Counted from the stretch's first letter, positions 1 to 64,000 are shown. The stretch is DNA of 64,000 nt from Vicinamibacteria bacterium (GCA_964291235.2 OZ219815.1:416001-480000); one strand, 5' to 3'. Numbers and translations: made by a program. Notes: a model not told the origin generated them from the sequence alone.

Positions 1-78
1 GGTCGCCGCCAGGGCGAGCAGCAACGTGGTGGCCGCTACGGCGAGCGTGGAGCGGGTGACGCCGCGAAGGAGATGCAT
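1..78 (-). CDS. N-terminus of a secreted protein (runs off window)
   Basis: ATG at 78 gives MHLLRGVTRSTLAVAATTLLLALAAT, a signal-peptide-like sequence, open to the window edge. Confidence 0.6.
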   Translation of the reverse strand, partial: MHLLRGVTRSTLAVAATTLLLALAAT

Positions 79-183
79 GCCTTCAACCGCCGGCGGGGGC
101 AAGCCCCACCGGAACTAGCCATCTTATCCAATCTAACGAATCCACGTCGGACGATTCAATGAATTGGATAGTCGGGAGCGCAG

Positions 184-229
184 GGAGCGCCGGCCTCTGG
201 CCGGCATCGCGGCCGCAGGCCGCGAAACT
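184..229 (+). repeat. REP-like palindromic element (type A)
   Basis: GGAGCGCCGGCCTCTGGCCGGCATCGC; near-identical copies at 24251-24277(-), 32654-32680, 32812-32838(-), 32916-32942. Confidence 0.8.
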
Positions 230-341
230 CCCGAACCTGTTCGTCCCGGATGACGCCGCACCCCAGCGGCATGGCGCAATGCCCCGCAGCACCGGGTTCC
301 AGGTCCGGAGACGCCCTACCGGGTTCCCCGGGCGGCGTTCC

Positions 342-2240
342 TCAGAAGCGAACGGCGAGACCGCCGACGATGCGCCGGGGCGCGTGGGCCACCGCGATCT
401 CGTCCAGCAGGGAACGTCCCAGCATCTCCCGGAAAAAGAGATCCCGAACGGCGAGAGAAAGCTCCCACTCGGTCCCGCTCCAGTCGGCGAACGGAATGAG
501 CTGGACCAACTCCACATCGAATCGGGCCGTGTGCTCATCGGCGGCGGACAGCGCTGGATGGGTCGGCGCGAGACCCGGATGCCGGATCACGCGATATGCC
601 GCATTGATACGGGTCCCCGAAGGCCGCAGCCGCGCCACCACCTCGGCCGAAAGATCCTGGAGGACGGCGCGCTCCCCAACCGGGAGCAGGAGGCGGGCGG
701 CATTCGCGAGGCCGGGGCCGCCGGAGCCGACGAAACCAATCGGATCCGCGGGCGTGGCGAGCGATTCCTCACCGCCCGGATTCTGGACAACCGCCACCAG
801 CCACGACACGCGGCCGCCGAGATCAAGCCGCCGGCTGACCTGTCCCAACTCCCGAATCCAATCGAACGCGAACCCCGTCGAGGAGTAGTCGCCGGCATTC
901 GTGACGTCGAAGCGCCCTCCGGACACGGGTCCGGATTCGAACGTCCGCACGAGCTGGTCGGTGGTCAACTCCCGGAACAGGCGGGCCGCCAAGACGTGGT
1001 TCGGCGACGCCTCGAACTGGACGCCGGCCTGATACCGGGTGTTCCGCTGGGCCGCCTCCGAACCGAACCAGGAAGGATCGAGCGCGAGCAGGTCTCCATG
1101 CGCCACCCGGGACAGAAGAGCCGAGTCCTCTCCGATCGGGCCGTCCACCCGGACCGCCATTCCACCCATCAGCGTCCAGTTGTCGCCCGCCCTGACCTCG
1201 AGGACCGCTCGGGGCGCGAGACCCCGGTGTCCGGTCAGGTAGGAGAACCGGCGGTAGGTCAGGCCGGTGCTCAGACTGGCGCGCCCGAGGGTGAATTCAT
1301 CAGCGACGAACGCCGCGCCGTCCCACTCGGCCTGTGGTTCCTGGAGCAGCGCCAGGTTCAGGATCGGCGCCGCCGGCGGCCGGTAATCCGGCGCATCGCC
1401 GTAAACGTGGCGCTGGTAGGCGATCCCGGCAGCGAACTCGTGGCCGTCGAATTCCTCCATCGTGTAGGAGAGGTTGGCGGCCCAGGAAGCGAAAGCCGAT
1501 TCCATCAGCCGGGCCTCGGCTTCCCAGTTTCCGCGCGCCGTGGAGGGCAGTTCGAAACGGGTGTAGGCAATACCCGAATCCGCGGCCCGGCTCTCGGGAA
1601 GCCCAAGCGAACTACCCGATGCCGCGAAGAAGCCGAACTCCCCTTCCAGCGAAGCGAGCGCCGGGAAGCGGGATCCGCTGTTCCACGGGCCTTCCCAGGT
1701 GTTGTCGAAATCGAGCCCGGCGCGCCGATCCTTCAGGACGTTCCGCCGGCCGCGCTGGAGCAGCCAGCGAAGCTCCGACAGCGTGCCGGAACCCTGTTCC
1801 GATCCGATGGCCGCCATCTGGATCAGGAGGGTGTCCGCGAGGGAGGCCCCGCTCCGAACGAGCACCTGCGCCCGCGGCGAGGGGAGGAACCCAGCGAGAT
1901 ACGCCCGGAGGCTGTAGAGGCCGGGCGAGGCTTCGCCGACTTCGAAACGGCCCTCTTCGTCGGTCACCGCGAACCGTGCCGCGCCGTCGTCGCTTTCCGT
2001 GGCGAACACCGAAACCAGGGCTCCCGGCAGCGGGTTTCCGTCCTCGCTGGCCACCACCCCGGAAATCTGGGACAGGACCACAACTCCCGCAGCGGCCGTA
2101 GCCGCCTCGTTCGCCTCCCAGCCGCCGGGAGGTTCCCACGGGACGCTGAGGGCTGCGAAGGCCGGACTGACCGCCAGGAGCCCCGGGAGCGCAAGGCACA
2201 GGATCCGGCGCCTATTCCCGCCGATAATCCGGGGATTCAT
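342..2240 (-). CDS. Outer-membrane beta-barrel / TonB-receptor-like protein with carboxypeptidase-regulatory-like N-domain
   Basis: Signal peptide, ISGVVASEDGNPLPGALV...TDEEGRF motif, amphipathic beta-strands, C-terminal GGLAVRF. Confidence 0.7.
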   Translation of the reverse strand: MNPRIIGGNRRRILCLALPGLLAVSPAFAALSVPWEPPGGWEANEAATAAAGVVVLSQISGVVASEDGNPLPGALVSVFATESDDGAARFAVTDEEGRFEVGEASPGLYSLRAYLAGFLPSPRAQVLVRSGASLADTLLIQMAAIGSEQGSGTLSELRWLLQRGRRNVLKDRRAGLDFDNTWEGPWNSGSRFPALASLEGEFGFFAASGSSLGLPESRAADSGIAYTRFELPSTARGNWEAEARLMESAFASWAANLSYTMEEFDGHEFAAGIAYQRHVYGDAPDYRPPAAPILNLALLQEPQAEWDGAAFVADEFTLGRASLSTGLTYRRFSYLTGHRGLAPRAVLEVRAGDNWTLMGGMAVRVDGPIGEDSALLSRVAHGDLLALDPSWFGSEAAQRNTRYQAGVQFEASPNHVLAARLFRELTTDQLVRTFESGPVSGGRFDVTNAGDYSSTGFAFDWIRELGQVSRRLDLGGRVSWLVAVVQNPGGEESLATPADPIGFVGSGGPGLANAARLLLPVGERAVLQDLSAEVVARLRPSGTRINAAYRVIRHPGLAPTHPALSAADEHTARFDVELVQLIPFADWSGTEWELSLAVRDLFFREMLGRSLLDEIAVAHAPRRIVGGLAVRF

Positions 2241-2467
2241 ATGCAGGTAGTCAAGCGCGCCAGCCCCCTGTTGTCAAACGCCACGCGAATCTCCGAAGGG
2301 TCGCGAACGGCCCGCCTCCAGACTGCTATGTTTCGTAGCGTCATGAAGTTGCCCGCCAGGCACCGCTTCCGTCGCGTCAGAACAGCCTTGGCCGTCCCCG
2401 CGATTGCGCCGCTCGCGCTCCTGGCGAACTCCCAGCGGGAGCGCCGGCGCGGCGTGGACGACGATTC

Positions 2468-3769
2468 ATGACCCGGCGGATGGACGAGAGCGACACCTGG
2501 ATCGACCGGATCACAGCCCGCGAGATCCTTGATTCGCGGGGAAACCCGACCGTGGAAGCCGAGGTTTGGCTCGTCGGAGGCGCCCGGGGACGCGCGGCGG
2601 TGCCGTCGGGGGCCTCCACCGGCCGGCACGAAGCGGTCGAGCGGCGCGACCGGGATGAAGACCGCTACCGGGGCCGCGGCGTGCTGGGAGCAATCGCCGC
2701 CATCGAGGAACAGATCGGCCCCGAACTCGCCGGCGAGGACGCCGCCGACCAGGGAACCGTGGACCGGCTGATGATCGAACTCGACGGGTCGGAAGATCGG
2801 TCGCGGCTGGGAGCGAACGCGATTCTGGCCGTCTCGCTCGCCAGCGCCCGGGCGGCCGCCGGGGCCGCGGGACTGCCGCTCTACCGCTCGCTCGGCGGCG
2901 CCATCGCGGACACCCTCCCGGTTCCCTACTTCAACGTGCTGAACGGCGGCGCCCATGCCGACAACGCCCTGCTGGTTCAGGAATTCATGGTGGCGCCGCT
3001 CGGGTTCTCCTCTTTCGCGGATGCGCTGCAGGCGGGAGTCGCCGTGTACCACGAGTTGCGCGACGTGCTCGCCAAGCGCGGTCACTCGACGGCGGTCGGT
3101 GACGAAGGGGGTTTCGCCCCCGCCCTCTCCGACGGGGGGGAGGCGCTGGAGTTGCTGGTGGAGGGGATCGAAGGCGCCGGTTTCGTGCCCGGCGAGCAGA
3201 TGGCGCTCGCCCTCGACGTGGCCGCGAACGAGTTCGGGGACCAGGACGGCTATCGCTTTCCCTCGGATGTGCAGCCGCGTCCGGCCTCCGCGATGATCGA
3301 GATCTACGCGGCGTGGCTCGAACGGTTTCCGGCGCTGCTCTCCATCGAGGACGGGCTGGCCGAAGACGATTGGGAAGGCTGGGCCGCGCTGACCGCGGCG
3401 CTGGGCGACCGCGTCCAACTGGTGGGCGATGACCTCTTCGTCACCCAGGAAGACCGCCTGCAGCGGGGTATCGCCGAAGGTGCGGCGAACGCCATCCTGA
3501 TCAAGCCCAATCAGGTCGGCACCCTGACGGAGACGGTCCAGGTCGTCCAGAGCGCGCTGCGGGCGGGCTTCGGGGCGATGTTGAGCCACCGATCGGGCGA
3601 AACCGCCGACACCGCCATTTCCCACCTGGTCGTCGCGACCGGCGCCGGGCAGATCAAGGCCGGGGCGCCGTGCCGCGGCGAACGGGTCGCCAAGTACAAC
3701 GAACTCCTCCGCATCGAGGAGGAACTCGAGGAGCGCGGACGCCTCTGGCCGCATCCCGCCGCGCGCTGA
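2468..3769 (+). CDS. eno: Enolase (phosphopyruvate hydratase)
   Basis: [48 protein letters not shown] motifs. Confidence 0.97.
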
Positions 3770-3781
3770 GGCGAGCCGCGA

Positions 3782-4381
3782 GTGGACCAGCCCTTCCGGA
3801 TCCGGCAGTACCCGCTGGAGACCGGCGCGCTCGAAATCCAGTTCATCGAGGAGTTCTTCGGGGAGTTCGACCGCAAGAAGACCGCCGTGCAGATCCGCGA
3901 GCGCCTGGCGGGCCGGGAACACGGCATCTTCATCGTGGAGGCGAACCTCCCCGAAGAGCCGGCCAGGTTCGCCCCGGTCTCCTACCGGGTCGCTCACGAG
4001 ATCCGGACCGAAGAGACGGACCCGGAACTGGTGGATCTGGTGGCCCGGCTTCAGGGCGCCGTGCGCTTTTCGGGACAGCGGGTTCTCTACGCCTGGCTGG
4101 GGGGGACCCGAAGCGACTGGCGCGGCCAGGGGCATTTCCGCGCCCTTGACGAGTTCCAGGAAGAGTGGGCCATCGAAAAGGGTTTTCGGGAAATCGTGGT
4201 CAAGACCAAGAACCGCTACTACGAGATGCGCAGCACCCTCACCCACCTGCATTTCGACGTCGTGAAGTACGAGCCGCACCCCATCCATAACGGCGACTCG
4301 AAGGTCTATCTGTCGAAGCGCCTGGGAGGCAGCACCCGGCGCTCGCGCACCGCGTCCCTGGCGCGCTATCTCGGGGTCTGA
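3782..4381 (+). CDS. GNAT-family N-acetyltransferase
   Basis: WLGGTRSDWRGQGHF acetyl-CoA-binding motif A; VKTKNRY..M motif. Confidence 0.75.
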   Translation: MDQPFRIRQYPLETGALEIQFIEEFFGEFDRKKTAVQIRERLAGREHGIFIVEANLPEEPARFAPVSYRVAHEIRTEETDPELVDLVARLQGAVRFSGQRVLYAWLGGTRSDWRGQGHFRALDEFQEEWAIEKGFREIVVKTKNRYYEMRSTLTHLHFDVVKYEPHPIHNGDSKVYLSKRLGGSTRRSRTASLARYLGV

Positions 4382-4529
4382 ACCCACCGCCGGCCCGCTC
4401 TCCCGAAAAAACCCGCGGCCGGCATCGCCCGAAGACCCGCGTAGCGCGGGGCGCCGCTCTTCCGCCGGCGCACGCCGGCCGGCCCCGGCTGCTATCTTCG
4501 CCGTCCGTTAGATGCGGGAGGATTCGGGT

Positions 4530-6587
4530 ATGTCCAAAAGAAACAAGTGCATCGTCGTCGTCTTCGGGTGCTTGCTGCTGATCGCGCTGTCAGTTCCGGC
4601 GGCCGCCGAGGTGGTCCGGTTCGAGATCCGCGAGCGGGCGGATGTGCTCGGGGGCAAGAGCTTCGGGCTGGCCGGGCCCTACGAGCAGATCATCGGGGTC
4701 GTCCATTTCGCATTCGATCCCGAAAACGACGCCAACCAGATCATCACCGACATCGGCCTCGCACCGCGGAACGCGGACGGCAAGGTGGAGATGTCCGCCG
4801 ACTTCCACCTGGTCCGCCCCAAGGTGATGGGAAAGAGCCGCGGAACGCTGCTCCACGAGGTGAACAACCGCGGCCGGAAGGGCATGCTCAGCTACTTCAA
4901 CATGGCGTCGGGGAGCCTCGCGCCGGCGACCGAAGCGCACTTCGGCGACGGATTCCTGATGCGGCACGGGTTCACCCTGCTCTGGCTCGGCTGGCAGTGG
5001 GATGTCCCGGACGACGATCCGCTCCGCATGCGCATGCACCCGCCGATCGCCACCAATCCGGACGGCTCCGCCATCGACGGCTTGGTGCGAGCTGACTTCG
5101 TGGTCCGGAGCGCTACCGACCACCACACGCTTGCCGACCGCAACCACCGGCCCTACCGGGTGAAGGATCCGGAGGACGCCGTGAACGTCCTGACGGTTCG
5201 CCGCCGGGTGGAAGACGAGCGGGAGGTCATTCCCCGTGACCAATGGGGCTTTGGCCGGGTGGAAAACGGTTCCGTGGTGCCCGATGACGGCGCGGTGCAC
5301 CTCGAGGGCGGCTTCCAGCCGCACCGGATCTACGAGGTCGTCTATCGCTCGCACAACCCGCCGCTCGTGGGCCTCGGCCCCGCCGGCATCCGGGACTTCA
5401 TCACCCTGCTCCGCCACGACGGGTCGGAGGAACTCGGGATCGCGAAGGGCGATATCACCAGCGCCCTCAGCTTCGGGATTTCACAGAGCGGCCGCTTCCT
5501 GCGGACCTTCTTGTACTACGGGTTCAATGGAGACGAGAAAGGACGCCGGGTGCTCGACGGCGTGATCTCCGACGTGGCCGGTGGCGGCCGGGGCAGCTTC
5601 AACCACCGCTTCGCCCAGGCATCGCGGGATGCCCACCCGTACATGAACCAGTTCCACCCGACGGACATCTTCCCCTTCACCGACGTGGAACAGACCGATC
5701 CGGAGACCGGGTTGACCGCGGGACTCCTCACCCGGCAGCGCGAAGCGTTCTACCCCCGGGTCTTCTACACGAACTCTTCCTACGAATACTGGGGTCGCGC
5801 GGCGAGCCTCGTTCACACCACCATCGACGCCAGCGAGGACGCCCGGATTCCGGGCCACGTGCGGGTCTATATGTATGCCGGCTCCCAGCATGGCCCCGCG
5901 GGCTTCCCGCCATCGGTCACCCTCGGGCAGCAGCGCGCGAATCCCAACAACTTCCGCTGGGGACAGCGGGCCCTGCTGCTCGCGATGGATCGCTGGACCA
6001 AGGGCGGCGAACCGCCGCCCGCAAGCCAGTACCCGAGCATCGAAGAAGGCACCGCGGTCGCCGCCGAGAACCTCGGATTCCCGGACATCCCCGGGGTGGA
6101 GTCCTCGGATCGGGTCCACTACGCCTACCGCGCCGACTACGGGCCGGAATTCGCGACCACCGGGGTGGTCACCCAGGAACCGCCGATCATCGGCAGCCGC
6201 TTCCCGATCCGGGTGTCCGCGGTGGATGAGGACGGCAACGAGATCTCCGGCATCCGCATGCCCGAGGTGGCCGTTCCCCTCGCCACCTACACCGGGTGGA
6301 ATCTCTTCAACGCCGAATCCGGGCCCCCGGACGAGCTCTCCAGCATGGTCGGCTCCTTCGTGCCGTTCGCGAAGACCGCCGCGGAAGCGCAGGCGGCCGG
6401 CGATCCGCGAAAGCCGCTCACCGACCGCTACGCCGGCCGCGAGGACTACCTCGGACGGTTCACCGAAGCGGCGCTCGAACTGATCGAAGCCGGGTATCTC
6501 CTCGGGGAGGACCTGCCGGCCCTCACCCGCCACGCTCTGGAACTCTGGGATCACGTCACCGGCGGCGAGGTGTCCGCCTCCCAGTAA
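4530..6587 (+). CDS. Secreted alpha/beta-hydrolase-domain protein
   Basis: Signal peptide; GISQSGRFLR nucleophile elbow; EYWGRAASL; VDEDGNE.SGIR.P. Confidence 0.8.
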   Translation: MSKRNKCIVVVFGCLLLIALSVPAAAEVVRFEIRERADVLGGKSFGLAGPYEQIIGVVHFAFDPENDANQIITDIGLAPRNADGKVEMSADFHLVRPKVMGKSRGTLLHEVNNRGRKGMLSYFNMASGSLAPATEAHFGDGFLMRHGFTLLWLGWQWDVPDDDPLRMRMHPPIATNPDGSAIDGLVRADFVVRSATDHHTLADRNHRPYRVKDPEDAVNVLTVRRRVEDEREVIPRDQWGFGRVENGSVVPDDGAVHLEGGFQPHRIYEVVYRSHNPPLVGLGPAGIRDFITLLRHDGSEELGIAKGDITSALSFGISQSGRFLRTFLYYGFNGDEKGRRVLDGVISDVAGGGRGSFNHRFAQASRDAHPYMNQFHPTDIFPFTDVEQTDPETGLTAGLLTRQREAFYPRVFYTNSSYEYWGRAASLVHTTIDASEDARIPGHVRVYMYAGSQHGPAGFPPSVTLGQQRANPNNFRWGQRALLLAMDRWTKGGEPPPASQYPSIEEGTAVAAENLGFPDIPGVESSDRVHYAYRADYGPEFATTGVVTQEPPIIGSRFPIRVSAVDEDGNEISGIRMPEVAVPLATYTGWNLFNAESGPPDELSSMVGSFVPFAKTAAEAQAAGDPRKPLTDRYAGREDYLGRFTEAALELIEAGYLLGEDLPALTRHALELWDHVTGGEVSASQ

Positions 6588-6714
6588 CCAGGGCCCCGGC
6601 GCCCGACCCCCGGCACCCGAGCTTTGCCGCCGCGGATGCGCCCTCCGGGGGCCGGCCCGGGATCCGGGCGATGCGTAGAGCCGGACCCGGGCGAACCGTG
6701 GTTCAATCCGCAGG

Positions 6715-7692
6715 ATGCGACGCTCCACCGCCACGGTAGCCCTCGCGCTCGCCCTCGGCGCCGCGTGTTCTTCCGGCGACGACTCCGGCGCTACCGTCAT
6801 CCGGCTCGGGCACATCGGCTTTCCCGATTCGCCCTTCGACCACGGCGCCCGGCACTTCAAGGCGCTCGTGGAGGCCCGCTTCCCGGGCCAGGTCGAGATT
6901 CGGATCTTCGGCACCGGCCAGCTCGGCGAGGACAAGGAGATGCTGGAAGGGCTGCGCCTGGGGACGCTCGAGATGCACGTGCCGTCGTCGGTGCTCCACT
7001 CGGTGGCGCCCGAGTTCGGCATCTTCGATCTCCCCTTCCTCGTCGAGGATCGCGGCCACTTCCAGAGGATCGTGGCCAGCGACATCGGAAAGGACCTCGA
7101 AGAGCTGCTGCAGCGCGAACACGGCCTGACTCTGCTCGCCTATTGGGAAAACGGCTTCCGGGTCATCACGAACAACGTGCGCCCGGTCGTGACCCCGGCG
7201 GATCTCGAGGGCATCCGGCTTCGCACCCCCAAGGATCCGGAACGCGTGCGCCTCTTCGAAACCCTGGGCGCCAGTCCCGCCTCCATGAGCTTCGGCGAGG
7301 TCTTCTCGGCGCTCCGGCAGGGGGTGGTGGACGGCCAGGAGAACCCGCTCGCCCAGTTGACGGCGGCGCGGCTCCATGAAGTCCAGCGCTACCTTTCGGT
7401 CTCGAACCACGTGTACACCCCGGCCTACCCGGTGATGCGGACCGCCTGGTTCGAGTCGCTTCCCGAAGACCTGCAGGCCGGACTCCGGCAGGCGGCACTC
7501 GAGACCGGCGACTGGCTGAGGGAATTCCTGGCTTCGGAAGACACCCGCCTGCTCGCCAGCCTCGAAGGCCAGGTTGCCGTGAACGAGGTGGATCTGCCGG
7601 CGTTCGCCACCGCCGCGGCGCCGGTCTTCGAGCACTACGAGACCCGGTTCGGCACCGCGTGGATCAAGACGGCGCAGGAACTGGCACGCTGA
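6715..7692 (+). CDS. TRAP transporter substrate-binding protein (DctP family)
   Basis: Lipobox LGAAC; ENGFR, GIRLR, LRQGVVDGQENP. Confidence 0.93.
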   Translation: MRRSTATVALALALGAACSSGDDSGATVIRLGHIGFPDSPFDHGARHFKALVEARFPGQVEIRIFGTGQLGEDKEMLEGLRLGTLEMHVPSSVLHSVAPEFGIFDLPFLVEDRGHFQRIVASDIGKDLEELLQREHGLTLLAYWENGFRVITNNVRPVVTPADLEGIRLRTPKDPERVRLFETLGASPASMSFGEVFSALRQGVVDGQENPLAQLTAARLHEVQRYLSVSNHVYTPAYPVMRTAWFESLPEDLQAGLRQAALETGDWLREFLASEDTRLLASLEGQVAVNEVDLPAFATAAAPVFEHYETRFGTAWIKTAQELAR

Positions 7693-8156
7693 CGACGCCA
7701 CCGGCGCGTCGGGACCCGCTGGCGGCGGTCTGTTCGCTGCTGCTCGGGGCGGTCGCGCTGCTCTGCCTCGTCGAGGTGACGCTCCGCTACGGATTCGGGG
7801 GTGGGCTCGGCTTCTACGACGAACTGGCGGGCTTCGCGCTCGTCTGGCTCACCTTCCTGGGCGCGGTGCTGGCGCGCCGGGACGGGGCCCACATCGGCAT
7901 CCGGGACCTGGTGAGCCGGCTCTCGCCTCGTCCGCGGCGGATTGCCCGGATCCTGGAACACACCACGGTCCTCGCCCTCCACCTGGTCCTCGGCTGGTTC
8001 GGGACGGTGCTGGTGCTTCGCTTCCTGGGCGAACGCTCGATCACCATGCCGATCCCGATGGGCGCCTTCTACCTGGTGCTGCCGCTCTTCGCGGTGCTCA
8101 CCGCGGCGATGGAAGCGCGGCGGCTGGCCGCGCTGTTCCGGCAGCGGGAGGACTGA
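7689..8156 (+). CDS. TRAP small permease (DctQ); probable CTG start at 7689, alternative GTG at 7659
   Basis: 4 TM helices, DELAGFALVWLTFLGA...HI; lies between dctP and dctM. Confidence 0.88.
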   Translation: MTTPPARRDPLAAVCSLLLGAVALLCLVEVTLRYGFGGGLGFYDELAGFALVWLTFLGAVLARRDGAHIGIRDLVSRLSPRPRRIARILEHTTVLALHLVLGWFGTVLVLRFLGERSITMPIPMGAFYLVLPLFAVLTAAMEARRLAALFRQRED

Positions 8157-8165
8157 CGGCCCTCA

Positions 8166-9458
8166 ATGGAGATCCTGGTCGCGCTGATCGCCGCGGTCGC
8201 GTTCATCCTGGTCGGGATTCCGATCGGCTACGTGCTGATCGCGGCGTCCGTGCTGGCGATCTGGCTCACCACGAACACCCCGCTGGTGGTGGTCCCGCTC
8301 CGCCTCTTCAACGGGACCGACTCCTTCCCGCTGGTGGCGATTCCGCTCTTCATCCTCGCCGGGGCGCTCATGAACCACGCCGGCATCTCCCGGCGCCTCA
8401 CCGACTTCGCCGCCGCGCTGGTGGGCTGGATGCGCGGGGGCCTCGCGATGACGACCACCGCCTCGAGCATGCTGTTCTCGGAAATGTCCGGGTCGGCCGT
8501 GGCCGACGCCGCGGCGCTCGGGAGCGTGCTGATTCCGGCGATGAAGGAACGCGGCTATCCGGCGCCGTTCGCCGCCGCCGTCCTCTCCGCGTCAGCGACC
8601 ATCGCGATCCTGATCCCGCCGTCCATTCCGATGATCCTCTTCGGAGCGGTTACCGGCGCCTCCATCGCCCGGCTCTTTCTCGCCGGGTTCGTCCCGGGGG
8701 TGCTCGCCGGCGCCTTCATCATGCTGGTGAGCCGAATGCTCGCCCGCCGGGGCGGCTTCGGCGACTCCGAGCCCTTCCGCTGGTCCCGGGCGGGGTCCAG
8801 CGCCCGGGCCGCCGCCTGGCCGCTGCTGATCCCGGCGGTCATCCTGGGCGGCATCTTCCTGGGCTGGTTCACGGCCACCGAGGCGGCGGCGGTCGCGGTC
8901 CTCCTGGCGTTGCTGATGGGGGTCGCGGGATACCGGACGGTGGGCTGGACGGCAATCCGCGACGCCTTCACCGAGTCGGCTCGCCAGACCGCAGTCGTGA
9001 TGCTGCTGGTCGCCGGGTCGGCGGTGCTCGGCTGGTACCTGGCCAACCAGCAGGCCCCGGAGCGACTGACGGCGTGGGTGCTGTCCCTCGCGGACGCGCC
9101 CTGGGCGGTCGCGCTCATCCTGAACGGCGTGCTGCTCCTGGCCGGAACCATCCTCCACAGCGCGGCGGCCATCGTGCTGCTCGTGCCCATCCTGCTGCCG
9201 CTGGCCGAGTCCGCCGGGATCGGGACGGTGCACTTCGGCATGATGGTGACCGTCAGCCTGGCCGTCGGCCAGCAGACCCCTCCGGTGGCCTCGGTGCTCA
9301 TCACCACCTGCTCGATCGCCAAGACCGAAATCTCCCAGGTGATGAAGGTCAACGTGTTCTTCATCGCCGCGCTGCTGGTGGTGCTCGGGATCGTCACGTT
9401 CTGGCCGGAAGCGAGCCTGTTCCTGCCGAACCTGATTCTGGGCGACGCCAGAGGCTGA
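8166..9458 (+). CDS. TRAP large permease (DctM)
   Basis: AIPLFILAG, SGSAVADAAA, IPPSIPMI, GQQTPPV. Confidence 0.94.
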   Translation: MEILVALIAAVAFILVGIPIGYVLIAASVLAIWLTTNTPLVVVPLRLFNGTDSFPLVAIPLFILAGALMNHAGISRRLTDFAAALVGWMRGGLAMTTTASSMLFSEMSGSAVADAAALGSVLIPAMKERGYPAPFAAAVLSASATIAILIPPSIPMILFGAVTGASIARLFLAGFVPGVLAGAFIMLVSRMLARRGGFGDSEPFRWSRAGSSARAAAWPLLIPAVILGGIFLGWFTATEAAAVAVLLALLMGVAGYRTVGWTAIRDAFTESARQTAVVMLLVAGSAVLGWYLANQQAPERLTAWVLSLADAPWAVALILNGVLLLAGTILHSAAAIVLLVPILLPLAESAGIGTVHFGMMVTVSLAVGQQTPPVASVLITTCSIAKTEISQVMKVNVFFIAALLVVLGIVTFWPEASLFLPNLILGDARG

Positions 9459-9514
9459 CGCCGGACGGCGGCAGGGATCGCCCCGGGGCGGTCAGCCCGC
9501 CGAGGGAGATTCGT

Positions 9515-9778
9515 TCAGCGCCTGGATGACGAGAGCCCGTCCTCGCCGTAGCCCAGGATCTCGGCGGGGGGACCCTCGTCGAGGACCGGAAGAGCGGCGC
9601 ATTCGGTGCCGATTGCCACCAGTCGGTCGGCGAGGCTCCCCCCGTCCCGATCGCGCCGTACTCGGGCCAGCCGATCCCGCAGAGCCCGCGTCACCGCCAC
9701 CGTCTTCGTCTCGCCGGTGATCCGGGCAAGCTCGGCGGCGAGCCGTTCCGCCTCGGCGTTACGAATGTTCAGCGCCAT
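9515..9778 (-). CDS. VapB-type antitoxin (Rv0623-like), apparently orphan
   Basis: MALNIRN.EAERLA.ELA..TGETKT.AV..AL and LPVLD...EILGY.EDG pattern. Confidence 0.8.
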   Translation of the reverse strand: MALNIRNAEAERLAAELARITGETKTVAVTRALRDRLARVRRDRDGGSLADRLVAIGTECAALPVLDEGPPAEILGYGEDGLSSSRR

Positions 9779-9921
9779 GAGCTATTCCTCGCCGTAGATC
9801 GTTGCACGGCAGCGCCGTCCTCGCGAAGCGCGAGCGCGCGCCGGCCCTCCGCACCTCCGCCGGGCCGGAAATCGGCTCTCTGGGGCGCGGTAAACTTCGG
9901 CCCGTCCGGACGACCTGGATT

Positions 9922-9997
9922 GGGGCTGTGGCGCAACTGGGAGCGCGCGTGAATGGCATTCACGAGGTCACGGGTTCGATCCCCGTCAGCTCCACCA
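9922..9997 (+). tRNA. tRNA-Ala (GGC)
   Basis: Cloverleaf GGGGCTG...CAGCTCC-A-CCA, G3:U70 pair, anticodon arm CGTGA-ATGGCAT-TCACG, TTCGA T-loop. Confidence 0.97.
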
Positions 9998-10092
9998 GGT
10001 CGTTTCTTCCATGGGTTCTCACGTGGGCCCACACTGTGTCGTAAGTCCATGATTCATAGGGCATTCGCGTTTGCGGAGTCAGGCTTCGGAAC

Positions 10093-10481
10093 CGCTACTT
10101 CGTCGGGGAACCGCTCGGCCGGAGCCTGCTGATCCCGTACGGCGGCGACCTGATCGCGGTGACGCATCGCGGAGTGACCCCAGGCTCGGCGGTGCTCCAG
10201 GGTCGCGGCATCCAGCGGTCCGACTACACCACCGACGCGATCCGGGGACCGAAGAAGTCGTGCGGAACTTCGCCGGCCAGCCCGAGTGGGGCGGCTTCGT
10301 CCACCCGTCCGGTGCTCTCCTGTTGTTCAACGTCCCCGACTACACCGGGAACGATTGGCCCTACCCGGGGCGGCAGTACCGCCTGAATACGGTGACGGGG
10401 GCCTGGTGCGAGGGGCTGGGAATCCCGGCGGCGCAGTGGGCCACTTTCGAGGAGAGGGCGCTCTTCAGGCACGACCAATAG
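10093..10481 (+). pseudogene. Frameshifted fragment of a phage virion (tail/DNA-stabilisation-like) gene
   Basis: Two frames join near 10250: VGEPLGRSLLIPYGGDLIAVTHRGV... / ...WGGFVHPSGALLLFNVP...QYRLNTVTGAWC...WATF; no proper start; directly 3' of a tRNA. Confidence 0.5.
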
Positions 10482-10559
10482 CCGGTTCTCTGCGAGTGGG
10501 GCAAGAGTTCCCCACCGTTCACGGGCGCCCGATCCCGGTCGAGAACTGGTCCCGCTTCG

Positions 10560-11342
10560 TCACTCCGGGGGTTCGGGGAACAGGCACCCGAGCGCCGCGA
10601 TGTCTTCCTCGGTCGCGGTGTATTCGGACAGGCCGGCCTCCCAGGGGGAATCCAGGGCGAGGGACGACGGAACGCTGTGGGACTCGCTTTCGGGGTAGTC
10701 GAAACCGAGCAGGAAGAAGAGACGCTGGATCACGACAGTATCGGCGAAGCCGACCTCATTCGGGTCCTCCAACCGACCATCACCAACCCAGTAATAGATG
10801 TTCACGCAGAAACCCACCGAGCCGACGGGGCCACCCCCTTGCTGTCCTTCGGGCGCCTCCGGGAGATGGTAGACCGCAATCTCGCCGGGCTCCCGCCAGT
10901 CCTGGCACTCGCTGGAGTCCACGGCGCGTTCCGCGGTCCATCCCTCGGGAGGCGTCACGAGGCCGCCGAACTCGATGACCGGGTATCCGAGCTGCCCTTC
11001 GATCTGATCGGCAAGCTTCTGCACGACCTCGAACTGGCCGGGCAGGTAGTCGGGGCCGACCACGTCCACGGGAAAGTTGTCGTAGTAGTTGACCGTGAAG
11101 GGCGTGTGCCACCACTCCGCCAGCAGGCTTAACTCGCTGCCTTCGACGGCCTCCAGAACCGCCGCGCACTCCGCGGTCGGCTCGGGCCGGACGGGGTCGG
11201 ACGGCGGCGCGGGCGGCGGTTCGGGGGGCGGCGGGACCGGCGCGGGCGCCGGCGGGGGCGCCGGCGGGGTGGTGGCAGTGTCGCCGCCGCATCCCAGCGA
11301 CAGGAGCACTCCGGCAGCGATCACCAGACGCCGGGTTCTCAT
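10560..11342 (-). CDS. Lipoprotein with Pro-rich linker and degenerate metzincin-like domain
   Basis: GGAGG RBS, lipobox LSLGC, PPAPPP linker, C-terminal ..EDIAALGCLF helix. Confidence 0.75.
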   Translation of the reverse strand: MRTRRLVIAAGVLLSLGCGGDTATTPPAPPPAPAPVPPPPEPPPAPPSDPVRPEPTAECAAVLEAVEGSELSLLAEWWHTPFTVNYYDNFPVDVVGPDYLPGQFEVVQKLADQIEGQLGYPVIEFGGLVTPPEGWTAERAVDSSECQDWREPGEIAVYHLPEAPEGQQGGGPVGSVGFCVNIYYWVGDGRLEDPNEVGFADTVVIQRLFFLLGFDYPESESHSVPSSLALDSPWEAGLSEYTATEEDIAALGCLFPEPPE

Positions 11343-11837
11343 GTGGAGTCCTCCGGGGACGCCCCGCGTCCCGTGCGAAGCAGGACTATACGACGGGTCG
11401 TCAGGCCGCGTGGCTCTCCAGGCCCATCCTGCGGAGCGCCCGCCCGAGGTCCGGGCGCGTTTCGGGGCCCGTGTTTCGCCCGGCCCGGGGCGCCGCCTCG
11501 GCTGGGCCATCATCCCGTAGCGGACCGGTTCCCGGCGGGTGGTCCTTTCCCCCGGCCGGCGCCAATTCCCGCATGTGCCGAAGGTGTCGCCATATCGGCC
11601 AGAACGGGCGTAGAACCCCGTAAAGACCGTGTCAGACAAGGAAAGGGCAGATGCCGAGATCGGGAGCCGGGATCGGGTAGAGTCCGGTTTCGGAAAAGCG
11701 TGGATCGACGTGTTTCGCCGCCGCAACCGTAGTTCTCGGAAACTACCCTGGCAGAAGGCACTTGCGGTGACGATGAGATTCCTTCAGGTCCACCACGGTT
11801 TCTCTCGGCGGGCCGGGACATCCCGGTTCGTCTTTCC

Positions 11838-11935
11838 GGAAGCGCATGGGGTCTGGCGGCCTCCGCGGACTTCAAATCCGTTGATTCCGGGTTAGCCCCC
11901 GGGATGGTGGGTTCGATTCCCACACGCTTCCGCCA
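11838..11935 (+). tRNA. selC: tRNA-Sec (UCA)
   Basis: GGAAGCG start, 6-bp D-stem, anticodon loop CTTCAAA, long variable arm, GTGGG-TTCGATT-CCCAC, G discriminator plus CCA; 98 nt. Confidence 0.93.
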
Positions 11936-12029
11936 GGGTGGCGTGTTTTGTCACTGGAGCCGGGTACAGTGCCGCTCATCCGTGGGATTCCTCCACATAT
12001 CGGTCCTCTCCAGCGCCTGACTCCAGAAC

Positions 12030-14474
12030 ATGAAACCGGCTGCACTGGCGGAGGGCCCGGGACGGCTCTTCCGCGCGTCGGCCAACGCGCTCACGGCGCC
12101 GGAACGGCGCGCCGCCATCCGATCCCTGGTGGCCGAGCTGGATACGAACGCCGCGCTGCGCGGCGTCACGGCGCTCCGCCATTTCCCGGCGGAACCCGGC
12201 GACTATCGGGATTTCCCCGAGCACCTGGACGAGCGCCTCCGCGAGGCCTATCGGCGCCGGGGCATCGATCAGCTCTATTCCCACCAGCGGGAAGTGCTCG
12301 ACCGCGTGGAGGCGGGCGAGAGCGTGGCGGCCGTCACGCCCACCGCTTCCGGAAAGACGCTTTGCTACAACGCGCCGGTCCTGAACCGGATTCTCCGGGA
12401 GCCCGACGCCCGCGCGCTCTACCTGTTCCCCACGAAGGCGCTATCGCAGGACCAGAAGAAGGAACTCCTCGAACTCCTCGGGCTGGTCAGGAAGGAAGAC
12501 GAGCTGGGCGAAGACATCCGGGCCGAGGTTTACGACGGGGACACCCCGGGAGACGCTCGCCGCAGCATCCGGACCCGGGCGCACATCGTGGTCACAAACC
12601 CGGACATGTTGCATTCCGGGATCCTCCCCCACCACACCAAGTGGGCCAAGCTGTTCGAGAGTCTCCGGTTCGTCGTCATCGACGAAATGCACACCTATCG
12701 CGGGGTGTTCGGCAGCCACCTGGCCAACCTGCTGCGGCGGCTCCGCCGCGTGTGCGATCACTACGGAGCGGCCCCCCAGTTCATTCTCAGCTCCGCGACC
12801 ATCGCGAATCCGCGCGAACTCGCCGAGGGACTCACCGAACGTTCCATCTCCCTCGTGGACCGGAGCGGCGCGCCCCGTCCGGAGCGGTTCTTCCTGTTCT
12901 ACAACCCGCCCGTGGTGAACCCGGAACTGGGGATCCGCCGCTCGGCGCTGAACGAGACGCGCCGGATCGCCGGCGGTTTCCTGCGGGGCAACCTGCAGAC
13001 GATCGTGTTCGCCCGCTCGCGGACCCAGACGGAGGTGCTCGTCAAGTACCTGAAGCAGGACATCGAGACCCGTCCCGACCATACCGACCGGATCCGCGGG
13101 TATCGCGGCGGGTATCTCCCCAAGAAGCGCCGGGAGATCGAGGACGGAATCAAGAACGGCAGCGTCCTCGGGGTCGTCTCGACCAACGCGCTGGAACTGG
13201 GGATCGACATCGGCGGCCTCGACGTTGCGGTGATCGCGGGGTACCCGGGGACCATCGCCTCCACCTGGCAGCAGGCGGGCCGGGCCGGCCGCCGCGGGGG
13301 AACCGCGGCCGCCGTGCTGGTGGCGAACTCGACGCCCATCAACCAGTTCGTCATCCAGCATCCGGACTACTTCTTCGAAGGGACGCCGGAGAGGGGCCTT
13401 ATCAACCCGGAAAACCTCTCCATCCTGATCGAACACCTCAAGTGCGCCGCCTTCGAACTGCCCTTCCGGAAGGGAGAGCGCTTCGGGGGCGAAGACCTCG
13501 AAGAACTGCTCGGCGTGCTGGAGGAAGAGCGGATTCTCTACCGGGCCGGCGACCGGTGGTTCTGGACCGCGGATTCCTATCCGGCCAACAGCGTGAGCCT
13601 CCGCTCCATCAGCTCGGACAACTTCGTGGTCCACGACCGCGAGAGCGACCGGGTCATCGCGGAAGTGGACTTTGTGAGCGCGCACTCGACCCTGCACGAG
13701 AAGGCCATCTACATGCTCGAGAGCGACACCTACTACGTCGAGCAGTTGGATCATCGGGAGCGGCGCGCCGAGGTCCGCCCCATCGACAGTGACTACTACA
13801 CGGATGCGGTCACCCACACCAAGGTCACCGTCCTCGACACCTTCGGCGCGGCGCCGGAACCGTCTTCCCCCGCCGCCCACGGCGAGGTTCACGTGGTCAA
13901 GCAGGTCGTCGGATTCAAGAAGATCAAGTTCTTCACGGGCGAGAACGTGGGCTCCGGCGAACTCGACATGCCGGCCGTCGAAATGCACACCACCGCGTTC
14001 TGGCTCGAAGCGCCGCCCGACGTGCTGCGCGCGGTTCGCTTCGGTCCCGAAGACCGGCGGGACGGCATCCGCGGGATCCGGAACGCGATGCGGGCGGTGG
14101 CGACGACCTTTCTCATGTGCGAGCCGCAGGACATCGGGTCCGCCATCGGAACCGGGTCCGCCGAGGACGCCGGGCCGCTTCCCGCGCAGCGCGCCGTCGA
14201 GGAAGGGCCCCCCGGCGAGCCGGCGGCCACCACCCGGATCTTCATCTACGACAACTATCCCGGCGGCATCGGCTTCTCGGAACCGCTCTGGGAATCGCGG
14301 ACCCCGCTGCTGGACGAAACGCTCGGCCTGATCGAACGCTGCCCGTGTCCGGCAGGCTGCCCCTCGTGCGTGGGCCCCGTCGGGGAAATCGGGCGCCGCG
14401 GAAAGGCGGCCGCGGTGGCGATCCTGCAGGGCATCCGGAGTCGTGAAGAGATCGCGGCGGCCGCGGCTTCCTGA
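12030..14474 (+). CDS. DEAH-box helicase with C-terminal DUF1998 Cys cluster (MrfA/YprA/Hrq1 family)
   Basis: TPTASGKT, DEMH, SAT, QAGRAGR; MCEPQD...IYDNYPGGIG...CPCPAGCPSC. Confidence 0.93.
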   Translation: MKPAALAEGPGRLFRASANALTAPERRAAIRSLVAELDTNAALRGVTALRHFPAEPGDYRDFPEHLDERLREAYRRRGIDQLYSHQREVLDRVEAGESVAAVTPTASGKTLCYNAPVLNRILREPDARALYLFPTKALSQDQKKELLELLGLVRKEDELGEDIRAEVYDGDTPGDARRSIRTRAHIVVTNPDMLHSGILPHHTKWAKLFESLRFVVIDEMHTYRGVFGSHLANLLRRLRRVCDHYGAAPQFILSSATIANPRELAEGLTERSISLVDRSGAPRPERFFLFYNPPVVNPELGIRRSALNETRRIAGGFLRGNLQTIVFARSRTQTEVLVKYLKQDIETRPDHTDRIRGYRGGYLPKKRREIEDGIKNGSVLGVVSTNALELGIDIGGLDVAVIAGYPGTIASTWQQAGRAGRRGGTAAAVLVANSTPINQFVIQHPDYFFEGTPERGLINPENLSILIEHLKCAAFELPFRKGERFGGEDLEELLGVLEEERILYRAGDRWFWTADSYPANSVSLRSISSDNFVVHDRESDRVIAEVDFVSAHSTLHEKAIYMLESDTYYVEQLDHRERRAEVRPIDSDYYTDAVTHTKVTVLDTFGAAPEPSSPAAHGEVHVVKQVVGFKKIKFFTGENVGSGELDMPAVEMHTTAFWLEAPPDVLRAVRFGPEDRRDGIRGIRNAMRAVATTFLMCEPQDIGSAIGTGSAEDAGPLPAQRAVEEGPPGEPAATTRIFIYDNYPGGIGFSEPLWESRTPLLDETLGLIERCPCPAGCPSCVGPVGEIGRRGKAAAVAILQGIRSREEIAAAAAS

Positions 14475-14492
14475 CCTGCCCGTAGAGCTCCG

Positions 14493-15998
14493 ATGACAGC
14501 TGGCCGCACTTCGCTCGCCGAGCGGATCGCCCGGAGCCGAGCCCGGACGGTCACCGAAACGGGGAGACCCCCGGAGTCTCCAGGCACCCCGGCGCCTCCC
14601 GGCGCGGGCTTCGCGCCCCCATCCGATGCTGCCCGCCCGGAACCTGCCCGCCCGGAACCTGCCCGCCCGGAACCGGCAGCGGGCAAAGCGGCGCGGCTCG
14701 CCCGGGCGCGGGAGCTCATTCAGCGCACGGAACGCGGCTGGAAGGAACTCCGGGTCGCCGGAGCGGGAGGCGCCGAGACACCGGGTCGCGATGACCGGCC
14801 GCCGGCGCCGCCGGCACGCTTCGAAGGTGGGGACACTCCCGCTCCCGAGGCGGGCGAGGGGCAAATGCCCACTGCATCGCCCACCGCGGCGGCGGACGCC
14901 GAGAAAACCTTTTCGCGGGTGGACCGCTACTTTCGGCTCGACTCCCGCTATGGCCGCGAAACCCTGCTCCGGCTCACCGAGACTTCGGAGGAGGACACGG
15001 CCCGCCTCCAGATCCGTTCCGGCGAGCCCGGGGTGGACCTCGCCCGGGCGCTGTTTCTCGACACCGAAACGAGCGGCCTCGCGGGCGGGACGGGCACCTT
15101 CGCCTTCCTCATCGGAGTCGGCTACGTCGAAGAAGACCGGCTCCGCGTCACCCAGTTCCTCCTGGAGAACCCGCTCGGGGAAGCCGCCATGCTTGAAGAA
15201 CTCGCGGTGCTGGCAGCCGGGCGCCGCGACCTCGTCACCTACAACGGAGCCAGTTTCGACCTTCCGCTGCTCGAAACCCGCTTCGCGCTGAACGGGATTC
15301 CCTCGCCTTTCCGCAACGCCCGTCATCTCGACCTCCTCCACCCGGCGCGCCGGTTGTTCAAGCCGCGGCATGAGAGCGCCCGGCTCGGCATTCTGGAGCG
15401 GGAGGTCCTCGGGGTAGAGCGTGACGACGACATCCCCGGCGACCGGATTCCGCAGGTGTTCTTCGATTTCCTCCGCTATGGGAGCCACCCCGCGATGGAT
15501 TCGGTGCTGGCCCACAACCAATACGACATCGTCACCCTCGCGGCGCTGGCCCTCGTGGCCCTCGAACGGGTGGACGAGGACTGGCACAGCGACGATCCGG
15601 CGTACCTCCACGGAGCGGGACACCATTTCTGGCGGCGTGGAGAGTCTGAAGTGGCCATCCCGCTGCTGGAGCGGGCGCTCGCCGCCGGGCTTTCCGGGCC
15701 GAGCCGCGACCGCTGCCTGCTGGATCTGGGAGAGCGGCGGAAGCAACTCGGCGACTGGACCGGCGCCATCGAGCTCTGGCGCCAGGTCAGCACCGTGGAT
15801 TCCCGGGAGCGGCTGGACGTCCTCGTCTGGTTCGCCAAGCACGAGGAACACCAGCGGAAGGAACCGGCCGGGGCGCTCACCCACGTCGAAGACGCCCTGG
15901 AGCGGCTGCCGCGCGTGGAGATGGGCCGCGAAACCACCCGGCGCTACCAGAAGGAACTCGAAAAGCGCGCCGCCCGGCTGCAGAAGAGCCTGGGCTGA
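14493..15998 (+). CDS. RNase H-like DEDD exonuclease with TPR C-terminus (MrfB/YprB family)
   Basis: FLDTETSGL, YNGASFD, HNQYD; helical repeats; follows the DUF1998 helicase. Confidence 0.87.
   Translation: MTAGRTSLAERIARSRARTVTETGRPPESPGTPAPPGAGFAPPSDAARPEPARPEPARPEPAAGKAARLARARELIQRTERGWKELRVAGAGGAETPGRDDRPPAPPARFEGGDTPAPEAGEGQMPTASPTAAADAEKTFSRVDRYFRLDSRYGRETLLRLTETSEEDTARLQIRSGEPGVDLARALFLDTETSGLAGGTGTFAFLIGVGYVEEDRLRVTQFLLENPLGEAAMLEELAVLAAGRRDLVTYNGASFDLPLLETRFALNGIPSPFRNARHLDLLHPARRLFKPRHESARLGILEREVLGVERDDDIPGDRIPQVFFDFLRYGSHPAMDSVLAHNQYDIVTLAALALVALERVDEDWHSDDPAYLHGAGHHFWRRGESEVAIPLLERALAAGLSGPSRDRCLLDLGERRKQLGDWTGAIELWRQVSTVDSRERLDVLVWFAKHEEHQRKEPAGALTHVEDALERLPRVEMGRETTRRYQKELEKRAARLQKSLG
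14628..14674 (+). repeat. 15-bp coding tandem repeat x3 (PARPE)
   Basis: CTGCCCGCCCGGAAC repeated three times in the exonuclease N-terminal linker. Confidence 0.85.
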
Positions 15999-16062
15999 TC
16001 GGCGCGGGTGGTCCCCGGTCTCGCCTCGGGGTCGCACCCAGCCTGGCCGGAAACGAGCAGGT

Positions 16063-17415
16063 CTATCGCGCCCCCACCCCACGAAGGTCGGCCGTGGACG
16101 GCGACCGCGTCGCCTGGAGTTCCGCCGCCACCCGCTCGACCTCGCGCAGCGCCCGGAGGACGTTGCCGGCGGCGATCTGACGGAGGTCCTCCTCGGACCA
16201 GCCGCGCCGCAGGAGTTCGGCGAAGAGCACCGGGAACCGGTCCACGTGTTCGAGGCCTTCCACCATCGAGGGTCCCCCCGGGTCGTAGTAATCGGAACCG
16301 ATCCCGATGTGGGCGAGCCCGGCCACGTCGCGGATGTGTTCGATGTGGGCGGCGACGTCGGAGACCGTCCCCCGCGGCATCGGGTTGTCGGCCTCCCAGC
16401 GGGCCAGGCGGCGGACGACTTCTTCCTCGTCACCCAGTTCGGCGCGGAGCCGCTCCCGCTCGCGGTTCCGCATCGCTCCCCAGACCGGCTCGGCGGCGCC
16501 CATCCCCATGGCGGCCCGGTCCTCCTCGGCCTCGATGCCCTCGCGGGCCAGCCATTCGGAAGGCGTGGGAACCACGTACCCGGGAATGAAGTCCACCATC
16601 ACCACCCCGCCGTTGTCGGGCAGCAGCCGCAGCACGTCGTCGGGCACGTTGCGCGGGTGGGCGTTCACGCCCCGGGCACCCGAATGGGAGTAGAGCACCG
16701 GCGCCTCGCTGATCCGGAGCGCGTCGCGCATGGTCTCGGCGCTCACGTGGGAGAGGTCCACGAACATGCCGAGGCGGTTCATCTCGCGGACCACCTCCTC
16801 ACCGAACGGCGACAGGCCGCGGTGCAGGGGAATGTCGGTCGCCGCGTCCGCCCAGTCATGGGTGCGGAAGTGGGTCAGGGTCATGTAGCGGACACCGAGT
16901 TCGTAGAGCATCCGCAGCGCGGCGGTGGAGCCTTCGATGGCGTGGCCGCCCTCGAGACCGATCATGGACGCGATGCGTCCCGCGGCGTGGGCGCGCTCGA
17001 TGTCGTCCGCGGTACGCGCGAATTCGAAGTCCTCGTAACGGTCCACGAAGCGGTGGATCACGTCGATCTCGCGGATCGCCTGCCGCAGGGAATCGCCGGT
17101 GGCGATGAAGTCGGTATCGACGAAGGCCGACCAGAACTGCATCCCGACCCCGCCCTCGCGGAGCCGCGGGATGTCGGCGGGCAGTTCCATCTGCACCTGG
17201 TTCAGATCGGCGCCGGGTAGGTCGAGGTCGCCGCGGACCACGTCGAGGAGCGAACTCGGCAGGTCGTTATGCCCGTCGGCGAAGGGAACGCTCTCGAGCA
17301 GTGCGCGGGCGCGGTCCACGAGTTCCGGGGTGATTCCCGGCGGGAGCGGCTGACCGCCGGCGGTGGCGCTCAATGCCAGGGCCACGAAGCAGGCGAAAAA
17401 GCGGTGAAGCGGCAT
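16063..17415 (-). CDS. Membrane dipeptidase (peptidase M19)
   Basis: DGHND, GLEGGH, VDLSH, YSHS, RNVPD, GIGSDY; signal peptide. Confidence 0.93.
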   Translation of the reverse strand: MPLHRFFACFVALALSATAGGQPLPPGITPELVDRARALLESVPFADGHNDLPSSLLDVVRGDLDLPGADLNQVQMELPADIPRLREGGVGMQFWSAFVDTDFIATGDSLRQAIREIDVIHRFVDRYEDFEFARTADDIERAHAAGRIASMIGLEGGHAIEGSTAALRMLYELGVRYMTLTHFRTHDWADAATDIPLHRGLSPFGEEVVREMNRLGMFVDLSHVSAETMRDALRISEAPVLYSHSGARGVNAHPRNVPDDVLRLLPDNGGVVMVDFIPGYVVPTPSEWLAREGIEAEEDRAAMGMGAAEPVWGAMRNRERERLRAELGDEEEVVRRLARWEADNPMPRGTVSDVAAHIEHIRDVAGLAHIGIGSDYYDPGGPSMVEGLEHVDRFPVLFAELLRRGWSEEDLRQIAAGNVLRALREVERVAAELQATRSPSTADLRGVGAR

Positions 17416-17477
17416 GGCAATCCTTTCCCCGGTAGAAGTCGAGGCACTAGAGTGGAACAGCGGTCGGAGGACCTTGG

Positions 17478-17894
17478 ATGACACGGAAGATGACACGAAT
17501 CACCGTGGAGGAGGCAGAGGACTGGTTGAACGCCTACGGTCAGGCGTGGATCGAAGGCGACCCATCGGCCGTGGTCGCTCTCTTTCATCCCGACGCCGAA
17601 TATCGGGAGACACCCTTCAGCCAGGGGATGACGGGGTCCGAGGCGATACGAAGGTACTGGCAGGAAGGCGCCGCCGATTCGCAAGAAGATGTCACCTTCA
17701 CCTACGACATCTGGTCCGTTTCCGGCAATGAGGTCCATGCCGGCTGGACGGCGCGCTTTCGCAGGAAGGGCACCGGTGTCGTCGTCGATCTGGACGGTGT
17801 GTTTCGGCTGATCTTTGACCAGCGCCAGGGGGCCACGAAATGCTCGAGCCTCAGGGAGTGGTGGCACTTGCGGGAAACCCCGCGCGCAGGCTGA
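17478..17894 (+). CDS. SnoaL/NTF2-like protein
   Basis: Y..AW...D...V.ALF..DA.Y.E.PF, G..AIR.YW, LREWW; GGAGG RBS. Confidence 0.85.
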   Translation: MTRKMTRITVEEAEDWLNAYGQAWIEGDPSAVVALFHPDAEYRETPFSQGMTGSEAIRRYWQEGAADSQEDVTFTYDIWSVSGNEVHAGWTARFRRKGTGVVVDLDGVFRLIFDQRQGATKCSSLREWWHLRETPRAG

Positions 17895-17912
17895 AACGAG
17901 GGCTCGTCTCGC

Positions 17913-18170
17913 TCAACCGCCGCTGACGGGAGGCAGGAAGGCGACCTCGTCGCCGGCCGCGAGGACCGCGTCCCGGGGGACGAACCGGTGATTCACCGCG
18001 ACGCTGACCGACGGCGCGAGGGCGGCCAATCCGGGATGCCCGCGCACGAGGTCCTCCCAGACGGCGGCGGCGGTGAGTCCTTCCCGGTGGGGAATCTCCA
18101 GGCGCCCCCGCCCGGCCGCATCCCGGGCGGCGGCGAACAGGAGGACGGTGACGGCGCCCGGCCCGGTCAT
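17913..18170 (-). CDS. moaD: Molybdopterin synthase sulfur carrier
   Basis: VAVN...GDEVAFLPPVSGG C-terminus. Confidence 0.93.
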   Translation of the reverse strand: MTGPGAVTVLLFAAARDAAGRGRLEIPHREGLTAAAVWEDLVRGHPGLAALAPSVSVAVNHRFVPRDAVLAAGDEVAFLPPVSGG

Positions 18171-18598
18171 TCGGTCACCGGCTCCTTCGGCCCCTCCACC
18201 CAGATGTCACCTCCCTCGAAGAACTCCCGCTTCCAGATCGGCACGATGCGCTTGATCTCGTTCATGGTGTGCCGCGCGGCTTCGAAGGCGTGGCCGCGGT
18301 GGGGAGACGCGACGGCAACCAGGACGCTCGCCTCTCCGATATCCACCCGGCCGATCCGGTGGTGGATCCGGAGCCGCTCGATCCCGAAGCGCTCCCGGAC
18401 GTCGTCCGCCACGCGCCCCAGGACCGGAAGGACCATGGCCTCGTACGCCTCGTATTCCAGATGGAGCACCGTGCGGCCCTTGTTGCGAGCGCGGACGATT
18501 CCCGAAAAAACCACGACCGCGCCGTCTTCGGGGGTCGAGAGCCCGGCAGCGACCGCACCCTCGTCAAGCGGCTCGGAAGTGAGGCGGAACCGCTCCAC
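18167..18598 (-). CDS. moaE: Molybdopterin synthase catalytic subunit
   Basis: GAVVVFSG.VR, LEYEAY, HRIG, SPHR..AF, PIWKRE; GTG overlaps thiD stop. Confidence 0.93.
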   Translation of the reverse strand: MERFRLTSEPLDEGAVAAGLSTPEDGAVVVFSGIVRARNKGRTVLHLEYEAYEAMVLPVLGRVADDVRERFGIERLRIHHRIGRVDIGEASVLVAVASPHRGHAFEAARHTMNEIKRIVPIWKREFFEGGDIWVEGPKEPVTE

Positions 18599-19422
18599 TA
18601 CCCCATCTCCGGAAGGTGGCCGAGCGGGCCGTGACCGCTGCCCAGCGGCGCGGCGCGCAGCATGGCGGCCCGCAAGTACTCCCGGGCCCGTTCCACCGCT
18701 TCCCGAAGCTCCCGGCCGCAGGCGAGGTTTGCCGCCACCGCCGCCGAGAGCGTGCACCCCGTGCCGTGGGTGGCGCGGGTGTTGATCCGCTGACTCCGGA
18801 AGACCGCGGCGCCGGTCCCGTCGAGAAACAGATCCACGATCGCGTCGCCGTCGAGGTGCCCCCCCTTCATCAGCACGGCGCGCGCGCCCATCTCCAGGAG
18901 GGATTCACCGGCGGTGCGCATCTGAGCCTCGTCTTCTACCCGAAGGCCGGTGAGATCGGAAGCCTCGGGCAGATTCGGAGTGAGAAGGGCCGCTCGCGGC
19001 AGGAGCTCGCTCCGCAGCGCCTCCACGGCGTCCGGCCGGAGCAGCCGGTCCCCGCTCTTCGCGACCATCACCGGATCCACCACCACGCGGAGTCCGTGAT
19101 CGTCCACGGCCCGCGCCACCGCCTCAATGATCGCCGCCGAGGAGAGCATGCCGGTCTTCGCGGCCCGCACCCGGAAATCGGACGCCACCGCGGCGATCTG
19201 GGCGGAAACCAGCGCCGGCTCGATTTCCTGGACACCGGTGACGGCGACGGTGTTCTGCGCGGTGACCGCGGTGATCGCCGACAGGCCGTAGACGCCGTGC
19301 GCGGCAAAGGTCTTGAGGTCGGCCTGGACGCCGGCGCCGCCCCCGGAGTCCGACCCGGCGATGGTGAGGGCTACCGGGGGCGCTCCCGGTGCGTTCGCGC
19401 GCCGGACCGAAGCGCCGCTCAC
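18598..19422 (-). CDS. thiD: Hydroxymethylpyrimidine/phosphomethylpyrimidine kinase
   Basis: [41 protein letters not shown]. Confidence 0.95.
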
Positions 19423-20744
19423 GGAGAGGCAGTGCGGAAGGACAGCACCCAGACCGCGTCCGCGTCCCACTCGTCCGCGAGCGGATGCGGGTCGAGGCGC
19501 TGGCCGTGCTCGTCCTCAATCTCCCTGTAGAGGATCAGATGGACCTCGCGTCCCGGCTCCAGGGACGCACCCGGCACCACGAGCAGACTCCGACTGCCGT
19601 CGTCGTAGGTGAGTTCGAGGTCCGGAAACGGGTTCTCTTCGTACGGCTCGTCCCCGTAGAGGAGATCCACCGAAGCGTGGAAGCTGTCGGCGACCATCCG
19701 GTTCGAGAACTGGACGCGGAAGTCGCTGTCGAGCGGAATCTCCCTTTCCCCGTCGAGGGGCAAGGAGAACACCACCCGCAGCGGGGCGACCGCCGCTTCC
19801 CGCGCCTCCTTCTCGGCGACCCGGATGTCCACCGGCTCCAGCGATTCGTCATCCGGAGGGTCGGCGAGTTCGAGCCGCTCGGCACGGAGATAGACGATCC
19901 CGTTCGAGGTCCAGGGTCTCCCGTACACCCGCAGCCACTTGCCGGTGTCGCGCCGCCGCTTGGGATCGAACCGGAACCCGTTCCCCGCGGGGCGCATGCC
20001 GGTGACCCAGATGGCGTCCGTCGCGGTCTTGATCACGAAGTCGCGCGGCGTCTTCTTGTCCTTGATGGAGAGATCGCCGAACAGGTTGTTGCCCCGGAAC
20101 TTCCCGATGACCTCGACCCGCTGGCTGAGCCAGGGATCCGGGTCGGCGATCAAATCTTCGATGCCGATCGCCGCCGCGCTCCCCGCCTCGATCTTGATGG
20201 CGTCGCCGATCTCCATTTCGGCTTCCGCCTCCCGTTCGCGCTTCGAAGAGAGATCCTCGGTAGCCCGGATCGGGGTCACGGCGACGATGGCCAGGAAACC
20301 CTCCGTCCGCATGTCCATCGCGTCGCCCCAGGAAGGGTCGTACGGATAGTTCCGGAGGATCGGGTGGCTGCGGAGCATGTACTCATCGACCATGCGGGTC
20401 GCGAAGAACCATCCCTCGATCTCCACTTCGCCCCCGCCCATGAAGGCGAGGTCGTTGCTGCTCATGTAGGCCTGGGCGATCAGGACCTGCTCGATGGACT
20501 CCGGATCCCGGAGCAGCATGACCCTTTGGTCGTTCCCGAAGGAGAAGCCCAGCTCGCCCCGGGTGAGCACCGCCTTCTCGTGGTAGAAGGTGGGACGGCG
20601 CGAGAGGTCGGCCACCTCGACCGCCTCCGGCTGATCGGGGAAGTAGCCGTACTGGGCCAGCGCGGGGACGGACGAGCCGACGGCGGCCAGCGTCAGCACG
20701 GCGAGGCTCAGGGGTCGGAACACGGCGGGAACGGGGTTAGGCAT
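19419..20744 (-). CDS. Secreted protein with OB-like modules and C-terminal Ig-like domain
   Basis: Signal peptide; [20 protein letters not shown] Ig-like motif; GTGA overlap with thiD. Confidence 0.65.
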
Positions 20745-20761
20745 CGTAGCAGCGGCGGCCA

Positions 20762-20790
20762 GGGAACGCCGACCTCCAGGTCGGCACAGC
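20762..20790 (+). repeat. REP-like element (type B); left arm of 29-bp inverted repeat
   Basis: GGGAACGCCGACCTCCAGGTCGGCACAGC; exact reverse complement at 24169-24197; partial copy from 20882. Confidence 0.85.
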
Positions 20791-21075
20791 CCGCCGCAGG
20801 CGGGCGGCGGGACGGACCCCGACCGTCAGAGTGGTTCCTATCTCGGCGTACATCCCACCAACCCCCGCGTCACCCAGGCAAGGGAACGCCGACCTCCAGG
20901 CCAGTTCTCCGGGTGGGGGCCGGCACAGCCCCGCGAAGCGGGGCGACGGGACTGCCCCCCACCGTCAGGGTGATTCCCCTCTCGGCGTGAACCGGGATCC
21001 CCCGGAGGAACCCATCAGGGGAAACCAGTTTCCATCCGCGCCCCCGTGCGGAGGGCGACCCGCGGACGGGGCGCT

Positions 21076-22164
21076 CTACTTGCCGGTGGCCGGCGCGCCG
21101 TCGGCTCCGGGCGGCCACCGGGTGGATCGGTAGGCCTGTTCCGGGTGGGTGATTCGGTCCGGGATGGTGCGTTCGAGGACGCCCTCCTCGACGAGCGGGC
21201 TCAGGTGACGCTTCGCGAGGTTCTCGGGGTCTATCTGCAACAGCAGCCCGAGAGTCTCGGAGGTGGCCGGACCTCGCTCGTTCAGGGTCCGCCAGATGGT
21301 GAATCGCAATGCCGCCTTGCGGGGACGTTTGCCCAGCGTGAGGATCTGGACGCGCAGGTTGTCCGACAACTCGGCGAGGGCTTCGGCGCGCGGCCCGGGG
21401 GGAACGCCGGGAACGGGCGAGGGCTCGGCCGGTGCGGAAGAAGGCGTGGATTCCTCCGGTAGATCAGGGGAACGGACAGGTTCCTCCGGCGGATCGGGGG
21501 AGGCCGCAGGCTCGTCCGGTGGACCCGGGGAAGCTACGGGCTCCTCCGGTGGACCCTGGGAAGCTGCGGGCTCCTCCGGCGCACCGGAACAGGCAGGTTC
21601 CTCCGATGGACCGAGGGAGGCGGCTGGCTCGCCCGGCGCCGCTGGCGGCGGCGTCCCTGGAGCCGGGCGCGGCCCGGCTCCAGAAGGGAGCCGCTCCGGT
21701 GTGGGGGGACGCGTGCCGGGTGCGCGCTCGTTGTCGAGGATGCTGGGAATACGGTCCGCTTCACGGCCGATGCCGACGAGCACGAGCACGGAGCGGCCGA
21801 ACAGGCGGCTGCCGGTCGCGAGGAGTGCGGCCACCTCGCGGCCCCGGCTGCCGGGTGGGAACGCCCTCTGCAACTGCCCCGCGAGCCGGTCCGCGATGCC
21901 GCGCATCTCCTGGATGACTTTCGCCGCGTTGCGGAGCGTCCGGGCAGTGCGTCGCAGCGCCGGACCGGTGTTCGTCCGGAGCCAGCCGTACGCGTCTCGG
22001 ATGCCTTCGGCGATGTACGGCACCCAGAGCCAGAGGCTGTAGAGCCGGGGCCGCGGCTTTTTGAGCCAGCCGCGGATGAGGTCAAGACCGAGTGGCTCGC
22101 CGGGCAGCGACTCCGGCTGCTCCTCTGCGGGAGGCAGCTCGCCGCGAAGGTTGAGGCCTTGCAC
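21076..22164 (-). CDS. Protein with Pro/Glu-rich repeat linker and C-terminal winged-helix (Fic-like C-terminal) domain; start uncertain
   Basis: L..RHLSPLVEEGVLERTIPDRITHPEQAYR; about six PEEPAASPGP repeats. Confidence 0.65.
   Translation of the reverse strand: MQGLNLRGELPPAEEQPESLPGEPLGLDLIRGWLKKPRPRLYSLWLWVPYIAEGIRDAYGWLRTNTGPALRRTARTLRNAAKVIQEMRGIADRLAGQLQRAFPPGSRGREVAALLATGSRLFGRSVLVLVGIGREADRIPSILDNERAPGTRPPTPERLPSGAGPRPAPGTPPPAAPGEPAASLGPSEEPACSGAPEEPAASQGPPEEPVASPGPPDEPAASPDPPEEPVRSPDLPEESTPSSAPAEPSPVPGVPPGPRAEALAELSDNLRVQILTLGKRPRKAALRFTIWRTLNERGPATSETLGLLLQIDPENLAKRHLSPLVEEGVLERTIPDRITHPEQAYRSTRWPPGADGAPATGK
21440..21635 (-). repeat. 30-bp coding tandem repeat (about 6 copies)
   Basis: PEEPA(A/V)SPGP decapeptide units visible in DNA and protein. 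Confidence 0.8.
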
Positions 22165-22272
22165 GTGGGGCGAGCGTATCGGAGCCGGCACTGCCGTTTT
22201 GCCGGTCCAATCGCCTTTTTTTGAGTGACTTGAATGTAAGTTACGAATGCAAACGACGGGCGTCAGTCGAGG

Positions 22273-22446
22273 AGCTCCGGTCGATATCCGGGGTCGGCGG
22301 TGGTAGCTCCGGTCGATATCGGGGATCGGCGACGGAAGCTCCGGTCGATATCCGAGGTCGGCGGCGGGAGCTCCGGTCGATATCCCGGGTCGGCGGCGGA
22401 AGCTCCGGTCGATATCGAGGGTCGGCGGCGCGAGCTCCGGTCGATA
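22273..22446. repeat. 32-bp tandem repeat array, left arm (6 cores)
   Basis: Core AGCTCCGGTCGATA at 22273, 22305, 22337, 22369, 22401, 22433. Confidence 0.97.
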
Positions 22447-22505
22447 ACACCCGTCGGTAATGCGGGTCCGCTCCAAAGGAAAGGTGCCGATAGCATGAGG
22501 GTGCG

Positions 22506-22727
22506 ATGACTCGCTACCTGACCGCAATCGTTGAACGGGAGGGTGACGGATATGTCGCCCTGTGCCCCGAAGTAGATGTCGCAGCCCAGGGAGACACCGT
22601 TGCCGAAGCACGCGCGAACCTGACGGAAGCACTGACCCTTTTCTTCGAGACCGCCTCCGCGGAGGAACTCGATCGGCGCCTGGGTGGAGAGATCTACGTG
22701 ACGCAGGTCGAGGTCGCCGCTGGATAG
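22506..22727 (+). CDS. hicB: HicB-family antitoxin (short form)
   Basis: AIVEREGDGYVALCPEVDVAAQGDTVAEARANL.EA. Confidence 0.9.
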   Translation: MTRYLTAIVEREGDGYVALCPEVDVAAQGDTVAEARANLTEALTLFFETASAEELDRRLGGEIYVTQVEVAAG

Positions 22728-22947
22728 GCCGCGCGTTCTTTCCGGCCGGGATGGCTGCCGCATCCTGGCCTCCCATGGTTTCGTGGAGGCATGGCGGCGG
22801 GGCAGCCATGTCGTGGTCCAGAAGGTCGAGGCCGGGCGCACAGTGACGGTGCCGATTCCCGATCACTCGGAGTTACGCATCGGCACCCTGCTGTCGATCA
22901 TTCGGCAATCCGGCGTCCCCCGTCCCGAATTCGAACGGAACTCCTGA
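22720..22947 (+). CDS. hicA: HicA-family mRNA interferase toxin (probable CTG start; absent from ORF track)
   Basis: Manual translation: (M)DRPRVLSGRDGCRILASHGFVEAWRRGSHVVVQKVEAGRTVTVPIPDHSELRIGTLLSIIRQSG; GSH motif; GAGG 6 nt upstream. Confidence 0.88.
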   Translation: MDRPRVLSGRDGCRILASHGFVEAWRRGSHVVVQKVEAGRTVTVPIPDHSELRIGTLLSIIRQSGVPRPEFERNS

Positions 22948-22967
22948 GACAAACGGTTTCCAGACGG

Positions 22968-24071
22968 AGCTCCGGTCGATATCCGGGATCGGGGGTGGGA
23001 GCTCCGGTCGATATCCAGGGTCGGCGGCGGGAGCTCCGGTCGATATCCGGGATCGGCGACGGGAGCTCCGGTCGATATCCGGGATCGGCGACGGAAGCTC
23101 CGGTCGATATCCGAGGTCGGCGGCGGAAGCTCCGGTCGATATCCGGGATCGGCGACGGGAGCTCCGGTCGATATCCGGGATCGGCGACGCCAGCTCCGGT
23201 CGATATCCGGGGTCGGTGGCGGGAGCTCCGGTCGATATCCGGGATCGGCGACGGGAGCTCCGGTCGATATCCAGGATCGGCGGCGGAAGCTCCGGTCGAT
23301 ATCCGGGATCGGTGGCGGAAGCTCCGGTCGATATCCGGGATCGGCGACGGGAGCTCCGGTCGATATCCGAGGTCGGCGGCGGAGACTCCGGTCGATATCC
23401 AGGGTCGGCGGCGGGAGCTCCGGTCGATATCCGGGATCGGCGACGGGAGCTCCGGTCGATATCCGGGATCGGCGACGGGAGCTCCGGTCGATATCCGGGA
23501 TCGGCGGTGGGAGCTCCGGTCGATATCCGGGGTCTGCGGTGGCAGCTCCGGTCGATATCGAAGGTCGGCGACGCCAGCTCCGGTCGATATCGGGGATCGG
23601 CGACGGGAGCTCCGGTCGATATCGAGGGTCGGCGGTGGCAGCTCCGGTCGATATCGAGGTCGGCGACGGCAGCTCCGGTCGATATCCGAGGTCGGCGACG
23701 GGAGCTCCGGTCGATATCCGGGATCGGCCGCGGGAGCTCCGGTCGATATCCGGGATCGGCGGCGGGAGCTCCGGTCGATATCCGGGATCGGCGGCGGGAG
23801 CTCCGGTCGATATCGAGGGTCGGGGACGTTAGCTCCGGTCGATATCGGGGATCGGCGGTGGGAGCTCCGGTCGATATCCGGGATCGGCGACGGAAGCTCC
23901 GGTCGATATCCGGGATCGGGGTGGGAGCTCCGGTCGATATCCGGGATCGGCAGCGGTAGCTCCGGTCGATATCGGGGATCGGCGGCGGAAGCTCCGGTCG
24001 ATATCCGGGGTCGGCGCGACAGAAGCTCCGGTCGATATCCGGGGCCGGCGACAGAAGCTCCGGTCGATATC
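22968..24071. repeat. 32-bp tandem repeat array, right arm (about 35 cores)
   Basis: Core AGCTCCGGTCGATATC every 32 bp from 22968, apart from two 31-bp units and one 34-bp unit; second half semi-variable. Confidence 0.97.
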
Positions 24072-24077
24072 TGTCAA

Positions 24078-24123
24078 GAGACACGAACTTTTGCGCACTT
24101 GGGAGACACCTACTTTTGCGCAC
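24078..24123. repeat. 21-bp direct repeat pair at array end
   Basis: GAGACAC-GA-ACTTTTGCGCAC and GAGACAC-CT-ACTTTTGCGCAC, period 25. Confidence 0.8.
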
Positions 24124-24168
24124 CACGTGGCGGGGGGGAGCGATGCGCCGCCCGCGGGCCTGCGGCCC

Positions 24169-24334
24169 GCTGTGCCGACCTGGAGGTCGGCGTTCCCGTG
24201 CCGGCGCGACGTGGGGCTGGAGAGCGATGTGCGTTTCGCGGCCTGTGGCCGCGATGCCGGCCGGAGGCCGGCGCTCCTATGGGTGGGCGCCGCGGAGCGG
24301 GTGGCGGGCGATGCCAGCCGGAGGCGGGCGCTCC
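24169..24334 (-). repeat. REP cluster (type B at 24169-24197, type A at 24251-24277, degenerate copy 24308-24334)
   Basis: Reverse-complement matches to 20762-20790 and 184-229. Confidence 0.85.
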
Positions 24335-24412
24335 GGGACCGATTCGCGGGCGATGGCGCGCGTGTGGTACACCCGTCCCCGGTCGCTAACTGGCGACCCA
24401 GGAGGAACGGTC

Positions 24413-26185
24413 ATGCGCACCCTTCTTTTTTCTGCCCTGCTGCTCGTCGCGCTGCCGGCCCAGGCGGGCCAGTTCGCGAGCATTCCGGAGGACATCGACT
24501 TCGATTTCGAGCGGTGGCCGTATCCCCTGCACCAGGAAGTAACGGACCGCCTGCACGAGCTGGCGGAGATGCATCCGAACCTCGCCCGCACCCACGTCAT
24601 CGGGAAGAGCCGGCAGGGGCGGGACCTCGTCGTCCTCGAGATCACGAACTTCGAGACCGGCCCCGGCGAGGAAAAGCCGGGGCTCTGGTTCGACGGCAAC
24701 ATCCACGCCGTCGAGGTCACCGGGCGCCAGATGATGTGGTACTTCGCGGAGGCCGCCATCGCGAGCTACGGGAAGGACCCGGTCGCGACGCGCATGCTGG
24801 ATACCCGCACCTTCTACGTCATGCCCATCTTCGACGCGGACGGCGGGGAGGCCGCCCTCACCCGGCATCCGGCCTGGCCCGAACACAAACCGGAAGAGCA
24901 CAACGGGAAGGACCTCGACGGCGACGGCTACATCACCCGGATGCGGGTCCAGGACCCGGAGGGGAACTCCTACCCGAGCTGGATCGACGAGCGCCACATG
25001 CTCCAGACCCGGACCCGCGACGGCGGCCGCTGGAACTTCGTCCCCACCGAGCTGGAAGACCCCGGGGACTTCGAGAGACTCGCCGCTCCCGAGAGCCGCT
25101 ACCGCGTCTACACCGAAGGCCAGGACCTCACCCGCGAGGTGACCGACGAGCGCGAGGAAGCGAACTTCAACCGCAACTGGTCCGCCGAATGGCAGCGGCA
25201 CGAGCCGGGGGCCGGCCCCTATCCCTTCTCCCTGCCCGAGGTCCGCGCGGTGGCGGAGTTCATCACCTCCTATCCCAACATCTTCTTCACCTACACGATC
25301 CACTCGGGGGGCGGGGCCCGGAACTACATCGTCCGCCCGCCGATGAGCCATCCCTTCGAGTACATGCCCCCGGAGGACAACGACTTCTACACCCGTCTGG
25401 GCGCGGTCTGGTCCTGGCTCTCGAAGGGCGGGGTGATGAACAACAACTGGTACGCCCAGGAAGTGAAGGCCGGCCGCTACGGCGAGACGATGCACGGCTT
25501 CTCGAACGACTGGGCCTACATGAATGTGGGCATTCACAGCCTGCTGCCCGAGATCTCAGGCGCGGGGCGGGACTACGACCAGGACGGCTACGTGACGCAG
25601 TACGAAGTCCTGCGCTGGGTGGACGAGGAGAAGGACGGGGTCTATTTCGCTCCCTGGACGGCGTATCAGCATCCGGAACTGGGCGAGGTCGAGATCGGCG
25701 GCTACCGGGGACTTCCCCAGGGGATTGACGACCGCCTCGAGTTCGAGTCCGAGATCCACTACCAGTACCTGATGGAGATCGCCGGCCGGTCGCCGTTGCT
25801 CCGCATCATCGAACTCGACGCGGAAGAGGTCGGCGCGGGCGAGCACCGCGTCACCGCCGTGCTGCAGAACCAGGGGTACGTCTCCACCTACGTCACCCGG
25901 AAGGCCCTCGAAATCGATCTCGATTACCCGATCCTGGCGGAGATCCGGGTCCAAGGGGGCGAGGTGACGAGCGGCCCGGCCAAGGTGGACGCCGGACACA
26001 TCCTCGGCAAGCTGGCCTACATCCGCCGCTGGGGATCGGGCGCCGACGAGTCGCGGAAGACCGTCTCGTGGACGGTTCGGGGAGACGGCCCGATGGAAGT
26101 CACGGTGGACGCCTGGGCGAAACGCGCCGGACGGGCTCAGCGCACCATCACCATCGGTTCCACCGACGGGAGCGCGTCGCGCTGA
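24413..26185 (+). CDS. Secreted M14 zinc carboxypeptidase
   Basis: AGGAGG RBS, signal peptide, DGNIHAVE (HxxE), NFNRNW, TIHS; DxDxDG motifs. Confidence 0.88.
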   Translation: MRTLLFSALLLVALPAQAGQFASIPEDIDFDFERWPYPLHQEVTDRLHELAEMHPNLARTHVIGKSRQGRDLVVLEITNFETGPGEEKPGLWFDGNIHAVEVTGRQMMWYFAEAAIASYGKDPVATRMLDTRTFYVMPIFDADGGEAALTRHPAWPEHKPEEHNGKDLDGDGYITRMRVQDPEGNSYPSWIDERHMLQTRTRDGGRWNFVPTELEDPGDFERLAAPESRYRVYTEGQDLTREVTDEREEANFNRNWSAEWQRHEPGAGPYPFSLPEVRAVAEFITSYPNIFFTYTIHSGGGARNYIVRPPMSHPFEYMPPEDNDFYTRLGAVWSWLSKGGVMNNNWYAQEVKAGRYGETMHGFSNDWAYMNVGIHSLLPEISGAGRDYDQDGYVTQYEVLRWVDEEKDGVYFAPWTAYQHPELGEVEIGGYRGLPQGIDDRLEFESEIHYQYLMEIAGRSPLLRIIELDAEEVGAGEHRVTAVLQNQGYVSTYVTRKALEIDLDYPILAEIRVQGGEVTSGPAKVDAGHILGKLAYIRRWGSGADESRKTVSWTVRGDGPMEVTVDAWAKRAGRAQRTITIGSTDGSASR

Positions 26186-27468
26186 GAGGGTTGCTTGCGC
26201 CCGCCGCGCTGACCGTCGCGACCGCCGCCGGGGCTTTCGCGCAGCCGGAACCACCTGCCCGGATTCCGGATCCGGACACCGCGGCCATGGAGCCGCAGGT
26301 GCGGGAGAAGATCACCCGGCAACGACACGTCGTCGAAGCGGACCCCGATTCGGCCGAGAACTGGGGATCCCTCGGCCGAACCTTCCAGGCTCACGGTCTC
26401 GAGCCCGAGGCGGAAGCGGCGTATCTCCGGGCCGAAGAACTCGATCCCACGGACTTCCGCTGGCCCTACCTGCGCGCCGCCGCCCTCCGGAACACCCGGC
26501 CGGAGGAAGCGCTCTCCGCGGCCGACCGGACTTCACGACTGCATCCGGGCTACGCGCCCGCCCATCTCCTGGCGGCGGAACTGCTGGAGGGCGCCGGGAG
26601 TCCTGAACAGGCCATGGACCGCTACCGCCAAACCCTCGAAATTGCGCCGGACGCGGCCCTGGCGGAACTCGGGATCGGACGTCTGCTCCTGAGGCGCGGT
26701 GCACCGGGCGCCGCCCGGGAACATCTGGAACGGGCGGCCGCGCTCGCCCCGCGGGCCGGGCCGGTCCACGCCGAACTCGCGCGGCTCCATACCCGGCAAG
26801 GCGACCGGGAGGCGGCCCGGCGGGCAGCGGAGGCGGCCCGGCAACTGCCCGACCTGGTCCCCGTGGACGATCCGGTGCTCACCGAGGTCTGGGACGAGGC
26901 GGTGTCCGCGCGGGGCTATCAGCAGCGGGCGCTCCGCGCCGAGGCCGCCGGAGAGTTCGAGGCGGCCGAGACGCTCTACGGCCACCTGTTGGGTCTTCGT
27001 CCCGGCGATCCGGACATCCTCTACAACTTCGGCAACCTCTACGTGCGCACGCGGCGCTTCGGGGAAGCGGCGGAGTGCTACGAGGAGGCGCTCGCAGCGC
27101 GTCCGGCGCACGTCGCAGCCCGGGTGAATCTGGGAAGCGCGCTCCTCATGCTCGGCCGGCGGGACGAGGCGATCGAGCACCTCCTGCGCGCGCTGGAAGA
27201 CGATCCGGCGGAGCCGGACGCGAACCGGACGCTGGGTGGGCTCTTCGCGTTCCGGGGAGACAACGAGGCGGCCATGCGCCACTACCGCGCGGTGCTGGCC
27301 CACGATCCGCAGGACGGCCCGGTGCACCGCGACCTCGCGATCGTGCTGGCCGCGGAGGGGGAATTCGCCGCCGCCTGGGAGCACGTCGCAGCGGCCGAGA
27401 GGCTCGGTTCGCCGCCCAGCGCGGACTTCCTGTTGCGGCTCCAGGCGGCACTGCCGCGACCCGGTTAG
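26182..27468 (+). CDS. Secreted TPR-repeat protein (probable CTG start)
   Basis: Multiple TPR units (A...Y..AL...P....A...LG); signal peptide follows a CTGA overlap with the upstream stop. Confidence 0.85.
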   Translation: MRGLLAPAALTVATAAGAFAQPEPPARIPDPDTAAMEPQVREKITRQRHVVEADPDSAENWGSLGRTFQAHGLEPEAEAAYLRAEELDPTDFRWPYLRAAALRNTRPEEALSAADRTSRLHPGYAPAHLLAAELLEGAGSPEQAMDRYRQTLEIAPDAALAELGIGRLLLRRGAPGAAREHLERAAALAPRAGPVHAELARLHTRQGDREAARRAAEAARQLPDLVPVDDPVLTEVWDEAVSARGYQQRALRAEAAGEFEAAETLYGHLLGLRPGDPDILYNFGNLYVRTRRFGEAAECYEEALAARPAHVAARVNLGSALLMLGRRDEAIEHLLRALEDDPAEPDANRTLGGLFAFRGDNEAAMRHYRAVLAHDPQDGPVHRDLAIVLAAEGEFAAAWEHVAAAERLGSPPSADFLLRLQAALPRPG

Positions 27469-27478
27469 CAATCCGACC

Positions 27479-27841
27479 TCAGGATGCGGGTTCCCAGAGC
27501 TCGATCGCGTTTCCTTCGGGGTCGTGAATGCGGGCGAAGCGGCCGATCCCCTCCATCTCGCTTTCGTGGCTGACCTCGATGTCCGCGGACTTCAGTTGGG
27601 TGACCATCGCGTCCAGGTCGGCCACGCGGAAATTCAGCATGAACGTCTTGTCCGCTGCGAAATAGTCCGAATCAGCAGCGAAGGGGGCGAAAACCGTGAC
27701 CCCGGATTCGGTCACCCAGGGCGCCATCTCCATGTTCGTCGGAGCGGGATTGATGCCGAGGTGATCCTGGTACCACTTCGCGAGTCGTTCCGGGTCGTTT
27801 GCCCGAAAGAAGAATCCGCCAAGTCCTTGAACGTGTTGCAC
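27479..27841 (-). CDS. VOC/glyoxalase-family protein
   Basis: GLGGFFF, LNFRV.DLD, GRFA.I.DPEGN.IELWEP. Confidence 0.9.
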   Translation of the reverse strand: MQHVQGLGGFFFRANDPERLAKWYQDHLGINPAPTNMEMAPWVTESGVTVFAPFAADSDYFAADKTFMLNFRVADLDAMVTQLKSADIEVSHESEMEGIGRFARIHDPEGNAIELWEPAS

Positions 27842-28147
27842 GCCACGCCTCCTCTATCGAGGGCTGAGGCTAGCAGCGGCGCCCACTCCGGGGAGGGCGC
27901 CGAGCGCCGTGCGTGGACCACCGGGATATGAATTCAGACGGCGACAGGTTTCCGCATTTGAAGCTCGTGCGGGCGATCTGATATACCCGACCGAAGAGGT
28001 CGGAGTTAGGCACCCGGCCTGTCAGTCATGCGTTTTCGGGGACGCTGCGCACTGGCCAGAAATGGCGGTGGCGGAGCCGTGCCCGGACTTCTTTCACCGG
28101 GGTCTTCGGGCCGCCGGTCTCTTGGCCAGCGTGTCGAGGGGGTTTCC

Positions 28148-31030
28148 ATGCACCGTTTTCTTCTTGCCCTCGGAGCGCTGCTCCTCGCCTTACCGCTCGG
28201 CGCCCAGGAACAGACCGGCACCCTGCAGGGCCGGGTCACCGACGCCTCGGCCGGCGTCCTTCCCGGCGCCACGGTGACGATCTCCGGGGAGAACATCCTC
28301 GGGGGATCCCGGAGCGCGGTGACTGCCGGAAACGGGGCCTACCGCCTCGCGAACATCCCGCCCGGGGTCTATGAAGTGTCCTTTGCGCTCAGCGGGTTTG
28401 GCCAACAGGTGTTCGAAGGGGTCCGCGTTTCCGCGGACACCACCTTCACCCTGCACGCGGAGCTCAGCGTCGCGGCCCTCGAGGAAACGGTCACGGTGAC
28501 CGGCGAATCGCCCGTCATCGAGACGGCGGCGACCGACGTCGCGTTCAACTTCACCGAAGAGGTGATGGAGAACGTCCCAAACGCCCGCGACCCGTGGGCC
28601 ATGGTGTCCCAGGTCCCCGGAGTGACCACGAACCGGATCAACGTCGGCGGCACCGAGACGGGCAACCAGCTCGCCTTCCGGGGCCACGGCGTGTTCCCGG
28701 GCCAGAACATCTACGTGCTGAACGGCGCGAACGTCACCGACAACCAGTCGAACGGCGGTTCGCAGTTCTACTTCGACGTGGACTCCTTCGAGGAGATGCA
28801 GATCGAGGTCAGCTCCCACAGCGCCGAGGTGCAGACGCCCGGCATGGTGATGAACATCGTGCCGAAGTCCGGCTCGAACAACCTCAGCGGGAGTACCAGC
28901 CTCTATTTCGGGAACGAGGGCATGCAGTCCAACAACGTGGACAGCCACCTCATGGGCCTGGGAGTGGACCGGGCGAGCAACCTGAACCAGTACCTCGACC
29001 TGGGCTTCGAAGTCGGTGGCCCGCTCATCGAGGACAAGCTCTGGTGGTGGGCCGGGCATCGCCACCAGGTCGTCCAGAAGTTCGCCACCGGCACGCAGAA
29101 CCCGGACGGCAGCTTTCCGATCGACGAGACCGTGCTCTGGTACCCCTCGGCGAAGATCAACTGGGCCATCAACCAGAATCACAACTTCTCCGTTTACTTC
29201 AACATGGCCCAGAAGAAGCGGTTCAACCGCTCGCTGAGCTCACTGCGGCCGCTGCCGACCACCTGGAACCAGCAGGGGGCGCCCATCGCGCGGCTGTTCA
29301 CCTTCCGCGACGACTGGACCGCGAGTCCGAACGTGCTGGTCGCCTTCAAGGCCAACGTCATGGACCAGGGCTTCGAGCTCCGGGCCCAGCCCGAGGTGGA
29401 TGTCGCGAACACCCCGGCACGCCTCGATCTGGCCACCGGCCAGTGGTCGGACGCCCCGCCGAACGAACTCGGCGTGCACAAGACCCTGCGGAATGTGGCC
29501 ACCACGGTCTCCTGGTACCGGAGCGACTGGGGCGGGGACCACGACTTCAAGGCCGGCTTCGAGATCGGCCAGATCCGCGCCTTCGGAAACCAGGGCGGCG
29601 GAGTGGCCCGCAACACCTACCCGGCCGATCACCGCCTCCACTTCTTCAACGGCGAGCCGTCCGAGGTCATCCTCTGGGCTTCCGGAGCGGTCGCGGCGAC
29701 CGGGCCGCAGCGGTCGGCCTTCCTCCAGGACTCCTGGGCGGTGAACAACCATCTTCGCCTGAATCTCGGCGGGCGCTGGGACTGGCAGGCGAACTCCCTC
29801 GATCAGGTCACCGCGCCCGCCAGCCGCTACCTCGATCCCGTCTCCCAGGAGGGAACCGGCAACCTGATCATCTGGAACACGATCTCGCCCCGCCTCGGGA
29901 TGGTGTTCGACGTGAGCGGCGACGCCAAGACGCTCGTGAAGTCGAGCTACGGGCGCTACTACTGGGTGCTCTGGCTGGACCGGGTGCAGTTGGCCAGCGT
30001 GGCCGGCGACCGGAACCGGAAACACGTGTGGAACGACCTGAACGGCGACCGCAACTTCAGCGCGGACGAGGCGGGGGCGGTGCTCAGCGTGTTCGACGCT
30101 GGCGCGAACCCGGTGACGATCGACGGGAACCTCGACCCGTCCTACACGGACGAGTTCACCGTGGGACTGACCCGCGAGGTGGCGGCGAACGTCTCGGCGA
30201 GCGCCACCTTCATGTGGCGGCGGGACCGGGACATCACCCAGATCACGAATACCGGGATCTCGACGGCCGACTACACCGCGGTGACCGGAACCGATCCAGG
30301 CCCGGACGGGGCGCTCGGGACGGGTGACGACGGCGGCCCCATCACCTTCTACGAACTCGACGCTTCCAAGACCGGCCTGTCGCCCAACTTCCTGACCACC
30401 CGGGAAGGCTTCGAGCACGAGTACCGCGGGTTCGAGTTCACCCTGCACCGGCGCTTGACCTCGAACTGGCAGTTCATGGGGTCGTTCACCATCGGCGAAC
30501 AGTCCGAAAACTACGGTGCCGGCTCCTACGACAACCTGGACCGCGCCGTTCCCGACGACCGGGGGCGCCAGGGTCGCCAGCCCCAGTTCCCACTGAACAA
30601 TCCCGAACTCGTGGACGGCACCCGCGTCGCGAACTCGACGCCGTACCTGGTAAAGATCCTGGGCACCTACCAGGCCGACTTCGGGCTGACGCTGAGCGGG
30701 TTCTACCAGTACATCGCGGGCAACAACTTCACCCGGACCGTGAACTCCACGGCCGCTCTGGGGCGCAGCCTGAACCAGGGCAACGTGCGGGCGTTCGCCG
30801 GCGAGCGGAACGCGGAGAACTGGGACCCTGCCAACGTGCTGGATCTGAGGGCCGCCTACGATCTGGCTCTCGGTTCGCTGGGCACGGTGTCGCTCCAGTT
30901 CGACGTCTTCAACGCGCTCAACATCAACACGATCACGAACACCCAGAGCCTTTCGGGAGGCGCCTTCGGGAGGGTGCTGGCCTTCGTCCCGCCGCGGATC
31001 TTCCGGCTCGGCGCCAAGCTCCGCTTCTGA
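28148..31030 (+). CDS. TonB-dependent receptor (Oar-like, carboxypeptidase-regulatory N-domain)
   Basis: Signal peptide, G.VTDASAGVLPGATV, ETVTVTGE, barrel strands, C-terminal PRIFRLGAKLRF. Confidence 0.92.
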   Translation: MHRFLLALGALLLALPLGAQEQTGTLQGRVTDASAGVLPGATVTISGENILGGSRSAVTAGNGAYRLANIPPGVYEVSFALSGFGQQVFEGVRVSADTTFTLHAELSVAALEETVTVTGESPVIETAATDVAFNFTEEVMENVPNARDPWAMVSQVPGVTTNRINVGGTETGNQLAFRGHGVFPGQNIYVLNGANVTDNQSNGGSQFYFDVDSFEEMQIEVSSHSAEVQTPGMVMNIVPKSGSNNLSGSTSLYFGNEGMQSNNVDSHLMGLGVDRASNLNQYLDLGFEVGGPLIEDKLWWWAGHRHQVVQKFATGTQNPDGSFPIDETVLWYPSAKINWAINQNHNFSVYFNMAQKKRFNRSLSSLRPLPTTWNQQGAPIARLFTFRDDWTASPNVLVAFKANVMDQGFELRAQPEVDVANTPARLDLATGQWSDAPPNELGVHKTLRNVATTVSWYRSDWGGDHDFKAGFEIGQIRAFGNQGGGVARNTYPADHRLHFFNGEPSEVILWASGAVAATGPQRSAFLQDSWAVNNHLRLNLGGRWDWQANSLDQVTAPASRYLDPVSQEGTGNLIIWNTISPRLGMVFDVSGDAKTLVKSSYGRYYWVLWLDRVQLASVAGDRNRKHVWNDLNGDRNFSADEAGAVLSVFDAGANPVTIDGNLDPSYTDEFTVGLTREVAANVSASATFMWRRDRDITQITNTGISTADYTAVTGTDPGPDGALGTGDDGGPITFYELDASKTGLSPNFLTTREGFEHEYRGFEFTLHRRLTSNWQFMGSFTIGEQSENYGAGSYDNLDRAVPDDRGRQGRQPQFPLNNPELVDGTRVANSTPYLVKILGTYQADFGLTLSGFYQYIAGNNFTRTVNSTAALGRSLNQGNVRAFAGERNAENWDPANVLDLRAAYDLALGSLGTVSLQFDVFNALNINTITNTQSLSGGAFGRVLAFVPPRIFRLGAKLRF

Positions 31031-31104
31031 TCGGCCAGACATTTCCGGGCCGGGGCGGCGCCATCCCGGAGCCGTCCCGGCCTTCGCTTGGTAAGGTGGA
31101 TTCC

Positions 31105-32499
31105 ATGCGTTTGATTCTCGTACTGCTCTCGGGCCTGTTCGCTGCCGGCTGCAACCCCGCGCCCTCGCCGCCATCGGACACCCCGGACGAATCCGGGTAC
31201 GGAGTTCCCGGGGCCCTCGAGCGGGCCCGGATCAAGACCGCGATCGTCGAGGAAAAGCTCCGCACCGCGCTGCTGCCGGCGATGCGGGCGCACGGCATCG
31301 ACATGTGGATCGTCCTCGACCGGGAGAACCACCCGGACCCCCTCCACGACGAGATCGGCGGCGGCTTCGGGGGGGTGCGCTCTGCCTACATCTTCCATGA
31401 CTCCGGAGGCGCGGAGCCGGAGAAGATCTACCTCGGCTCCCACGTCCAGCCGGGAGACTCGGTGATCGAACAGATCTACGACGAGCAGGTCTATTACGGC
31501 TACAGCGAGGAGGGAATCACGCCTCACCTCCGGGAAGCGGTTCATAGCCGGGACCCCGAGCGCATCGGAATCAACACCTCGAGGACGCTTCCCGAGGCCG
31601 ATGGACTCACGGTCGCCTTCCGCGAGGTTCTGGTGGAAGCGATCGGACCCACGTATGCCGACCGCCTGGTGTCGGCGGAACTGCTGGTCCGGGACTTCCG
31701 GCTCCTCCGCACTCCGCTTGAGCAACAGCTCTACCGGCAGCTGACCGAATGGACCGCGCGGTGGGAGGTTGACGGGTTGACGGGAGCTCACGTCATTCCC
31801 GGCGAAACCACCGCGCTCGAAATGGCGGGCTGGTTCGAGGATCGGGCCCTCGAGCTCGGCATGGGCAGTTTCCAGACCGTTCGGGTGGTCCGAGGGGGCG
31901 ACCTGCTGCCGCGCCATGCCCCGGACATTCCCATCCAGCCCGGCGACATCGTGGCGGTGGACGCGGGGCTCTTCTACCTGCAGTTCGAGTCCGACATGAA
32001 GCGGACGGCATACGTCCTCGGCCCGGGGGAAACCGAGCCGCCGGAGAGCATCCGGAACGCCTGGGCCGAAGTGATCCAGACCTCGCGTCTCTACGCGAGC
32101 AAGATGGTTCCGGGCGCCATCGGACACGAAGTCTTCGATTCGATCATCGCGGAGACGGCGCGCGACGGTTACGTTCGGGATACCCGAACCGACCCCAGCA
32201 TCTCGAATGTCGGATCCGAACGCGAGATCTCCCTCTACGGACACTCGCTGGGCAACGACCTGCACGACATCGGCGCCCGAGTGGCCCAGGATATTCCGTT
32301 CGCTTTCGGGGATCGGGTCCGCTTCGCCCTCGTGGAAGGCGAGTTCGTCGCCATGGAGTTCCACGTCGGGGTGCCCATTCCGGAGTGGGGCGGCAAGAAG
32401 TGGTCGGCCCGCTACGAGGAGATCGCGGCGGTCGGGCCCGAGGGCCTCGAAGAGCTGGTCCCGTTCCAGACGGAACTGCTCCTGATCCACTCTCGCTAG
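31105..32499 (+). CDS. M24 (Xaa-Pro aminopeptidase-like) lipoprotein, paralog 1
   Basis: Lipobox FAAGC; metal ligands D(AG)...SD, GHSLG..LHD, EFH, RYEE. Confidence 0.87.
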   Translation: MRLILVLLSGLFAAGCNPAPSPPSDTPDESGYGVPGALERARIKTAIVEEKLRTALLPAMRAHGIDMWIVLDRENHPDPLHDEIGGGFGGVRSAYIFHDSGGAEPEKIYLGSHVQPGDSVIEQIYDEQVYYGYSEEGITPHLREAVHSRDPERIGINTSRTLPEADGLTVAFREVLVEAIGPTYADRLVSAELLVRDFRLLRTPLEQQLYRQLTEWTARWEVDGLTGAHVIPGETTALEMAGWFEDRALELGMGSFQTVRVVRGGDLLPRHAPDIPIQPGDIVAVDAGLFYLQFESDMKRTAYVLGPGETEPPESIRNAWAEVIQTSRLYASKMVPGAIGHEVFDSIIAETARDGYVRDTRTDPSISNVGSEREISLYGHSLGNDLHDIGARVAQDIPFAFGDRVRFALVEGEFVAMEFHVGVPIPEWGGKKWSARYEEIAAVGPEGLEELVPFQTELLLIHSR

Positions 32500-32586
32500 C
32501 GCCGCGGCCGGCGTGAACCCCGTTGGGGGCGGCGCGTAGCCTGGCCCCCCAGCCACCGCGACGGCGCAGACGGCAGAAATGTGATG

Positions 32587-32947
32587 AACTCCGAAGCCTG
32601 ATCCCCCCACCGCCCGGACCCAGCCCGTGACAGCGCGGACCCCCAACGCGCCAGGAGCGCCGGCCTCCGGCCGGCATCGCTCCCCGCAGGGGAGCGAAAC
32701 GCGCATCGGTGCTCAGCCGTACGGCGCGCCGCCAACAGGAGCGTTTCGCCGTCCTCGTTGGGATGGGTGCTGTGCGGCCAATGAAACTCGTGAGTTTCGC
32801 CCGCTACGCGGGCGATGCCGGCCAGAGGCCGGCGCTCCTGCGAGGCGAAACTCCGAAGCCTGATCCCCCCACCGCCCGGACCCAGCCCGTGACAGCGCGG
32901 ACCCCCAACGCGCCAGGAGCGCCGGCCTCTGGCCGGCATCGCTCCCC
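32587..32947. repeat. REP cluster with 99-bp direct duplication
   Basis: 32587-32685 matches 32849-32947 with one mismatch; inverted REP at 32812-32838; lies between convergent genes. Confidence 0.9.
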
Positions 32948-33008
32948 CCAGGGCCGCGGGCGGTTCCTTGCTGAGCTCGCGCCGGACCGGAACGAACGGG
33001 TTCAGAGC

Positions 33009-33710
33009 CTACGCGCCGAGTTGCGCGGCGAGGTCGAGGAAGTCGCTCGCGTTGACGTCGAACGCGTCCTCGTAGGACAGGTCGATCCGGCGGCCCGGCC
33101 ACTCGTTGGGCCGCGGTACGAAGGCCGTCCGCAGGCCCGCCCCTGCCGCCGCCTTCAGATCCGGCTTGTGCGCGGCGACCATCATGACCTCGTCGGGCGC
33201 GAGGCCGAGCAGTCCGGCGGCCTTCAGATAGACCTCCCGGTCGGGTTTGTAGTGGCCGACCAGCTCCGACGACAGCACGGTGTCCCAGGGAAGGCCGGCG
33301 TTCTTGGCCATGTTCACGAGCAGCGAGACGTTCCCGTTCGACAGGGTGACCACGGTGAACTCGTCCTTGAGTCGCGTGAGGCCGGGTACCGAGTCCGGCC
33401 ACGGCTCCAACCGGTGCCAGACGCGGTTGAAGGCGTCCTTTTCGGCTTCGCTGAGGCCTTCGATGCCGAAACGGTCCAGCACCTCGTCCAGCATCATCCG
33501 GTGCAGCGCGTCGATATTCGTCCACGGAAGCTCGCCCTGCCGCACCCGGTTCATCGCCGGGTGGTAGCCGTCCCGCCACGCTTCCGCGAAAGCGGCCCAG
33601 TCCACTCTCAGGCCGTGGGCGCGGCCCAGCGCCCCGCCCTCCCGGATCACGCTGGAGCGCCAGTCCACCACCGTGCCGAAGACGTCGAATGCCAGCGCGC
33701 GAACTCGCAC
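33009..33710 (-). CDS. Haloacid dehalogenase type II-like HAD hydrolase
   Basis: FDVFGTVVDW, LSNGN, YKP, MVAAH..DL. Confidence 0.92.
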   Translation of the reverse strand: MRVRALAFDVFGTVVDWRSSVIREGGALGRAHGLRVDWAAFAEAWRDGYHPAMNRVRQGELPWTNIDALHRMMLDEVLDRFGIEGLSEAEKDAFNRVWHRLEPWPDSVPGLTRLKDEFTVVTLSNGNVSLLVNMAKNAGLPWDTVLSSELVGHYKPDREVYLKAAGLLGLAPDEVMMVAAHKPDLKAAAGAGLRTAFVPRPNEWPGRRIDLSYEDAFDVNASDFLDLAAQLGA

Positions 33711-33720
33711 GAGCTCAACC

Positions 33721-35145
33721 TTATTCGTTCGGGCGATGGATCAGGCCACCTCCCGAGCCAACGAGCAGCAGCCGTTCCTGGCGCGGGATGAGCCAGTGCA
33801 CCCCGGCGGCGGCCTGCTGGGCATTCTCCTCGAACCGCGAGTACCAGGTCGTTCCGCCCCACTCGGGGATCGGGGTGCTCAGGTGGAACTCGACGGACAC
33901 CCACTCACCCTCGACCAGCGGAAACCGCACCCGCTGCCCGTAGGCGAGCGGGAAATCTTCGGCCACCCGCGCTCCGATGTCGTGGGAGTTGTTTCCGACC
34001 GAGTGCCCGTAGATGCCGATCTCGGGCCGCGTGTCGGTGGCGGCGACCCCGCCGGCGTCCGGCCCCACCACCCGGTAGCCGCGGTCCTGGACCCGCTCCA
34101 CGATGGCGGCCCACACCTCGGTCCCGGTACGGCCCGGAATCATTTCCTCGACGTAGATGTCGGCGACTCCGAGAGTCTCCTGCCAGGCGTCCCGGATGCT
34201 CTGCGGCGGCTCGGTCTCGCCTTCGCGGAGGACGTAGATGGTGCGCTTCATGTCGGTCTCGAAGCCGAGATACTTGAGTCCGCTGTCGATGCCGACGATG
34301 TCACCGGGCTCGATCGGGTGTTCGCTCGCGAGTGGTAGCTGCTGACCCTCCCGGACGATCCGGGCCACGTTGGAGCCGCTCTGGCCGGTCTCGAGCCCCA
34401 CGTCGCGGGCCCGCTGCTCCATCCACCAGTAGAGATCGGCCGCCGTGGTTTCGCCTGGAACAACGGCGTCGAATCCTTCCTTCATCCAGCGGTCGGACCA
34501 CTCCAGGAGCTGGGTGAAGACCTCGGTCTCCTCGGGGACCTTGTGGAGCCGGAAGTCGCGCACCAGCAGCTCCGCCGAGACGATCCGCGACGAATACTCC
34601 GGACCGATGGCGTTTTCGATGTATTCGAGCAGTCCCAGGGTGAGCCCGTCGGCCTCCGGCAGCGTGTAGGACCGGTTCACCCCGATCCGCTGCGGATCCC
34701 GTTCGGCAACCGCATCCCGAAGCAGCGGCGCCACCCCCTCCGGGTGATATCCGTAGTAGGTCGTGGCATCGAAGAGATGGGGAACGATGGCGGTGTTCGG
34801 CTGCTCGTGGGAGCCGAAGAAGAGCTTCTCGATCCCCGCCTCCTCTCCCCGGTCGAAGAAGAGGTACACGCCGCGGACGCCCGGATATCCGCCGCCCACC
34901 TCGTCGTGGAGCGGTTCCTCGTTGTTCTCCCGGTCCATGACGATCCACAGGTCGATACCGTGCGCGCGCATCGCCGGCGGGAGCGCCTCGTCGAGCTTCT
35001 TCTCCACGATGGTGCGCTTCCGCTCCCACTGCTCGTACTCCGTGGGAACCCCGTAGGGGTTGTAGGGAGCAGGCTCGGGCGGCGGCGGGGCACAGCCCGC
35101 GAGCGCGAGCGCGACGCTCCCCAGGAGTGCCGGGAGCCGGATCAG
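33721..35145 (-). CDS. M24 lipoprotein peptidase, paralog 2 (probable CTG start)
   Basis: CTG at 35145 gives MIRLPALLGSVALALAGC lipoprotein signal; DSG..TD, GHSVG..SHD, EFH, RFEE. Confidence 0.87.
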   Translation of the reverse strand: MIRLPALLGSVALALAGCAPPPPEPAPYNPYGVPTEYEQWERKRTIVEKKLDEALPPAMRAHGIDLWIVMDRENNEEPLHDEVGGGYPGVRGVYLFFDRGEEAGIEKLFFGSHEQPNTAIVPHLFDATTYYGYHPEGVAPLLRDAVAERDPQRIGVNRSYTLPEADGLTLGLLEYIENAIGPEYSSRIVSAELLVRDFRLHKVPEETEVFTQLLEWSDRWMKEGFDAVVPGETTAADLYWWMEQRARDVGLETGQSGSNVARIVREGQQLPLASEHPIEPGDIVGIDSGLKYLGFETDMKRTIYVLREGETEPPQSIRDAWQETLGVADIYVEEMIPGRTGTEVWAAIVERVQDRGYRVVGPDAGGVAATDTRPEIGIYGHSVGNNSHDIGARVAEDFPLAYGQRVRFPLVEGEWVSVEFHLSTPIPEWGGTTWYSRFEENAQQAAAGVHWLIPRQERLLLVGSGGGLIHRPNE

Positions 35146-36554
35146 TTCGCCGGCTCGATGAGGAACAACTCCTTCTGGGTGGGAATAAGCCATTTCACGC
35201 CCTCCTCGGTAATCTGGGCGGTCTCCTCGAAGCGCGCGTACCACGTCTTCCCGTCCCATTCCGGCACCGGAATGCTCGCGTGGAACTCGATGGAGACCCA
35301 CTCGTTCGCCTGGAGCGGGAAGCGGACCCGGTCTCCGTAGGCGAACGGGATGTCGGCCGCGATCCGGGCGCCGATGTCATGCGCCACGTTGCCCACCGAG
35401 TGGCCGTACACCCCCACTTCGGGCTCGATCGTGGTGGTCGCGTCTCCGCCCGCATCCGGCCCGGTGGCCCGGTAACCGCGGCTTTCCATCTCGGCGTTGA
35501 TGGCCGACCAGGTCTCGAAGCCGACCGCGCCGGGCACCATCATGCTGGCGTAGAAGTCGCCGATCTCGTGGGTGGTGCGCCAGACCTCCTGGAGACTCTC
35601 GGGCATCTCGCTTTCGCCGGGCTTCAGGATGTAGGCGGTGCGCTTGATGTCGATCGCGTAGTGGAGATACCGGAGTCCACCGTCGATCCCCACGATGTCG
35701 CCGGGTTCGAGCGGGATGTCGGGATCGTGGATGGGTAGCAGTTCGCCCTCCCTCACCACGCGCACCGTGCCCCAGCCGGTGAGTCCCAGCTCGAGCGCCC
35801 GGTCCAGCAGCCACCAGGAGACGTCCTCCGCGGTGGTGACGCCGGTGACGACGTTTGCGGTAGAGAGCGCCTCCTCCATCCAGCGGGCCGACCAGCCGAG
35901 CAGGTCCGTGTAGATGGCGGTTTCGGTCGGAGTGCGCTGGAGCCGGAAGTCACGCACCAGCAGCTCGGCCGAGACGATCCGGCTCGCGTACTCGGGACCG
36001 ATGGCATCCACCAGGAAGTTCCTCAGGCCGACCGTCAGCCCGTCCGCTTCGGGCAGCGTGTGCGAGGTGTTGACTCCGATCACCTGTGGATCCCGGTCCT
36101 CGATCGCCTTCCGGAGGTGCGGCGTGAGGCCTTCCCGGCTGTAGCCGTAGTAGATGGTCTCGTCGTAGATCTGGCTGATGACCGAGTTCGCCGGCTGCTC
36201 GTGAGAGCTGTAGTAGAGCTTTTCGACGGAGTCGGTGCCGTTGTCGTGGAAGATGAAGGCGCCGCGTACTCCCGCGAACCCGCCGCCGAGTTCGACGTGG
36301 AGCGGCTCTTCGTTGTTCTCGCGGTCCATCACGATCCACATGTCGATGCCGTGGTTGCGCATCGCGGGGAGCAGCACCGTCTGGAGCTTTTCGGCGATGG
36401 CGTCGCGCTGGATCGCGAACCGGTCCTTGGATTCCGGGATTCCGTAGGGGTCGGCGGGCGCCGGTTCCATGCCTCCGCCACCACCGGTACAACCGCCGAG
36501 TGCCGCCACGAGCGGGATCCCGGCGGCGAGCGCGGCAATCTTCCGTATCGTCAT
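35142..36554 (-). CDS. M24 lipoprotein peptidase, paralog 3
   Basis: GGAGG RBS, lipobox LGGC; DGG..ID, GHSVG..AHD, EFH, RFEE. Confidence 0.88.
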   Translation of the reverse strand: MTIRKIAALAAGIPLVAALGGCTGGGGGMEPAPADPYGIPESKDRFAIQRDAIAEKLQTVLLPAMRNHGIDMWIVMDRENNEEPLHVELGGGFAGVRGAFIFHDNGTDSVEKLYYSSHEQPANSVISQIYDETIYYGYSREGLTPHLRKAIEDRDPQVIGVNTSHTLPEADGLTVGLRNFLVDAIGPEYASRIVSAELLVRDFRLQRTPTETAIYTDLLGWSARWMEEALSTANVVTGVTTAEDVSWWLLDRALELGLTGWGTVRVVREGELLPIHDPDIPLEPGDIVGIDGGLRYLHYAIDIKRTAYILKPGESEMPESLQEVWRTTHEIGDFYASMMVPGAVGFETWSAINAEMESRGYRATGPDAGGDATTTIEPEVGVYGHSVGNVAHDIGARIAADIPFAYGDRVRFPLQANEWVSIEFHASIPVPEWDGKTWYARFEETAQITEEGVKWLIPTQKELFLIEPAN

Positions 36555-36706
36555 CAGGGGACCTCCATCCGAAGGCAACCGCATCCCGGCAGCCGAGCGG
36601 CAACAATTGCCCCGCGCGCCTGAATGGGAGTGGACGCCGCCACCGAGTCTATTGAAGCTGTTCCGCACGCCACAAACGCAGGGCCACCACCTGCCACCCG
36701 CCTTCC

Positions 36707-37198
36707 ATGCCTGACCCGTCCCGCCCCCGGAAACCGCCCCGCCTGGGCTTTCCCAAGGCGGAAGGCGCGACGGAGCACGACCGGGCGGAGTTCACCCGCG
36801 CGGTCGCCGACACGCCGGCCGAGTTGCTGGGAGCCGTGCGGGCCCTCCCGGGGGCCTCGCTCCTTCCGTCCCCGTTCACCCTGCTCCGGGAACTCCAGGG
36901 CGGCAAACGCCGGGTGCGGGACGACTGCGCCATCTCGCTGCGCCAAAAAACCCGGGAAGAGGCGCGCGGACTGCTCGAGAGCTTCCTGCGCGCACGACAG
37001 ATACGGGGAGATCGGTTCGTGATCGTGATTCACGGCAAGGGCTATGGCTCTGAAGGCGGCCGACCCGTGCTGGCGCGGCACGTTCCCGAATGGCTCGCCA
37101 CCTGGAAGCCGGAAGTGGTCGCCGCCTGGGGAGAGGCGCGCCGCGAAGACGGCGGCAGCGGCGCGCTCTACGTGGTGCTCGCTTCCGAACGGACGTAG
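36707..37198 (+). CDS. Smr/MutS2-domain protein
   Basis: VIHGKGYGS...VL...V..WL...GGSGALYV. Confidence 0.85.
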   Translation: MPDPSRPRKPPRLGFPKAEGATEHDRAEFTRAVADTPAELLGAVRALPGASLLPSPFTLLRELQGGKRRVRDDCAISLRQKTREEARGLLESFLRARQIRGDRFVIVIHGKGYGSEGGRPVLARHVPEWLATWKPEVVAAWGEARREDGGSGALYVVLASERT

Positions 37199-38019
37199 TG
37201 CCCGAAGCGCGCCGAACCGGAGGCGGGGGCGGGGATTGGGATCCGGCCCAGTACCAGCGGTTCGGCGGCCACCGGCTGCGCCCCGGACTCGAACTCCTGC
37301 GGCGGGTTCCGATCACCGCTGCCTCGGCGGTCCATGACCTCGGCTGCGGCGCCGGGACCATCACCCGGATCATCGCGGAGCGGTTCCGGGGCGCCCGCGT
37401 CACCGGGCTCGACAGTTCCTCCGAGATGCTGGCGAAGGCCCGCGCGGAACCGAGTTCGATCGAATGGGTCCGGGCCGACATCGAGGACTGGGAGCCGGAG
37501 AACCCACCGGACCTCATCTACTCGAACGCCGCGCTCCATTGGCTGGAGGACCATCGGACGCTATTCCCCAGGCTCCTCGCGTACCTCGCGCCCGGCGGCT
37601 GCCTCGCGGTGCAGATGCCGCTCAGCCACGCCCAGCCCTCCCACGTGCTGATGTGCGAAACCCTGGCGAACGGCGGGGTGGGAGGGTCGCGGCTGGGGGA
37701 CGAGGCGGTCGCAGCCGCCGCCGCCCGCGAGTGGGTGCTCGACTCCGGCGCGTACTACGAGCTGCTCGCGCCGCAGGCAGCGGAACTCGACATCTGGGAG
37801 ACCGTGTACCTCCACCGGCTCGAAGGCGACGATGCCGTTCTCGAATGGGTCCGGGCGACCGGGCTCCGGCCCGTCCTGAACGGACTGACCGGCGCCGATC
37901 TCGAGCGCTTCCTGGAGGTGTACCGGGAACGCCTGCGCGAGGCGTACCCGCGCCGCGCGGACGGCATCACCGTGTATCCGTTCCCACGCCTCTTCCTGGT
38001 GGCGACGCGCCGGGACTAG
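37198..38019 (+). CDS. tam: Trans-aconitate 2-methyltransferase
   Basis: WDPAQY..F, DLGCGAG, SNAALHW, LAVQMP, W...TGLRP, YPFPRLF. Confidence 0.88.
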   Translation: MPEARRTGGGGGDWDPAQYQRFGGHRLRPGLELLRRVPITAASAVHDLGCGAGTITRIIAERFRGARVTGLDSSSEMLAKARAEPSSIEWVRADIEDWEPENPPDLIYSNAALHWLEDHRTLFPRLLAYLAPGGCLAVQMPLSHAQPSHVLMCETLANGGVGGSRLGDEAVAAAAAREWVLDSGAYYELLAPQAAELDIWETVYLHRLEGDDAVLEWVRATGLRPVLNGLTGADLERFLEVYRERLREAYPRRADGITVYPFPRLFLVATRRD

Positions 38020-38260
38020 AAGCCCCTCGGGAACACGCGGTACCCGAGCGCAGTTGCCTCAAAGCGGACAATTCCGGTTCGCGCTGTCCTGCACGGTCGG
38101 TTTCGACACGCAGTCGTCCTCCCGGTACCTCGTCGACGGGACGCCTCACCGCAGGTCCTTCCAGTGGTCCGTCGACGTTAGCGCGCCTCTCGTTACACTG
38201 CTTGTCCTTACCGTGTAGCGCGGCTACGCATTCCCGAGACCCTAGACTTGGAGAAGTCCG

Positions 38261-38956
38261 ATGCCCAACCAACCGAGGTTAGGGGCCAATCTCACGATGG
38301 CCCTCGTCACCCTCGCAATCATCATCGCAACTCTGCTCGGATTCCGAGAGGTCCAGCTGTCAATTACCTCTCTACAGGAGGTGGGCGCACTCATCCTTAC
38401 TCTGGGTTTCGTTGCCCTCGTCATAGAACGTGCTGTCGAGGTCTATGTCTCCAGGCAATATGGCCCCCAAAAGATCCGACGTCGGCGCCCCTTAACGCGG
38501 GCAGAGGCAAGACTGGGAAAAGCCGAAAGGCTACTGGATGAAGAGCGCGAACGCCGACACATGATGTCGCGCGTCCCTTCTCCGGAAGAAGATGCCCACA
38601 TGAAGGAACTCGTCCAGAATGCTGAGAGTGCTCACAAGGAATTCGAGACCGCCGAGGAGAAGACTTGGCTTCCCCTGTCGGAGCTGCGAACTCGGAAGCT
38701 TCGCGCGGCGAGTATTCTGTCTCTTACGTTCGGAGCACTAGCTGCCCTATCGGGTATGCGGGTCCTCGGTCAATTCCTGCCCATACAAGATGGCAAGCTT
38801 GTAGGAGTCCTGGCCAATGCAGACCAAGGCTTCCAACTGAGTATGTTCCGGGTTACGGATGCGCTCCTTACTGCCCTTCTTCTTGCCGGTGGTGCAGACG
38901 GAATCCACAAGATTTTCGCGTCGTTTAAGTCTCTTCGCTCGAAAACTGCCGAATGA
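38261..38956 (+). CDS. Hypothetical membrane protein (2 TM, coiled coil, 2 TM)
   Basis: GGAG RBS; hydrophobic segments flank a charged helix; ERAVEV and LLAGGADGIH motifs. Confidence 0.75.
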   Translation: MPNQPRLGANLTMALVTLAIIIATLLGFREVQLSITSLQEVGALILTLGFVALVIERAVEVYVSRQYGPQKIRRRRPLTRAEARLGKAERLLDEERERRHMMSRVPSPEEDAHMKELVQNAESAHKEFETAEEKTWLPLSELRTRKLRAASILSLTFGALAALSGMRVLGQFLPIQDGKLVGVLANADQGFQLSMFRVTDALLTALLLAGGADGIHKIFASFKSLRSKTAE

Positions 38957-38983
38957 TCCTCTGCGTTCCTACGATTACGGGAT

Positions 38984-39415
38984 TCAGGCGATCGTTGCCG
39001 GATAAACACATTCGCGGTCCACTAACATCGCGATCTCCACGGCTACGGCAAAGTCATCGGCGCTGTAACCGAAGACTCCGCTGTGTGACTCGTCGTCATC
39101 TAAGCGCCGATGCTCGACGTCTGCCGTTCCGGTTATAGCCGAGACCGCCGCCTTGACCTCTCCAACTTCCAGAACTGCAAACCTCCCGTTCGGCTTGACG
39201 CGATACTCCTTGCTTCGGAAAGCCGTTCGAACCTCGCCGACGGCCGCGTCAAGATCAGAGGCGTCGAGGAACTCGAGCCAGTTCACAGAGAGGTAATCCT
39301 CCTTCTTCGGTCGAATTTCAAACGCAGCCGGCATCGGCAAACCGTCCTGTCCGACCGCCGACGGTTTGCAGTACCGAGCTACGTGATCCCTATCCGGAAG
39401 TAGATCCGCACCCAT
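38984..39415 (-). CDS. Small hypothetical protein, ADP-ribosyltransferase-like toxin candidate
   Basis: Motif order HVARY ... AAF ... YLSVNW ... HSGV; ATG abuts upstream TGA. Confidence 0.6.
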   Translation of the reverse strand: MGADLLPDRDHVARYCKPSAVGQDGLPMPAAFEIRPKKEDYLSVNWLEFLDASDLDAAVGEVRTAFRSKEYRVKPNGRFAVLEVGEVKAAVSAITGTADVEHRRLDDDESHSGVFGYSADDFAVAVEIAMLVDRECVYPATIA

Positions 39416-40066
39416 TCAGTGTCGACTATCTGGCAAGAACGACCTTACGGCCTGCAAGGCCTGATCCTTGGGCAACGTACCGTGGACGCGGCGTCGTTCC
39501 GCCGGGGTACTGGATTCGGAGACTCCGGCAAACTGCAAGAAGCCGCTCGGCAAGAACCGGATCGCAAGGACTCCCCCACCCTTCACTCGCCATTGCGCCT
39601 GTAAGAGTCGATCAGGGCTTATTCCAAAATCCGCATCACGATGCTGAGGCTCGCTGGCAAAAAAGAGAGCGCATTGCTGTAGCGAAGAAAACGCCATCGG
39701 CGGTTCATCCGGATCCTCGTCACCAGTGACCTCGTGAAGGTACGTGAGCCGTTTGGCGATCGCTCCTAATCCCAGTGGTGGAAGCGCCGCGAGGATCTGT
39801 TCATGGCTCGTCGCAGAGAGGATCGAGCCGATCAAACGGGTCTGCGCCGAATCCGGCGAACTGTCTGCGCTGGCGCCGACACTCAACGCCAACTCCGCAA
39901 TCCGAGCGAGGTCGGCGGAACCGAAGAGTGGAGTTCCGTCCGCAAATGAGAGCGAAGTTGGATCTCCACCCGCCGGGGAAAAAGAGTCCCGAAACATGGC
40001 GGCCAGTGCAGCTCTCGCACGGAGATCCTCATAGGCCAGTGTCGCCGTAGGAGCTGACGGGCTCAT
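39416..40066 (-). CDS. Hypothetical protein (antitoxin/immunity candidate)
   Basis: ATGA overlap with upstream gene; low-complexity N-half, folded C-half (ISPD..LQAQW...LAIRF). Confidence 0.65.
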   Translation of the reverse strand: MSPSAPTATLAYEDLRARAALAAMFRDSFSPAGGDPTSLSFADGTPLFGSADLARIAELALSVGASADSSPDSAQTRLIGSILSATSHEQILAALPPLGLGAIAKRLTYLHEVTGDEDPDEPPMAFSSLQQCALFFASEPQHRDADFGISPDRLLQAQWRVKGGGVLAIRFLPSGFLQFAGVSESSTPAERRRVHGTLPKDQALQAVRSFLPDSRH

Positions 40067-40698
40067 GTTGATTTCAGCCCCCACAGCATCGTCAGAGCTT
40101 TGCCCACGAAGTTCCGCCGCTCAGGCCAGCGTTGGATAGCTCCACACAAACCGTCTACGTCGAGCGGCCCAGGATGATGCACATTGCACGAGGCGACCCG
40201 CTCAGTCTGTTGGTCGCCGGCTTCCTGGAAGGCGATGAAACAGACAGCTCCTCCGGCGTCCAAAGCGAACTTGGGGGTCATCTCCAGCACCGTAGCCTCA
40301 GCGCCCAGCCAGCTCGTCCCGAATCGGTCAACGAGCCGTCGTGCCGGCTCGGACTCCCGGACGACAACGTCGCAGTTAAGTCCAAGAGCCCGGTACGGCA
40401 CGTGCGGTAGCTTCGCCAGATAGGACTGCGTGAGCTGGTGAATCTCGCAGTCTTCCTCGAGAGCCGGGTCCGCCGGTTGGGTAATTGTCAGCTGGGAAGG
40501 GTCGACTGTCCACCCGACCCCGTTGTCGTAGCGCACGACAGACAGCGCCGGCGTCGTGAGCACCTCCACAGCCGCCCAGTCCGGGGGAACGATCTCCCGA
40601 GACACCAGAAAGTCCGGGTTGAGAATCGACGGGTTGTGAAACTCGGCAGTTACAACCACGCTAACGGACCGAAGGGCCAGGCGCGGTTTCTCAGACAT
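40063..40698 (-). CDS. Hypothetical protein, TIGR04255-like
   Basis: SVVV..EFHNPSIL.P.FL; LPHVPYRALGLN; C-terminal NVH. Confidence 0.6.
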   Translation of the reverse strand: MSEKPRLALRSVSVVVTAEFHNPSILNPDFLVSREIVPPDWAAVEVLTTPALSVVRYDNGVGWTVDPSQLTITQPADPALEEDCEIHQLTQSYLAKLPHVPYRALGLNCDVVVRESEPARRLVDRFGTSWLGAEATVLEMTPKFALDAGGAVCFIAFQEAGDQQTERVASCNVHHPGPLDVDGLCGAIQRWPERRNFVGKALTMLWGLKST

Positions 40699-40829
40699 CG
40701 GGGCCGGATCCCCACGGGACGGACCGGACTGTCATCGAGGCCTGTTTTCTCAGCTTTCCCTCTCCTGTCCCGCCACGGATCGCGCCCGAAATATACCTTG
40801 GAAGTGTCCGGCGCCGGTCGCACCCAACT

Positions 40830-42083
40830 TCAAGCTGAGGCGGTGGGGTGTTGCGGACTCAGCCCGGAGAAGCGCGCCCCGAAGAGCAACAGCACCGCAA
40901 CCAGGCGCACCAGGTCGTCGAGGTCCACCCATTCGTCGGGGCCGTAGAAGTTCCCTCCCAGGGATCCGATCCCCAGGGACGCCGCTCCCTGGAGCCGGAT
41001 CGGAAAGCGGATGTCACTCGCGAGGTGATCGGCGTAGGGAACCGGTTCGCGGCCGGTGACCCCGGCAACCGCGGACCGGAGCCCGGCGGTGAGGGGATCG
41101 TCCCAGGCAGTCTCGGCGGGGTTCGCGCGGAGGCCGGGGGCCGTCACCTCGAATCCAAAGCTCCGCCCGGACCCCGGTGCGTCTCCCGCCTCAGCTGCCG
41201 TCGCGCAGCGGAAGGCGTCCAGCACCCCGTCCACCGTTCTCGAACCGCGGAAGAGAACGCGAATCTCGGCCTCGCAGCGGACCGGAGTCCGTCCGGGCGC
41301 CTCTCCGGCGACCACGCGTCCGAGATTCATTTCGCAATCGGCCAGCTCGTCGTTGCGCAGGCGCTCGACCAGGCGGAGGCATGCCGCGAGCGCGTCGCCA
41401 CCCTCCGCGAAGGGCGCGCTCTCGGGCGTCCCGATCTCGCGCGGCCTCCCGGACCAACCGGTAACCCGAAGCGCCACGTCGAGAACACCCCGGCTCGCAC
41501 TCTTGATCACGCCGAGCCCGGCTCCGTTCTCGGGTGGATGGACGTAGATGCAGTCCGCCGGCTCCATCCCGGCAAAGACCGGCAGGGTGCCGCGTGCCCC
41601 GCCCCCTTTTCCGTGGACGCTTGCGACCCGGGGGGCCCTCCCCAGGTGCCGCTCGAGAAGCACCGCCGCGACCGCCGCCGCCGCGAGGCCCCCCTTGTCG
41701 TCGGCGGCTCCGAGCCCCCGAACCCGGTTGCCCAACACCGCCACCTCGCCGGGCGGCGAGGTCCAGTCGCCCGTCGCGGGCTCGGTGTCCACGTGGGCGA
41801 AGAAGGTGAGGCCGGAGGTTTCCGGAGGTCGGCCGACGAGGTTCACCGGCGCCTCGGCCGCCGGAGGCGGCGGGCTGAACTCCGGATGTTCGCGCCCGGC
41901 CTCCCACGATTCTTCGGTGGTCTCGACCGCGAAGCCGTTTTGCTCCAGGTAGCTCCCGAGCCGCGCCTGCGCCTCCTTCGCGGAGTGTCCGTAGGGACTG
42001 GGCGCCTCGATCAGCTCCCTGAGGAGCGCGAACAGCTCGGCGCGGGCGCCCGCCGCCAGCGCCAGCGCGTCCCGGGCATCCAT
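40830..42083 (-). CDS. M20 (ArgE/DapE-like) family protein with atypical active site
   Basis: FAHVDT, GLGAADDKGG, GPDEWV; dimerisation domain present. Confidence 0.8.
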   Translation of the reverse strand: MDARDALALAAGARAELFALLRELIEAPSPYGHSAKEAQARLGSYLEQNGFAVETTEESWEAGREHPEFSPPPPAAEAPVNLVGRPPETSGLTFFAHVDTEPATGDWTSPPGEVAVLGNRVRGLGAADDKGGLAAAAVAAVLLERHLGRAPRVASVHGKGGGARGTLPVFAGMEPADCIYVHPPENGAGLGVIKSASRGVLDVALRVTGWSGRPREIGTPESAPFAEGGDALAACLRLVERLRNDELADCEMNLGRVVAGEAPGRTPVRCEAEIRVLFRGSRTVDGVLDAFRCATAAEAGDAPGSGRSFGFEVTAPGLRANPAETAWDDPLTAGLRSAVAGVTGREPVPYADHLASDIRFPIRLQGAASLGIGSLGGNFYGPDEWVDLDDLVRLVAVLLLFGARFSGLSPQHPTASA

Positions 42084-42090
42084 GCGCGCG

Positions 42091-43086
42091 TCAGGGCGCC
42101 GGGTCCCGCACCGCGTGGCCCGTGATCGCCTCCACCAGCGACGGATCCACCCGGTGCGCCGCACCCCGCCACACCTCGCGCGCCAGCTCGAGCAGCGCGT
42201 CGGTCTCCGGATGGGTGAACCGCACCCCCGCGGCCTCGAGGGTGGCGAGCGCCTCCGCGTCCTGCCGCTGGTATTCCTCGCGCTCGGCGTCCACCGCCTC
42301 CCGCGCCGCGGCGCGGACCGCTGCCTGATCTTCCATGGAGAGCGACGAGAAAAACCGCTCACTCATGATCAGCGGCTGCACCAGGTACATCCAGCCGATC
42401 TCCGACCAGTTGGGCGCCACCTCGAAAAAGCGCTTCGACAAGTAGTTCGAGCGGGCGGCCTCCGCCCCGTCGATCACCCCCTGCTCCAGCGCCGTATAGA
42501 CCTCCCCATAAGCCATCGGCAGCGGGTTCGCGCCGAAGGCCGCGAAGGCCTCGAGATGGAGCGGGTTCTCCATGGTCCGGATCTTGAGGCCGGCGAGATC
42601 CTCCGTCCGCTCGACGGGCCGGTCCCGGGTCATGACGTGGCGGAGCCCCGCTTCGAAATAGCCGAGCAGGACGAGTCCCCGCTCCCGGAGCGGTTCCTCG
42701 AATCTCTGTCCGATGGGGCCGTCGAGCACCTCGTACATGTGGGGCCGGTCCCGGAACAGGTACGGGAGGTCGAACACCAGCATCTCGGGCGCGAAGGTGG
42801 CGAGCGGCGCGTTCGAGGGGGTGGTCAGTTCGACCGCCCCGATGATGGTCAGTTCGATCACGTCCCGCTCGTTCCCGAGCGCGTTGTTCGGGTAGATCTC
42901 CACTGCGATGCGGCCGTTCGTCGCCGCGGCGACTTCTTCGGCGAAGACCTCGAGTCCTTTCACCGCGGGTTCGTTCGCGGCGGTGCTGGTGCTGGCCTTG
43001 ATCGTGATCTGGCGGTCTTCCGGCGGCCGGCAGCCGGCGACGAGAGCGAGACCCGCGAGGACGAAGGCGGCCGGGCGAAGCATCAC
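42091..43086 (-). CDS. TRAP substrate-binding protein (DctP family)
   Basis: Lipobox LVAGC, DLAGLKIRTM, YTALEQGVIDGAE. Confidence 0.93.
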   Translation of the reverse strand: MMLRPAAFVLAGLALVAGCRPPEDRQITIKASTSTAANEPAVKGLEVFAEEVAAATNGRIAVEIYPNNALGNERDVIELTIIGAVELTTPSNAPLATFAPEMLVFDLPYLFRDRPHMYEVLDGPIGQRFEEPLRERGLVLLGYFEAGLRHVMTRDRPVERTEDLAGLKIRTMENPLHLEAFAAFGANPLPMAYGEVYTALEQGVIDGAEAARSNYLSKRFFEVAPNWSEIGWMYLVQPLIMSERFFSSLSMEDQAAVRAAAREAVDAEREEYQRQDAEALATLEAAGVRFTHPETDALLELAREVWRGAAHRVDPSLVEAITGHAVRDPAP

Positions 43087-44366
43087 AGCATCCCCAGCCA
43101 GCGCGGCAGGATCGTGACCGCGTCCGGGAAGACGGTCATCAGCAGCAGCACCACCACCATCGCGAGCACCGGACGCACCGTCCACCCCGCGATGTCGCTG
43201 ATGCTCCGCTTCGCGATGGTGCAGGCAACGAAGAGCGTCGCTCCGTAGGGAGGAGTCACCATGCCGATGCAGAGGTTCACCGAGGCCAGCACCCCGAAGT
43301 GGATCGGATCGATCCCGAGCTGGAGCGCCAGCGGGAACAGGATGGGCATGATCACGATGATGGCCGAGATGCTCTCCATGAACATGCCGACCACGATGAG
43401 GATGATGTTGCAGACGATCAGGAACGAGAGCTGGCCGCCGGCCATCGCTTCCACCTGCCCTCCCACCTGGTCCGGCACCCGGCCCACCGCGATGATCCAG
43501 GCGAGCAGGAAGGCGCTCGTGGCGACGAAGAGCACGACGCAGGAGCGAAGCGCCGCGCTCACCAGCAGCGGGCGCAGATCCCGGAGACGGAGTTCGCGGT
43601 AGATGAAGAACCCGACCGCCAGACCGTAGGCGACCGCCACCCCAGCGGCCTCGGTGGCGGTGAAGATCCCGGCCAGGATCCCGCCGAGCACCACGACCGG
43701 CATGCCGAGCGCCGGCACCGCTCCCAGGATCGCCCGGCCGAGGGAGCCCTCCGCGGGGGGCGGCGCGCCGCCGGAGGCGGCGAACGCGGTCTCGTAGCGG
43801 CGCGACCGCCGGTAGTTGATCCCGATGAGCGCCGCCGCCATCAGGAACCCGGGCACGATGCCCCCGACGAAGAGCGCCGCGATGGAGGTCTCCGTCACGT
43901 AACCCATGACGATCATGATGATGCTCGGGGGGATGATCGGCCCGATCGCTCCGCCCGCCGCTTGGAGCGCGGTGGCGAAGCCGATGGGATACCCGCGCTC
44001 CTTCATCGCCGGGATCATCATGGAGCCCACCGCCGCGGTGCTGGCGCTCGAACTCCCCGAGATGCTCGCGAAGAACATGGATGAGACGACCGAGACGATG
44101 GGCAGCCCGCCGCGGAGCCGCCCCACCACCTCGACGGTGCGCCGCGAGATCCCGCAGGCGTTCATGAGTTCTCCCGCGAAGATGAAGAGCGGCACCGCCA
44201 TGAGCGCCCAGGAGTTGAGGGCGGCGAAGGCCCGCTGGGGAATGATCTCGAAGGGGATCTGGCCGTCGGCGGCGAGCGCCGCGATACCGCTCAGCCCGAT
44301 CGCAAAGGCGACCGGCACCCCGAGGAGGAGCAGGAGGGCGAGGGTGATCAGCAGGGCGGCGATCAC
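43083..44366 (-). CDS. TRAP large permease (DctM)
   Basis: AVPLFIFAG, ISGSS, IIPPSI, GMVTPP. Confidence 0.94.
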   Translation of the reverse strand: MIAALLITLALLLLLGVPVAFAIGLSGIAALAADGQIPFEIIPQRAFAALNSWALMAVPLFIFAGELMNACGISRRTVEVVGRLRGGLPIVSVVSSMFFASISGSSSASTAAVGSMMIPAMKERGYPIGFATALQAAGGAIGPIIPPSIIMIVMGYVTETSIAALFVGGIVPGFLMAAALIGINYRRSRRYETAFAASGGAPPPAEGSLGRAILGAVPALGMPVVVLGGILAGIFTATEAAGVAVAYGLAVGFFIYRELRLRDLRPLLVSAALRSCVVLFVATSAFLLAWIIAVGRVPDQVGGQVEAMAGGQLSFLIVCNIILIVVGMFMESISAIIVIMPILFPLALQLGIDPIHFGVLASVNLCIGMVTPPYGATLFVACTIAKRSISDIAGWTVRPVLAMVVVLLLMTVFPDAVTILPRWLGML

Positions 44367-44863
44367 GGCTTGTCGTGTTCCCGGTTCGGTTTGGGCTCCG
44401 TTCCCCGGCGGAGCTCGCCGGCGATGAGGACCGCTGCGGCCGCCGCCATCAGGAATCCGCTGACCGGAACCGCCAGATAGGGCCAGACCATGGAGATCCC
44501 CAGGGCCGGCGAGGTCTGGAGGCTCGCGACCGCGAGGAGCCGCACGCCGTAGAAGGCGAGGCCCAGGCAGAAGAGCGCCGAGATCAGCAACACCCCGGTC
44601 CTAAGGGCCAGCGCCGCGCCCGGGGGCAGACGGGGCGTCACGTAGTCCACCGCGAGGTGCATCCCGCGCCGCACGCAGACGGGGGACGCGAGCAGCACCA
44701 GCCAGACCTGCAGGAAGCGGGCGAGTTCCTCGGTCCAGCTTGGCGGGCTGCCGAGCAGATAGCGCGCGCCCACCTGGTAGATCACGAGGGCCGCCATCAG
44801 TCCGAGGGCGATCGCTGCGCCGGTCTCGAGCGTTCGCCAGAGGCGGTCGGTGAAGCCGTTCAT
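44363..44863 (-). CDS. TRAP small permease (DctQ)
   Basis: WTEELARFL.VW, HLAVD, SPALGISM. Confidence 0.92.
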   Translation of the reverse strand: MNGFTDRLWRTLETGAAIALGLMAALVIYQVGARYLLGSPPSWTEELARFLQVWLVLLASPVCVRRGMHLAVDYVTPRLPPGAALALRTGVLLISALFCLGLAFYGVRLLAVASLQTSPALGISMVWPYLAVPVSGFLMAAAAAVLIAGELRRGTEPKPNREHDKP

Positions 44864-44950
44864 GGCATCCGGGGGCAAGCCACTCTACCGGACGCTCCCC
44901 GCGCCCCTGCTCGCCCGAGGCGCCGGTGGCGCGTCCTACAATCGCTGGCC

Positions 44951-46351
44951 ATGACCGACACCCGCGAGTTCCTGGACCGTTTCTGGGAGGACGAGATCCT
45001 CCCGTCCCTCACCGACTACGTCGCCGTTCCGAACGTCTCGGTGCTCTTCGACCCCGACTGGGACGCGAACGGCCACATGGAAGACGCGCTCCAGATGGGG
45101 AAGGCGTTCATGGAGAAGCACGCGCCGGACGATGCGACCCTCCATGTCGGGCGCATCCCGGGACGGACTCCGTTGCTGCTGCTCGATTGCCCCGGCGAGG
45201 CGGACGGCACGATCCTGATGTACGGCCACCTCGACAAGCAGCCCGAGATGGTCGGCTGGCGGGAGGGGCTCGGCCCCTGGAGCCCGGTCCGCGAGGGCGA
45301 CAAGCTCTACGGCCGGGGCGGGGCGGACGACGGGTACGCGCTCTACTGCGCGCTCGCCGCCCTGAAGGCGGTCGCCCGTGAGGGGAAGAAGCGGGCCCGC
45401 GTCGTGCTGCTGGTCGAATTCTCCGAGGAGAGCGGCTCCCCGGACCTGCCCGCCTACATGGAAACGTTTGCCGACGTCATCGGCAGTCCCGATCTCGTGA
45501 TCTGCCTCGACTCGGGCGCCGGCAACTACGACCAGCTCTGGTCCACCACCTCGCTGCGCGGCATGGTCGGCGGCACCTTGCAGGCCGAGGTCCTCACCGA
45601 AGGCGTCCACTCCGGCGATGCCGGCGGCGTCGTGCCGCCGCCGTTCCTCATCCTGCGGAAGCTGCTCGACCGGCTCGAGGATCCCGTCACCGACCGGATC
45701 ATCCCGGAGGCGCTCCACGCCGACATCCCCGCCGAGCGGGTCGCGCAGGCGAAGGCCGCGGCGGAGACCCTGGGACCGGACACCTTCACCCGCTTTCCCT
45801 GGGCCGGGAACACGGGGAGGCCGGGCATTCCCACGAGCGAACTCGTCCTGAACCGCACCTGGCGTCCCAACCTGGCGGTGACCGGAGCGGGCGGACTGCC
45901 TTCGCTCGAAAAGGCCGGCAACGTCCTCCTGCCCCAGGTGACGCTGAACCTCTCGTTCCGGTTGCCGCCCACCGTGGACCCGGCCGCCGCCCAGAATGCG
46001 ATCCGGGAGGTCGTGGAACCCGACCCGCCGTACGGCGCGAAGGTCACCCTGCACTTCCACGAACCCGCGCAGGGCTGGTCCGCGCCCGCGCTCGCCCCCT
46101 GGCTCGGCGACGCCCTCCACGACGCCTCCATGGGCGCGTACGGCAAACCGGCGATGTACATGGGCGAGGGCGGCTCGATCCCCTTCATGGGAATGCTCGG
46201 CGAGCAGTTCCCCGAGGCGCAGTTCGTCATCACCGGCGTCCTCGGCCCGAACTCGAACGCCCACGGCCCGAACGAGTTCCTGGAGATCGCCTACGCGAAA
46301 CGCCTCACCGAAGCGGTAGCCACGGTCGTGGCCCGGCACGCCACGCGCTAG
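44951..46351 (+). CDS. M20 dipeptidase-like metallopeptidase
   Basis: YGHLDKQP, GRGGADDG, EESGS, HSG, GGSIPF, NAHGPNE. Confidence 0.92.
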   Translation: MTDTREFLDRFWEDEILPSLTDYVAVPNVSVLFDPDWDANGHMEDALQMGKAFMEKHAPDDATLHVGRIPGRTPLLLLDCPGEADGTILMYGHLDKQPEMVGWREGLGPWSPVREGDKLYGRGGADDGYALYCALAALKAVAREGKKRARVVLLVEFSEESGSPDLPAYMETFADVIGSPDLVICLDSGAGNYDQLWSTTSLRGMVGGTLQAEVLTEGVHSGDAGGVVPPPFLILRKLLDRLEDPVTDRIIPEALHADIPAERVAQAKAAAETLGPDTFTRFPWAGNTGRPGIPTSELVLNRTWRPNLAVTGAGGLPSLEKAGNVLLPQVTLNLSFRLPPTVDPAAAQNAIREVVEPDPPYGAKVTLHFHEPAQGWSAPALAPWLGDALHDASMGAYGKPAMYMGEGGSIPFMGMLGEQFPEAQFVITGVLGPNSNAHGPNEFLEIAYAKRLTEAVATVVARHATR

Positions 46352-46602
46352 CGAGCGCCGGCCGGTCCTCGCGGCAGCGGCGCTGAGGCCGGCATCGCGG
46401 TGCGACTCCCGCCGCGCAACCGCGGAGTACCGATTCGCGTGAAGCGCCGCCTGCCAACCCCGTGGCGCGGGCTGTGCCGGTCTGAAGGCCGCTATCGCGA
46501 GGACCGGCTCGCGCTCCCTCAGCGTTCCCAGCCCTCCCTGCGATTCTCCTCGCCGGCCAGGTGAGGTTCACACCGCGATCGCCGCCCGGTAACCTGACTC
46601 GA

Positions 46603-48648
46603 ATGCGGATCGCGACGGACGTCGGGGGCACGTTCACAGATCTCGTCGGTTACGAGCTTGACGACCGCGGGAGGGTTGCCCGGCTGGTCACGCACAAGGT
46701 GGACAGCACGCCCCCCGCCTTCGAGCGCGGCGTTCTGGAGGCAACGGGGACCGTCGACGCCCAGGCGGTTCGGTTCTTCGCGCACGGAAGCACGGTCGTC
46801 ATCAACGCGCTCCTGTCCCGCCAGGGGGCGAAGACCGCGCTCATCACCACCCGCGGCTTCCGCGACGTCCTGGAGATTGCCCGAGGGAATCGGCCGGACC
46901 TCTTCAACTTCGCCTTTCGGAAACCACGTCCCTTCGTGCCGCGGCGCCTGCGACGCGAGATCGACGAGCGCACGGATGCCGAGGGCCGCGTGGTCGAGCC
47001 GCCCGCGCTCGCAGGACTCCGGGAGGTCGTGGCCGGCTTCCGCGAAGCGGGCGTCGAGGCGATCGCCGTCTGCCTGCTCCACGCCTACGCGAATGACGCC
47101 AACGAGCGCGCCGTCGGAGCGGAACTCCGCCGCCTCTGGCCGGAGGTGTCCATCGCGCTGTCGTCCGACATCTGCCGCGAGTGGCGCGAGTACGAGCGGA
47201 CGAGCACGACGGTCCTGTCGGCATTCGTCCAACCGGTGACCAGCCGCTACCTCGATTCGCTCGCGACCGGGCTTTCCGCGCAGGGTCTTTCGGTGACGCC
47301 CTTCATGCTGCAATCGAACGGCGGCGCCACGACGGTCGCGGCCGCCGCGCGCAACCCCGTCTCGATGGTGGAGTCCGGACCCGCGAGCGGGGTCCTCGGG
47401 GCCATCGAACTCGGCAGGGCGCTGGGCGAGTCGGACCTCGCGACCATCGACATCGGCGGCACCACGGCGAAATGCGCACTGGTCCCGGGACTCGAGCCCC
47501 GAGTGACGACCGACTATTTCATCGAGAAGACGTCAACCGAGCCGGGCTACCCGATCAAGACTCCGGTCATCGAGATCGTCGAGATCGGCAGCGGGGGCGG
47601 CAGCATCGCCTCGATCGACGCCGGCGGGAGACTCCGGGTCGGGCCGGAGAGCGCCGGCGCGGTGCCGGGACCGGCGGTCTACGGGCGCGGGGGCGACCAG
47701 CCGACAACGACCGATGCAAATGTCCTGACTGGCCGTATCGACGCCGCCAATCTGCTCGGTGGACGCATTGCGGGAGACCTCCAGCGCGCCCGACGTGCCT
47801 TCGCCCCCCTCGCCGACACCTTCGGCGTCACCGCCAGTGTGCTCGCGAGCGGGGTGCTGCGCATCGCGAACGCCGACATGGCGACCGCGCTCAAGCTGGT
47901 TTCGATCGACAAGGGATACGACCCCCGCGATTTCACCCTGGTGGCCTTCGGCGGCGGCGGCGCCCTTCACGCGGTCGCCCTCGGCGAAGCGCTGCGCTTT
48001 CGGAAGGTCATCGTTCCCCGGAACCCGGCGGTGTTCTCGGCGTGGGGCATGCTCGTCACGGACCTCCGCCGCGACTTCGTCCGCACCCGCATCACCCCGC
48101 TCGACGAATCCACGGCGCCGGTCCTTTCGGCGGCGTTCGCCGCCCTTGAATCGGACGCCCTGGACGAGGTCGGGCGCGACAGTCCCGACATCGAACTCAC
48201 CTGCTCCCGCTACGCCGACCTGCGCTATCGGGGCCAGGAGCACACGGTCAAGATTCCGTTTCCGAACGGGATCGCCGCCGCGCTCGAGAGCTTCCACGAG
48301 GCGCACGAACGCGCCTACACCTATCGCCTCGACCAGAGCGTCGAACTCGTCAACCTTCACGTCACGGTTCGGGGCGCTCTGGGAGGCGCGCAGCAGCCTC
48401 CGCTTCCACCAGGTGGTTCCTCTGTCGAGGACGCCCGCACCGGCACCAGGACCGTCGACTTCGATGAGGAAGGCCGCCACGAAACGGCGATCTACCGGCG
48501 CGCGCCGCTCCTTCCGGGAGCGGAGATCTCCGGTCCCGCGATCATCGAGGAGGAGGCGTCGACCTGCGTCCTCCCGCCCCGCCGCCTGGCCCGCGTCGAC
48601 AACTACGGGCATCTGCACCTGACTCTCGACCAGGGGAGCGCCCCGTGA
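46603..48648 (+). CDS. Hydantoinase A / oxoprolinase family (ATP-binding subunit)
   Basis: DVGGTFTD, ESGPASG, DIGGTT, VGPESAGA.PGP, FGGGG.LH. Confidence 0.93.
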   Translation: MRIATDVGGTFTDLVGYELDDRGRVARLVTHKVDSTPPAFERGVLEATGTVDAQAVRFFAHGSTVVINALLSRQGAKTALITTRGFRDVLEIARGNRPDLFNFAFRKPRPFVPRRLRREIDERTDAEGRVVEPPALAGLREVVAGFREAGVEAIAVCLLHAYANDANERAVGAELRRLWPEVSIALSSDICREWREYERTSTTVLSAFVQPVTSRYLDSLATGLSAQGLSVTPFMLQSNGGATTVAAAARNPVSMVESGPASGVLGAIELGRALGESDLATIDIGGTTAKCALVPGLEPRVTTDYFIEKTSTEPGYPIKTPVIEIVEIGSGGGSIASIDAGGRLRVGPESAGAVPGPAVYGRGGDQPTTTDANVLTGRIDAANLLGGRIAGDLQRARRAFAPLADTFGVTASVLASGVLRIANADMATALKLVSIDKGYDPRDFTLVAFGGGGALHAVALGEALRFRKVIVPRNPAVFSAWGMLVTDLRRDFVRTRITPLDESTAPVLSAAFAALESDALDEVGRDSPDIELTCSRYADLRYRGQEHTVKIPFPNGIAAALESFHEAHERAYTYRLDQSVELVNLHVTVRGALGGAQQPPLPPGGSSVEDARTGTRTVDFDEEGRHETAIYRRAPLLPGAEISGPAIIEEEASTCVLPPRRLARVDNYGHLHLTLDQGSAP

Positions 48649-50312
48649 CCCCGGACGCCTTCACCAGGGAAGTCATCCACCGCGCCCTCGGCGCCGTGGG
48701 CGAAGAGATCTTCGCCGCGCTCAAGCGGACGAGCATGAGCCCGATCATCTACGAGACGCTCGACTGCGCGGTCGGCATCACCGACGCCCGGGGCGAGATC
48801 CTCTCGCAGGGGAACGGCGTCATCACCTTCCTCGGGACGCTGGATGCGGCGGTGCGCAACACGCTCGACAGGTTCGACGGCGACATCGAACCCGGCGACC
48901 TGTTCATCACGAACGACCCGTATGAGGGCGGAGGCACGCACCTCTCCGACGTGACGCTCGTCCTGCCCGTATTCCACGAGGAGCGACTCGTTGCGTTCGT
49001 CGCCAACAAGGCGCACTGGACTGAGGTCGGAGGGATGGCGCCCGGCAGCTTCACGACGGATTCGACCGAGGTCTATCAGGAAGGACTGCAGTGCCCCCTC
49101 GTCAAGCTAATGGAGCGCGGCAAGATCAACGGCGCGCTCCTCGAACTCATCCGCGCCAACGTCCGCCTGCCCGACCAGACGCTCGGCGACCTCTGGGCCG
49201 GGGTCGCCGCGAACCGGGTCGGCGAGGCGCGCGTGCTCGAACTGTTCGGGCGCTACGGCACGGGCACCATGCTGGACGCCATGGAGAGCCTGCTCGACTA
49301 CGGAGAGCGGATGGTGCTCGCCGAGCTGAAGCGCCTTCCCAAGGGGACGTTCCGGGCGAGCGATTCGATCGGCGGAGACGGTCTCGGAGGCGGGCCGTAT
49401 CACGTCGAAGCCGCGGTGACGATCGACGACGACCGGTTCACGATCGATTTCACCGGCACGGATCCCCAGGCCGCGGGCTCCATCAACACGACCCGGACCG
49501 GCATGGAGTCCCGCGCCCGCGGCATCTTTCGCGCGATCACCGCACCGCACCTCGCGACGAATGGCGGGATGTTCCGGCCGCTTCGCGTCACCGCTCCGGA
49601 TGGAACCCTCTTCACGGCCCAGCGGCCAGCGCCCACCTCGACCTACTGGGAGTCGGGCGGCTTCGTCATCGACCTGGTCTGGAAGGCGCTCGCGCCGCAC
49701 GTGCCGGACCGGCTGCCGGCCGGCTCGTTCCTCTCGGTGTGCGCCACGATCCTCAAGGTGGAGGACCCCGACTCCGGCGGCCTGAGCCTGCTCGTCGAGC
49801 CGCTCGCCGGAGGCTGGGGCGCGGGTTGCGGCAAGGACGGGGAGAGCGGCCAGTTCTGCCCGGGGAACGGCGACACCTACAACATTCCCGCGGAAGTGAC
49901 CGAAAAACGCCACCCGGTGCGCGTCCGCCGCTACGGCTTCCACACCGAGGACGGCGGCGCCGGCAGGTACCGGGGCGGGAAGGGCGTCGTCCTCGACTAC
50001 GAGATCGACTCGGAGAACGCGTGGCTCACCGCGATCTTCGGACGGAACCGGTTTCCCTGCTGGGGCCTCGAGGGAGGCCAGGACGGCTCACCCAACCGCA
50101 TCGAGATCCACCGGAAGGGCGGCCGGATCGAGCACCACGGCAGCGTCACGCGCCTGCCGGTCGCGAAGGGCGACGTCGTCCGGCTCATCACCGGCACCGG
50201 CGGCGGCTTCGGCGACCCGCGCGAGCGCCCGCGGGCGCTGGTTGCCGAGGACCTCAGGAACGGCTACGTCACCGAGCGCCAGGCTCGTGAACACTACGGA
50301 TACTCGCCGTGA
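48645..50312 (+). CDS. Hydantoinase B / oxoprolinase family
   Basis: NDPYEGGGTHLSD, KAHW.EVGG..PGS, TGGGFGDP. Confidence 0.93.
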   Translation: MTPDAFTREVIHRALGAVGEEIFAALKRTSMSPIIYETLDCAVGITDARGEILSQGNGVITFLGTLDAAVRNTLDRFDGDIEPGDLFITNDPYEGGGTHLSDVTLVLPVFHEERLVAFVANKAHWTEVGGMAPGSFTTDSTEVYQEGLQCPLVKLMERGKINGALLELIRANVRLPDQTLGDLWAGVAANRVGEARVLELFGRYGTGTMLDAMESLLDYGERMVLAELKRLPKGTFRASDSIGGDGLGGGPYHVEAAVTIDDDRFTIDFTGTDPQAAGSINTTRTGMESRARGIFRAITAPHLATNGGMFRPLRVTAPDGTLFTAQRPAPTSTYWESGGFVIDLVWKALAPHVPDRLPAGSFLSVCATILKVEDPDSGGLSLLVEPLAGGWGAGCGKDGESGQFCPGNGDTYNIPAEVTEKRHPVRVRRYGFHTEDGGAGRYRGGKGVVLDYEIDSENAWLTAIFGRNRFPCWGLEGGQDGSPNRIEIHRKGGRIEHHGSVTRLPVAKGDVVRLITGTGGGFGDPRERPRALVAEDLRNGYVTERQAREHYGYSP

Positions 50313-51037
50313 AGATTCTCTACATCCGACCGGTCGCCGACTCCGGCCAGGCAGCCGAGATGGAAGCCGTCCTGAAACGCACCGCCCGGGCGGGGACCGC
50401 CGTTTCCTTGAGGTCGCTGCCTCCGGACCGGCCCCGTCACCTGGAATACCACTCCTACGAGGCCATCGCCGTGGCCGATATCGTGCGAATCGTGCGCGCC
50501 TCCCGTAGCGACTACGACGCCGTCGTGCTCGGCGGGTTCTACGACATGGGGCTGCGCGCCGCGCGAGAGGTCTCCGGACCGGCGATCGTCACCGCGCCCT
50601 GCGAGTCCTCGACCGCGATCGCCCGGGCGCTGGGCCGCCGGTTTTCGATCCTCGTCGGGCGGAGGAAGTGGATCCCTAAGATGTCTGACCTCGTGCGGAG
50701 TTACGGGCATAAGGACGCGATGGCGTCGATGCGGGCCATCGGGCTGGGGGTCGAGGCGATCCGCACGGACCCGGAACTCGCACACGCCCGGCTCCGCGAG
50801 GAGGCGCGGCGCGCCATCGACGAGGACGGCGCGGAGGTGCTGATCCTCGGGTGCACCGCGAAGTACGGCTTTCACGAGGAACTCACAAGGGAGCTCGGAG
50901 CACCCGTGATCGACTCCATGATCGCGGCGCTCAAGTACGCGGAGATGCTCGCCGGGACGTGGTCGCCCAGCCGGCTCGGGGGATCCGAGCCGCCTCCCGA
51001 GGCCGAGATCGACGCGTGGGGTCTCTTCCGATCGTGA
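50309..51037 (+). CDS. Asp/Glu/hydantoin racemase-family protein (first Cys replaced by Gly)
   Basis: DAVVLGGFYDMGL..ARE, EDGAEVLILGCT, PVID. Confidence 0.85.
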   Translation: MKILYIRPVADSGQAAEMEAVLKRTARAGTAVSLRSLPPDRPRHLEYHSYEAIAVADIVRIVRASRSDYDAVVLGGFYDMGLRAAREVSGPAIVTAPCESSTAIARALGRRFSILVGRRKWIPKMSDLVRSYGHKDAMASMRAIGLGVEAIRTDPELAHARLREEARRAIDEDGAEVLILGCTAKYGFHEELTRELGAPVIDSMIAALKYAEMLAGTWSPSRLGGSEPPPEAEIDAWGLFRS

Positions 51038-52566
51038 CCGATCCCGAGCTTCCCACCACGGAGGAGGTGCGGAGGCTCGGCGAGGCCTTCGGAATGACCC
51101 TCTCCGAAGCGGAAGCCGCGTCCTACCGCGAGATGATGCGGGGCTTCCTCCACTCGTGCGGGCGCCTGGACGAACTCCCCGAGCCCAAGCCGGCGGTCAA
51201 GTATCCGCGCGGTCCGGTCCGGCGGCCCACGGCCGAAGAGAACCCGTATTGCGCCTGGACGGTCCGGACTCACATCGAAGGCGCGTCCGAGGGGCCGCTT
51301 CGCGGCATGCGCGTCGGGGTGAAGGACACCATCTGCGTCGCCGGGGTTCCCATGCACGCGGGGTCGCGCATCGTCCACGGCTTCGTTCCCGATGTCGACG
51401 CGACAATCATCACCCGGCTGCTCGACGCGGGAGCGGTCATCGCGGGCAAGACCGCGTCCGCAGCCGGGGTGGGCACCGAGGACGGCGAGTTCGCGACGGT
51501 GCGTAATCCGAGAAAGCCGACGCACGCCCCGGGAGGATCCTCGACGGGAAGCGCCGCGGCGCTGGCGGCGGGGGACGTCGAACTGGCCCTCGGAGCGGAC
51601 CAGGGCGGCTCGATCCGGATTCCCGCGGCGTGGAGCGGGGTCTGCGGCCTGAAGCCCACCTACGGGCTCGTCCCCTACACCGGCGTCATTTCGAACGAGA
51701 TGACGATGACCCACCCCGGCCCGATGGCGAATACGGTGCGGAACGTGGCCCGGATGCTCTCCGCAATTGCCGGACCCGATCCGCTGGACCCCCGCACCCG
51801 GGGCGTGAACCCACCGACCACGGACTACGCGGCCGGCCTCGACCGCGGCGTCTCCCCCCTCCGCATCGGCGTCGTCCGCGAAGGATTCGGCCAAAACCCC
51901 TGGGACGACATCGGCCTCGTCGGTAGCGAGCCGGTGGTGGACGAGAAGGTGCGGGCGGCGGCCGAACGCCTCCAGGCGGCCGGGGCGCACGTCGGGGAAG
52001 TCTCCATTCCCATGCACACGGACGGCGTCCACATCTTCTACGCGCTCTACAACGAGGGAAACGCCTACCAGTACCGCCGCTCCAACATCGGCACCAACTG
52101 GCTGGGCTTCTACAACACGAAGCTCCTCGAGCGGAAGGGCTGGCGCGACGATCCCGACGCGCTGTCGCCATCGGCGAAGTCGATGCTGCTCACCGCGGAA
52201 TACCTGGAACGGCGCTACCGGGGGCGCTACTACGCCAAGGCCCAGAACGTGCGCCGCGCCCTCGTCGCCGCCTATGACGAAGTGCTGGAAAGCTACGACG
52301 TTCTCATGATGCCGACGGTGCCGTGCCGCGCCACCCCGATTCCGGCCGGGGAGGTGTCTCCCCGGGAGAGCGTGCGGTTCGCGATGCAGATGATCAACAA
52401 CACCTGCCAGTTCGGGGTGACGGGGCACCCGGCGATGAGCGTTCCGTGCGGCGTCTTCGAGGACCTCCCCATCGGGGCGATGATCGTCGGCAAGCACCTC
52501 GACGAGGCGACCGTGCTGCGGGTGGCGAACGCGGTCGAGGCGAGCGGCGACTGGCAGACGCTTTGA
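51034..52566 (+). CDS. Amidase-signature family amidase
   Basis: VGVKD, PGGSSTGS, DQGGSIRIP, GLKPTYGLVP. Confidence 0.93.
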   Translation: MTDPELPTTEEVRRLGEAFGMTLSEAEAASYREMMRGFLHSCGRLDELPEPKPAVKYPRGPVRRPTAEENPYCAWTVRTHIEGASEGPLRGMRVGVKDTICVAGVPMHAGSRIVHGFVPDVDATIITRLLDAGAVIAGKTASAAGVGTEDGEFATVRNPRKPTHAPGGSSTGSAAALAAGDVELALGADQGGSIRIPAAWSGVCGLKPTYGLVPYTGVISNEMTMTHPGPMANTVRNVARMLSAIAGPDPLDPRTRGVNPPTTDYAAGLDRGVSPLRIGVVREGFGQNPWDDIGLVGSEPVVDEKVRAAAERLQAAGAHVGEVSIPMHTDGVHIFYALYNEGNAYQYRRSNIGTNWLGFYNTKLLERKGWRDDPDALSPSAKSMLLTAEYLERRYRGRYYAKAQNVRRALVAAYDEVLESYDVLMMPTVPCRATPIPAGEVSPRESVRFAMQMINNTCQFGVTGHPAMSVPCGVFEDLPIGAMIVGKHLDEATVLRVANAVEASGDWQTL

Positions 52567-53579
52567 GCCGGCGGCTTCTGCACCGACTGATCGGCGGCGC
52601 GTTCGTCGTCATCGGCGTCTCGATCCTCATCTTCGTCCTCGCCCGGGTGGTACCGGGTGACCCGGCTCGCCTCGCGCTCGGGCCGGCGGCGACTCCCGAT
52701 CAGGTGGAGGCGCTCCGCGGGCGGCTCGGGCTCGATGAACCCGTCACCGTCCAGTACGCGCGCTATGTGCGCCAGGCGCTCGCCGGCGACTTCGGGATCT
52801 CGCTCTACACCGGCCGCGCGGTGTCCGCGGACGTCCGGAACACCTTTCCCGCCACGCTCGAGCTCGTCCTCTTCGCCATGCTCCTGGTGGCCGGCTTCGG
52901 CGTCTGGTTCGGGGTGACCTCCGGGATGCGGCCCGGGTCCTGGCGCGATCAGGGATTGCGCCTCCTGTCCGTGATCTGCGTGACCACGCCCACCTTCGTC
53001 TGGGCGGTCGCGTTCATGCTGGTCTTCGGTTTCTGGCTCGAACTCTTCCCCATCGCCGGCCGTCTCTCCGAAGCGCTGCTCCCGCCCGACCGCGTGACTG
53101 GCCTCTTTGTCGCCGACGCCCTCCTCGCGGGACAGTGGCTCCACGCGGCGGATGCCCTTCACCACCTGGTCCTGCCGGGGATCGCGCTGTCGCTCCCCGC
53201 GCTCGGCCAGACCGCGCGCATCATGCGGGCCAGCATGGTGGACACCGTCTCCACGCCGTACATCGAGTTCGCGCGCGCCTCCGGAGTCCCGGAGCGGACC
53301 ATCGCCTTCAAGTACGCGCTCCGGCCGGCTTCAATACCCGTGTTGACCATTCTCGGCCTCGAGCTGGTGGCGCTGATGGGAAACGCCTTCCTGGTCGAGA
53401 GAGTCTTCAGTTGGCCTGGTCTCGCGCGCTACGGCGTGGACACGATCCTCTACAAGGACCTGAACGGGATGATGGCGACGGTGCTCGTCATGACACTGCT
53501 GTTCGTCGTCGTCAACGCCTTGATCGACGTCGTCGTCGCCTTCGTGGATCCCCGGATCCGGTTCCGAGCCGAGTCATGA
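52563..53579 (+). CDS. Peptide/nickel ABC permease (DppB-like)
   Basis: PGDPA, GLD.P...QY, PATLEL, VE.VFSWPGL, DPRIR; TTGA overlap. Confidence 0.93.
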   Translation: MSRRLLHRLIGGAFVVIGVSILIFVLARVVPGDPARLALGPAATPDQVEALRGRLGLDEPVTVQYARYVRQALAGDFGISLYTGRAVSADVRNTFPATLELVLFAMLLVAGFGVWFGVTSGMRPGSWRDQGLRLLSVICVTTPTFVWAVAFMLVFGFWLELFPIAGRLSEALLPPDRVTGLFVADALLAGQWLHAADALHHLVLPGIALSLPALGQTARIMRASMVDTVSTPYIEFARASGVPERTIAFKYALRPASIPVLTILGLELVALMGNAFLVERVFSWPGLARYGVDTILYKDLNGMMATVLVMTLLFVVVNALIDVVVAFVDPRIRFRAES

Positions 53580-54388
53580 GCCGAAGCGCGCTCTGCGGCG
53601 CCGCAATCGTGGGCGGCCTCCTGGCCGCTGCCGTCCTCGCCCCGTGGCTGGCGCCGTACCCGACGCACGCGGGAACGTTCGTGGACGTCGATCTCGCCTA
53701 CCACCCTCCGAGCGCCGTCCACTTGCTCGGAACCGACGGCGTGGGGCGGGATCTCCTCAGCCGGCTGCTGTTCGCATACCGGACATCGCTCGTCCTCGCT
53801 GGTGTGGTGCTCATCCTCGCCGTTCCCATCGGCGTCACCGCGGGTCTCGCCGCGGGCTATCTCGGCGGCTGGATCGAAACCGTCATCCTGCGGACTACCG
53901 ACATCTTTCTCGCGATCCCGTCGCTCGTCCTCGCAATGGCGATCCTGGGCCTCTTCGACCCGTCCCTGACCATGGCGATGGTCGCGGTCTCGTTCGCGTG
54001 GTGGCCCTGGTACGCGCGGCTCGTCTACAACGTCACGCGTCAGATCCGAACCGAGGGCTACGTGGGCGCGGCCGAGATCGCCGGCGCCGGGCCGCTCCGG
54101 GTGATGTTCGGGGAGATCCTGCCCAACGCGCGTGGCCCCATCCTGACGAAGATGACGCTCGACGCCGGCTTCGTGATCCTGATGGGCGCCGGCCTCTCCT
54201 TCCTCGGACTGGGGGCAGAGCCCCCGACGCCCGACCTCGGCACGATGGTGGCGGAGGGAACGGCGTTGCTGCCGGATGTTTGGTGGCCCACGGTTTTTGC
54301 AAGCCTCGCCATCGTGATCGCCGTTTTCGGCTTCAACCTGCTTGGGGACGGGATTCGGGACATCCTGGGGGCGGACGAGCCGTGCTGA
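53576..54388 (+). CDS. Peptide/nickel ABC permease (DppC-like)
   Basis: HLLGTD.VGRD, LSFLGLG..PP.PD.G, NLLGDG.RD. Confidence 0.93.
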   Translation: MSRSALCGAAIVGGLLAAAVLAPWLAPYPTHAGTFVDVDLAYHPPSAVHLLGTDGVGRDLLSRLLFAYRTSLVLAGVVLILAVPIGVTAGLAAGYLGGWIETVILRTTDIFLAIPSLVLAMAILGLFDPSLTMAMVAVSFAWWPWYARLVYNVTRQIRTEGYVGAAEIAGAGPLRVMFGEILPNARGPILTKMTLDAGFVILMGAGLSFLGLGAEPPTPDLGTMVAEGTALLPDVWWPTVFASLAIVIAVFGFNLLGDGIRDILGADEPC

Positions 54389-55155
54389 GAGTCGAGGGGC
54401 TTGAAGTCGCCTTCCGGGGCCGGAACACCGACAACCGGGTCGTTCGCGGTCTCGACCTGGACGTCGCCGCCGGGGAGCGCGTGGCGCTCGTCGGCGAATC
54501 GGGCTCCGGAAAGTCCGTCACGGCGCGGGCCATTATGGGCCTCCTGCCCAGGTCCGCCCGCGCGTCCGGCCAGATCCTCTTTCACGGAACCGATCTCCTG
54601 CAGGAAGGCCGGGACGAACTCCTGGGCTCGCGCCTGACGATGGTGTTCCAGGACCCGATGAGCGCGCTCAATCCAGTCTTCCCGGTGGAGGATCAGCTCC
54701 GCGCGGTCGCCGGCGGCGAGGAGCGGACGCGCGACCGGGGCCGCCTGGTCGCCCTGCTGCAAAGCGTCGCGATCCGGGATCCGGAGCGGGTCCTGCGGTC
54801 GTACCCGTTTCAGCTCAGCGGCGGTATGGCGCAGCGCGTCCTCCTGGCGGCGGCGCTCCTGAACGGACCGGAACTCGTCATCGCGGACGAGCCGGCGACG
54901 GCGCTCGACGCGGACATCCAGCAGAAGAGTCTCGAGCTTCTCGCCCGCCGGTCCCGCGAGGACGGTACGGCGGTGCTCCTCATCACCCACCACCTGGGTC
55001 TCGTGCGCCGCTTCGCGGAAACGATCTACGTGATGCGGGAGGGAGAGATCGTCGAGAACGGTGCGGCGCGGGAAGTGCTCCACGCGCCCGCCCACGAATA
55101 CACGAAGTCGCTGCTCGCGAGCGTGCCCCGGCTGTCGGGGGCCGCCGATGCCTGA
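54382..55155 (+). CDS. Peptide ABC ATPase (DppD-like)
   Basis: GESGSGKS, LSGGM.QR, ADEP, ITH. Confidence 0.93.
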   Translation: MLRVEGLEVAFRGRNTDNRVVRGLDLDVAAGERVALVGESGSGKSVTARAIMGLLPRSARASGQILFHGTDLLQEGRDELLGSRLTMVFQDPMSALNPVFPVEDQLRAVAGGEERTRDRGRLVALLQSVAIRDPERVLRSYPFQLSGGMAQRVLLAAALLNGPELVIADEPATALDADIQQKSLELLARRSREDGTAVLLITHHLGLVRRFAETIYVMREGEIVENGAAREVLHAPAHEYTKSLLASVPRLSGAADA

Positions 55156-56080
55156 TCTGCTCACGATCCGGGACCTCGGCAAGCGCTACGGTGAGGTCGT
55201 CGCGCTGGACGAGATTTCGCTCGGGATACCGGAAGGAGGGTCGCTCGCCGTAGTCGGCGAATCCGGCTCGGGCAAGACGACGCTCGGGCGCCTCGTCGTG
55301 GGGCTCGAGCGCCCCACTACCGGTAGCGTTCGGTTTGGGGGCGACGAGCTGGCCCCAGGGAGCCGCACCCGGGCGCAGCGGCGCGCGATTCAACTCGTCC
55401 CGCAGGACCCGCTCTCGACCCTGAATCCGAGCAAGACCGCGGGAGCGAGCGTCGCGCTGCCGCTCGTCGTGCACGGGCTCCCGCACGGACGGGCGCGCCT
55501 CGCCGAGCTCTTCGACACCGTGGGTCTCCCCGCAAGCTTCATCGATCGCTTCCCTGCCGAACTGTCCGGGGGACAGCGCCAGCGGGTCGCGATCGCCCGT
55601 GCCCTCGCTACCGAACCCCGGCTCATCGTCCTCGACGAGCCGACGGCGGCCCTCGATGTCCTGATGCAGGCGCGCGTCGTCCGCCTGCTCGAACGCCTGC
55701 GCCGGAACTTTGGCGTCGCGTACCTGTTCATCACCCACGACCTCGCGCTGGTGAGCTCCGTGGCCAGCCGGATCGCAGTGCTTTATCGGGGACGACTCGT
55801 TGAGCTCGGACCGGCCGGCTCCGTCTTCCAGTCGCCCCGCCACCGCTACACGGAGCGTCTCCTCTCAACGGTCGCCGTCGTGGACGACGCCGAAGAGCGT
55901 CTCAAGCCGCAGTGGCCGGAAGACGCGCCCGACGATCGGGAGACCGTGTCTCCGGGATGCCTCTTCCGCCCGCGCTGTCCCTACGCCGTCGCCGCGTGTG
56001 ACGAACAGCCGCCGCTCTCCGGAGAGGGAGACCACCGCCACGCCTGCGTGGCGCCCGCAGCAGGCTCGTCAGACCAGTAA
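55148..56080 (+). CDS. Peptide ABC ATPase (DppF-like)
   Basis: GESGSGKT, LSGGQRQR, DEPT, GC.F.PRC...C...HAC tail. Confidence 0.93.
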   Translation: MPDLLTIRDLGKRYGEVVALDEISLGIPEGGSLAVVGESGSGKTTLGRLVVGLERPTTGSVRFGGDELAPGSRTRAQRRAIQLVPQDPLSTLNPSKTAGASVALPLVVHGLPHGRARLAELFDTVGLPASFIDRFPAELSGGQRQRVAIARALATEPRLIVLDEPTAALDVLMQARVVRLLERLRRNFGVAYLFITHDLALVSSVASRIAVLYRGRLVELGPAGSVFQSPRHRYTERLLSTVAVVDDAEERLKPQWPEDAPDDRETVSPGCLFRPRCPYAVAACDEQPPLSGEGDHRHACVAPAAGSSDQ

Positions 56081-56195
56081 CCGGGAATGGCCCGCGGCGC
56101 TGGATGGCGGACGCCTTTCGCTCCCTGGGAGCGCCAGACGACCGCCGGTGGGGACGAAAACCGTGTACCGCCGGGCGAGAGCGGGAGGAACTCGG

Positions 56196-56762
56196 TCAGG
56201 CGGCGAACACGAAGCCGAAGACCGCGATCAACATGGTTATCAGGACACCCAAGGCTCCCCAGATCAATCGCAGTTCCCGCTGTTGCGCATCCAGCCTGGT
56301 CGCGACCACCTCCTTGAAGGTGCGCAACTCCCCGGCCAGCTCGGCGATCGCGCGGTCGCGCTCCACGGCAGCCTCGGCGAGGGCATCAATCTTCCGGTCC
56401 ATCCCGTCGAGCCGCTCGTCCATGCGGTCGAACCGCTCGTCCATGCGGTCGAAACGCTCGTCCATGCGATCGAAACGCTGGTCGCGCTCGGCAAAGAGTT
56501 GCCGCATCTCGACCAACATCGGCTGCAACTGCGTCGTCGCGTTCTCCAGGACCATCGACTGTGCTTCTTCTACCACAGTATAGGCAAGCACCGCGTCGGC
56601 GCCCGCATCGACGAGCACCCGGAAAAGCCGGCCGACAGCCGCCGGTGACGAAGCCCTCCGCTCCGGCGGTGGGGTGGCGGGATTCGGCGGTCCGGCTGAT
56701 GGGGCGGCTTCCCCGGGAGGAATGGCGGCTGGCTTCGCCGAGTCGGGCGTCGGGTCCGGCAT
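56196..56762 (-). CDS. Tail-anchored coiled-coil protein with heptad repeats
   Basis: GAGG RBS; (RMDERFD)n; C-terminal TM helix. Confidence 0.75.
   Translation of the reverse strand: MPDPTPDSAKPAAIPPGEAAPSAGPPNPATPPPERRASSPAAVGRLFRVLVDAGADAVLAYTVVEEAQSMVLENATTQLQPMLVEMRQLFAERDQRFDRMDERFDRMDERFDRMDERLDGMDRKIDALAEAAVERDRAIAELAGELRTFKEVVATRLDAQQRELRLIWGALGVLITMLIAVFGFVFAA
56398..56482 (-). repeat. 21-bp coding tandem repeat (about 4 copies)
   Basis: CGCTCGTCCATGCGGTCGAA(A/C) units. Confidence 0.85.
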
Positions 56763-57032
56763 CAGAGGTACCTCCGTCGCGATGCGGGTGCCGGAAGACC
56801 GGATGTCTTCCTTACTTCAGATCAGACGGAATTCCGGTGCAATTCGTCCCACCTCGGGTCGCAATGTGGAAAACTCGGCTTGAAGGACGACCCCACGCCG
56901 AATGGATCAACGCCTTCGGGTGCCGGATCCGATGAGACCGGGCGGCTCGGCACGGCCCGCGGCGCTACACACCGCGATGCCGGTCAGGGGCCCCACCGGG
57001 AGAACCGGACGGTGTGCCCGGTGGGGGATCCC

Positions 57033-57968
57033 CTAAAGGCCGGGCGCCCCGATCTCGATGAGAATCGTTCGCAGCTCCTCGCGCTCGGACGCGTCGAGGG
57101 AGCGCGTCGGGAGCCGGCTCGGGCCGCCTTTCCGGCCCGTCAGTTCGAGCGCCGCGTTGACGACGGGGCTCTCCGCCCCGGTGCGGCGCCACATCTTCAC
57201 CCGGAAGTCGTACCACGGCCGGTTGATGGCGCTCAGCAGCCCCTGTGCCCGGACGTAGTCGCCCGCTTCCAGCAGGCGAAAGACCTCGAGATCGTGCTCG
57301 GGCCAGACGGTGCACAGGTGGGTGATGTAGCCCCGTCCTCCGAGCATGTGGGTCAATCCCTGGAGGCCGTAGTTGTCGATGACGGAGAGTCGGTCCCGGA
57401 AGCGCTCGACGCCGCGCTGGTAGTCGCCCACACCGCGTGCGGTGGACCACTTGAGGGCGGCGCAACGAGGGAGGGCGGCGAGCCGCTCGACATCGCCGAG
57501 CGTCATGTCGTAGCCCTCCCAGTAGGTGTTGTAGATCATGATGCCGAGCGTTCTGGTGGCCTCGTGCACCGCTTCGAACACCCGGTAGCAGTCGTCGGCC
57601 GACGGCTCGTAGTAGTAGCCGGGGGCGAGCTGGATGCCCCAGGCGCCGATGTCCTCGGCGAAACGGGCGAGTTCGACGGACAGCGCGGGGTTCGTGTCCT
57701 GGGCGCCGACGAGCACCGGTGTCCGGCCGTCGGCAGCCCGCACGATGGTCTCGCTCACGGCTTTCCGCTCGTCGAGGGTCAGCATCGGAAAGTCGCCCCC
57801 GGCGCCGGCGGCCAGGAGGACCCCGCTTCCGGTCCGGACGCCCCGTTCGACGACGTACTGGACGTTCTCCCGGATGGCGTCGTGATCGACGCTCAGGTCA
57901 TCGTGGTAGTGCGTGATGACCGGAATCAACGGTCCACAGATGGTCCTCTTGGCGTCCGCCGGCGTCAT
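57033..57968 (-). CDS. Dihydrodipicolinate synthase/N-acetylneuraminate lyase family protein
   Basis: G..G.F..LT.DER, PVLVG, IYN, ALKWS Schiff-base Lys, RLP. Confidence 0.87.
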   Translation of the reverse strand: MTPADAKRTICGPLIPVITHYHDDLSVDHDAIRENVQYVVERGVRTGSGVLLAAGAGGDFPMLTLDERKAVSETIVRAADGRTPVLVGAQDTNPALSVELARFAEDIGAWGIQLAPGYYYEPSADDCYRVFEAVHEATRTLGIMIYNTYWEGYDMTLGDVERLAALPRCAALKWSTARGVGDYQRGVERFRDRLSVIDNYGLQGLTHMLGGRGYITHLCTVWPEHDLEVFRLLEAGDYVRAQGLLSAINRPWYDFRVKMWRRTGAESPVVNAALELTGRKGGPSRLPTRSLDASEREELRTILIEIGAPGL

Positions 57969-58012
57969 GGCTCGGGTCTCCTTGCTCGGCTGTGTTATAT
58001 CCGAGCCCTCCC

Positions 58013-59536
58013 ATGAACCAAGGCCTGGCCGGCATCGACTGGCTCGTACTCGCGGGCTACGCGGGTCTCACCCTCTGGCTCGGCTGGTTCTACGGCCGCC
58101 GCCAGTCAACGACGAAGGAGTACTTCGTCGGGGGCGGCCGGCTCAATCCCATCGCCGTGGGCGTCTCGCTGTTCGCGACGCTGGTCAGCACGGTGTCCTA
58201 CCTTTCGGTGCCCGGCGAGACGCTGGGGCGAGGGCCTGTCCTGCTCGTTCAGCTCCTGGCGCTCCCCCTCGTCTATTTCGTCGTTGGCTACGGCCTGCTG
58301 CCGGCCTACATGAAGCACCGGGTGACGAGCGCCTACGAGCTACTGGAGGTGCGCCTCGGCGCCGGGGCGCGGCTTCTCGGCGCGTCGATGTTCATCGTCC
58401 TGCGTCTCGCCTGGATGTCGCTGGTGGTGTACGCGGCGGCGGTGGCGCTGACGGTAATGATCGGCGTCGGCCCCGCTGCGGTACCGCTGGTCGTCCTGTT
58501 CACGGCGTTCGTGGCGGTCGTTTACACCTCCCTGGGAGGACTCCGGGCTGTTGTCGTCACCGACTGCATCCAGTCCGCGCTGCTGTTCGCCGGCGCCCTG
58601 GTGGTCCTCGGCATCGTCACCGTGGAACTCGGCGGCTTTGAGTGGTTTCCGACGACGTGGCGCGACAACTGGGATACCCAGCCCCTGTTCAGCCTGAACC
58701 CGGCGACGCGGGTCACCGCGTTCGGGACGGTGATCTCCACGCTCACCTGGTACGTGGCCACCGCGGGCGGCGACCAGGTTTCGGTCCAGCGCTTCATGGC
58801 GACGACCGACCTGCGCGCCGCGCGGCGGGCTTACGGAACCCAGTTGCTCGCCATCACCGTGGTCACGGTGGTGCTGGCGCTCGTCGGCCTCGCTCTCCTC
58901 GGTTACTTCGAGGCGTTCCCCGAGCGGCTTGGCGAGGGAATGTCGCTGCGCGCCGACGCGGACCACATCTTTCCATTCTTCATCGCCCAGAGGCTCCCGC
59001 CCGGCATCGCGGGACTCGTCGTTGCCGCCATGTTCGCCGCCGCCATGTCGAGCGTGGACTCCGGGGTGAACTCGATCTCCGCAGTGGTGCTGACCGATTT
59101 CATGGGCCGCTTCCGCGCGCGTCCGCGCGACGACGCCAGCCAGCTCCGGTTGGCCCGGCGGCTCGCGGTCGCCACCGGCGGACTCATCGTGCTTGGCAGC
59201 TTCCTCATGGACCTTGTCCCCGGCAACATCACCGAGGTGACGTCCAAGACGTCGAACCTCCTGACCGGCCCGATCTTCGGTCTCTTCCTCTTCGCGCTGT
59301 TCCTTCCCCGGGTGCGCCCGCTCGGAGCGACAATCGGCACCGTGGCGGGCATGGCGGCGGCGGTGCTCGTCGCCTTCTCCGGACCCATCTTCGGTTTCGA
59401 TCCCGAGACCGGAGGCGACCCGGTCAGCTTCCAGTGGGTGGCTTCCACGTCGCTGCTGGTTCAGGTGGCCGTGGGCTGGACGGTGAGTACCGTGTTCGAG
59501 GACCGCCCGCCGGGACGGACTATGCTCGATTCGTAG
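58013..59536 (+). CDS. Sodium:solute symporter (SSS)
   Basis: EYFVGG, SAYE.LE.R, YTSLGGLRAVVVTD.IQ, DQVSVQR, AAAMSS.DS..NS. Confidence 0.93.
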   Translation: MNQGLAGIDWLVLAGYAGLTLWLGWFYGRRQSTTKEYFVGGGRLNPIAVGVSLFATLVSTVSYLSVPGETLGRGPVLLVQLLALPLVYFVVGYGLLPAYMKHRVTSAYELLEVRLGAGARLLGASMFIVLRLAWMSLVVYAAAVALTVMIGVGPAAVPLVVLFTAFVAVVYTSLGGLRAVVVTDCIQSALLFAGALVVLGIVTVELGGFEWFPTTWRDNWDTQPLFSLNPATRVTAFGTVISTLTWYVATAGGDQVSVQRFMATTDLRAARRAYGTQLLAITVVTVVLALVGLALLGYFEAFPERLGEGMSLRADADHIFPFFIAQRLPPGIAGLVVAAMFAAAMSSVDSGVNSISAVVLTDFMGRFRARPRDDASQLRLARRLAVATGGLIVLGSFLMDLVPGNITEVTSKTSNLLTGPIFGLFLFALFLPRVRPLGATIGTVAGMAAAVLVAFSGPIFGFDPETGGDPVSFQWVASTSLLVQVAVGWTVSTVFEDRPPGRTMLDS

Positions 59537-59555
59537 CAATTCAGGACTCCAGCAC

Positions 59556-59897
59556 ATGACCCGGACGCTCGCCGCGATCGCACTGCTCGTCTTCCAGATC
59601 GCCATGATCGGCTACGCACGCCTTGTCCCGTCCCGCTACTTCTGCTGGGCGCCGATGGACTCCCAGAACCTCTACTCGATCTCGGTGGCCGTCGGCGGGC
59701 GCGTACTCGGCCCCGAAGAGATCGAGGCGCGCTACCGGCAGCCGGCGGAGGGCGGCAACTGGCAGGCGATCCAGCACGTGCTCGACAAGGTCCGGCAGTA
59801 CGAGGAGACGTACGGCCGGGATGACGGGGCTCGCATCGAGATCGCCTACACCGTCAACGGGCATCCCGAGGAGACCTGGACCTGGCCGCCGCGGTGA
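59556..59897 (+). CDS. Small membrane-anchored protein, HTTM partner candidate
   Basis: N-terminal TM then RYFCWAPMD; 7 nt upstream of the HTTM-like gene. Confidence 0.7.
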   Translation: MTRTLAAIALLVFQIAMIGYARLVPSRYFCWAPMDSQNLYSISVAVGGRVLGPEEIEARYRQPAEGGNWQAIQHVLDKVRQYEETYGRDDGARIEIAYTVNGHPEETWTWPPR

Positions 59898-59904
59898 GAC
59901 CGCA

Positions 59905-61068
59905 ATGAAGCCGTCGTGGAACCCGCTGCGGCTCGGAAACACGCCGCTCCCGGTACCGCTCCTGCTGTCGGCAAAGCTCATCGTGGTCACCATGCTGGTG
60001 ACCGGCCACTTCCTGACGCTCCCGGATCCGTTCCTTCCCTTCCTGTCCGTGTTCGACCGGATCGGGAATCCCGAGCGCTTCCGCACCGCGCTGCAGGTCG
60101 TGTTCCTCACCGGTTCCGTCGCGCTGCTCTTCAACCGCGGGGTGCGGCTGGCGTCGTTCGTGGTGGGAATGACGATCCTGATCGGGATCGCCTCGTCGAG
60201 AATCTACTGGGCCAACAACACCTTCTTCATGGGGGCGGTTCTCACGCTGATCGGCCTTCACACGTCGGATCGGTCGGTCTGGCTCCTGCGGGCGCAGGTG
60301 GCGCTCATCTATTTCGGCGCCGGACTCAACAAGATCCTCGATCCCGACTGGGTTTCCGGTCAGTTCTTCGAGAACTGGGCCGGCGCCAATCTCCAGCACG
60401 AGCTCTACGTCAGCGTCGCGGCGCTACTGCCGGAAATGGCCCTGGCCAAGCTCATGTGCTGGGGGACGATCGCGACCGAACTGAGCCTCTGCGCCGGCTT
60501 CGCGCTGCGGCGATTCTGGTCCTTCGCGATCTGGCTCGGCATCCTCTTTCACGCGTCGATGACGCTCTTCACCGGAATCACGTTCGTCCTGTTCCTCTAC
60601 GTGGCGCCCGCCGCCTATTTCGCCTTCGTCCGCTGGCCCCGGACGGCGACCGAGGTCATCTACGACGGCGACTGCGGCATCTGCGCGAAGACGAAACGGT
60701 GGTTCGAGGCCCTCGATCTCGAAGGCGCATTCCGCTGGACGACCTTCCAGAGTGGAACCGGTGACCGCTTCGGCATCTCCCGGGAAGCTCTTGCGAATCG
60801 TCTGCACATCGTCGTGGACGGCGAGCGCATCGCGGAGGGCTTCCGGGCGTTCAAGCTGATGCTGCTCTACAACCCGGTCACCCATCTGCTGATGCTCGGC
60901 GTGCTCCTCGCGCTCCACTGGGGACCGTCGTGGGCCCGCAGCCTGGCGATCGTCGGGATGATCGGGTTCTTCTTTCCCGTCTTCGACCGGATCGGGCAGG
61001 CGGCGTACGACCTCGTCGCGCGCAACCGGAACCGCCTGGGCGCCGAGCCGACGTGCGCCGTCGAGTGA
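59905..61068 (+). CDS. HTTM-like membrane protein fused to DCC-family thiol-disulfide oxidoreductase
   Basis: QVALIYFGAGLNK...DW.SG, GILFH; YDGDCGIC; AY..VARNR. Confidence 0.78.
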   Translation: MKPSWNPLRLGNTPLPVPLLLSAKLIVVTMLVTGHFLTLPDPFLPFLSVFDRIGNPERFRTALQVVFLTGSVALLFNRGVRLASFVVGMTILIGIASSRIYWANNTFFMGAVLTLIGLHTSDRSVWLLRAQVALIYFGAGLNKILDPDWVSGQFFENWAGANLQHELYVSVAALLPEMALAKLMCWGTIATELSLCAGFALRRFWSFAIWLGILFHASMTLFTGITFVLFLYVAPAAYFAFVRWPRTATEVIYDGDCGICAKTKRWFEALDLEGAFRWTTFQSGTGDRFGISREALANRLHIVVDGERIAEGFRAFKLMLLYNPVTHLLMLGVLLALHWGPSWARSLAIVGMIGFFFPVFDRIGQAAYDLVARNRNRLGAEPTCAVE

Positions 61069-62618
61069 AACGCCGTCTCGCCGTCCTCGTCGCCCTCGGG
61101 CTCGCCGCGTGCCAGCCGCCCGAGCGTCGCCTGCTGCGCGTCAACGACGCCGCGATCGGCGAACTCGACCCTCACAAGGCATCCGATTACGCCGATTCGA
61201 TCCTGATGATGAACGTCTACGACTTTCTCGTCCGAACCGGCCCGGACGGAAGGGTCGTCCCCGACCTCGCCACCGGGTGGACCGTCGCCGAGGACGGCCG
61301 GACGTACACCTTCGCGCTCCGGGACGACCCTCGCTTCCACGACGGCACTCCCGTGGAAGCCGGGGACGTCGTTTTTTCGATGGAGCGCATGACCCAGTTG
61401 AACCGCGGTTACTCCTATCTGCTCCCCGAGCTCGAAAGCGTGATCGCGGTAGACCCGAACACGGTTCGATTCACCCTGAACGCCGCGTTCGCGCCCTTCG
61501 TCGCCGCGCTCACCCGCGTGGCGATCGTGAACCGCGAGCGCGTGGATGGACAGCCGGAAACCTTCCTGTCCTCGGAAGCCGCGGGGAGCGGCGCCTACGA
61601 GGTGGTGAGCCACGACCCGCGCCAACTGACGTTGCTGCACCGCTCGGAGGCGCACCATCAGCCCTTCGCCCCGGACGCGCCCGAGATCGTGCGCATCAAG
61701 TACTCGATGGCGGTTCCCACCGTGCGGGCGCTGATGGGGCGCGGCCAGCACGAGATCACCCGGCTGAGCATGCCGCCCGAGGTGCTGCGCGCGTTGGCCA
61801 GGTCGCCCGGGATCGAGCTCGCTCACGACCGCGGCACGTCGAGCTTCTTCATCATGCTCAATACCCGGCGTCCGCCCACCGACGACGTTCACTTTCGCCG
61901 GGCGCTCGCTCACGCGTTCGACTACGACGCCCTTCTCCGGCTCCTCCAGGTGGACGAGACGTTCGCGAACGGGGTGCCCAGCCGGGGTCCGGTCCCGCCG
62001 CGACTGCTGGGTCACGATCCCGAGGCGTCCATTCCGAGGCGCGACCTGGAGGCGGCCCGCCGCGCACTCGCGCGCTCCCGCTACACCCCGGACGAACACC
62101 CCGTGGAGATTCAGTGGGTCACGGAGGTCGGCAACACGGAGCGCGCGTCACTGCTGTTTCAGCAGAACATGGCCGAGATCGGGGTGCGGGTGGAAATCAC
62201 GGGCGCCCCCTGGGCGCTGGTGCTGGACCGCGCCAGCCGCGCGGAGACGACGCCGCACGCCAACACCGTGGACGTCAGCGCCTACACCCCCGATCCGGAC
62301 TCGATCCTGACGGCGATGTACCACAGCGATAACTCCGGGAGCTGGTCGGCGATGGCCTGGCTACAGGATCCCGCCATCGACGCGCGCATCGAAGCAGGGA
62401 GGGCGATCCTTGAGCGGGCCGCCCGCGAGCGGCACTACCTGGAGCTCAACCGGGATCTCGTCGCGCTCCAGCCGGCCATCTTCGGCTACCGCACGTCGAC
62501 TGTCATCGCCAAGCAGCGCTTCGTCACGGCCCCCCAGCTCGACGATCCCTCGCGAGCCATCCCGACGACGGGCGGCAACTACGTGTTCCGCGAGTACTCG
62601 CTCGGGCCCCCGCCCTGA
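61065..62618 (+). CDS. Peptide ABC substrate-binding lipoprotein (family 5)
   Basis: Lipobox LAAC, LDP, PDLA..W, FHDGTPV.A.DV.FS, GSGAY. Confidence 0.92.
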   Translation: MKRRLAVLVALGLAACQPPERRLLRVNDAAIGELDPHKASDYADSILMMNVYDFLVRTGPDGRVVPDLATGWTVAEDGRTYTFALRDDPRFHDGTPVEAGDVVFSMERMTQLNRGYSYLLPELESVIAVDPNTVRFTLNAAFAPFVAALTRVAIVNRERVDGQPETFLSSEAAGSGAYEVVSHDPRQLTLLHRSEAHHQPFAPDAPEIVRIKYSMAVPTVRALMGRGQHEITRLSMPPEVLRALARSPGIELAHDRGTSSFFIMLNTRRPPTDDVHFRRALAHAFDYDALLRLLQVDETFANGVPSRGPVPPRLLGHDPEASIPRRDLEAARRALARSRYTPDEHPVEIQWVTEVGNTERASLLFQQNMAEIGVRVEITGAPWALVLDRASRAETTPHANTVDVSAYTPDPDSILTAMYHSDNSGSWSAMAWLQDPAIDARIEAGRAILERAARERHYLELNRDLVALQPAIFGYRTSTVIAKQRFVTAPQLDDPSRAIPTTGGNYVFREYSLGPPP

Positions 62619-62735
62619 CCAGGAGCGCGGGGACGGTTGGAGCCCCCGACCGGGAGAACCGGCCGTCGGACCTCGGGGCCGGCAGCGCCGCGCGGCCACG
62701 CGGCGTGTCCTCAAGCCGCCCGAACCGCGTCCTCG

Positions 62736-62856
62736 TTGACAGCCTGTGGCAAAACCCACGCGGTGTTCAAGCGGCGATGCATCCCGGCTGAACCGCCCCC
62801 CCACCGGGAGAACTGGCGCTCTCGGCGCTCACGGGGGTTTCACCACAGGCTGTTAA
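62736..62856. mobile_element. MITE-like element with IS-type terminal inverted repeats
   Basis: TTGACAGCCTGTGGCAAAACCC ... GGGTTTCACCACAGGCTGTTAA (19/22 inverted match), no ORF. Confidence 0.65.
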
Positions 62857-62874
62857 GGATTCGCAACCGAACGC

Positions 62875-63273
62875 TTACCAAAGTGTCCTCACGTGTGGAT
62901 ACCTGCGGAGCTTCGCGTCCCGCGTGACGAGGACCGCACCGTGCGCGCGGGCGGTCGCAACGATGATCTGATCGGCCGGGTCTCCGGCGAGCTCGGCGGG
63001 CAATCGGCAACTCTCGACCAGAACCGATCGGCTCAACTCCGCGGTGCGGAGGCCAGCACGTCCCAGGGCGAGGTCGAGCCAGTCGTCCAGTGCCCGGTCG
63101 AGGACGAGCTGGCCCTTTTCGATCTTCTTGCCGACCTCCCAGATCGAGATCGAAGAGAGCCAGAGGCGCCCTTCCGCTGCGCCGGACTCGATTGCTTCGC
63201 GCGCTGAGCGCGATAGCCGATCGTCCTTGGTGACCCACCAGATCCACGCGTGCGTATCAAGAACGATCGGCAT
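62875..63273 (-). CDS. vapC: VapC PIN-domain toxin
   Basis: VLDTHAWIW, SSISIWE, DPADQII.ATA, LVTRD. Confidence 0.92.
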   Translation of the reverse strand: MPIVLDTHAWIWWVTKDDRLSRSAREAIESGAAEGRLWLSSISIWEVGKKIEKGQLVLDRALDDWLDLALGRAGLRTAELSRSVLVESCRLPAELAGDPADQIIVATARAHGAVLVTRDAKLRRYPHVRTLW

Positions 63274-63481
63274 CCCATCTCTCACCGGTGCCGTACGGGT
63301 CGCCGACTTCGCGCACGACGCTGCCTGCCAGGCTCCGTTTCCGTTCCGGAAGCGAATACGGCATCAACTGTGCGACAGGCTGGCCGCGCTTCGTGATGAT
63401 GATGGGGGTCCGCGTGCGCGCGACCTCGTCGAGCAGCCTCAGGCAGACGTCCTTGAACTTGCCCGCGCCGATGGTCGTCAT
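63257..63481 (-). CDS. Phd/YefM-family antitoxin
   Basis: AGKFK..CL.LLDEV......IIITKRG.PVA.L.P; overlaps vapC. Confidence 0.92.
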   Translation of the reverse strand: MTTIGAGKFKDVCLRLLDEVARTRTPIIITKRGQPVAQLMPYSLPERKRSLAGSVVREVGDPYGTGERWDADRS

Positions 63482-63489
63482 CGGTCTCA

Positions 63490-63519
63490 AGTATAGCCAT
63501 GGCCATATGGCCATGTCCA
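63490..63519 (-). promoter_or_regulatory. TA promoter with palindromic operator
   Basis: TGGACA-18 nt-TATACT; perfect 18-bp palindrome CATGGCCATATGGCCATG at 63498-63515. Confidence 0.75.
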
Positions 63520-63657
63520 TTCTGAACGACGTGTTGTGAACAGACGCGGCGTCAATCGCGAAAGCTTCCCTACCGGCCGCCACGGTCCGGGGATTGTCGC
63601 CGGCAAGACAAACCGGCGGTCCTGAACGGCGCACCGTCTCTCCCGGGCCGCTCCTCC

Positions 63658-64000
63658 CTACCCCCCACGCGCGTGGCGGAGCGGAATCTGGATGAGGAAC
63701 CACCCGAGCGCCGCGAACACCAGGAATCCCGGCACTCCGGAGGGCATGGACACGAGCGTCGGGAACTGGAACGCCGCGACCGCCAGCCCGGACAGCGCCA
63801 CTCCCATGAGCGCTTCGCCCGCGATGAGTCCGGACGCGATCAGCGTTCCGGCACTTTCTCCCAGCGAGCGACGCTCGGCCGGCAGCTTGGCCATCTGGCG
63901 GTCGCTCAGCCAGCGGAAGCAACCGCCGACGAAGATCGCGAAGGTGGTCTGCAGCGGCAGGTACATCCCCACCGCGATCAGCATCGGGGACGGAGCCTGG
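63658..64000 (-). CDS. OPT-family oligopeptide transporter, C-terminal part
   Basis: AVGMYLP...IFVGG, GTLIASGLIAGEALMG. Confidence 0.85.
   Translation of the reverse strand, partial: QAPSPMLIAVGMYLPLQTTFAIFVGGCFRWLSDRQMAKLPAERRSLGESAGTLIASGLIAGEALMGVALSGLAVAAFQFPTLVSMPSGVPGFLVFAALGWFLIQIPLRHARGG

Follow-up and report, generated by a model that had tools for sequence, protein, structure and literature searches.

A chromosomal winged-helix gene recurs beside 32-bp tandem repeats in one family of Vicinamibacteria: a candidate binder and site-array module

Several bacterial DNA-binding proteins are encoded beside tandem arrays of their own sites. In the SopB-sopC, ParR-parC and TubR-tubC systems many copies of the binder coat the array to form one large complex; sopC of plasmid F, bound by SopB, is made up of 12 repeats of 43 bp that each contain a short inverted repeat, ParR-parC is the centromere complex of plasmid R1, and TubR, which binds tubC of pBtoxis, is a winged-helix protein. 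Toxin-antitoxin (TA) genes are linked to centromere systems in many plasmids. Iteron initiators include RepE of F, pi of R6K and RepA of P1 and pPS10, and in P1 and F iteron arrays lie on both sides of the initiator gene. The chromosome organisers RacA of B. subtilis and MatP of E. coli are single-copy, conserved proteins with many palindromic sites, ram and matS respectively, which are single and dispersed. TA cassettes stabilise chromosomal integron arrays in the Vibrio superintegron, long arrays of tight binders block replication forks, and the known substrates of RAYT transposases are REP singlets or doublets of ~100 bp.

We analysed a window of 64,000 nucleotides from a Vicinamibacteria bacterium (GCA_964291235.2 OZ219815.1:416001-480000), in which a gene for a 362-aa protein lies beside a 32-bp tandem array that also holds a hicBA pair (Table 1). 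The host is a sponge-type marine acidobacterium. All features listed in an earlier note on this DNA were recovered at the positions it gave, from the gene with a winged-helix end and the AT-richer spacer to the 6 units, the hicB-hicA pair and the ~35 further units, 41 units being counted where that note had estimated ~41, together with the exact 29-bp reverse-complement pair at 20762 and 24169. As it had also reported, no transposase, integrase or cas gene is present; this holds for the whole interval from the Big_5 gene to the gene for the M14 peptidase.

Table 1 Features of the locus, with positions counted from the first nucleotide of the window
Feature	Position	Strand	Basis or remark
REP unit with hairpin GCCGACCTCCAGGTCGGC, containing the left 29-mer	20762..20860	+	genome-wide copy search
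Second REP, disrupted	20882-20990		downstream of the left REP unit
Gene for array-associated 362-aa protein	21076..22164	-	alignment with homologs
In-frame 30/60-bp tandem repeat coding for the Pro/Glu-rich linker (PEEPxxSxGP units)	21455..21636	-	TRF
Spacer of ~105 bp from start codon to array, AT-rich	22165..22270		
Array part 1, 6 units of 32 bp, core AGCTCCGGTCGATATC	22271..22448	+	
hicB-like antitoxin gene, 73 aa	22506..22727	+	
hicA toxin gene	22720..22947	+	PF07927
Array part 2, 35 units	22966..24071	+	
Terminal block, two direct repeats GAGACACnnACTTTTGCGCAC	24072..24125	+	copies at 24078-24098 and 24103-24123
REP unit containing the right 29-mer	24140..24210	-	
REPs of a second type	~24240-24330		beyond the right REP unit

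The 16-mer AGCTCCGGTCGATATC occurs 41 times at up to 2 mismatches, always on the + strand (6 at 22273-22448 and 35 at 22968-24071), against an expectation of 0.08 in shuffled sequence; the array is far beyond chance. TRF returned a period of 32 with copy numbers of 5.5 and 34.6. The last unit of the first part is degenerate (GATAAC), and the second part keeps to 32 bp except for two units of 31 bp and one of 34 bp. Information content is 1.8-2.0 bits at unit positions 1-16 and 0.4-1.8 bits at positions 17-32, which include another, semi-conserved block, TCGGCG; 38 of the 41 units have an invariant 16-bp core while the other half-unit is variable. A period of 32 bp, about three helical turns, is also usual for arrays of the family, and the other periods are composites of it (53 = 21 + 32, 64, 96, 127 and 160). 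The cores contain short palindromes (GATATC, ACTAGT, CCATGG), which would suit binding by a dimer. A CRISPR array was rejected: the variable half-units follow a single consensus, CGGGRTCGGCGRCGGR, with variations and are not unique spacers, there is no cas gene, and the arrays pair with a winged helix-turn-helix (wHTH) gene.

The true start of this gene is a GTG at 22164, giving MQGLNLRGE as in homologs, with the stop at 21076 on the - strand. The protein comprises, in order, a conserved N-terminal peptide, a helical hairpin, a disordered Pro/Glu-rich linker, the length of which differs among aligned homologs, and a C-terminal winged helix, probably of Fic-like_C type. In the AlphaFold model, numbered on a 367-aa query, helices span residues 44-152, disorder 153-262 and the wHTH 263-352, the last at a pLDDT of ~95. 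The N-terminal peptide has the motif PxGLDxIRxWLxKPRPxL..WLW, and five of the six invariant alignment columns fall within it; this, the well-modelled wHTH and a dN/dS of 0.37 against the ortholog in relative G025 make the protein look functional. Paralog P2 is frameshifted. The likeness of the N-terminal peptide to the N-terminus of ParB (GLGRGLEALL in the ParB of the same genome) spans only ~5 residues. PF21247 (Fic-like_C) matches the window protein below the cut-off (E 4e-4, 20.6 bits against 27), a family profile matches the C-terminal domain of PDB 4rgl (E 1.3e-3), and Foldseek matched MarR/ArsR-type wHTH folds. Distant matches of the family profile pass PF21247, for instance P0080 at 37.9 bits, and combine it with AlbA_2 and HATPase_c_4. 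The C-terminal ~90 residues are probably homologous to those of Fic-like_C proteins, which include Fic proteins such as 4rgl and AlbA_2 plus HATPase_c_4 'regulators'; unlike these, the module protein has no Fic, AlbA_2 or HATPase domain, and its N-terminal two thirds are unique to the family.

The layout of gene and array recurs in relatives. We counted 38 near-full-length family genes in distinct loci and scored an array as close by when it lay ≤350 bp upstream or ≤100 bp downstream. A tandem array is close by at 34 of the 38 (26 upstream and 8 more only downstream), whereas random 1050-bp segments of the genome under study score in 603 of 20,000 cases (3.0 %). The remaining genes include one with an array 562 bp downstream, one at a contig edge and two without an array, the latter being 2 of the 37 that could be assessed. 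The three paralogs of the genome have three different cores (CCGGTCGATATC, GCTACTAGTAGC and AGCCATGGTCAAA), and orthologs in other genomes share a core: 11 loci have core 'a', G000 and G026 have 'd', and genera g1 and g3 have 'f'. The true unit is the gene plus its array, present in several copies per genome and so far unstudied, and the coherence that the earlier note had proposed for this pair is borne out by the recurrence over the 3 % background and by the paralog-specific cores. Recognition-helix residues are identical within core groups and different between them; a possible counter-example is the pair L042 and L035, in which the recognition-helix string HQPSLVQRHL is the same yet the array k-mer picks differ, and common ancestry by itself might in principle account for the match between core and protein.

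Arrays with the core of the window array also occur without the gene. These include A2 at C2:423216 (34 units), A3 at C1:1062293 (11 units) and a two-unit array at C2:1510773. Sites of the f type, which are bipartite around a central tract of ~200 bp, are present at 4 loci with the gene at only one. Other arrays have no cognate gene in the genome (AACATGTCGCAGTAGC at C1:277313 and C2:2024261, and arguably CACCTGTCGATAAC at C1:851011 and C2:1475385), thus arrays can persist without a resident binder. No clear clustering of arrays near dnaA was seen. The earlier note had held that independent occurrence of the parts would speak against a unit, and half of this is indeed found, in that arrays occur without the gene (A2, A3 and others) and paralogs occur with other arrays; the pattern points to a putative binder acting in trans on several arrays and not to independence. 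Orphan arrays, cores lacking a cognate gene and the presence of different arrays at the same intergenic site in different species would also be expected of selfish, VNTR-like minisatellites that spread by themselves and lie near wHTH genes without function. We give this reading almost no credence, since an array is found at 34 of 38 genes against 3 % in the control, core type follows paralog type, and the contrast of an invariant core with a variable other half of the unit speaks for a site under selection.

The spacer between gene and array (GC 0.42 at 22200-22249 against ~0.68 in the surroundings) contains the palindrome GTAAGTTAC at 22236-22244, a 9-mer that is single-copy in the 3.45-Mb genome against 4.5 copies expected. 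A CGTAAGTTACA-like element is found upstream of most paralogs, independent of the array core. No sigma-70 consensus was found in the spacer, which presumably contains the promoter or operator of the wHTH gene. Such an arrangement could amount to a local regulatory device only, the protein being an autorepressor or activator and the array an oversized operator or a titration sink that buffers the level of the protein, and perhaps of hicBA, with no organising role. In keeping with this, the array adjoins the promoter spacer at a fairly constant distance (2-302 bp from the start in the 26 upstream cases), the spacer element is conserved upstream of most paralogs, and the short HicB, in which Pfam finds no DNA-binding domain, makes control from outside conceivable. 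We nevertheless think it unlikely, as 20-60 phased sites go far beyond the needs of an operator, orphan arrays with 11-34 units are found at a great distance from the gene, and an invariant N-terminal peptide, a helical hairpin and a long linker would be useless to a simple repressor.

The hicA product matches PF07927 with an E of 8.7e-14 (51.8 bits against a cut-off of 27), and the genome has only two HicA genes, one of them in the window array. The 73-aa hicB ORF, the end of which overlaps hicA, matches UPF0150 (E 0.005) and DUF7387 (E 0.002), both under the Pfam cut-off, has no match in NCBIfam and would have only an N-terminal HicB/UPF0150-type fold. The pair is conserved together in relatives, with the hicB-like gene of their arrays at 84-92 % DNA identity. 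At the start position of hicA the window has CTG, with an open frame, against TTG in G019, G016 and G027; hicA of G016 has a 1-nt deletion. We found hicBA in or beside such arrays at six of seven homologous places (six other genomes), with position and orientation unchanged in G019 and G016, where it is upstream of group-a genes, which upholds its inclusion in the unit by the earlier note as a recurrent resident of the array. As with the TA cassettes of integron arrays, a TA pair in a recombination-prone array would penalise array deletion; unlike the Vibrio superintegron, the module has no integrase and no attC sites, and its repeats are 32-bp tandem units.

TA genes appear over-represented near arrays in general, a post hoc count placing one of the two HicA genes, both ParE genes and 2 of the ~23 PIN genes of the whole genome within ~3.5 kb of arrays or modules. 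Furthermore, hipBA and a phd-like gene adjoin arrays, and two arrays lie in restriction or MADS-like islands. Combined with the fork blocking described for long arrays of tight binders, these observations would fit a protein-DNA roadblock of the Tus/RTP-Ter or Fob1 type, or a defence-linked sensor that releases an embedded or adjacent toxin on disturbance. Both seem very unlikely to us: no known anti-phage defence family in PADLOC matches the wHTH protein at E ≤ 0.001, several arrays lie between housekeeping genes, and GC skew and strand bias are a weak guide to array orientation relative to replication.

The 29-mer GGGAACGCCGACCTCCAGGTCGGCACAGC (20762-20790 on the + strand and 24169-24197 on the - strand, both exact) has only these two matches in the window at ≤3 mismatches, with inverted complementarity reaching 56 nt at 88 %, and the earlier note had taken it as the module boundary. 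Across the genome, 178 copies occur at ≤3 mismatches (79 forward and 99 reverse), 35 of them exact, in 77 intergenic clusters. The 29-mer has a GC-rich hairpin, and a RAYT-like Y1_Tnp gene (C1:16598-16834, 33.2 bits) sits between clusters of the same family at C1:15833-15981 (+) and C1:17058-17570 (-). An abundant intergenic hairpin repeat with a REP-flanked Y1 transposase defines REP/RAYT families, and the 29-mer is an ordinary REP showing no difference from them; the pair is two copies of a genome-wide REP family and no dedicated terminal repeat. A boundary role is further contradicted by the closest ortholog, in G025, which has REPs on the array side only, and by the 'empty' sites of relatives, which hold REPs already. 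Four other arrays, which have three different cores between them, end in the same terminal block followed by the same REP (C1:277851, C2:871033, C2:423156 and C2:223730), and variants of the block are present in relatives.

An empty site between the Ig-like (Big5) gene and the M14 peptidase gene, for which the earlier note had suggested looking, was found in 5 of the 13 relatives examined (gap ~95-270 bp), which identifies the module as an insertion. When the minimal empty sites of G022 and G027 are taken as reference, the exact inverted 29-mers enclose the entire insert, which would suit the REP-bounded, non-autonomous element that the earlier note had considered, the 29-mers serving as RAYT-recognised ends of a 3.4-kb cargo. 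The RAYT-like gene fits this too, as does the scarcity of (+,-) neighbouring REP-cluster pairs 1-8 kb apart, only 6 in number, two of which flank arrays A1 and A3; at the four further arrays, too, the array-distal REP goes with the terminal block. However, no REP follows the 3′ end of the gene in the G025 ortholog at the same M14 site, such a REP pair is missing from the P2 and P3 modules, the 'empty' sites of G019, G017 and G024 contain REPs, the same site carries other inserts in G020, G013 and G026, and the small size of known RAYT substrates also speaks against such an element, which we rate as highly improbable. A transposon with dedicated terminal inverted repeats was rejected on similar grounds, its ends being REPs, the pair being absent from the G025 ortholog, P2 and P3, and the module having no transposase gene.

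Full-length family matches come only from one Vicinamibacteria family (f1), in 21 of 27 genomes and with up to ~9 search matches per genome; of the other genomes of the class 3 of 273 match, in the C-terminal domain only. No match to the protein was found in 72,556 plasmid records, 50,697 phage records or viral contigs. In the genome under study, the arrays have no ParA, Rep or recombinase gene as a neighbour, and the module comes without an NTPase, Rep or transposase gene. Like SopB-sopC, ParR-parC and TubR-tubC, it places the gene for a presumed binder beside a tandem array. Unlike them it has no adjacent ParA, ParM or TubZ gene and no Pfam ParB_N, is chromosomal and not found on plasmids, with several paralogous copies and orphan arrays per genome, has arrays of up to 41-60 units, and encodes a protein whose disordered linker is long and whose N-terminal peptide is unique. 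A ParABS or type I partition system was rejected on the lack of any Pfam ParB or ParA match in or beside the module; the two ParA-ParB pairs of the genome lie away from it.

With iteron systems the module shares a winged-helix protein, direct repeats phased by the helical turn, the order of gene, AT-rich spacer and repeats, and, in relatives L029, L030 and L065, arrays on both sides of the gene. Bipartite f-type sites with a central tract of ~200 bp and nearby TA genes add to the likeness. It might thus be an iteron-type replication module, with initiator gene, AT-rich unwinding region and iterons, left as a remnant or live origin by integrated plasmid-like elements. The prospect is slim, since only one winged helix is seen in the model, where a helical hairpin and disordered linker make up the N-terminal part in place of a second one, Pfam gives only a weak Fic-like_C match, plasmid and phage records hold no match, searches give up to ~9 matches per chromosome and several orphan arrays would then be additional origins, and a 41-unit array greatly exceeds the length of known iteron sets. 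An iteron-type Rep initiator was rejected because the protein has one wHTH only, matches no Rep family in Pfam or NCBIfam and has no plasmid or phage homologs.

Like RacA and MatP, the protein joins one DNA-binding domain to a helical or coiled part and a putative partner-binding end, and many presumed cognate palindromic sites are spread over the chromosome as in ram and matS. Unlike theirs, the sites lie in tandem arrays and the protein belongs to a diversifying paralog family, and no homology to RacA or MatP was detected by profile searches against PDB or by Foldseek. By analogy the module may work like RacA-ram and MatP-matS.

The reading that we favour, with moderate confidence, is a lineage-specific module in which a sequence-specific binder coats its own phased arrays, and may be centromere- or organiser-like and regulate its own gene. 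We infer that the 362-aa protein uses its C-terminal winged helix to bind the conserved core within the repeat unit. As the core recurs every 32 bp, about three helical turns, many protein copies would line up along a single face of the DNA and together form a large nucleoprotein complex adjoining the promoter spacer of the gene itself. The same protein would also occupy the same-core orphan arrays A2 and A3 and possibly the GTCGATAAC arrays. The hicBA pair is an old resident cassette of such arrays, plausibly stabilising the recombination-prone array or being controlled by the array-bound protein. The N-terminal peptide is invariant and common to all paralogs whatever their DNA specificity, and most likely docks every complex to one common cellular partner or surface. 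Candidate roles of the assembly are thus centromere-like or organiser-like, and it may act in the manner of SopB/sopC, TubR/tubC, RacA/ram or MatP/matS, with autoregulation of its own gene as a by-product.

The components that the earlier note had described in the window, namely the array, hicBA, the AT-rich spacer, the wHTH gene and the inverted 29-mer, are all present at C1:416001-480000 of the genome, G000, which comprises 3.45 Mb in two contigs at 68% GC. The real unit among them is the wHTH gene together with its array. G000 encodes three paralogs (the window gene, P2 and P3), each with an array of its own, and the layout at P2 (REP, terminal block, array, AT-rich spacer, gene) mirrors that of the window. 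We compiled 38 near-full-length family genes at distinct loci, leaving out 14 duplicate loci and two fragments. An array lies within 350 bp upstream of 26 of these 38 genes and only downstream, within 100 bp, of a further 8; of the remainder one has an array 562 bp downstream, two have none and one lies at a contig edge, although these counts overstate independence because the loci are related by descent. Random G000 segments lay near an array in 3.0% of cases. Array periods across the loci are 32 bp or its composites, and the cores are alike among orthologs but unlike among paralogs of a single genome. In the recognition helix, the residues of the string x3(N/S)Lx2R(H/Y)L do not vary within a core group but change from one group to another, with one possible exception (locus L042 versus L035).

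Within the window the 16-mer AGCTCCGGTCGATATC occurs in 41 copies, all on the + strand, compared with 0.08 in shuffled sequence, and TRF assigns the array a period of 32. Positions 1-16 of the unit are near-invariant while positions 17-32 vary around a single consensus, on which ground a CRISPR identity was rejected. A coding repeat was likewise rejected since 32 bp is no multiple of 3 and units of 31 and 34 bp are present; the long ORFs spanning the array are a consequence of high GC content. Rfam returned only a chance sub-threshold miRNA match, within the wHTH gene. Both the REPs and the array interrupt the short-read contigs from four DNA runs, and no trustworthy joint was found.

In the spacer (22200-22249) the GC content falls to 0.42, and its palindrome GTAAGTTAC has no second copy in the 3.45-Mb genome. 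The spacer carries a CGTAAGTTACA-like element of the kind found upstream of most paralogs regardless of array core, a candidate for a shared operator or for a promoter element of unusual type. A consensus scan, which is uninformative for Acidobacteria, gave no promoters or terminators. Such an element could be accommodated by a rival explanation in which the protein is a pure regulator or the array a titration array; in the reading that we prefer, a binder coating its own array, autoregulation via the neighbouring spacer would be a likely side effect.

Coordinates of the wHTH-array module and related features in G000 (positions without a contig prefix refer to the window)
Feature	Location	Strand	Description
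wHTH gene	start GTG 22164, end 21076	-	362 aa; start set by homolog comparison
Window array		+	CCGGTCGATATC units of the window paralog
Palindrome GTAAGTTAC	22236-22244		AT-rich spacer
Array part 1	22273-22448	+	6 units
hicB	22506-22727		between array parts
hicA	ends 22947		between array parts; PF07927, E 8.7e-14
Array part 2	22968-24071	+	35 units
Terminal block	24072-24125		two direct repeats GAGACACnnACTTTTGCGCAC, then CACGTGG and REP; gene-distal end of array
Further GAGACACnnACTTTTGCGCAC terminal blocks	C1:277851-277896; C2:871033; C2:423156; C2:223730		
Y1_Tnp (RAYT-like) gene	C1:16598-16834		bracketed by inverted REP clusters C1:15833-15981 and C1:17058-17570
P2	C2:224265		frameshifted; about 12 units of 32 bp, core GCTACTAGTAGC
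P3	C2:1702415		AGCCATGGTCAAA units, spacing about 19-22 bp, downstream of gene
Orphan array A2	C2:423216-424222		34 units, immediately after hipB-hipA pair
Orphan array A3	C1:1062293-1062628		11 units
Window-core site	C2:1510773		2 units, adjoining RHH gene
CACCTGTCGATAAC arrays	C1:851011; C2:1475385		related core; 24 units each
AACATGTCGCAGTAGC arrays	C1:277313; C2:2024261; C2:870918		17 units; 12 units; remnant
f-type bipartite loci	C2:700993-701392; C2:1293115-1293505; C1:1299260-1299620; C2:1702004-1702357		

Alignment of the family (alignment A1) and an AlphaFold model divide the protein into four parts. An N-terminal peptide, PxGLDxIRxWLxKPRPxL...WLW, holds 5 of the 6 invariant columns of the alignment. 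Next come a helical hairpin, modelled at pLDDT about 70-84, and a Pro/Glu-rich linker, disordered and about 110 residues long, that varies in length and is encoded by a 30-bp repeat of its own; a winged helix with pLDDT about 95 forms the C-terminal part. This last domain is similar to those of MarR/ArsR type and to the C-terminal domain of the Fic protein 4rgl; in Pfam no family exceeded its cut-off, a weak match to the Fic-like_C winged helix being the only one. For the N-terminal domain Foldseek returned nothing, its hits being confined to the wHTH, and the ESM Atlas gave no usable match. The window gene and its ortholog in the relative G025 show a dN/dS of 0.37.

A collection of 5.8 billion proteins yielded 64 relatives, one of them named by its source ('hypothetical protein') and the rest without a name, and an exhaustive profile search gave 55 cluster representatives (clusters at 50% identity) at E<1e-30; many further matches cover the C-terminal domain only, including proteins that combine AlbA_2 with HATPase_c_4. 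In whole-genome searches 21 of the 28 genomes in its taxonomic family had the protein, at most 9 matches coming from any one genome. A class-wide profile search of 301 genomes confined full-length matches to that one family (21 of 27 genomes), while 3 of the 273 genomes outside it matched in the C-terminal domain only. No relatives were found among the plasmids, phages or viral contigs searched, and a mobile-element origin was rejected on that basis. A limited literature search found no published account of the family.

The earlier note had regarded the 29-mer at 20762-20790 and its exact reverse complement at 24169-24197, whose complementarity reaches 56 nt at 88%, as the boundary of the module. 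This part of its interpretation did not hold, while the gene-array unit and the link to hicBA did. The 29-mer is a REP, present genome-wide as 77 clusters that together hold 178 copies at up to 3 mismatches, 35 copies being exact, and the REPs flanking the RAYT-like gene are of the same family. P2 and P3 have no inverted REP pair around them, the closest ortholog (G025), which adjoins the same M14 gene, has REPs beyond its array side only, and REPs already occupy the unoccupied Big5-M14 sites of relatives. Neighbouring REP clusters in (+,-) orientation 1-8 kb apart form only 6 pairs in the genome and two of the six bracket arrays, so that REP clusters on both sides are more than uniform scatter would give. 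A REP-mobilised element is the rival reading here, and a REP-mediated move of the module may have taken place; we read the REPs instead as frequent companions of accessory intergenic regions rather than as element ends. The conserved terminal block and the array-distal REP are linked at five arrays, among which three cores are represented, and in relatives the block varies in sequence but keeps its two-repeat form. The block may itself bind a protein, as a second such element.

Comparison of the module's flanking genes identified states with and without it, a search for an empty site having been proposed by the earlier note. In 22 of 28 genomes there is one copy of the M14 peptidase gene, and the region upstream of it was compared in 13 relatives, one 585-bp locus at a contig end being left out. 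Five of the 13 (G019, G017, G024, G027 and G022) lack the module, with about 95-270 bp between thiD-Big5 and M14. Two others (G020 and G013) carry at this site an orphan array of a different core, CACCCAGCGATAAC, along with a terminal-block variant of its own; G026 carries an unrelated 2-kb insert there, and in the remaining five Big5 is not near M14. These occupied and empty states indicate that the module is an insertion at a hot intergenic site. A further sign of the hot spot is a short element at the start of Big5 in G026 (locus L104, G026:C1), with inverted repeats TTAACAGCCTGTGG / CCACAGGCTGTTAA, followed by about 1.7 kb of unrelated insert.

At 84-92% identity, the 517-bp segment with hicBA was found again at 7 places spread over six other genomes, a count that leaves out five further matches of 27-49 bp. 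It is embedded in group-a arrays at 5 of the 7 places, three of these five being hicB remnants; it adjoins an array with another core at one place and has no array within 1.5 kb at one. On contigs G019:C49 and G016:C44 hicBA lies upstream of a group-a gene in the same position and orientation as in the window. At the start position of hicA (22720; alignment A2) G000 reads CTG, and G019, G016 and G027 read TTG; the G016 gene carries a 1-nt deletion, and contigs from two runs contain a second, minor allele of hicA, with 8 differences across 22762-22903. In the orthologous array of G025 a different 1.6-kb insert (locus L056, G025:C1, 9533-11132) takes the place of hicBA, its minus-strand ORF being read by eye as an AAA-type ATPase; arrays seem to capture varied cargo. 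Other toxin-antitoxin (TA) genes of G000 near arrays, in a post hoc tally, are hipBA, a phd-like gene, both ParE genes and 2 of about 23 PIN genes. By analogy with the integron arrays of Vibrio, to which TA cassettes lend stability, it is plausible that hicBA stabilises its array; alternatively, the array-bound protein would control the short HicB-HicA pair. The phd-like antitoxin gene abuts a AACATGTCGCAGTAGC array (locus L110, C1:273000-282000) and adjoins Mrr, YgjP-like and HsdM genes in a restriction island. A PIN-domain (VapC-like) gene near the end of the window (62896-63267) is the best of the genome's approximately 23 PIN matches.

The window core was found at three further places in G000, and neither these nor the CACCTGTCGATAAC and AACATGTCGCAGTAGC arrays have a family gene beside them. 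No cognate gene for the AACATGTCGCAGTAGC core type exists in G000, whereas in G022 this core adjoins a paralog. Each f-type locus has a central tract of about 200 bp, rich in TTCCGG and GAATTCGG, that is flanked on each side by 4-6 AGCCATGGTCAAA units, and the cognate paralog, P3, stands beside only one of the four. From these arrays without a gene it follows that the family proteins probably serve more than one locus in trans and that an array can persist after its binder is lost. Solitary arrays would also suit selfish minisatellites, a rival that has to be set against the correspondence between core type and paralog type. Array A3 lies between two genes (L017 2648-5185 and 5903-7363; G000 C1:1059647-1064362), one a methyltransferase-HNH fusion matching the PADLOC model mad2 (MADS), the other encoding a family-less 486-aa protein and diverging from the array where a wHTH gene would sit; as a candidate paralog the latter was rejected, being unrelated to the wHTH protein and having no Pfam family. 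A PIN gene is located 2.9 kb from A3.

The bipartite f-type layout resembles an origin or centromere and so brings in the rival of an iteron origin; among the array neighbours in G000 there is no ParA, Rep or recombinase gene. Two ParA-ParB gene pairs occur elsewhere, at C1:946581 (beside dnaA) and at C2:1342381 (near the C2 cumulative GC-skew maximum), and G000 may consist of two replicons or be unusually arranged. Neither GC skew nor the strand bias of genes is strong enough to delimit replichores over the two contigs. A further rival is a roadblock or defence device; neither PADLOC nor NCBIfam has a family that matches the wHTH protein.

The best-supported reading is that the winged helix would bind the invariant core of the repeat unit, that three-turn phasing would line many protein copies along one DNA face, and that the invariant N-terminal peptide would plug the complexes of every paralog into one shared partner. 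Binding, assembly and cellular role are alike inferred; centromere-binding and organiser proteins work in this way (SopB/sopC, TubR/tubC, RacA/ram and MatP/matS). On plasmids, tandem arrays of sites for a binding protein are well understood in the form of centromeres and iterons; as a feature that recurs in multiple copies on bacterial chromosomes they are, to our knowledge, hardly known. The module is a lineage-specific form of the known combination of binder and tandem site array, with its chromosomal, multi-copy and orphan-array features being unusual. More tentatively, and as a possibility that we would not call likely, it may represent a chromosomal 'satellite and binder' system not described before, in which diversifying proteins with private DNA specificities and one common docking peptide would each coat their own phased arrays at several loci, clustering or anchoring them as a bacterial equivalent of centromere or heterochromatin-like satellite chromatin, and in which the arrays would be landing pads capturing and retaining TA cassettes such as hicBA.

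As these sponge-type symbionts are uncultured, only genomes have revealed the system so far. An unannotated protein family is now paired with cognate arrays, the longest of which have about 60 sites, a defined protein-DNA recognition set with many natural specificities on a single scaffold. The pairing offers a concrete case in which to ask why toxin-antitoxin genes settle in repeat arrays, and a testable model of how several loci come to be marked or organised in one bacterium.
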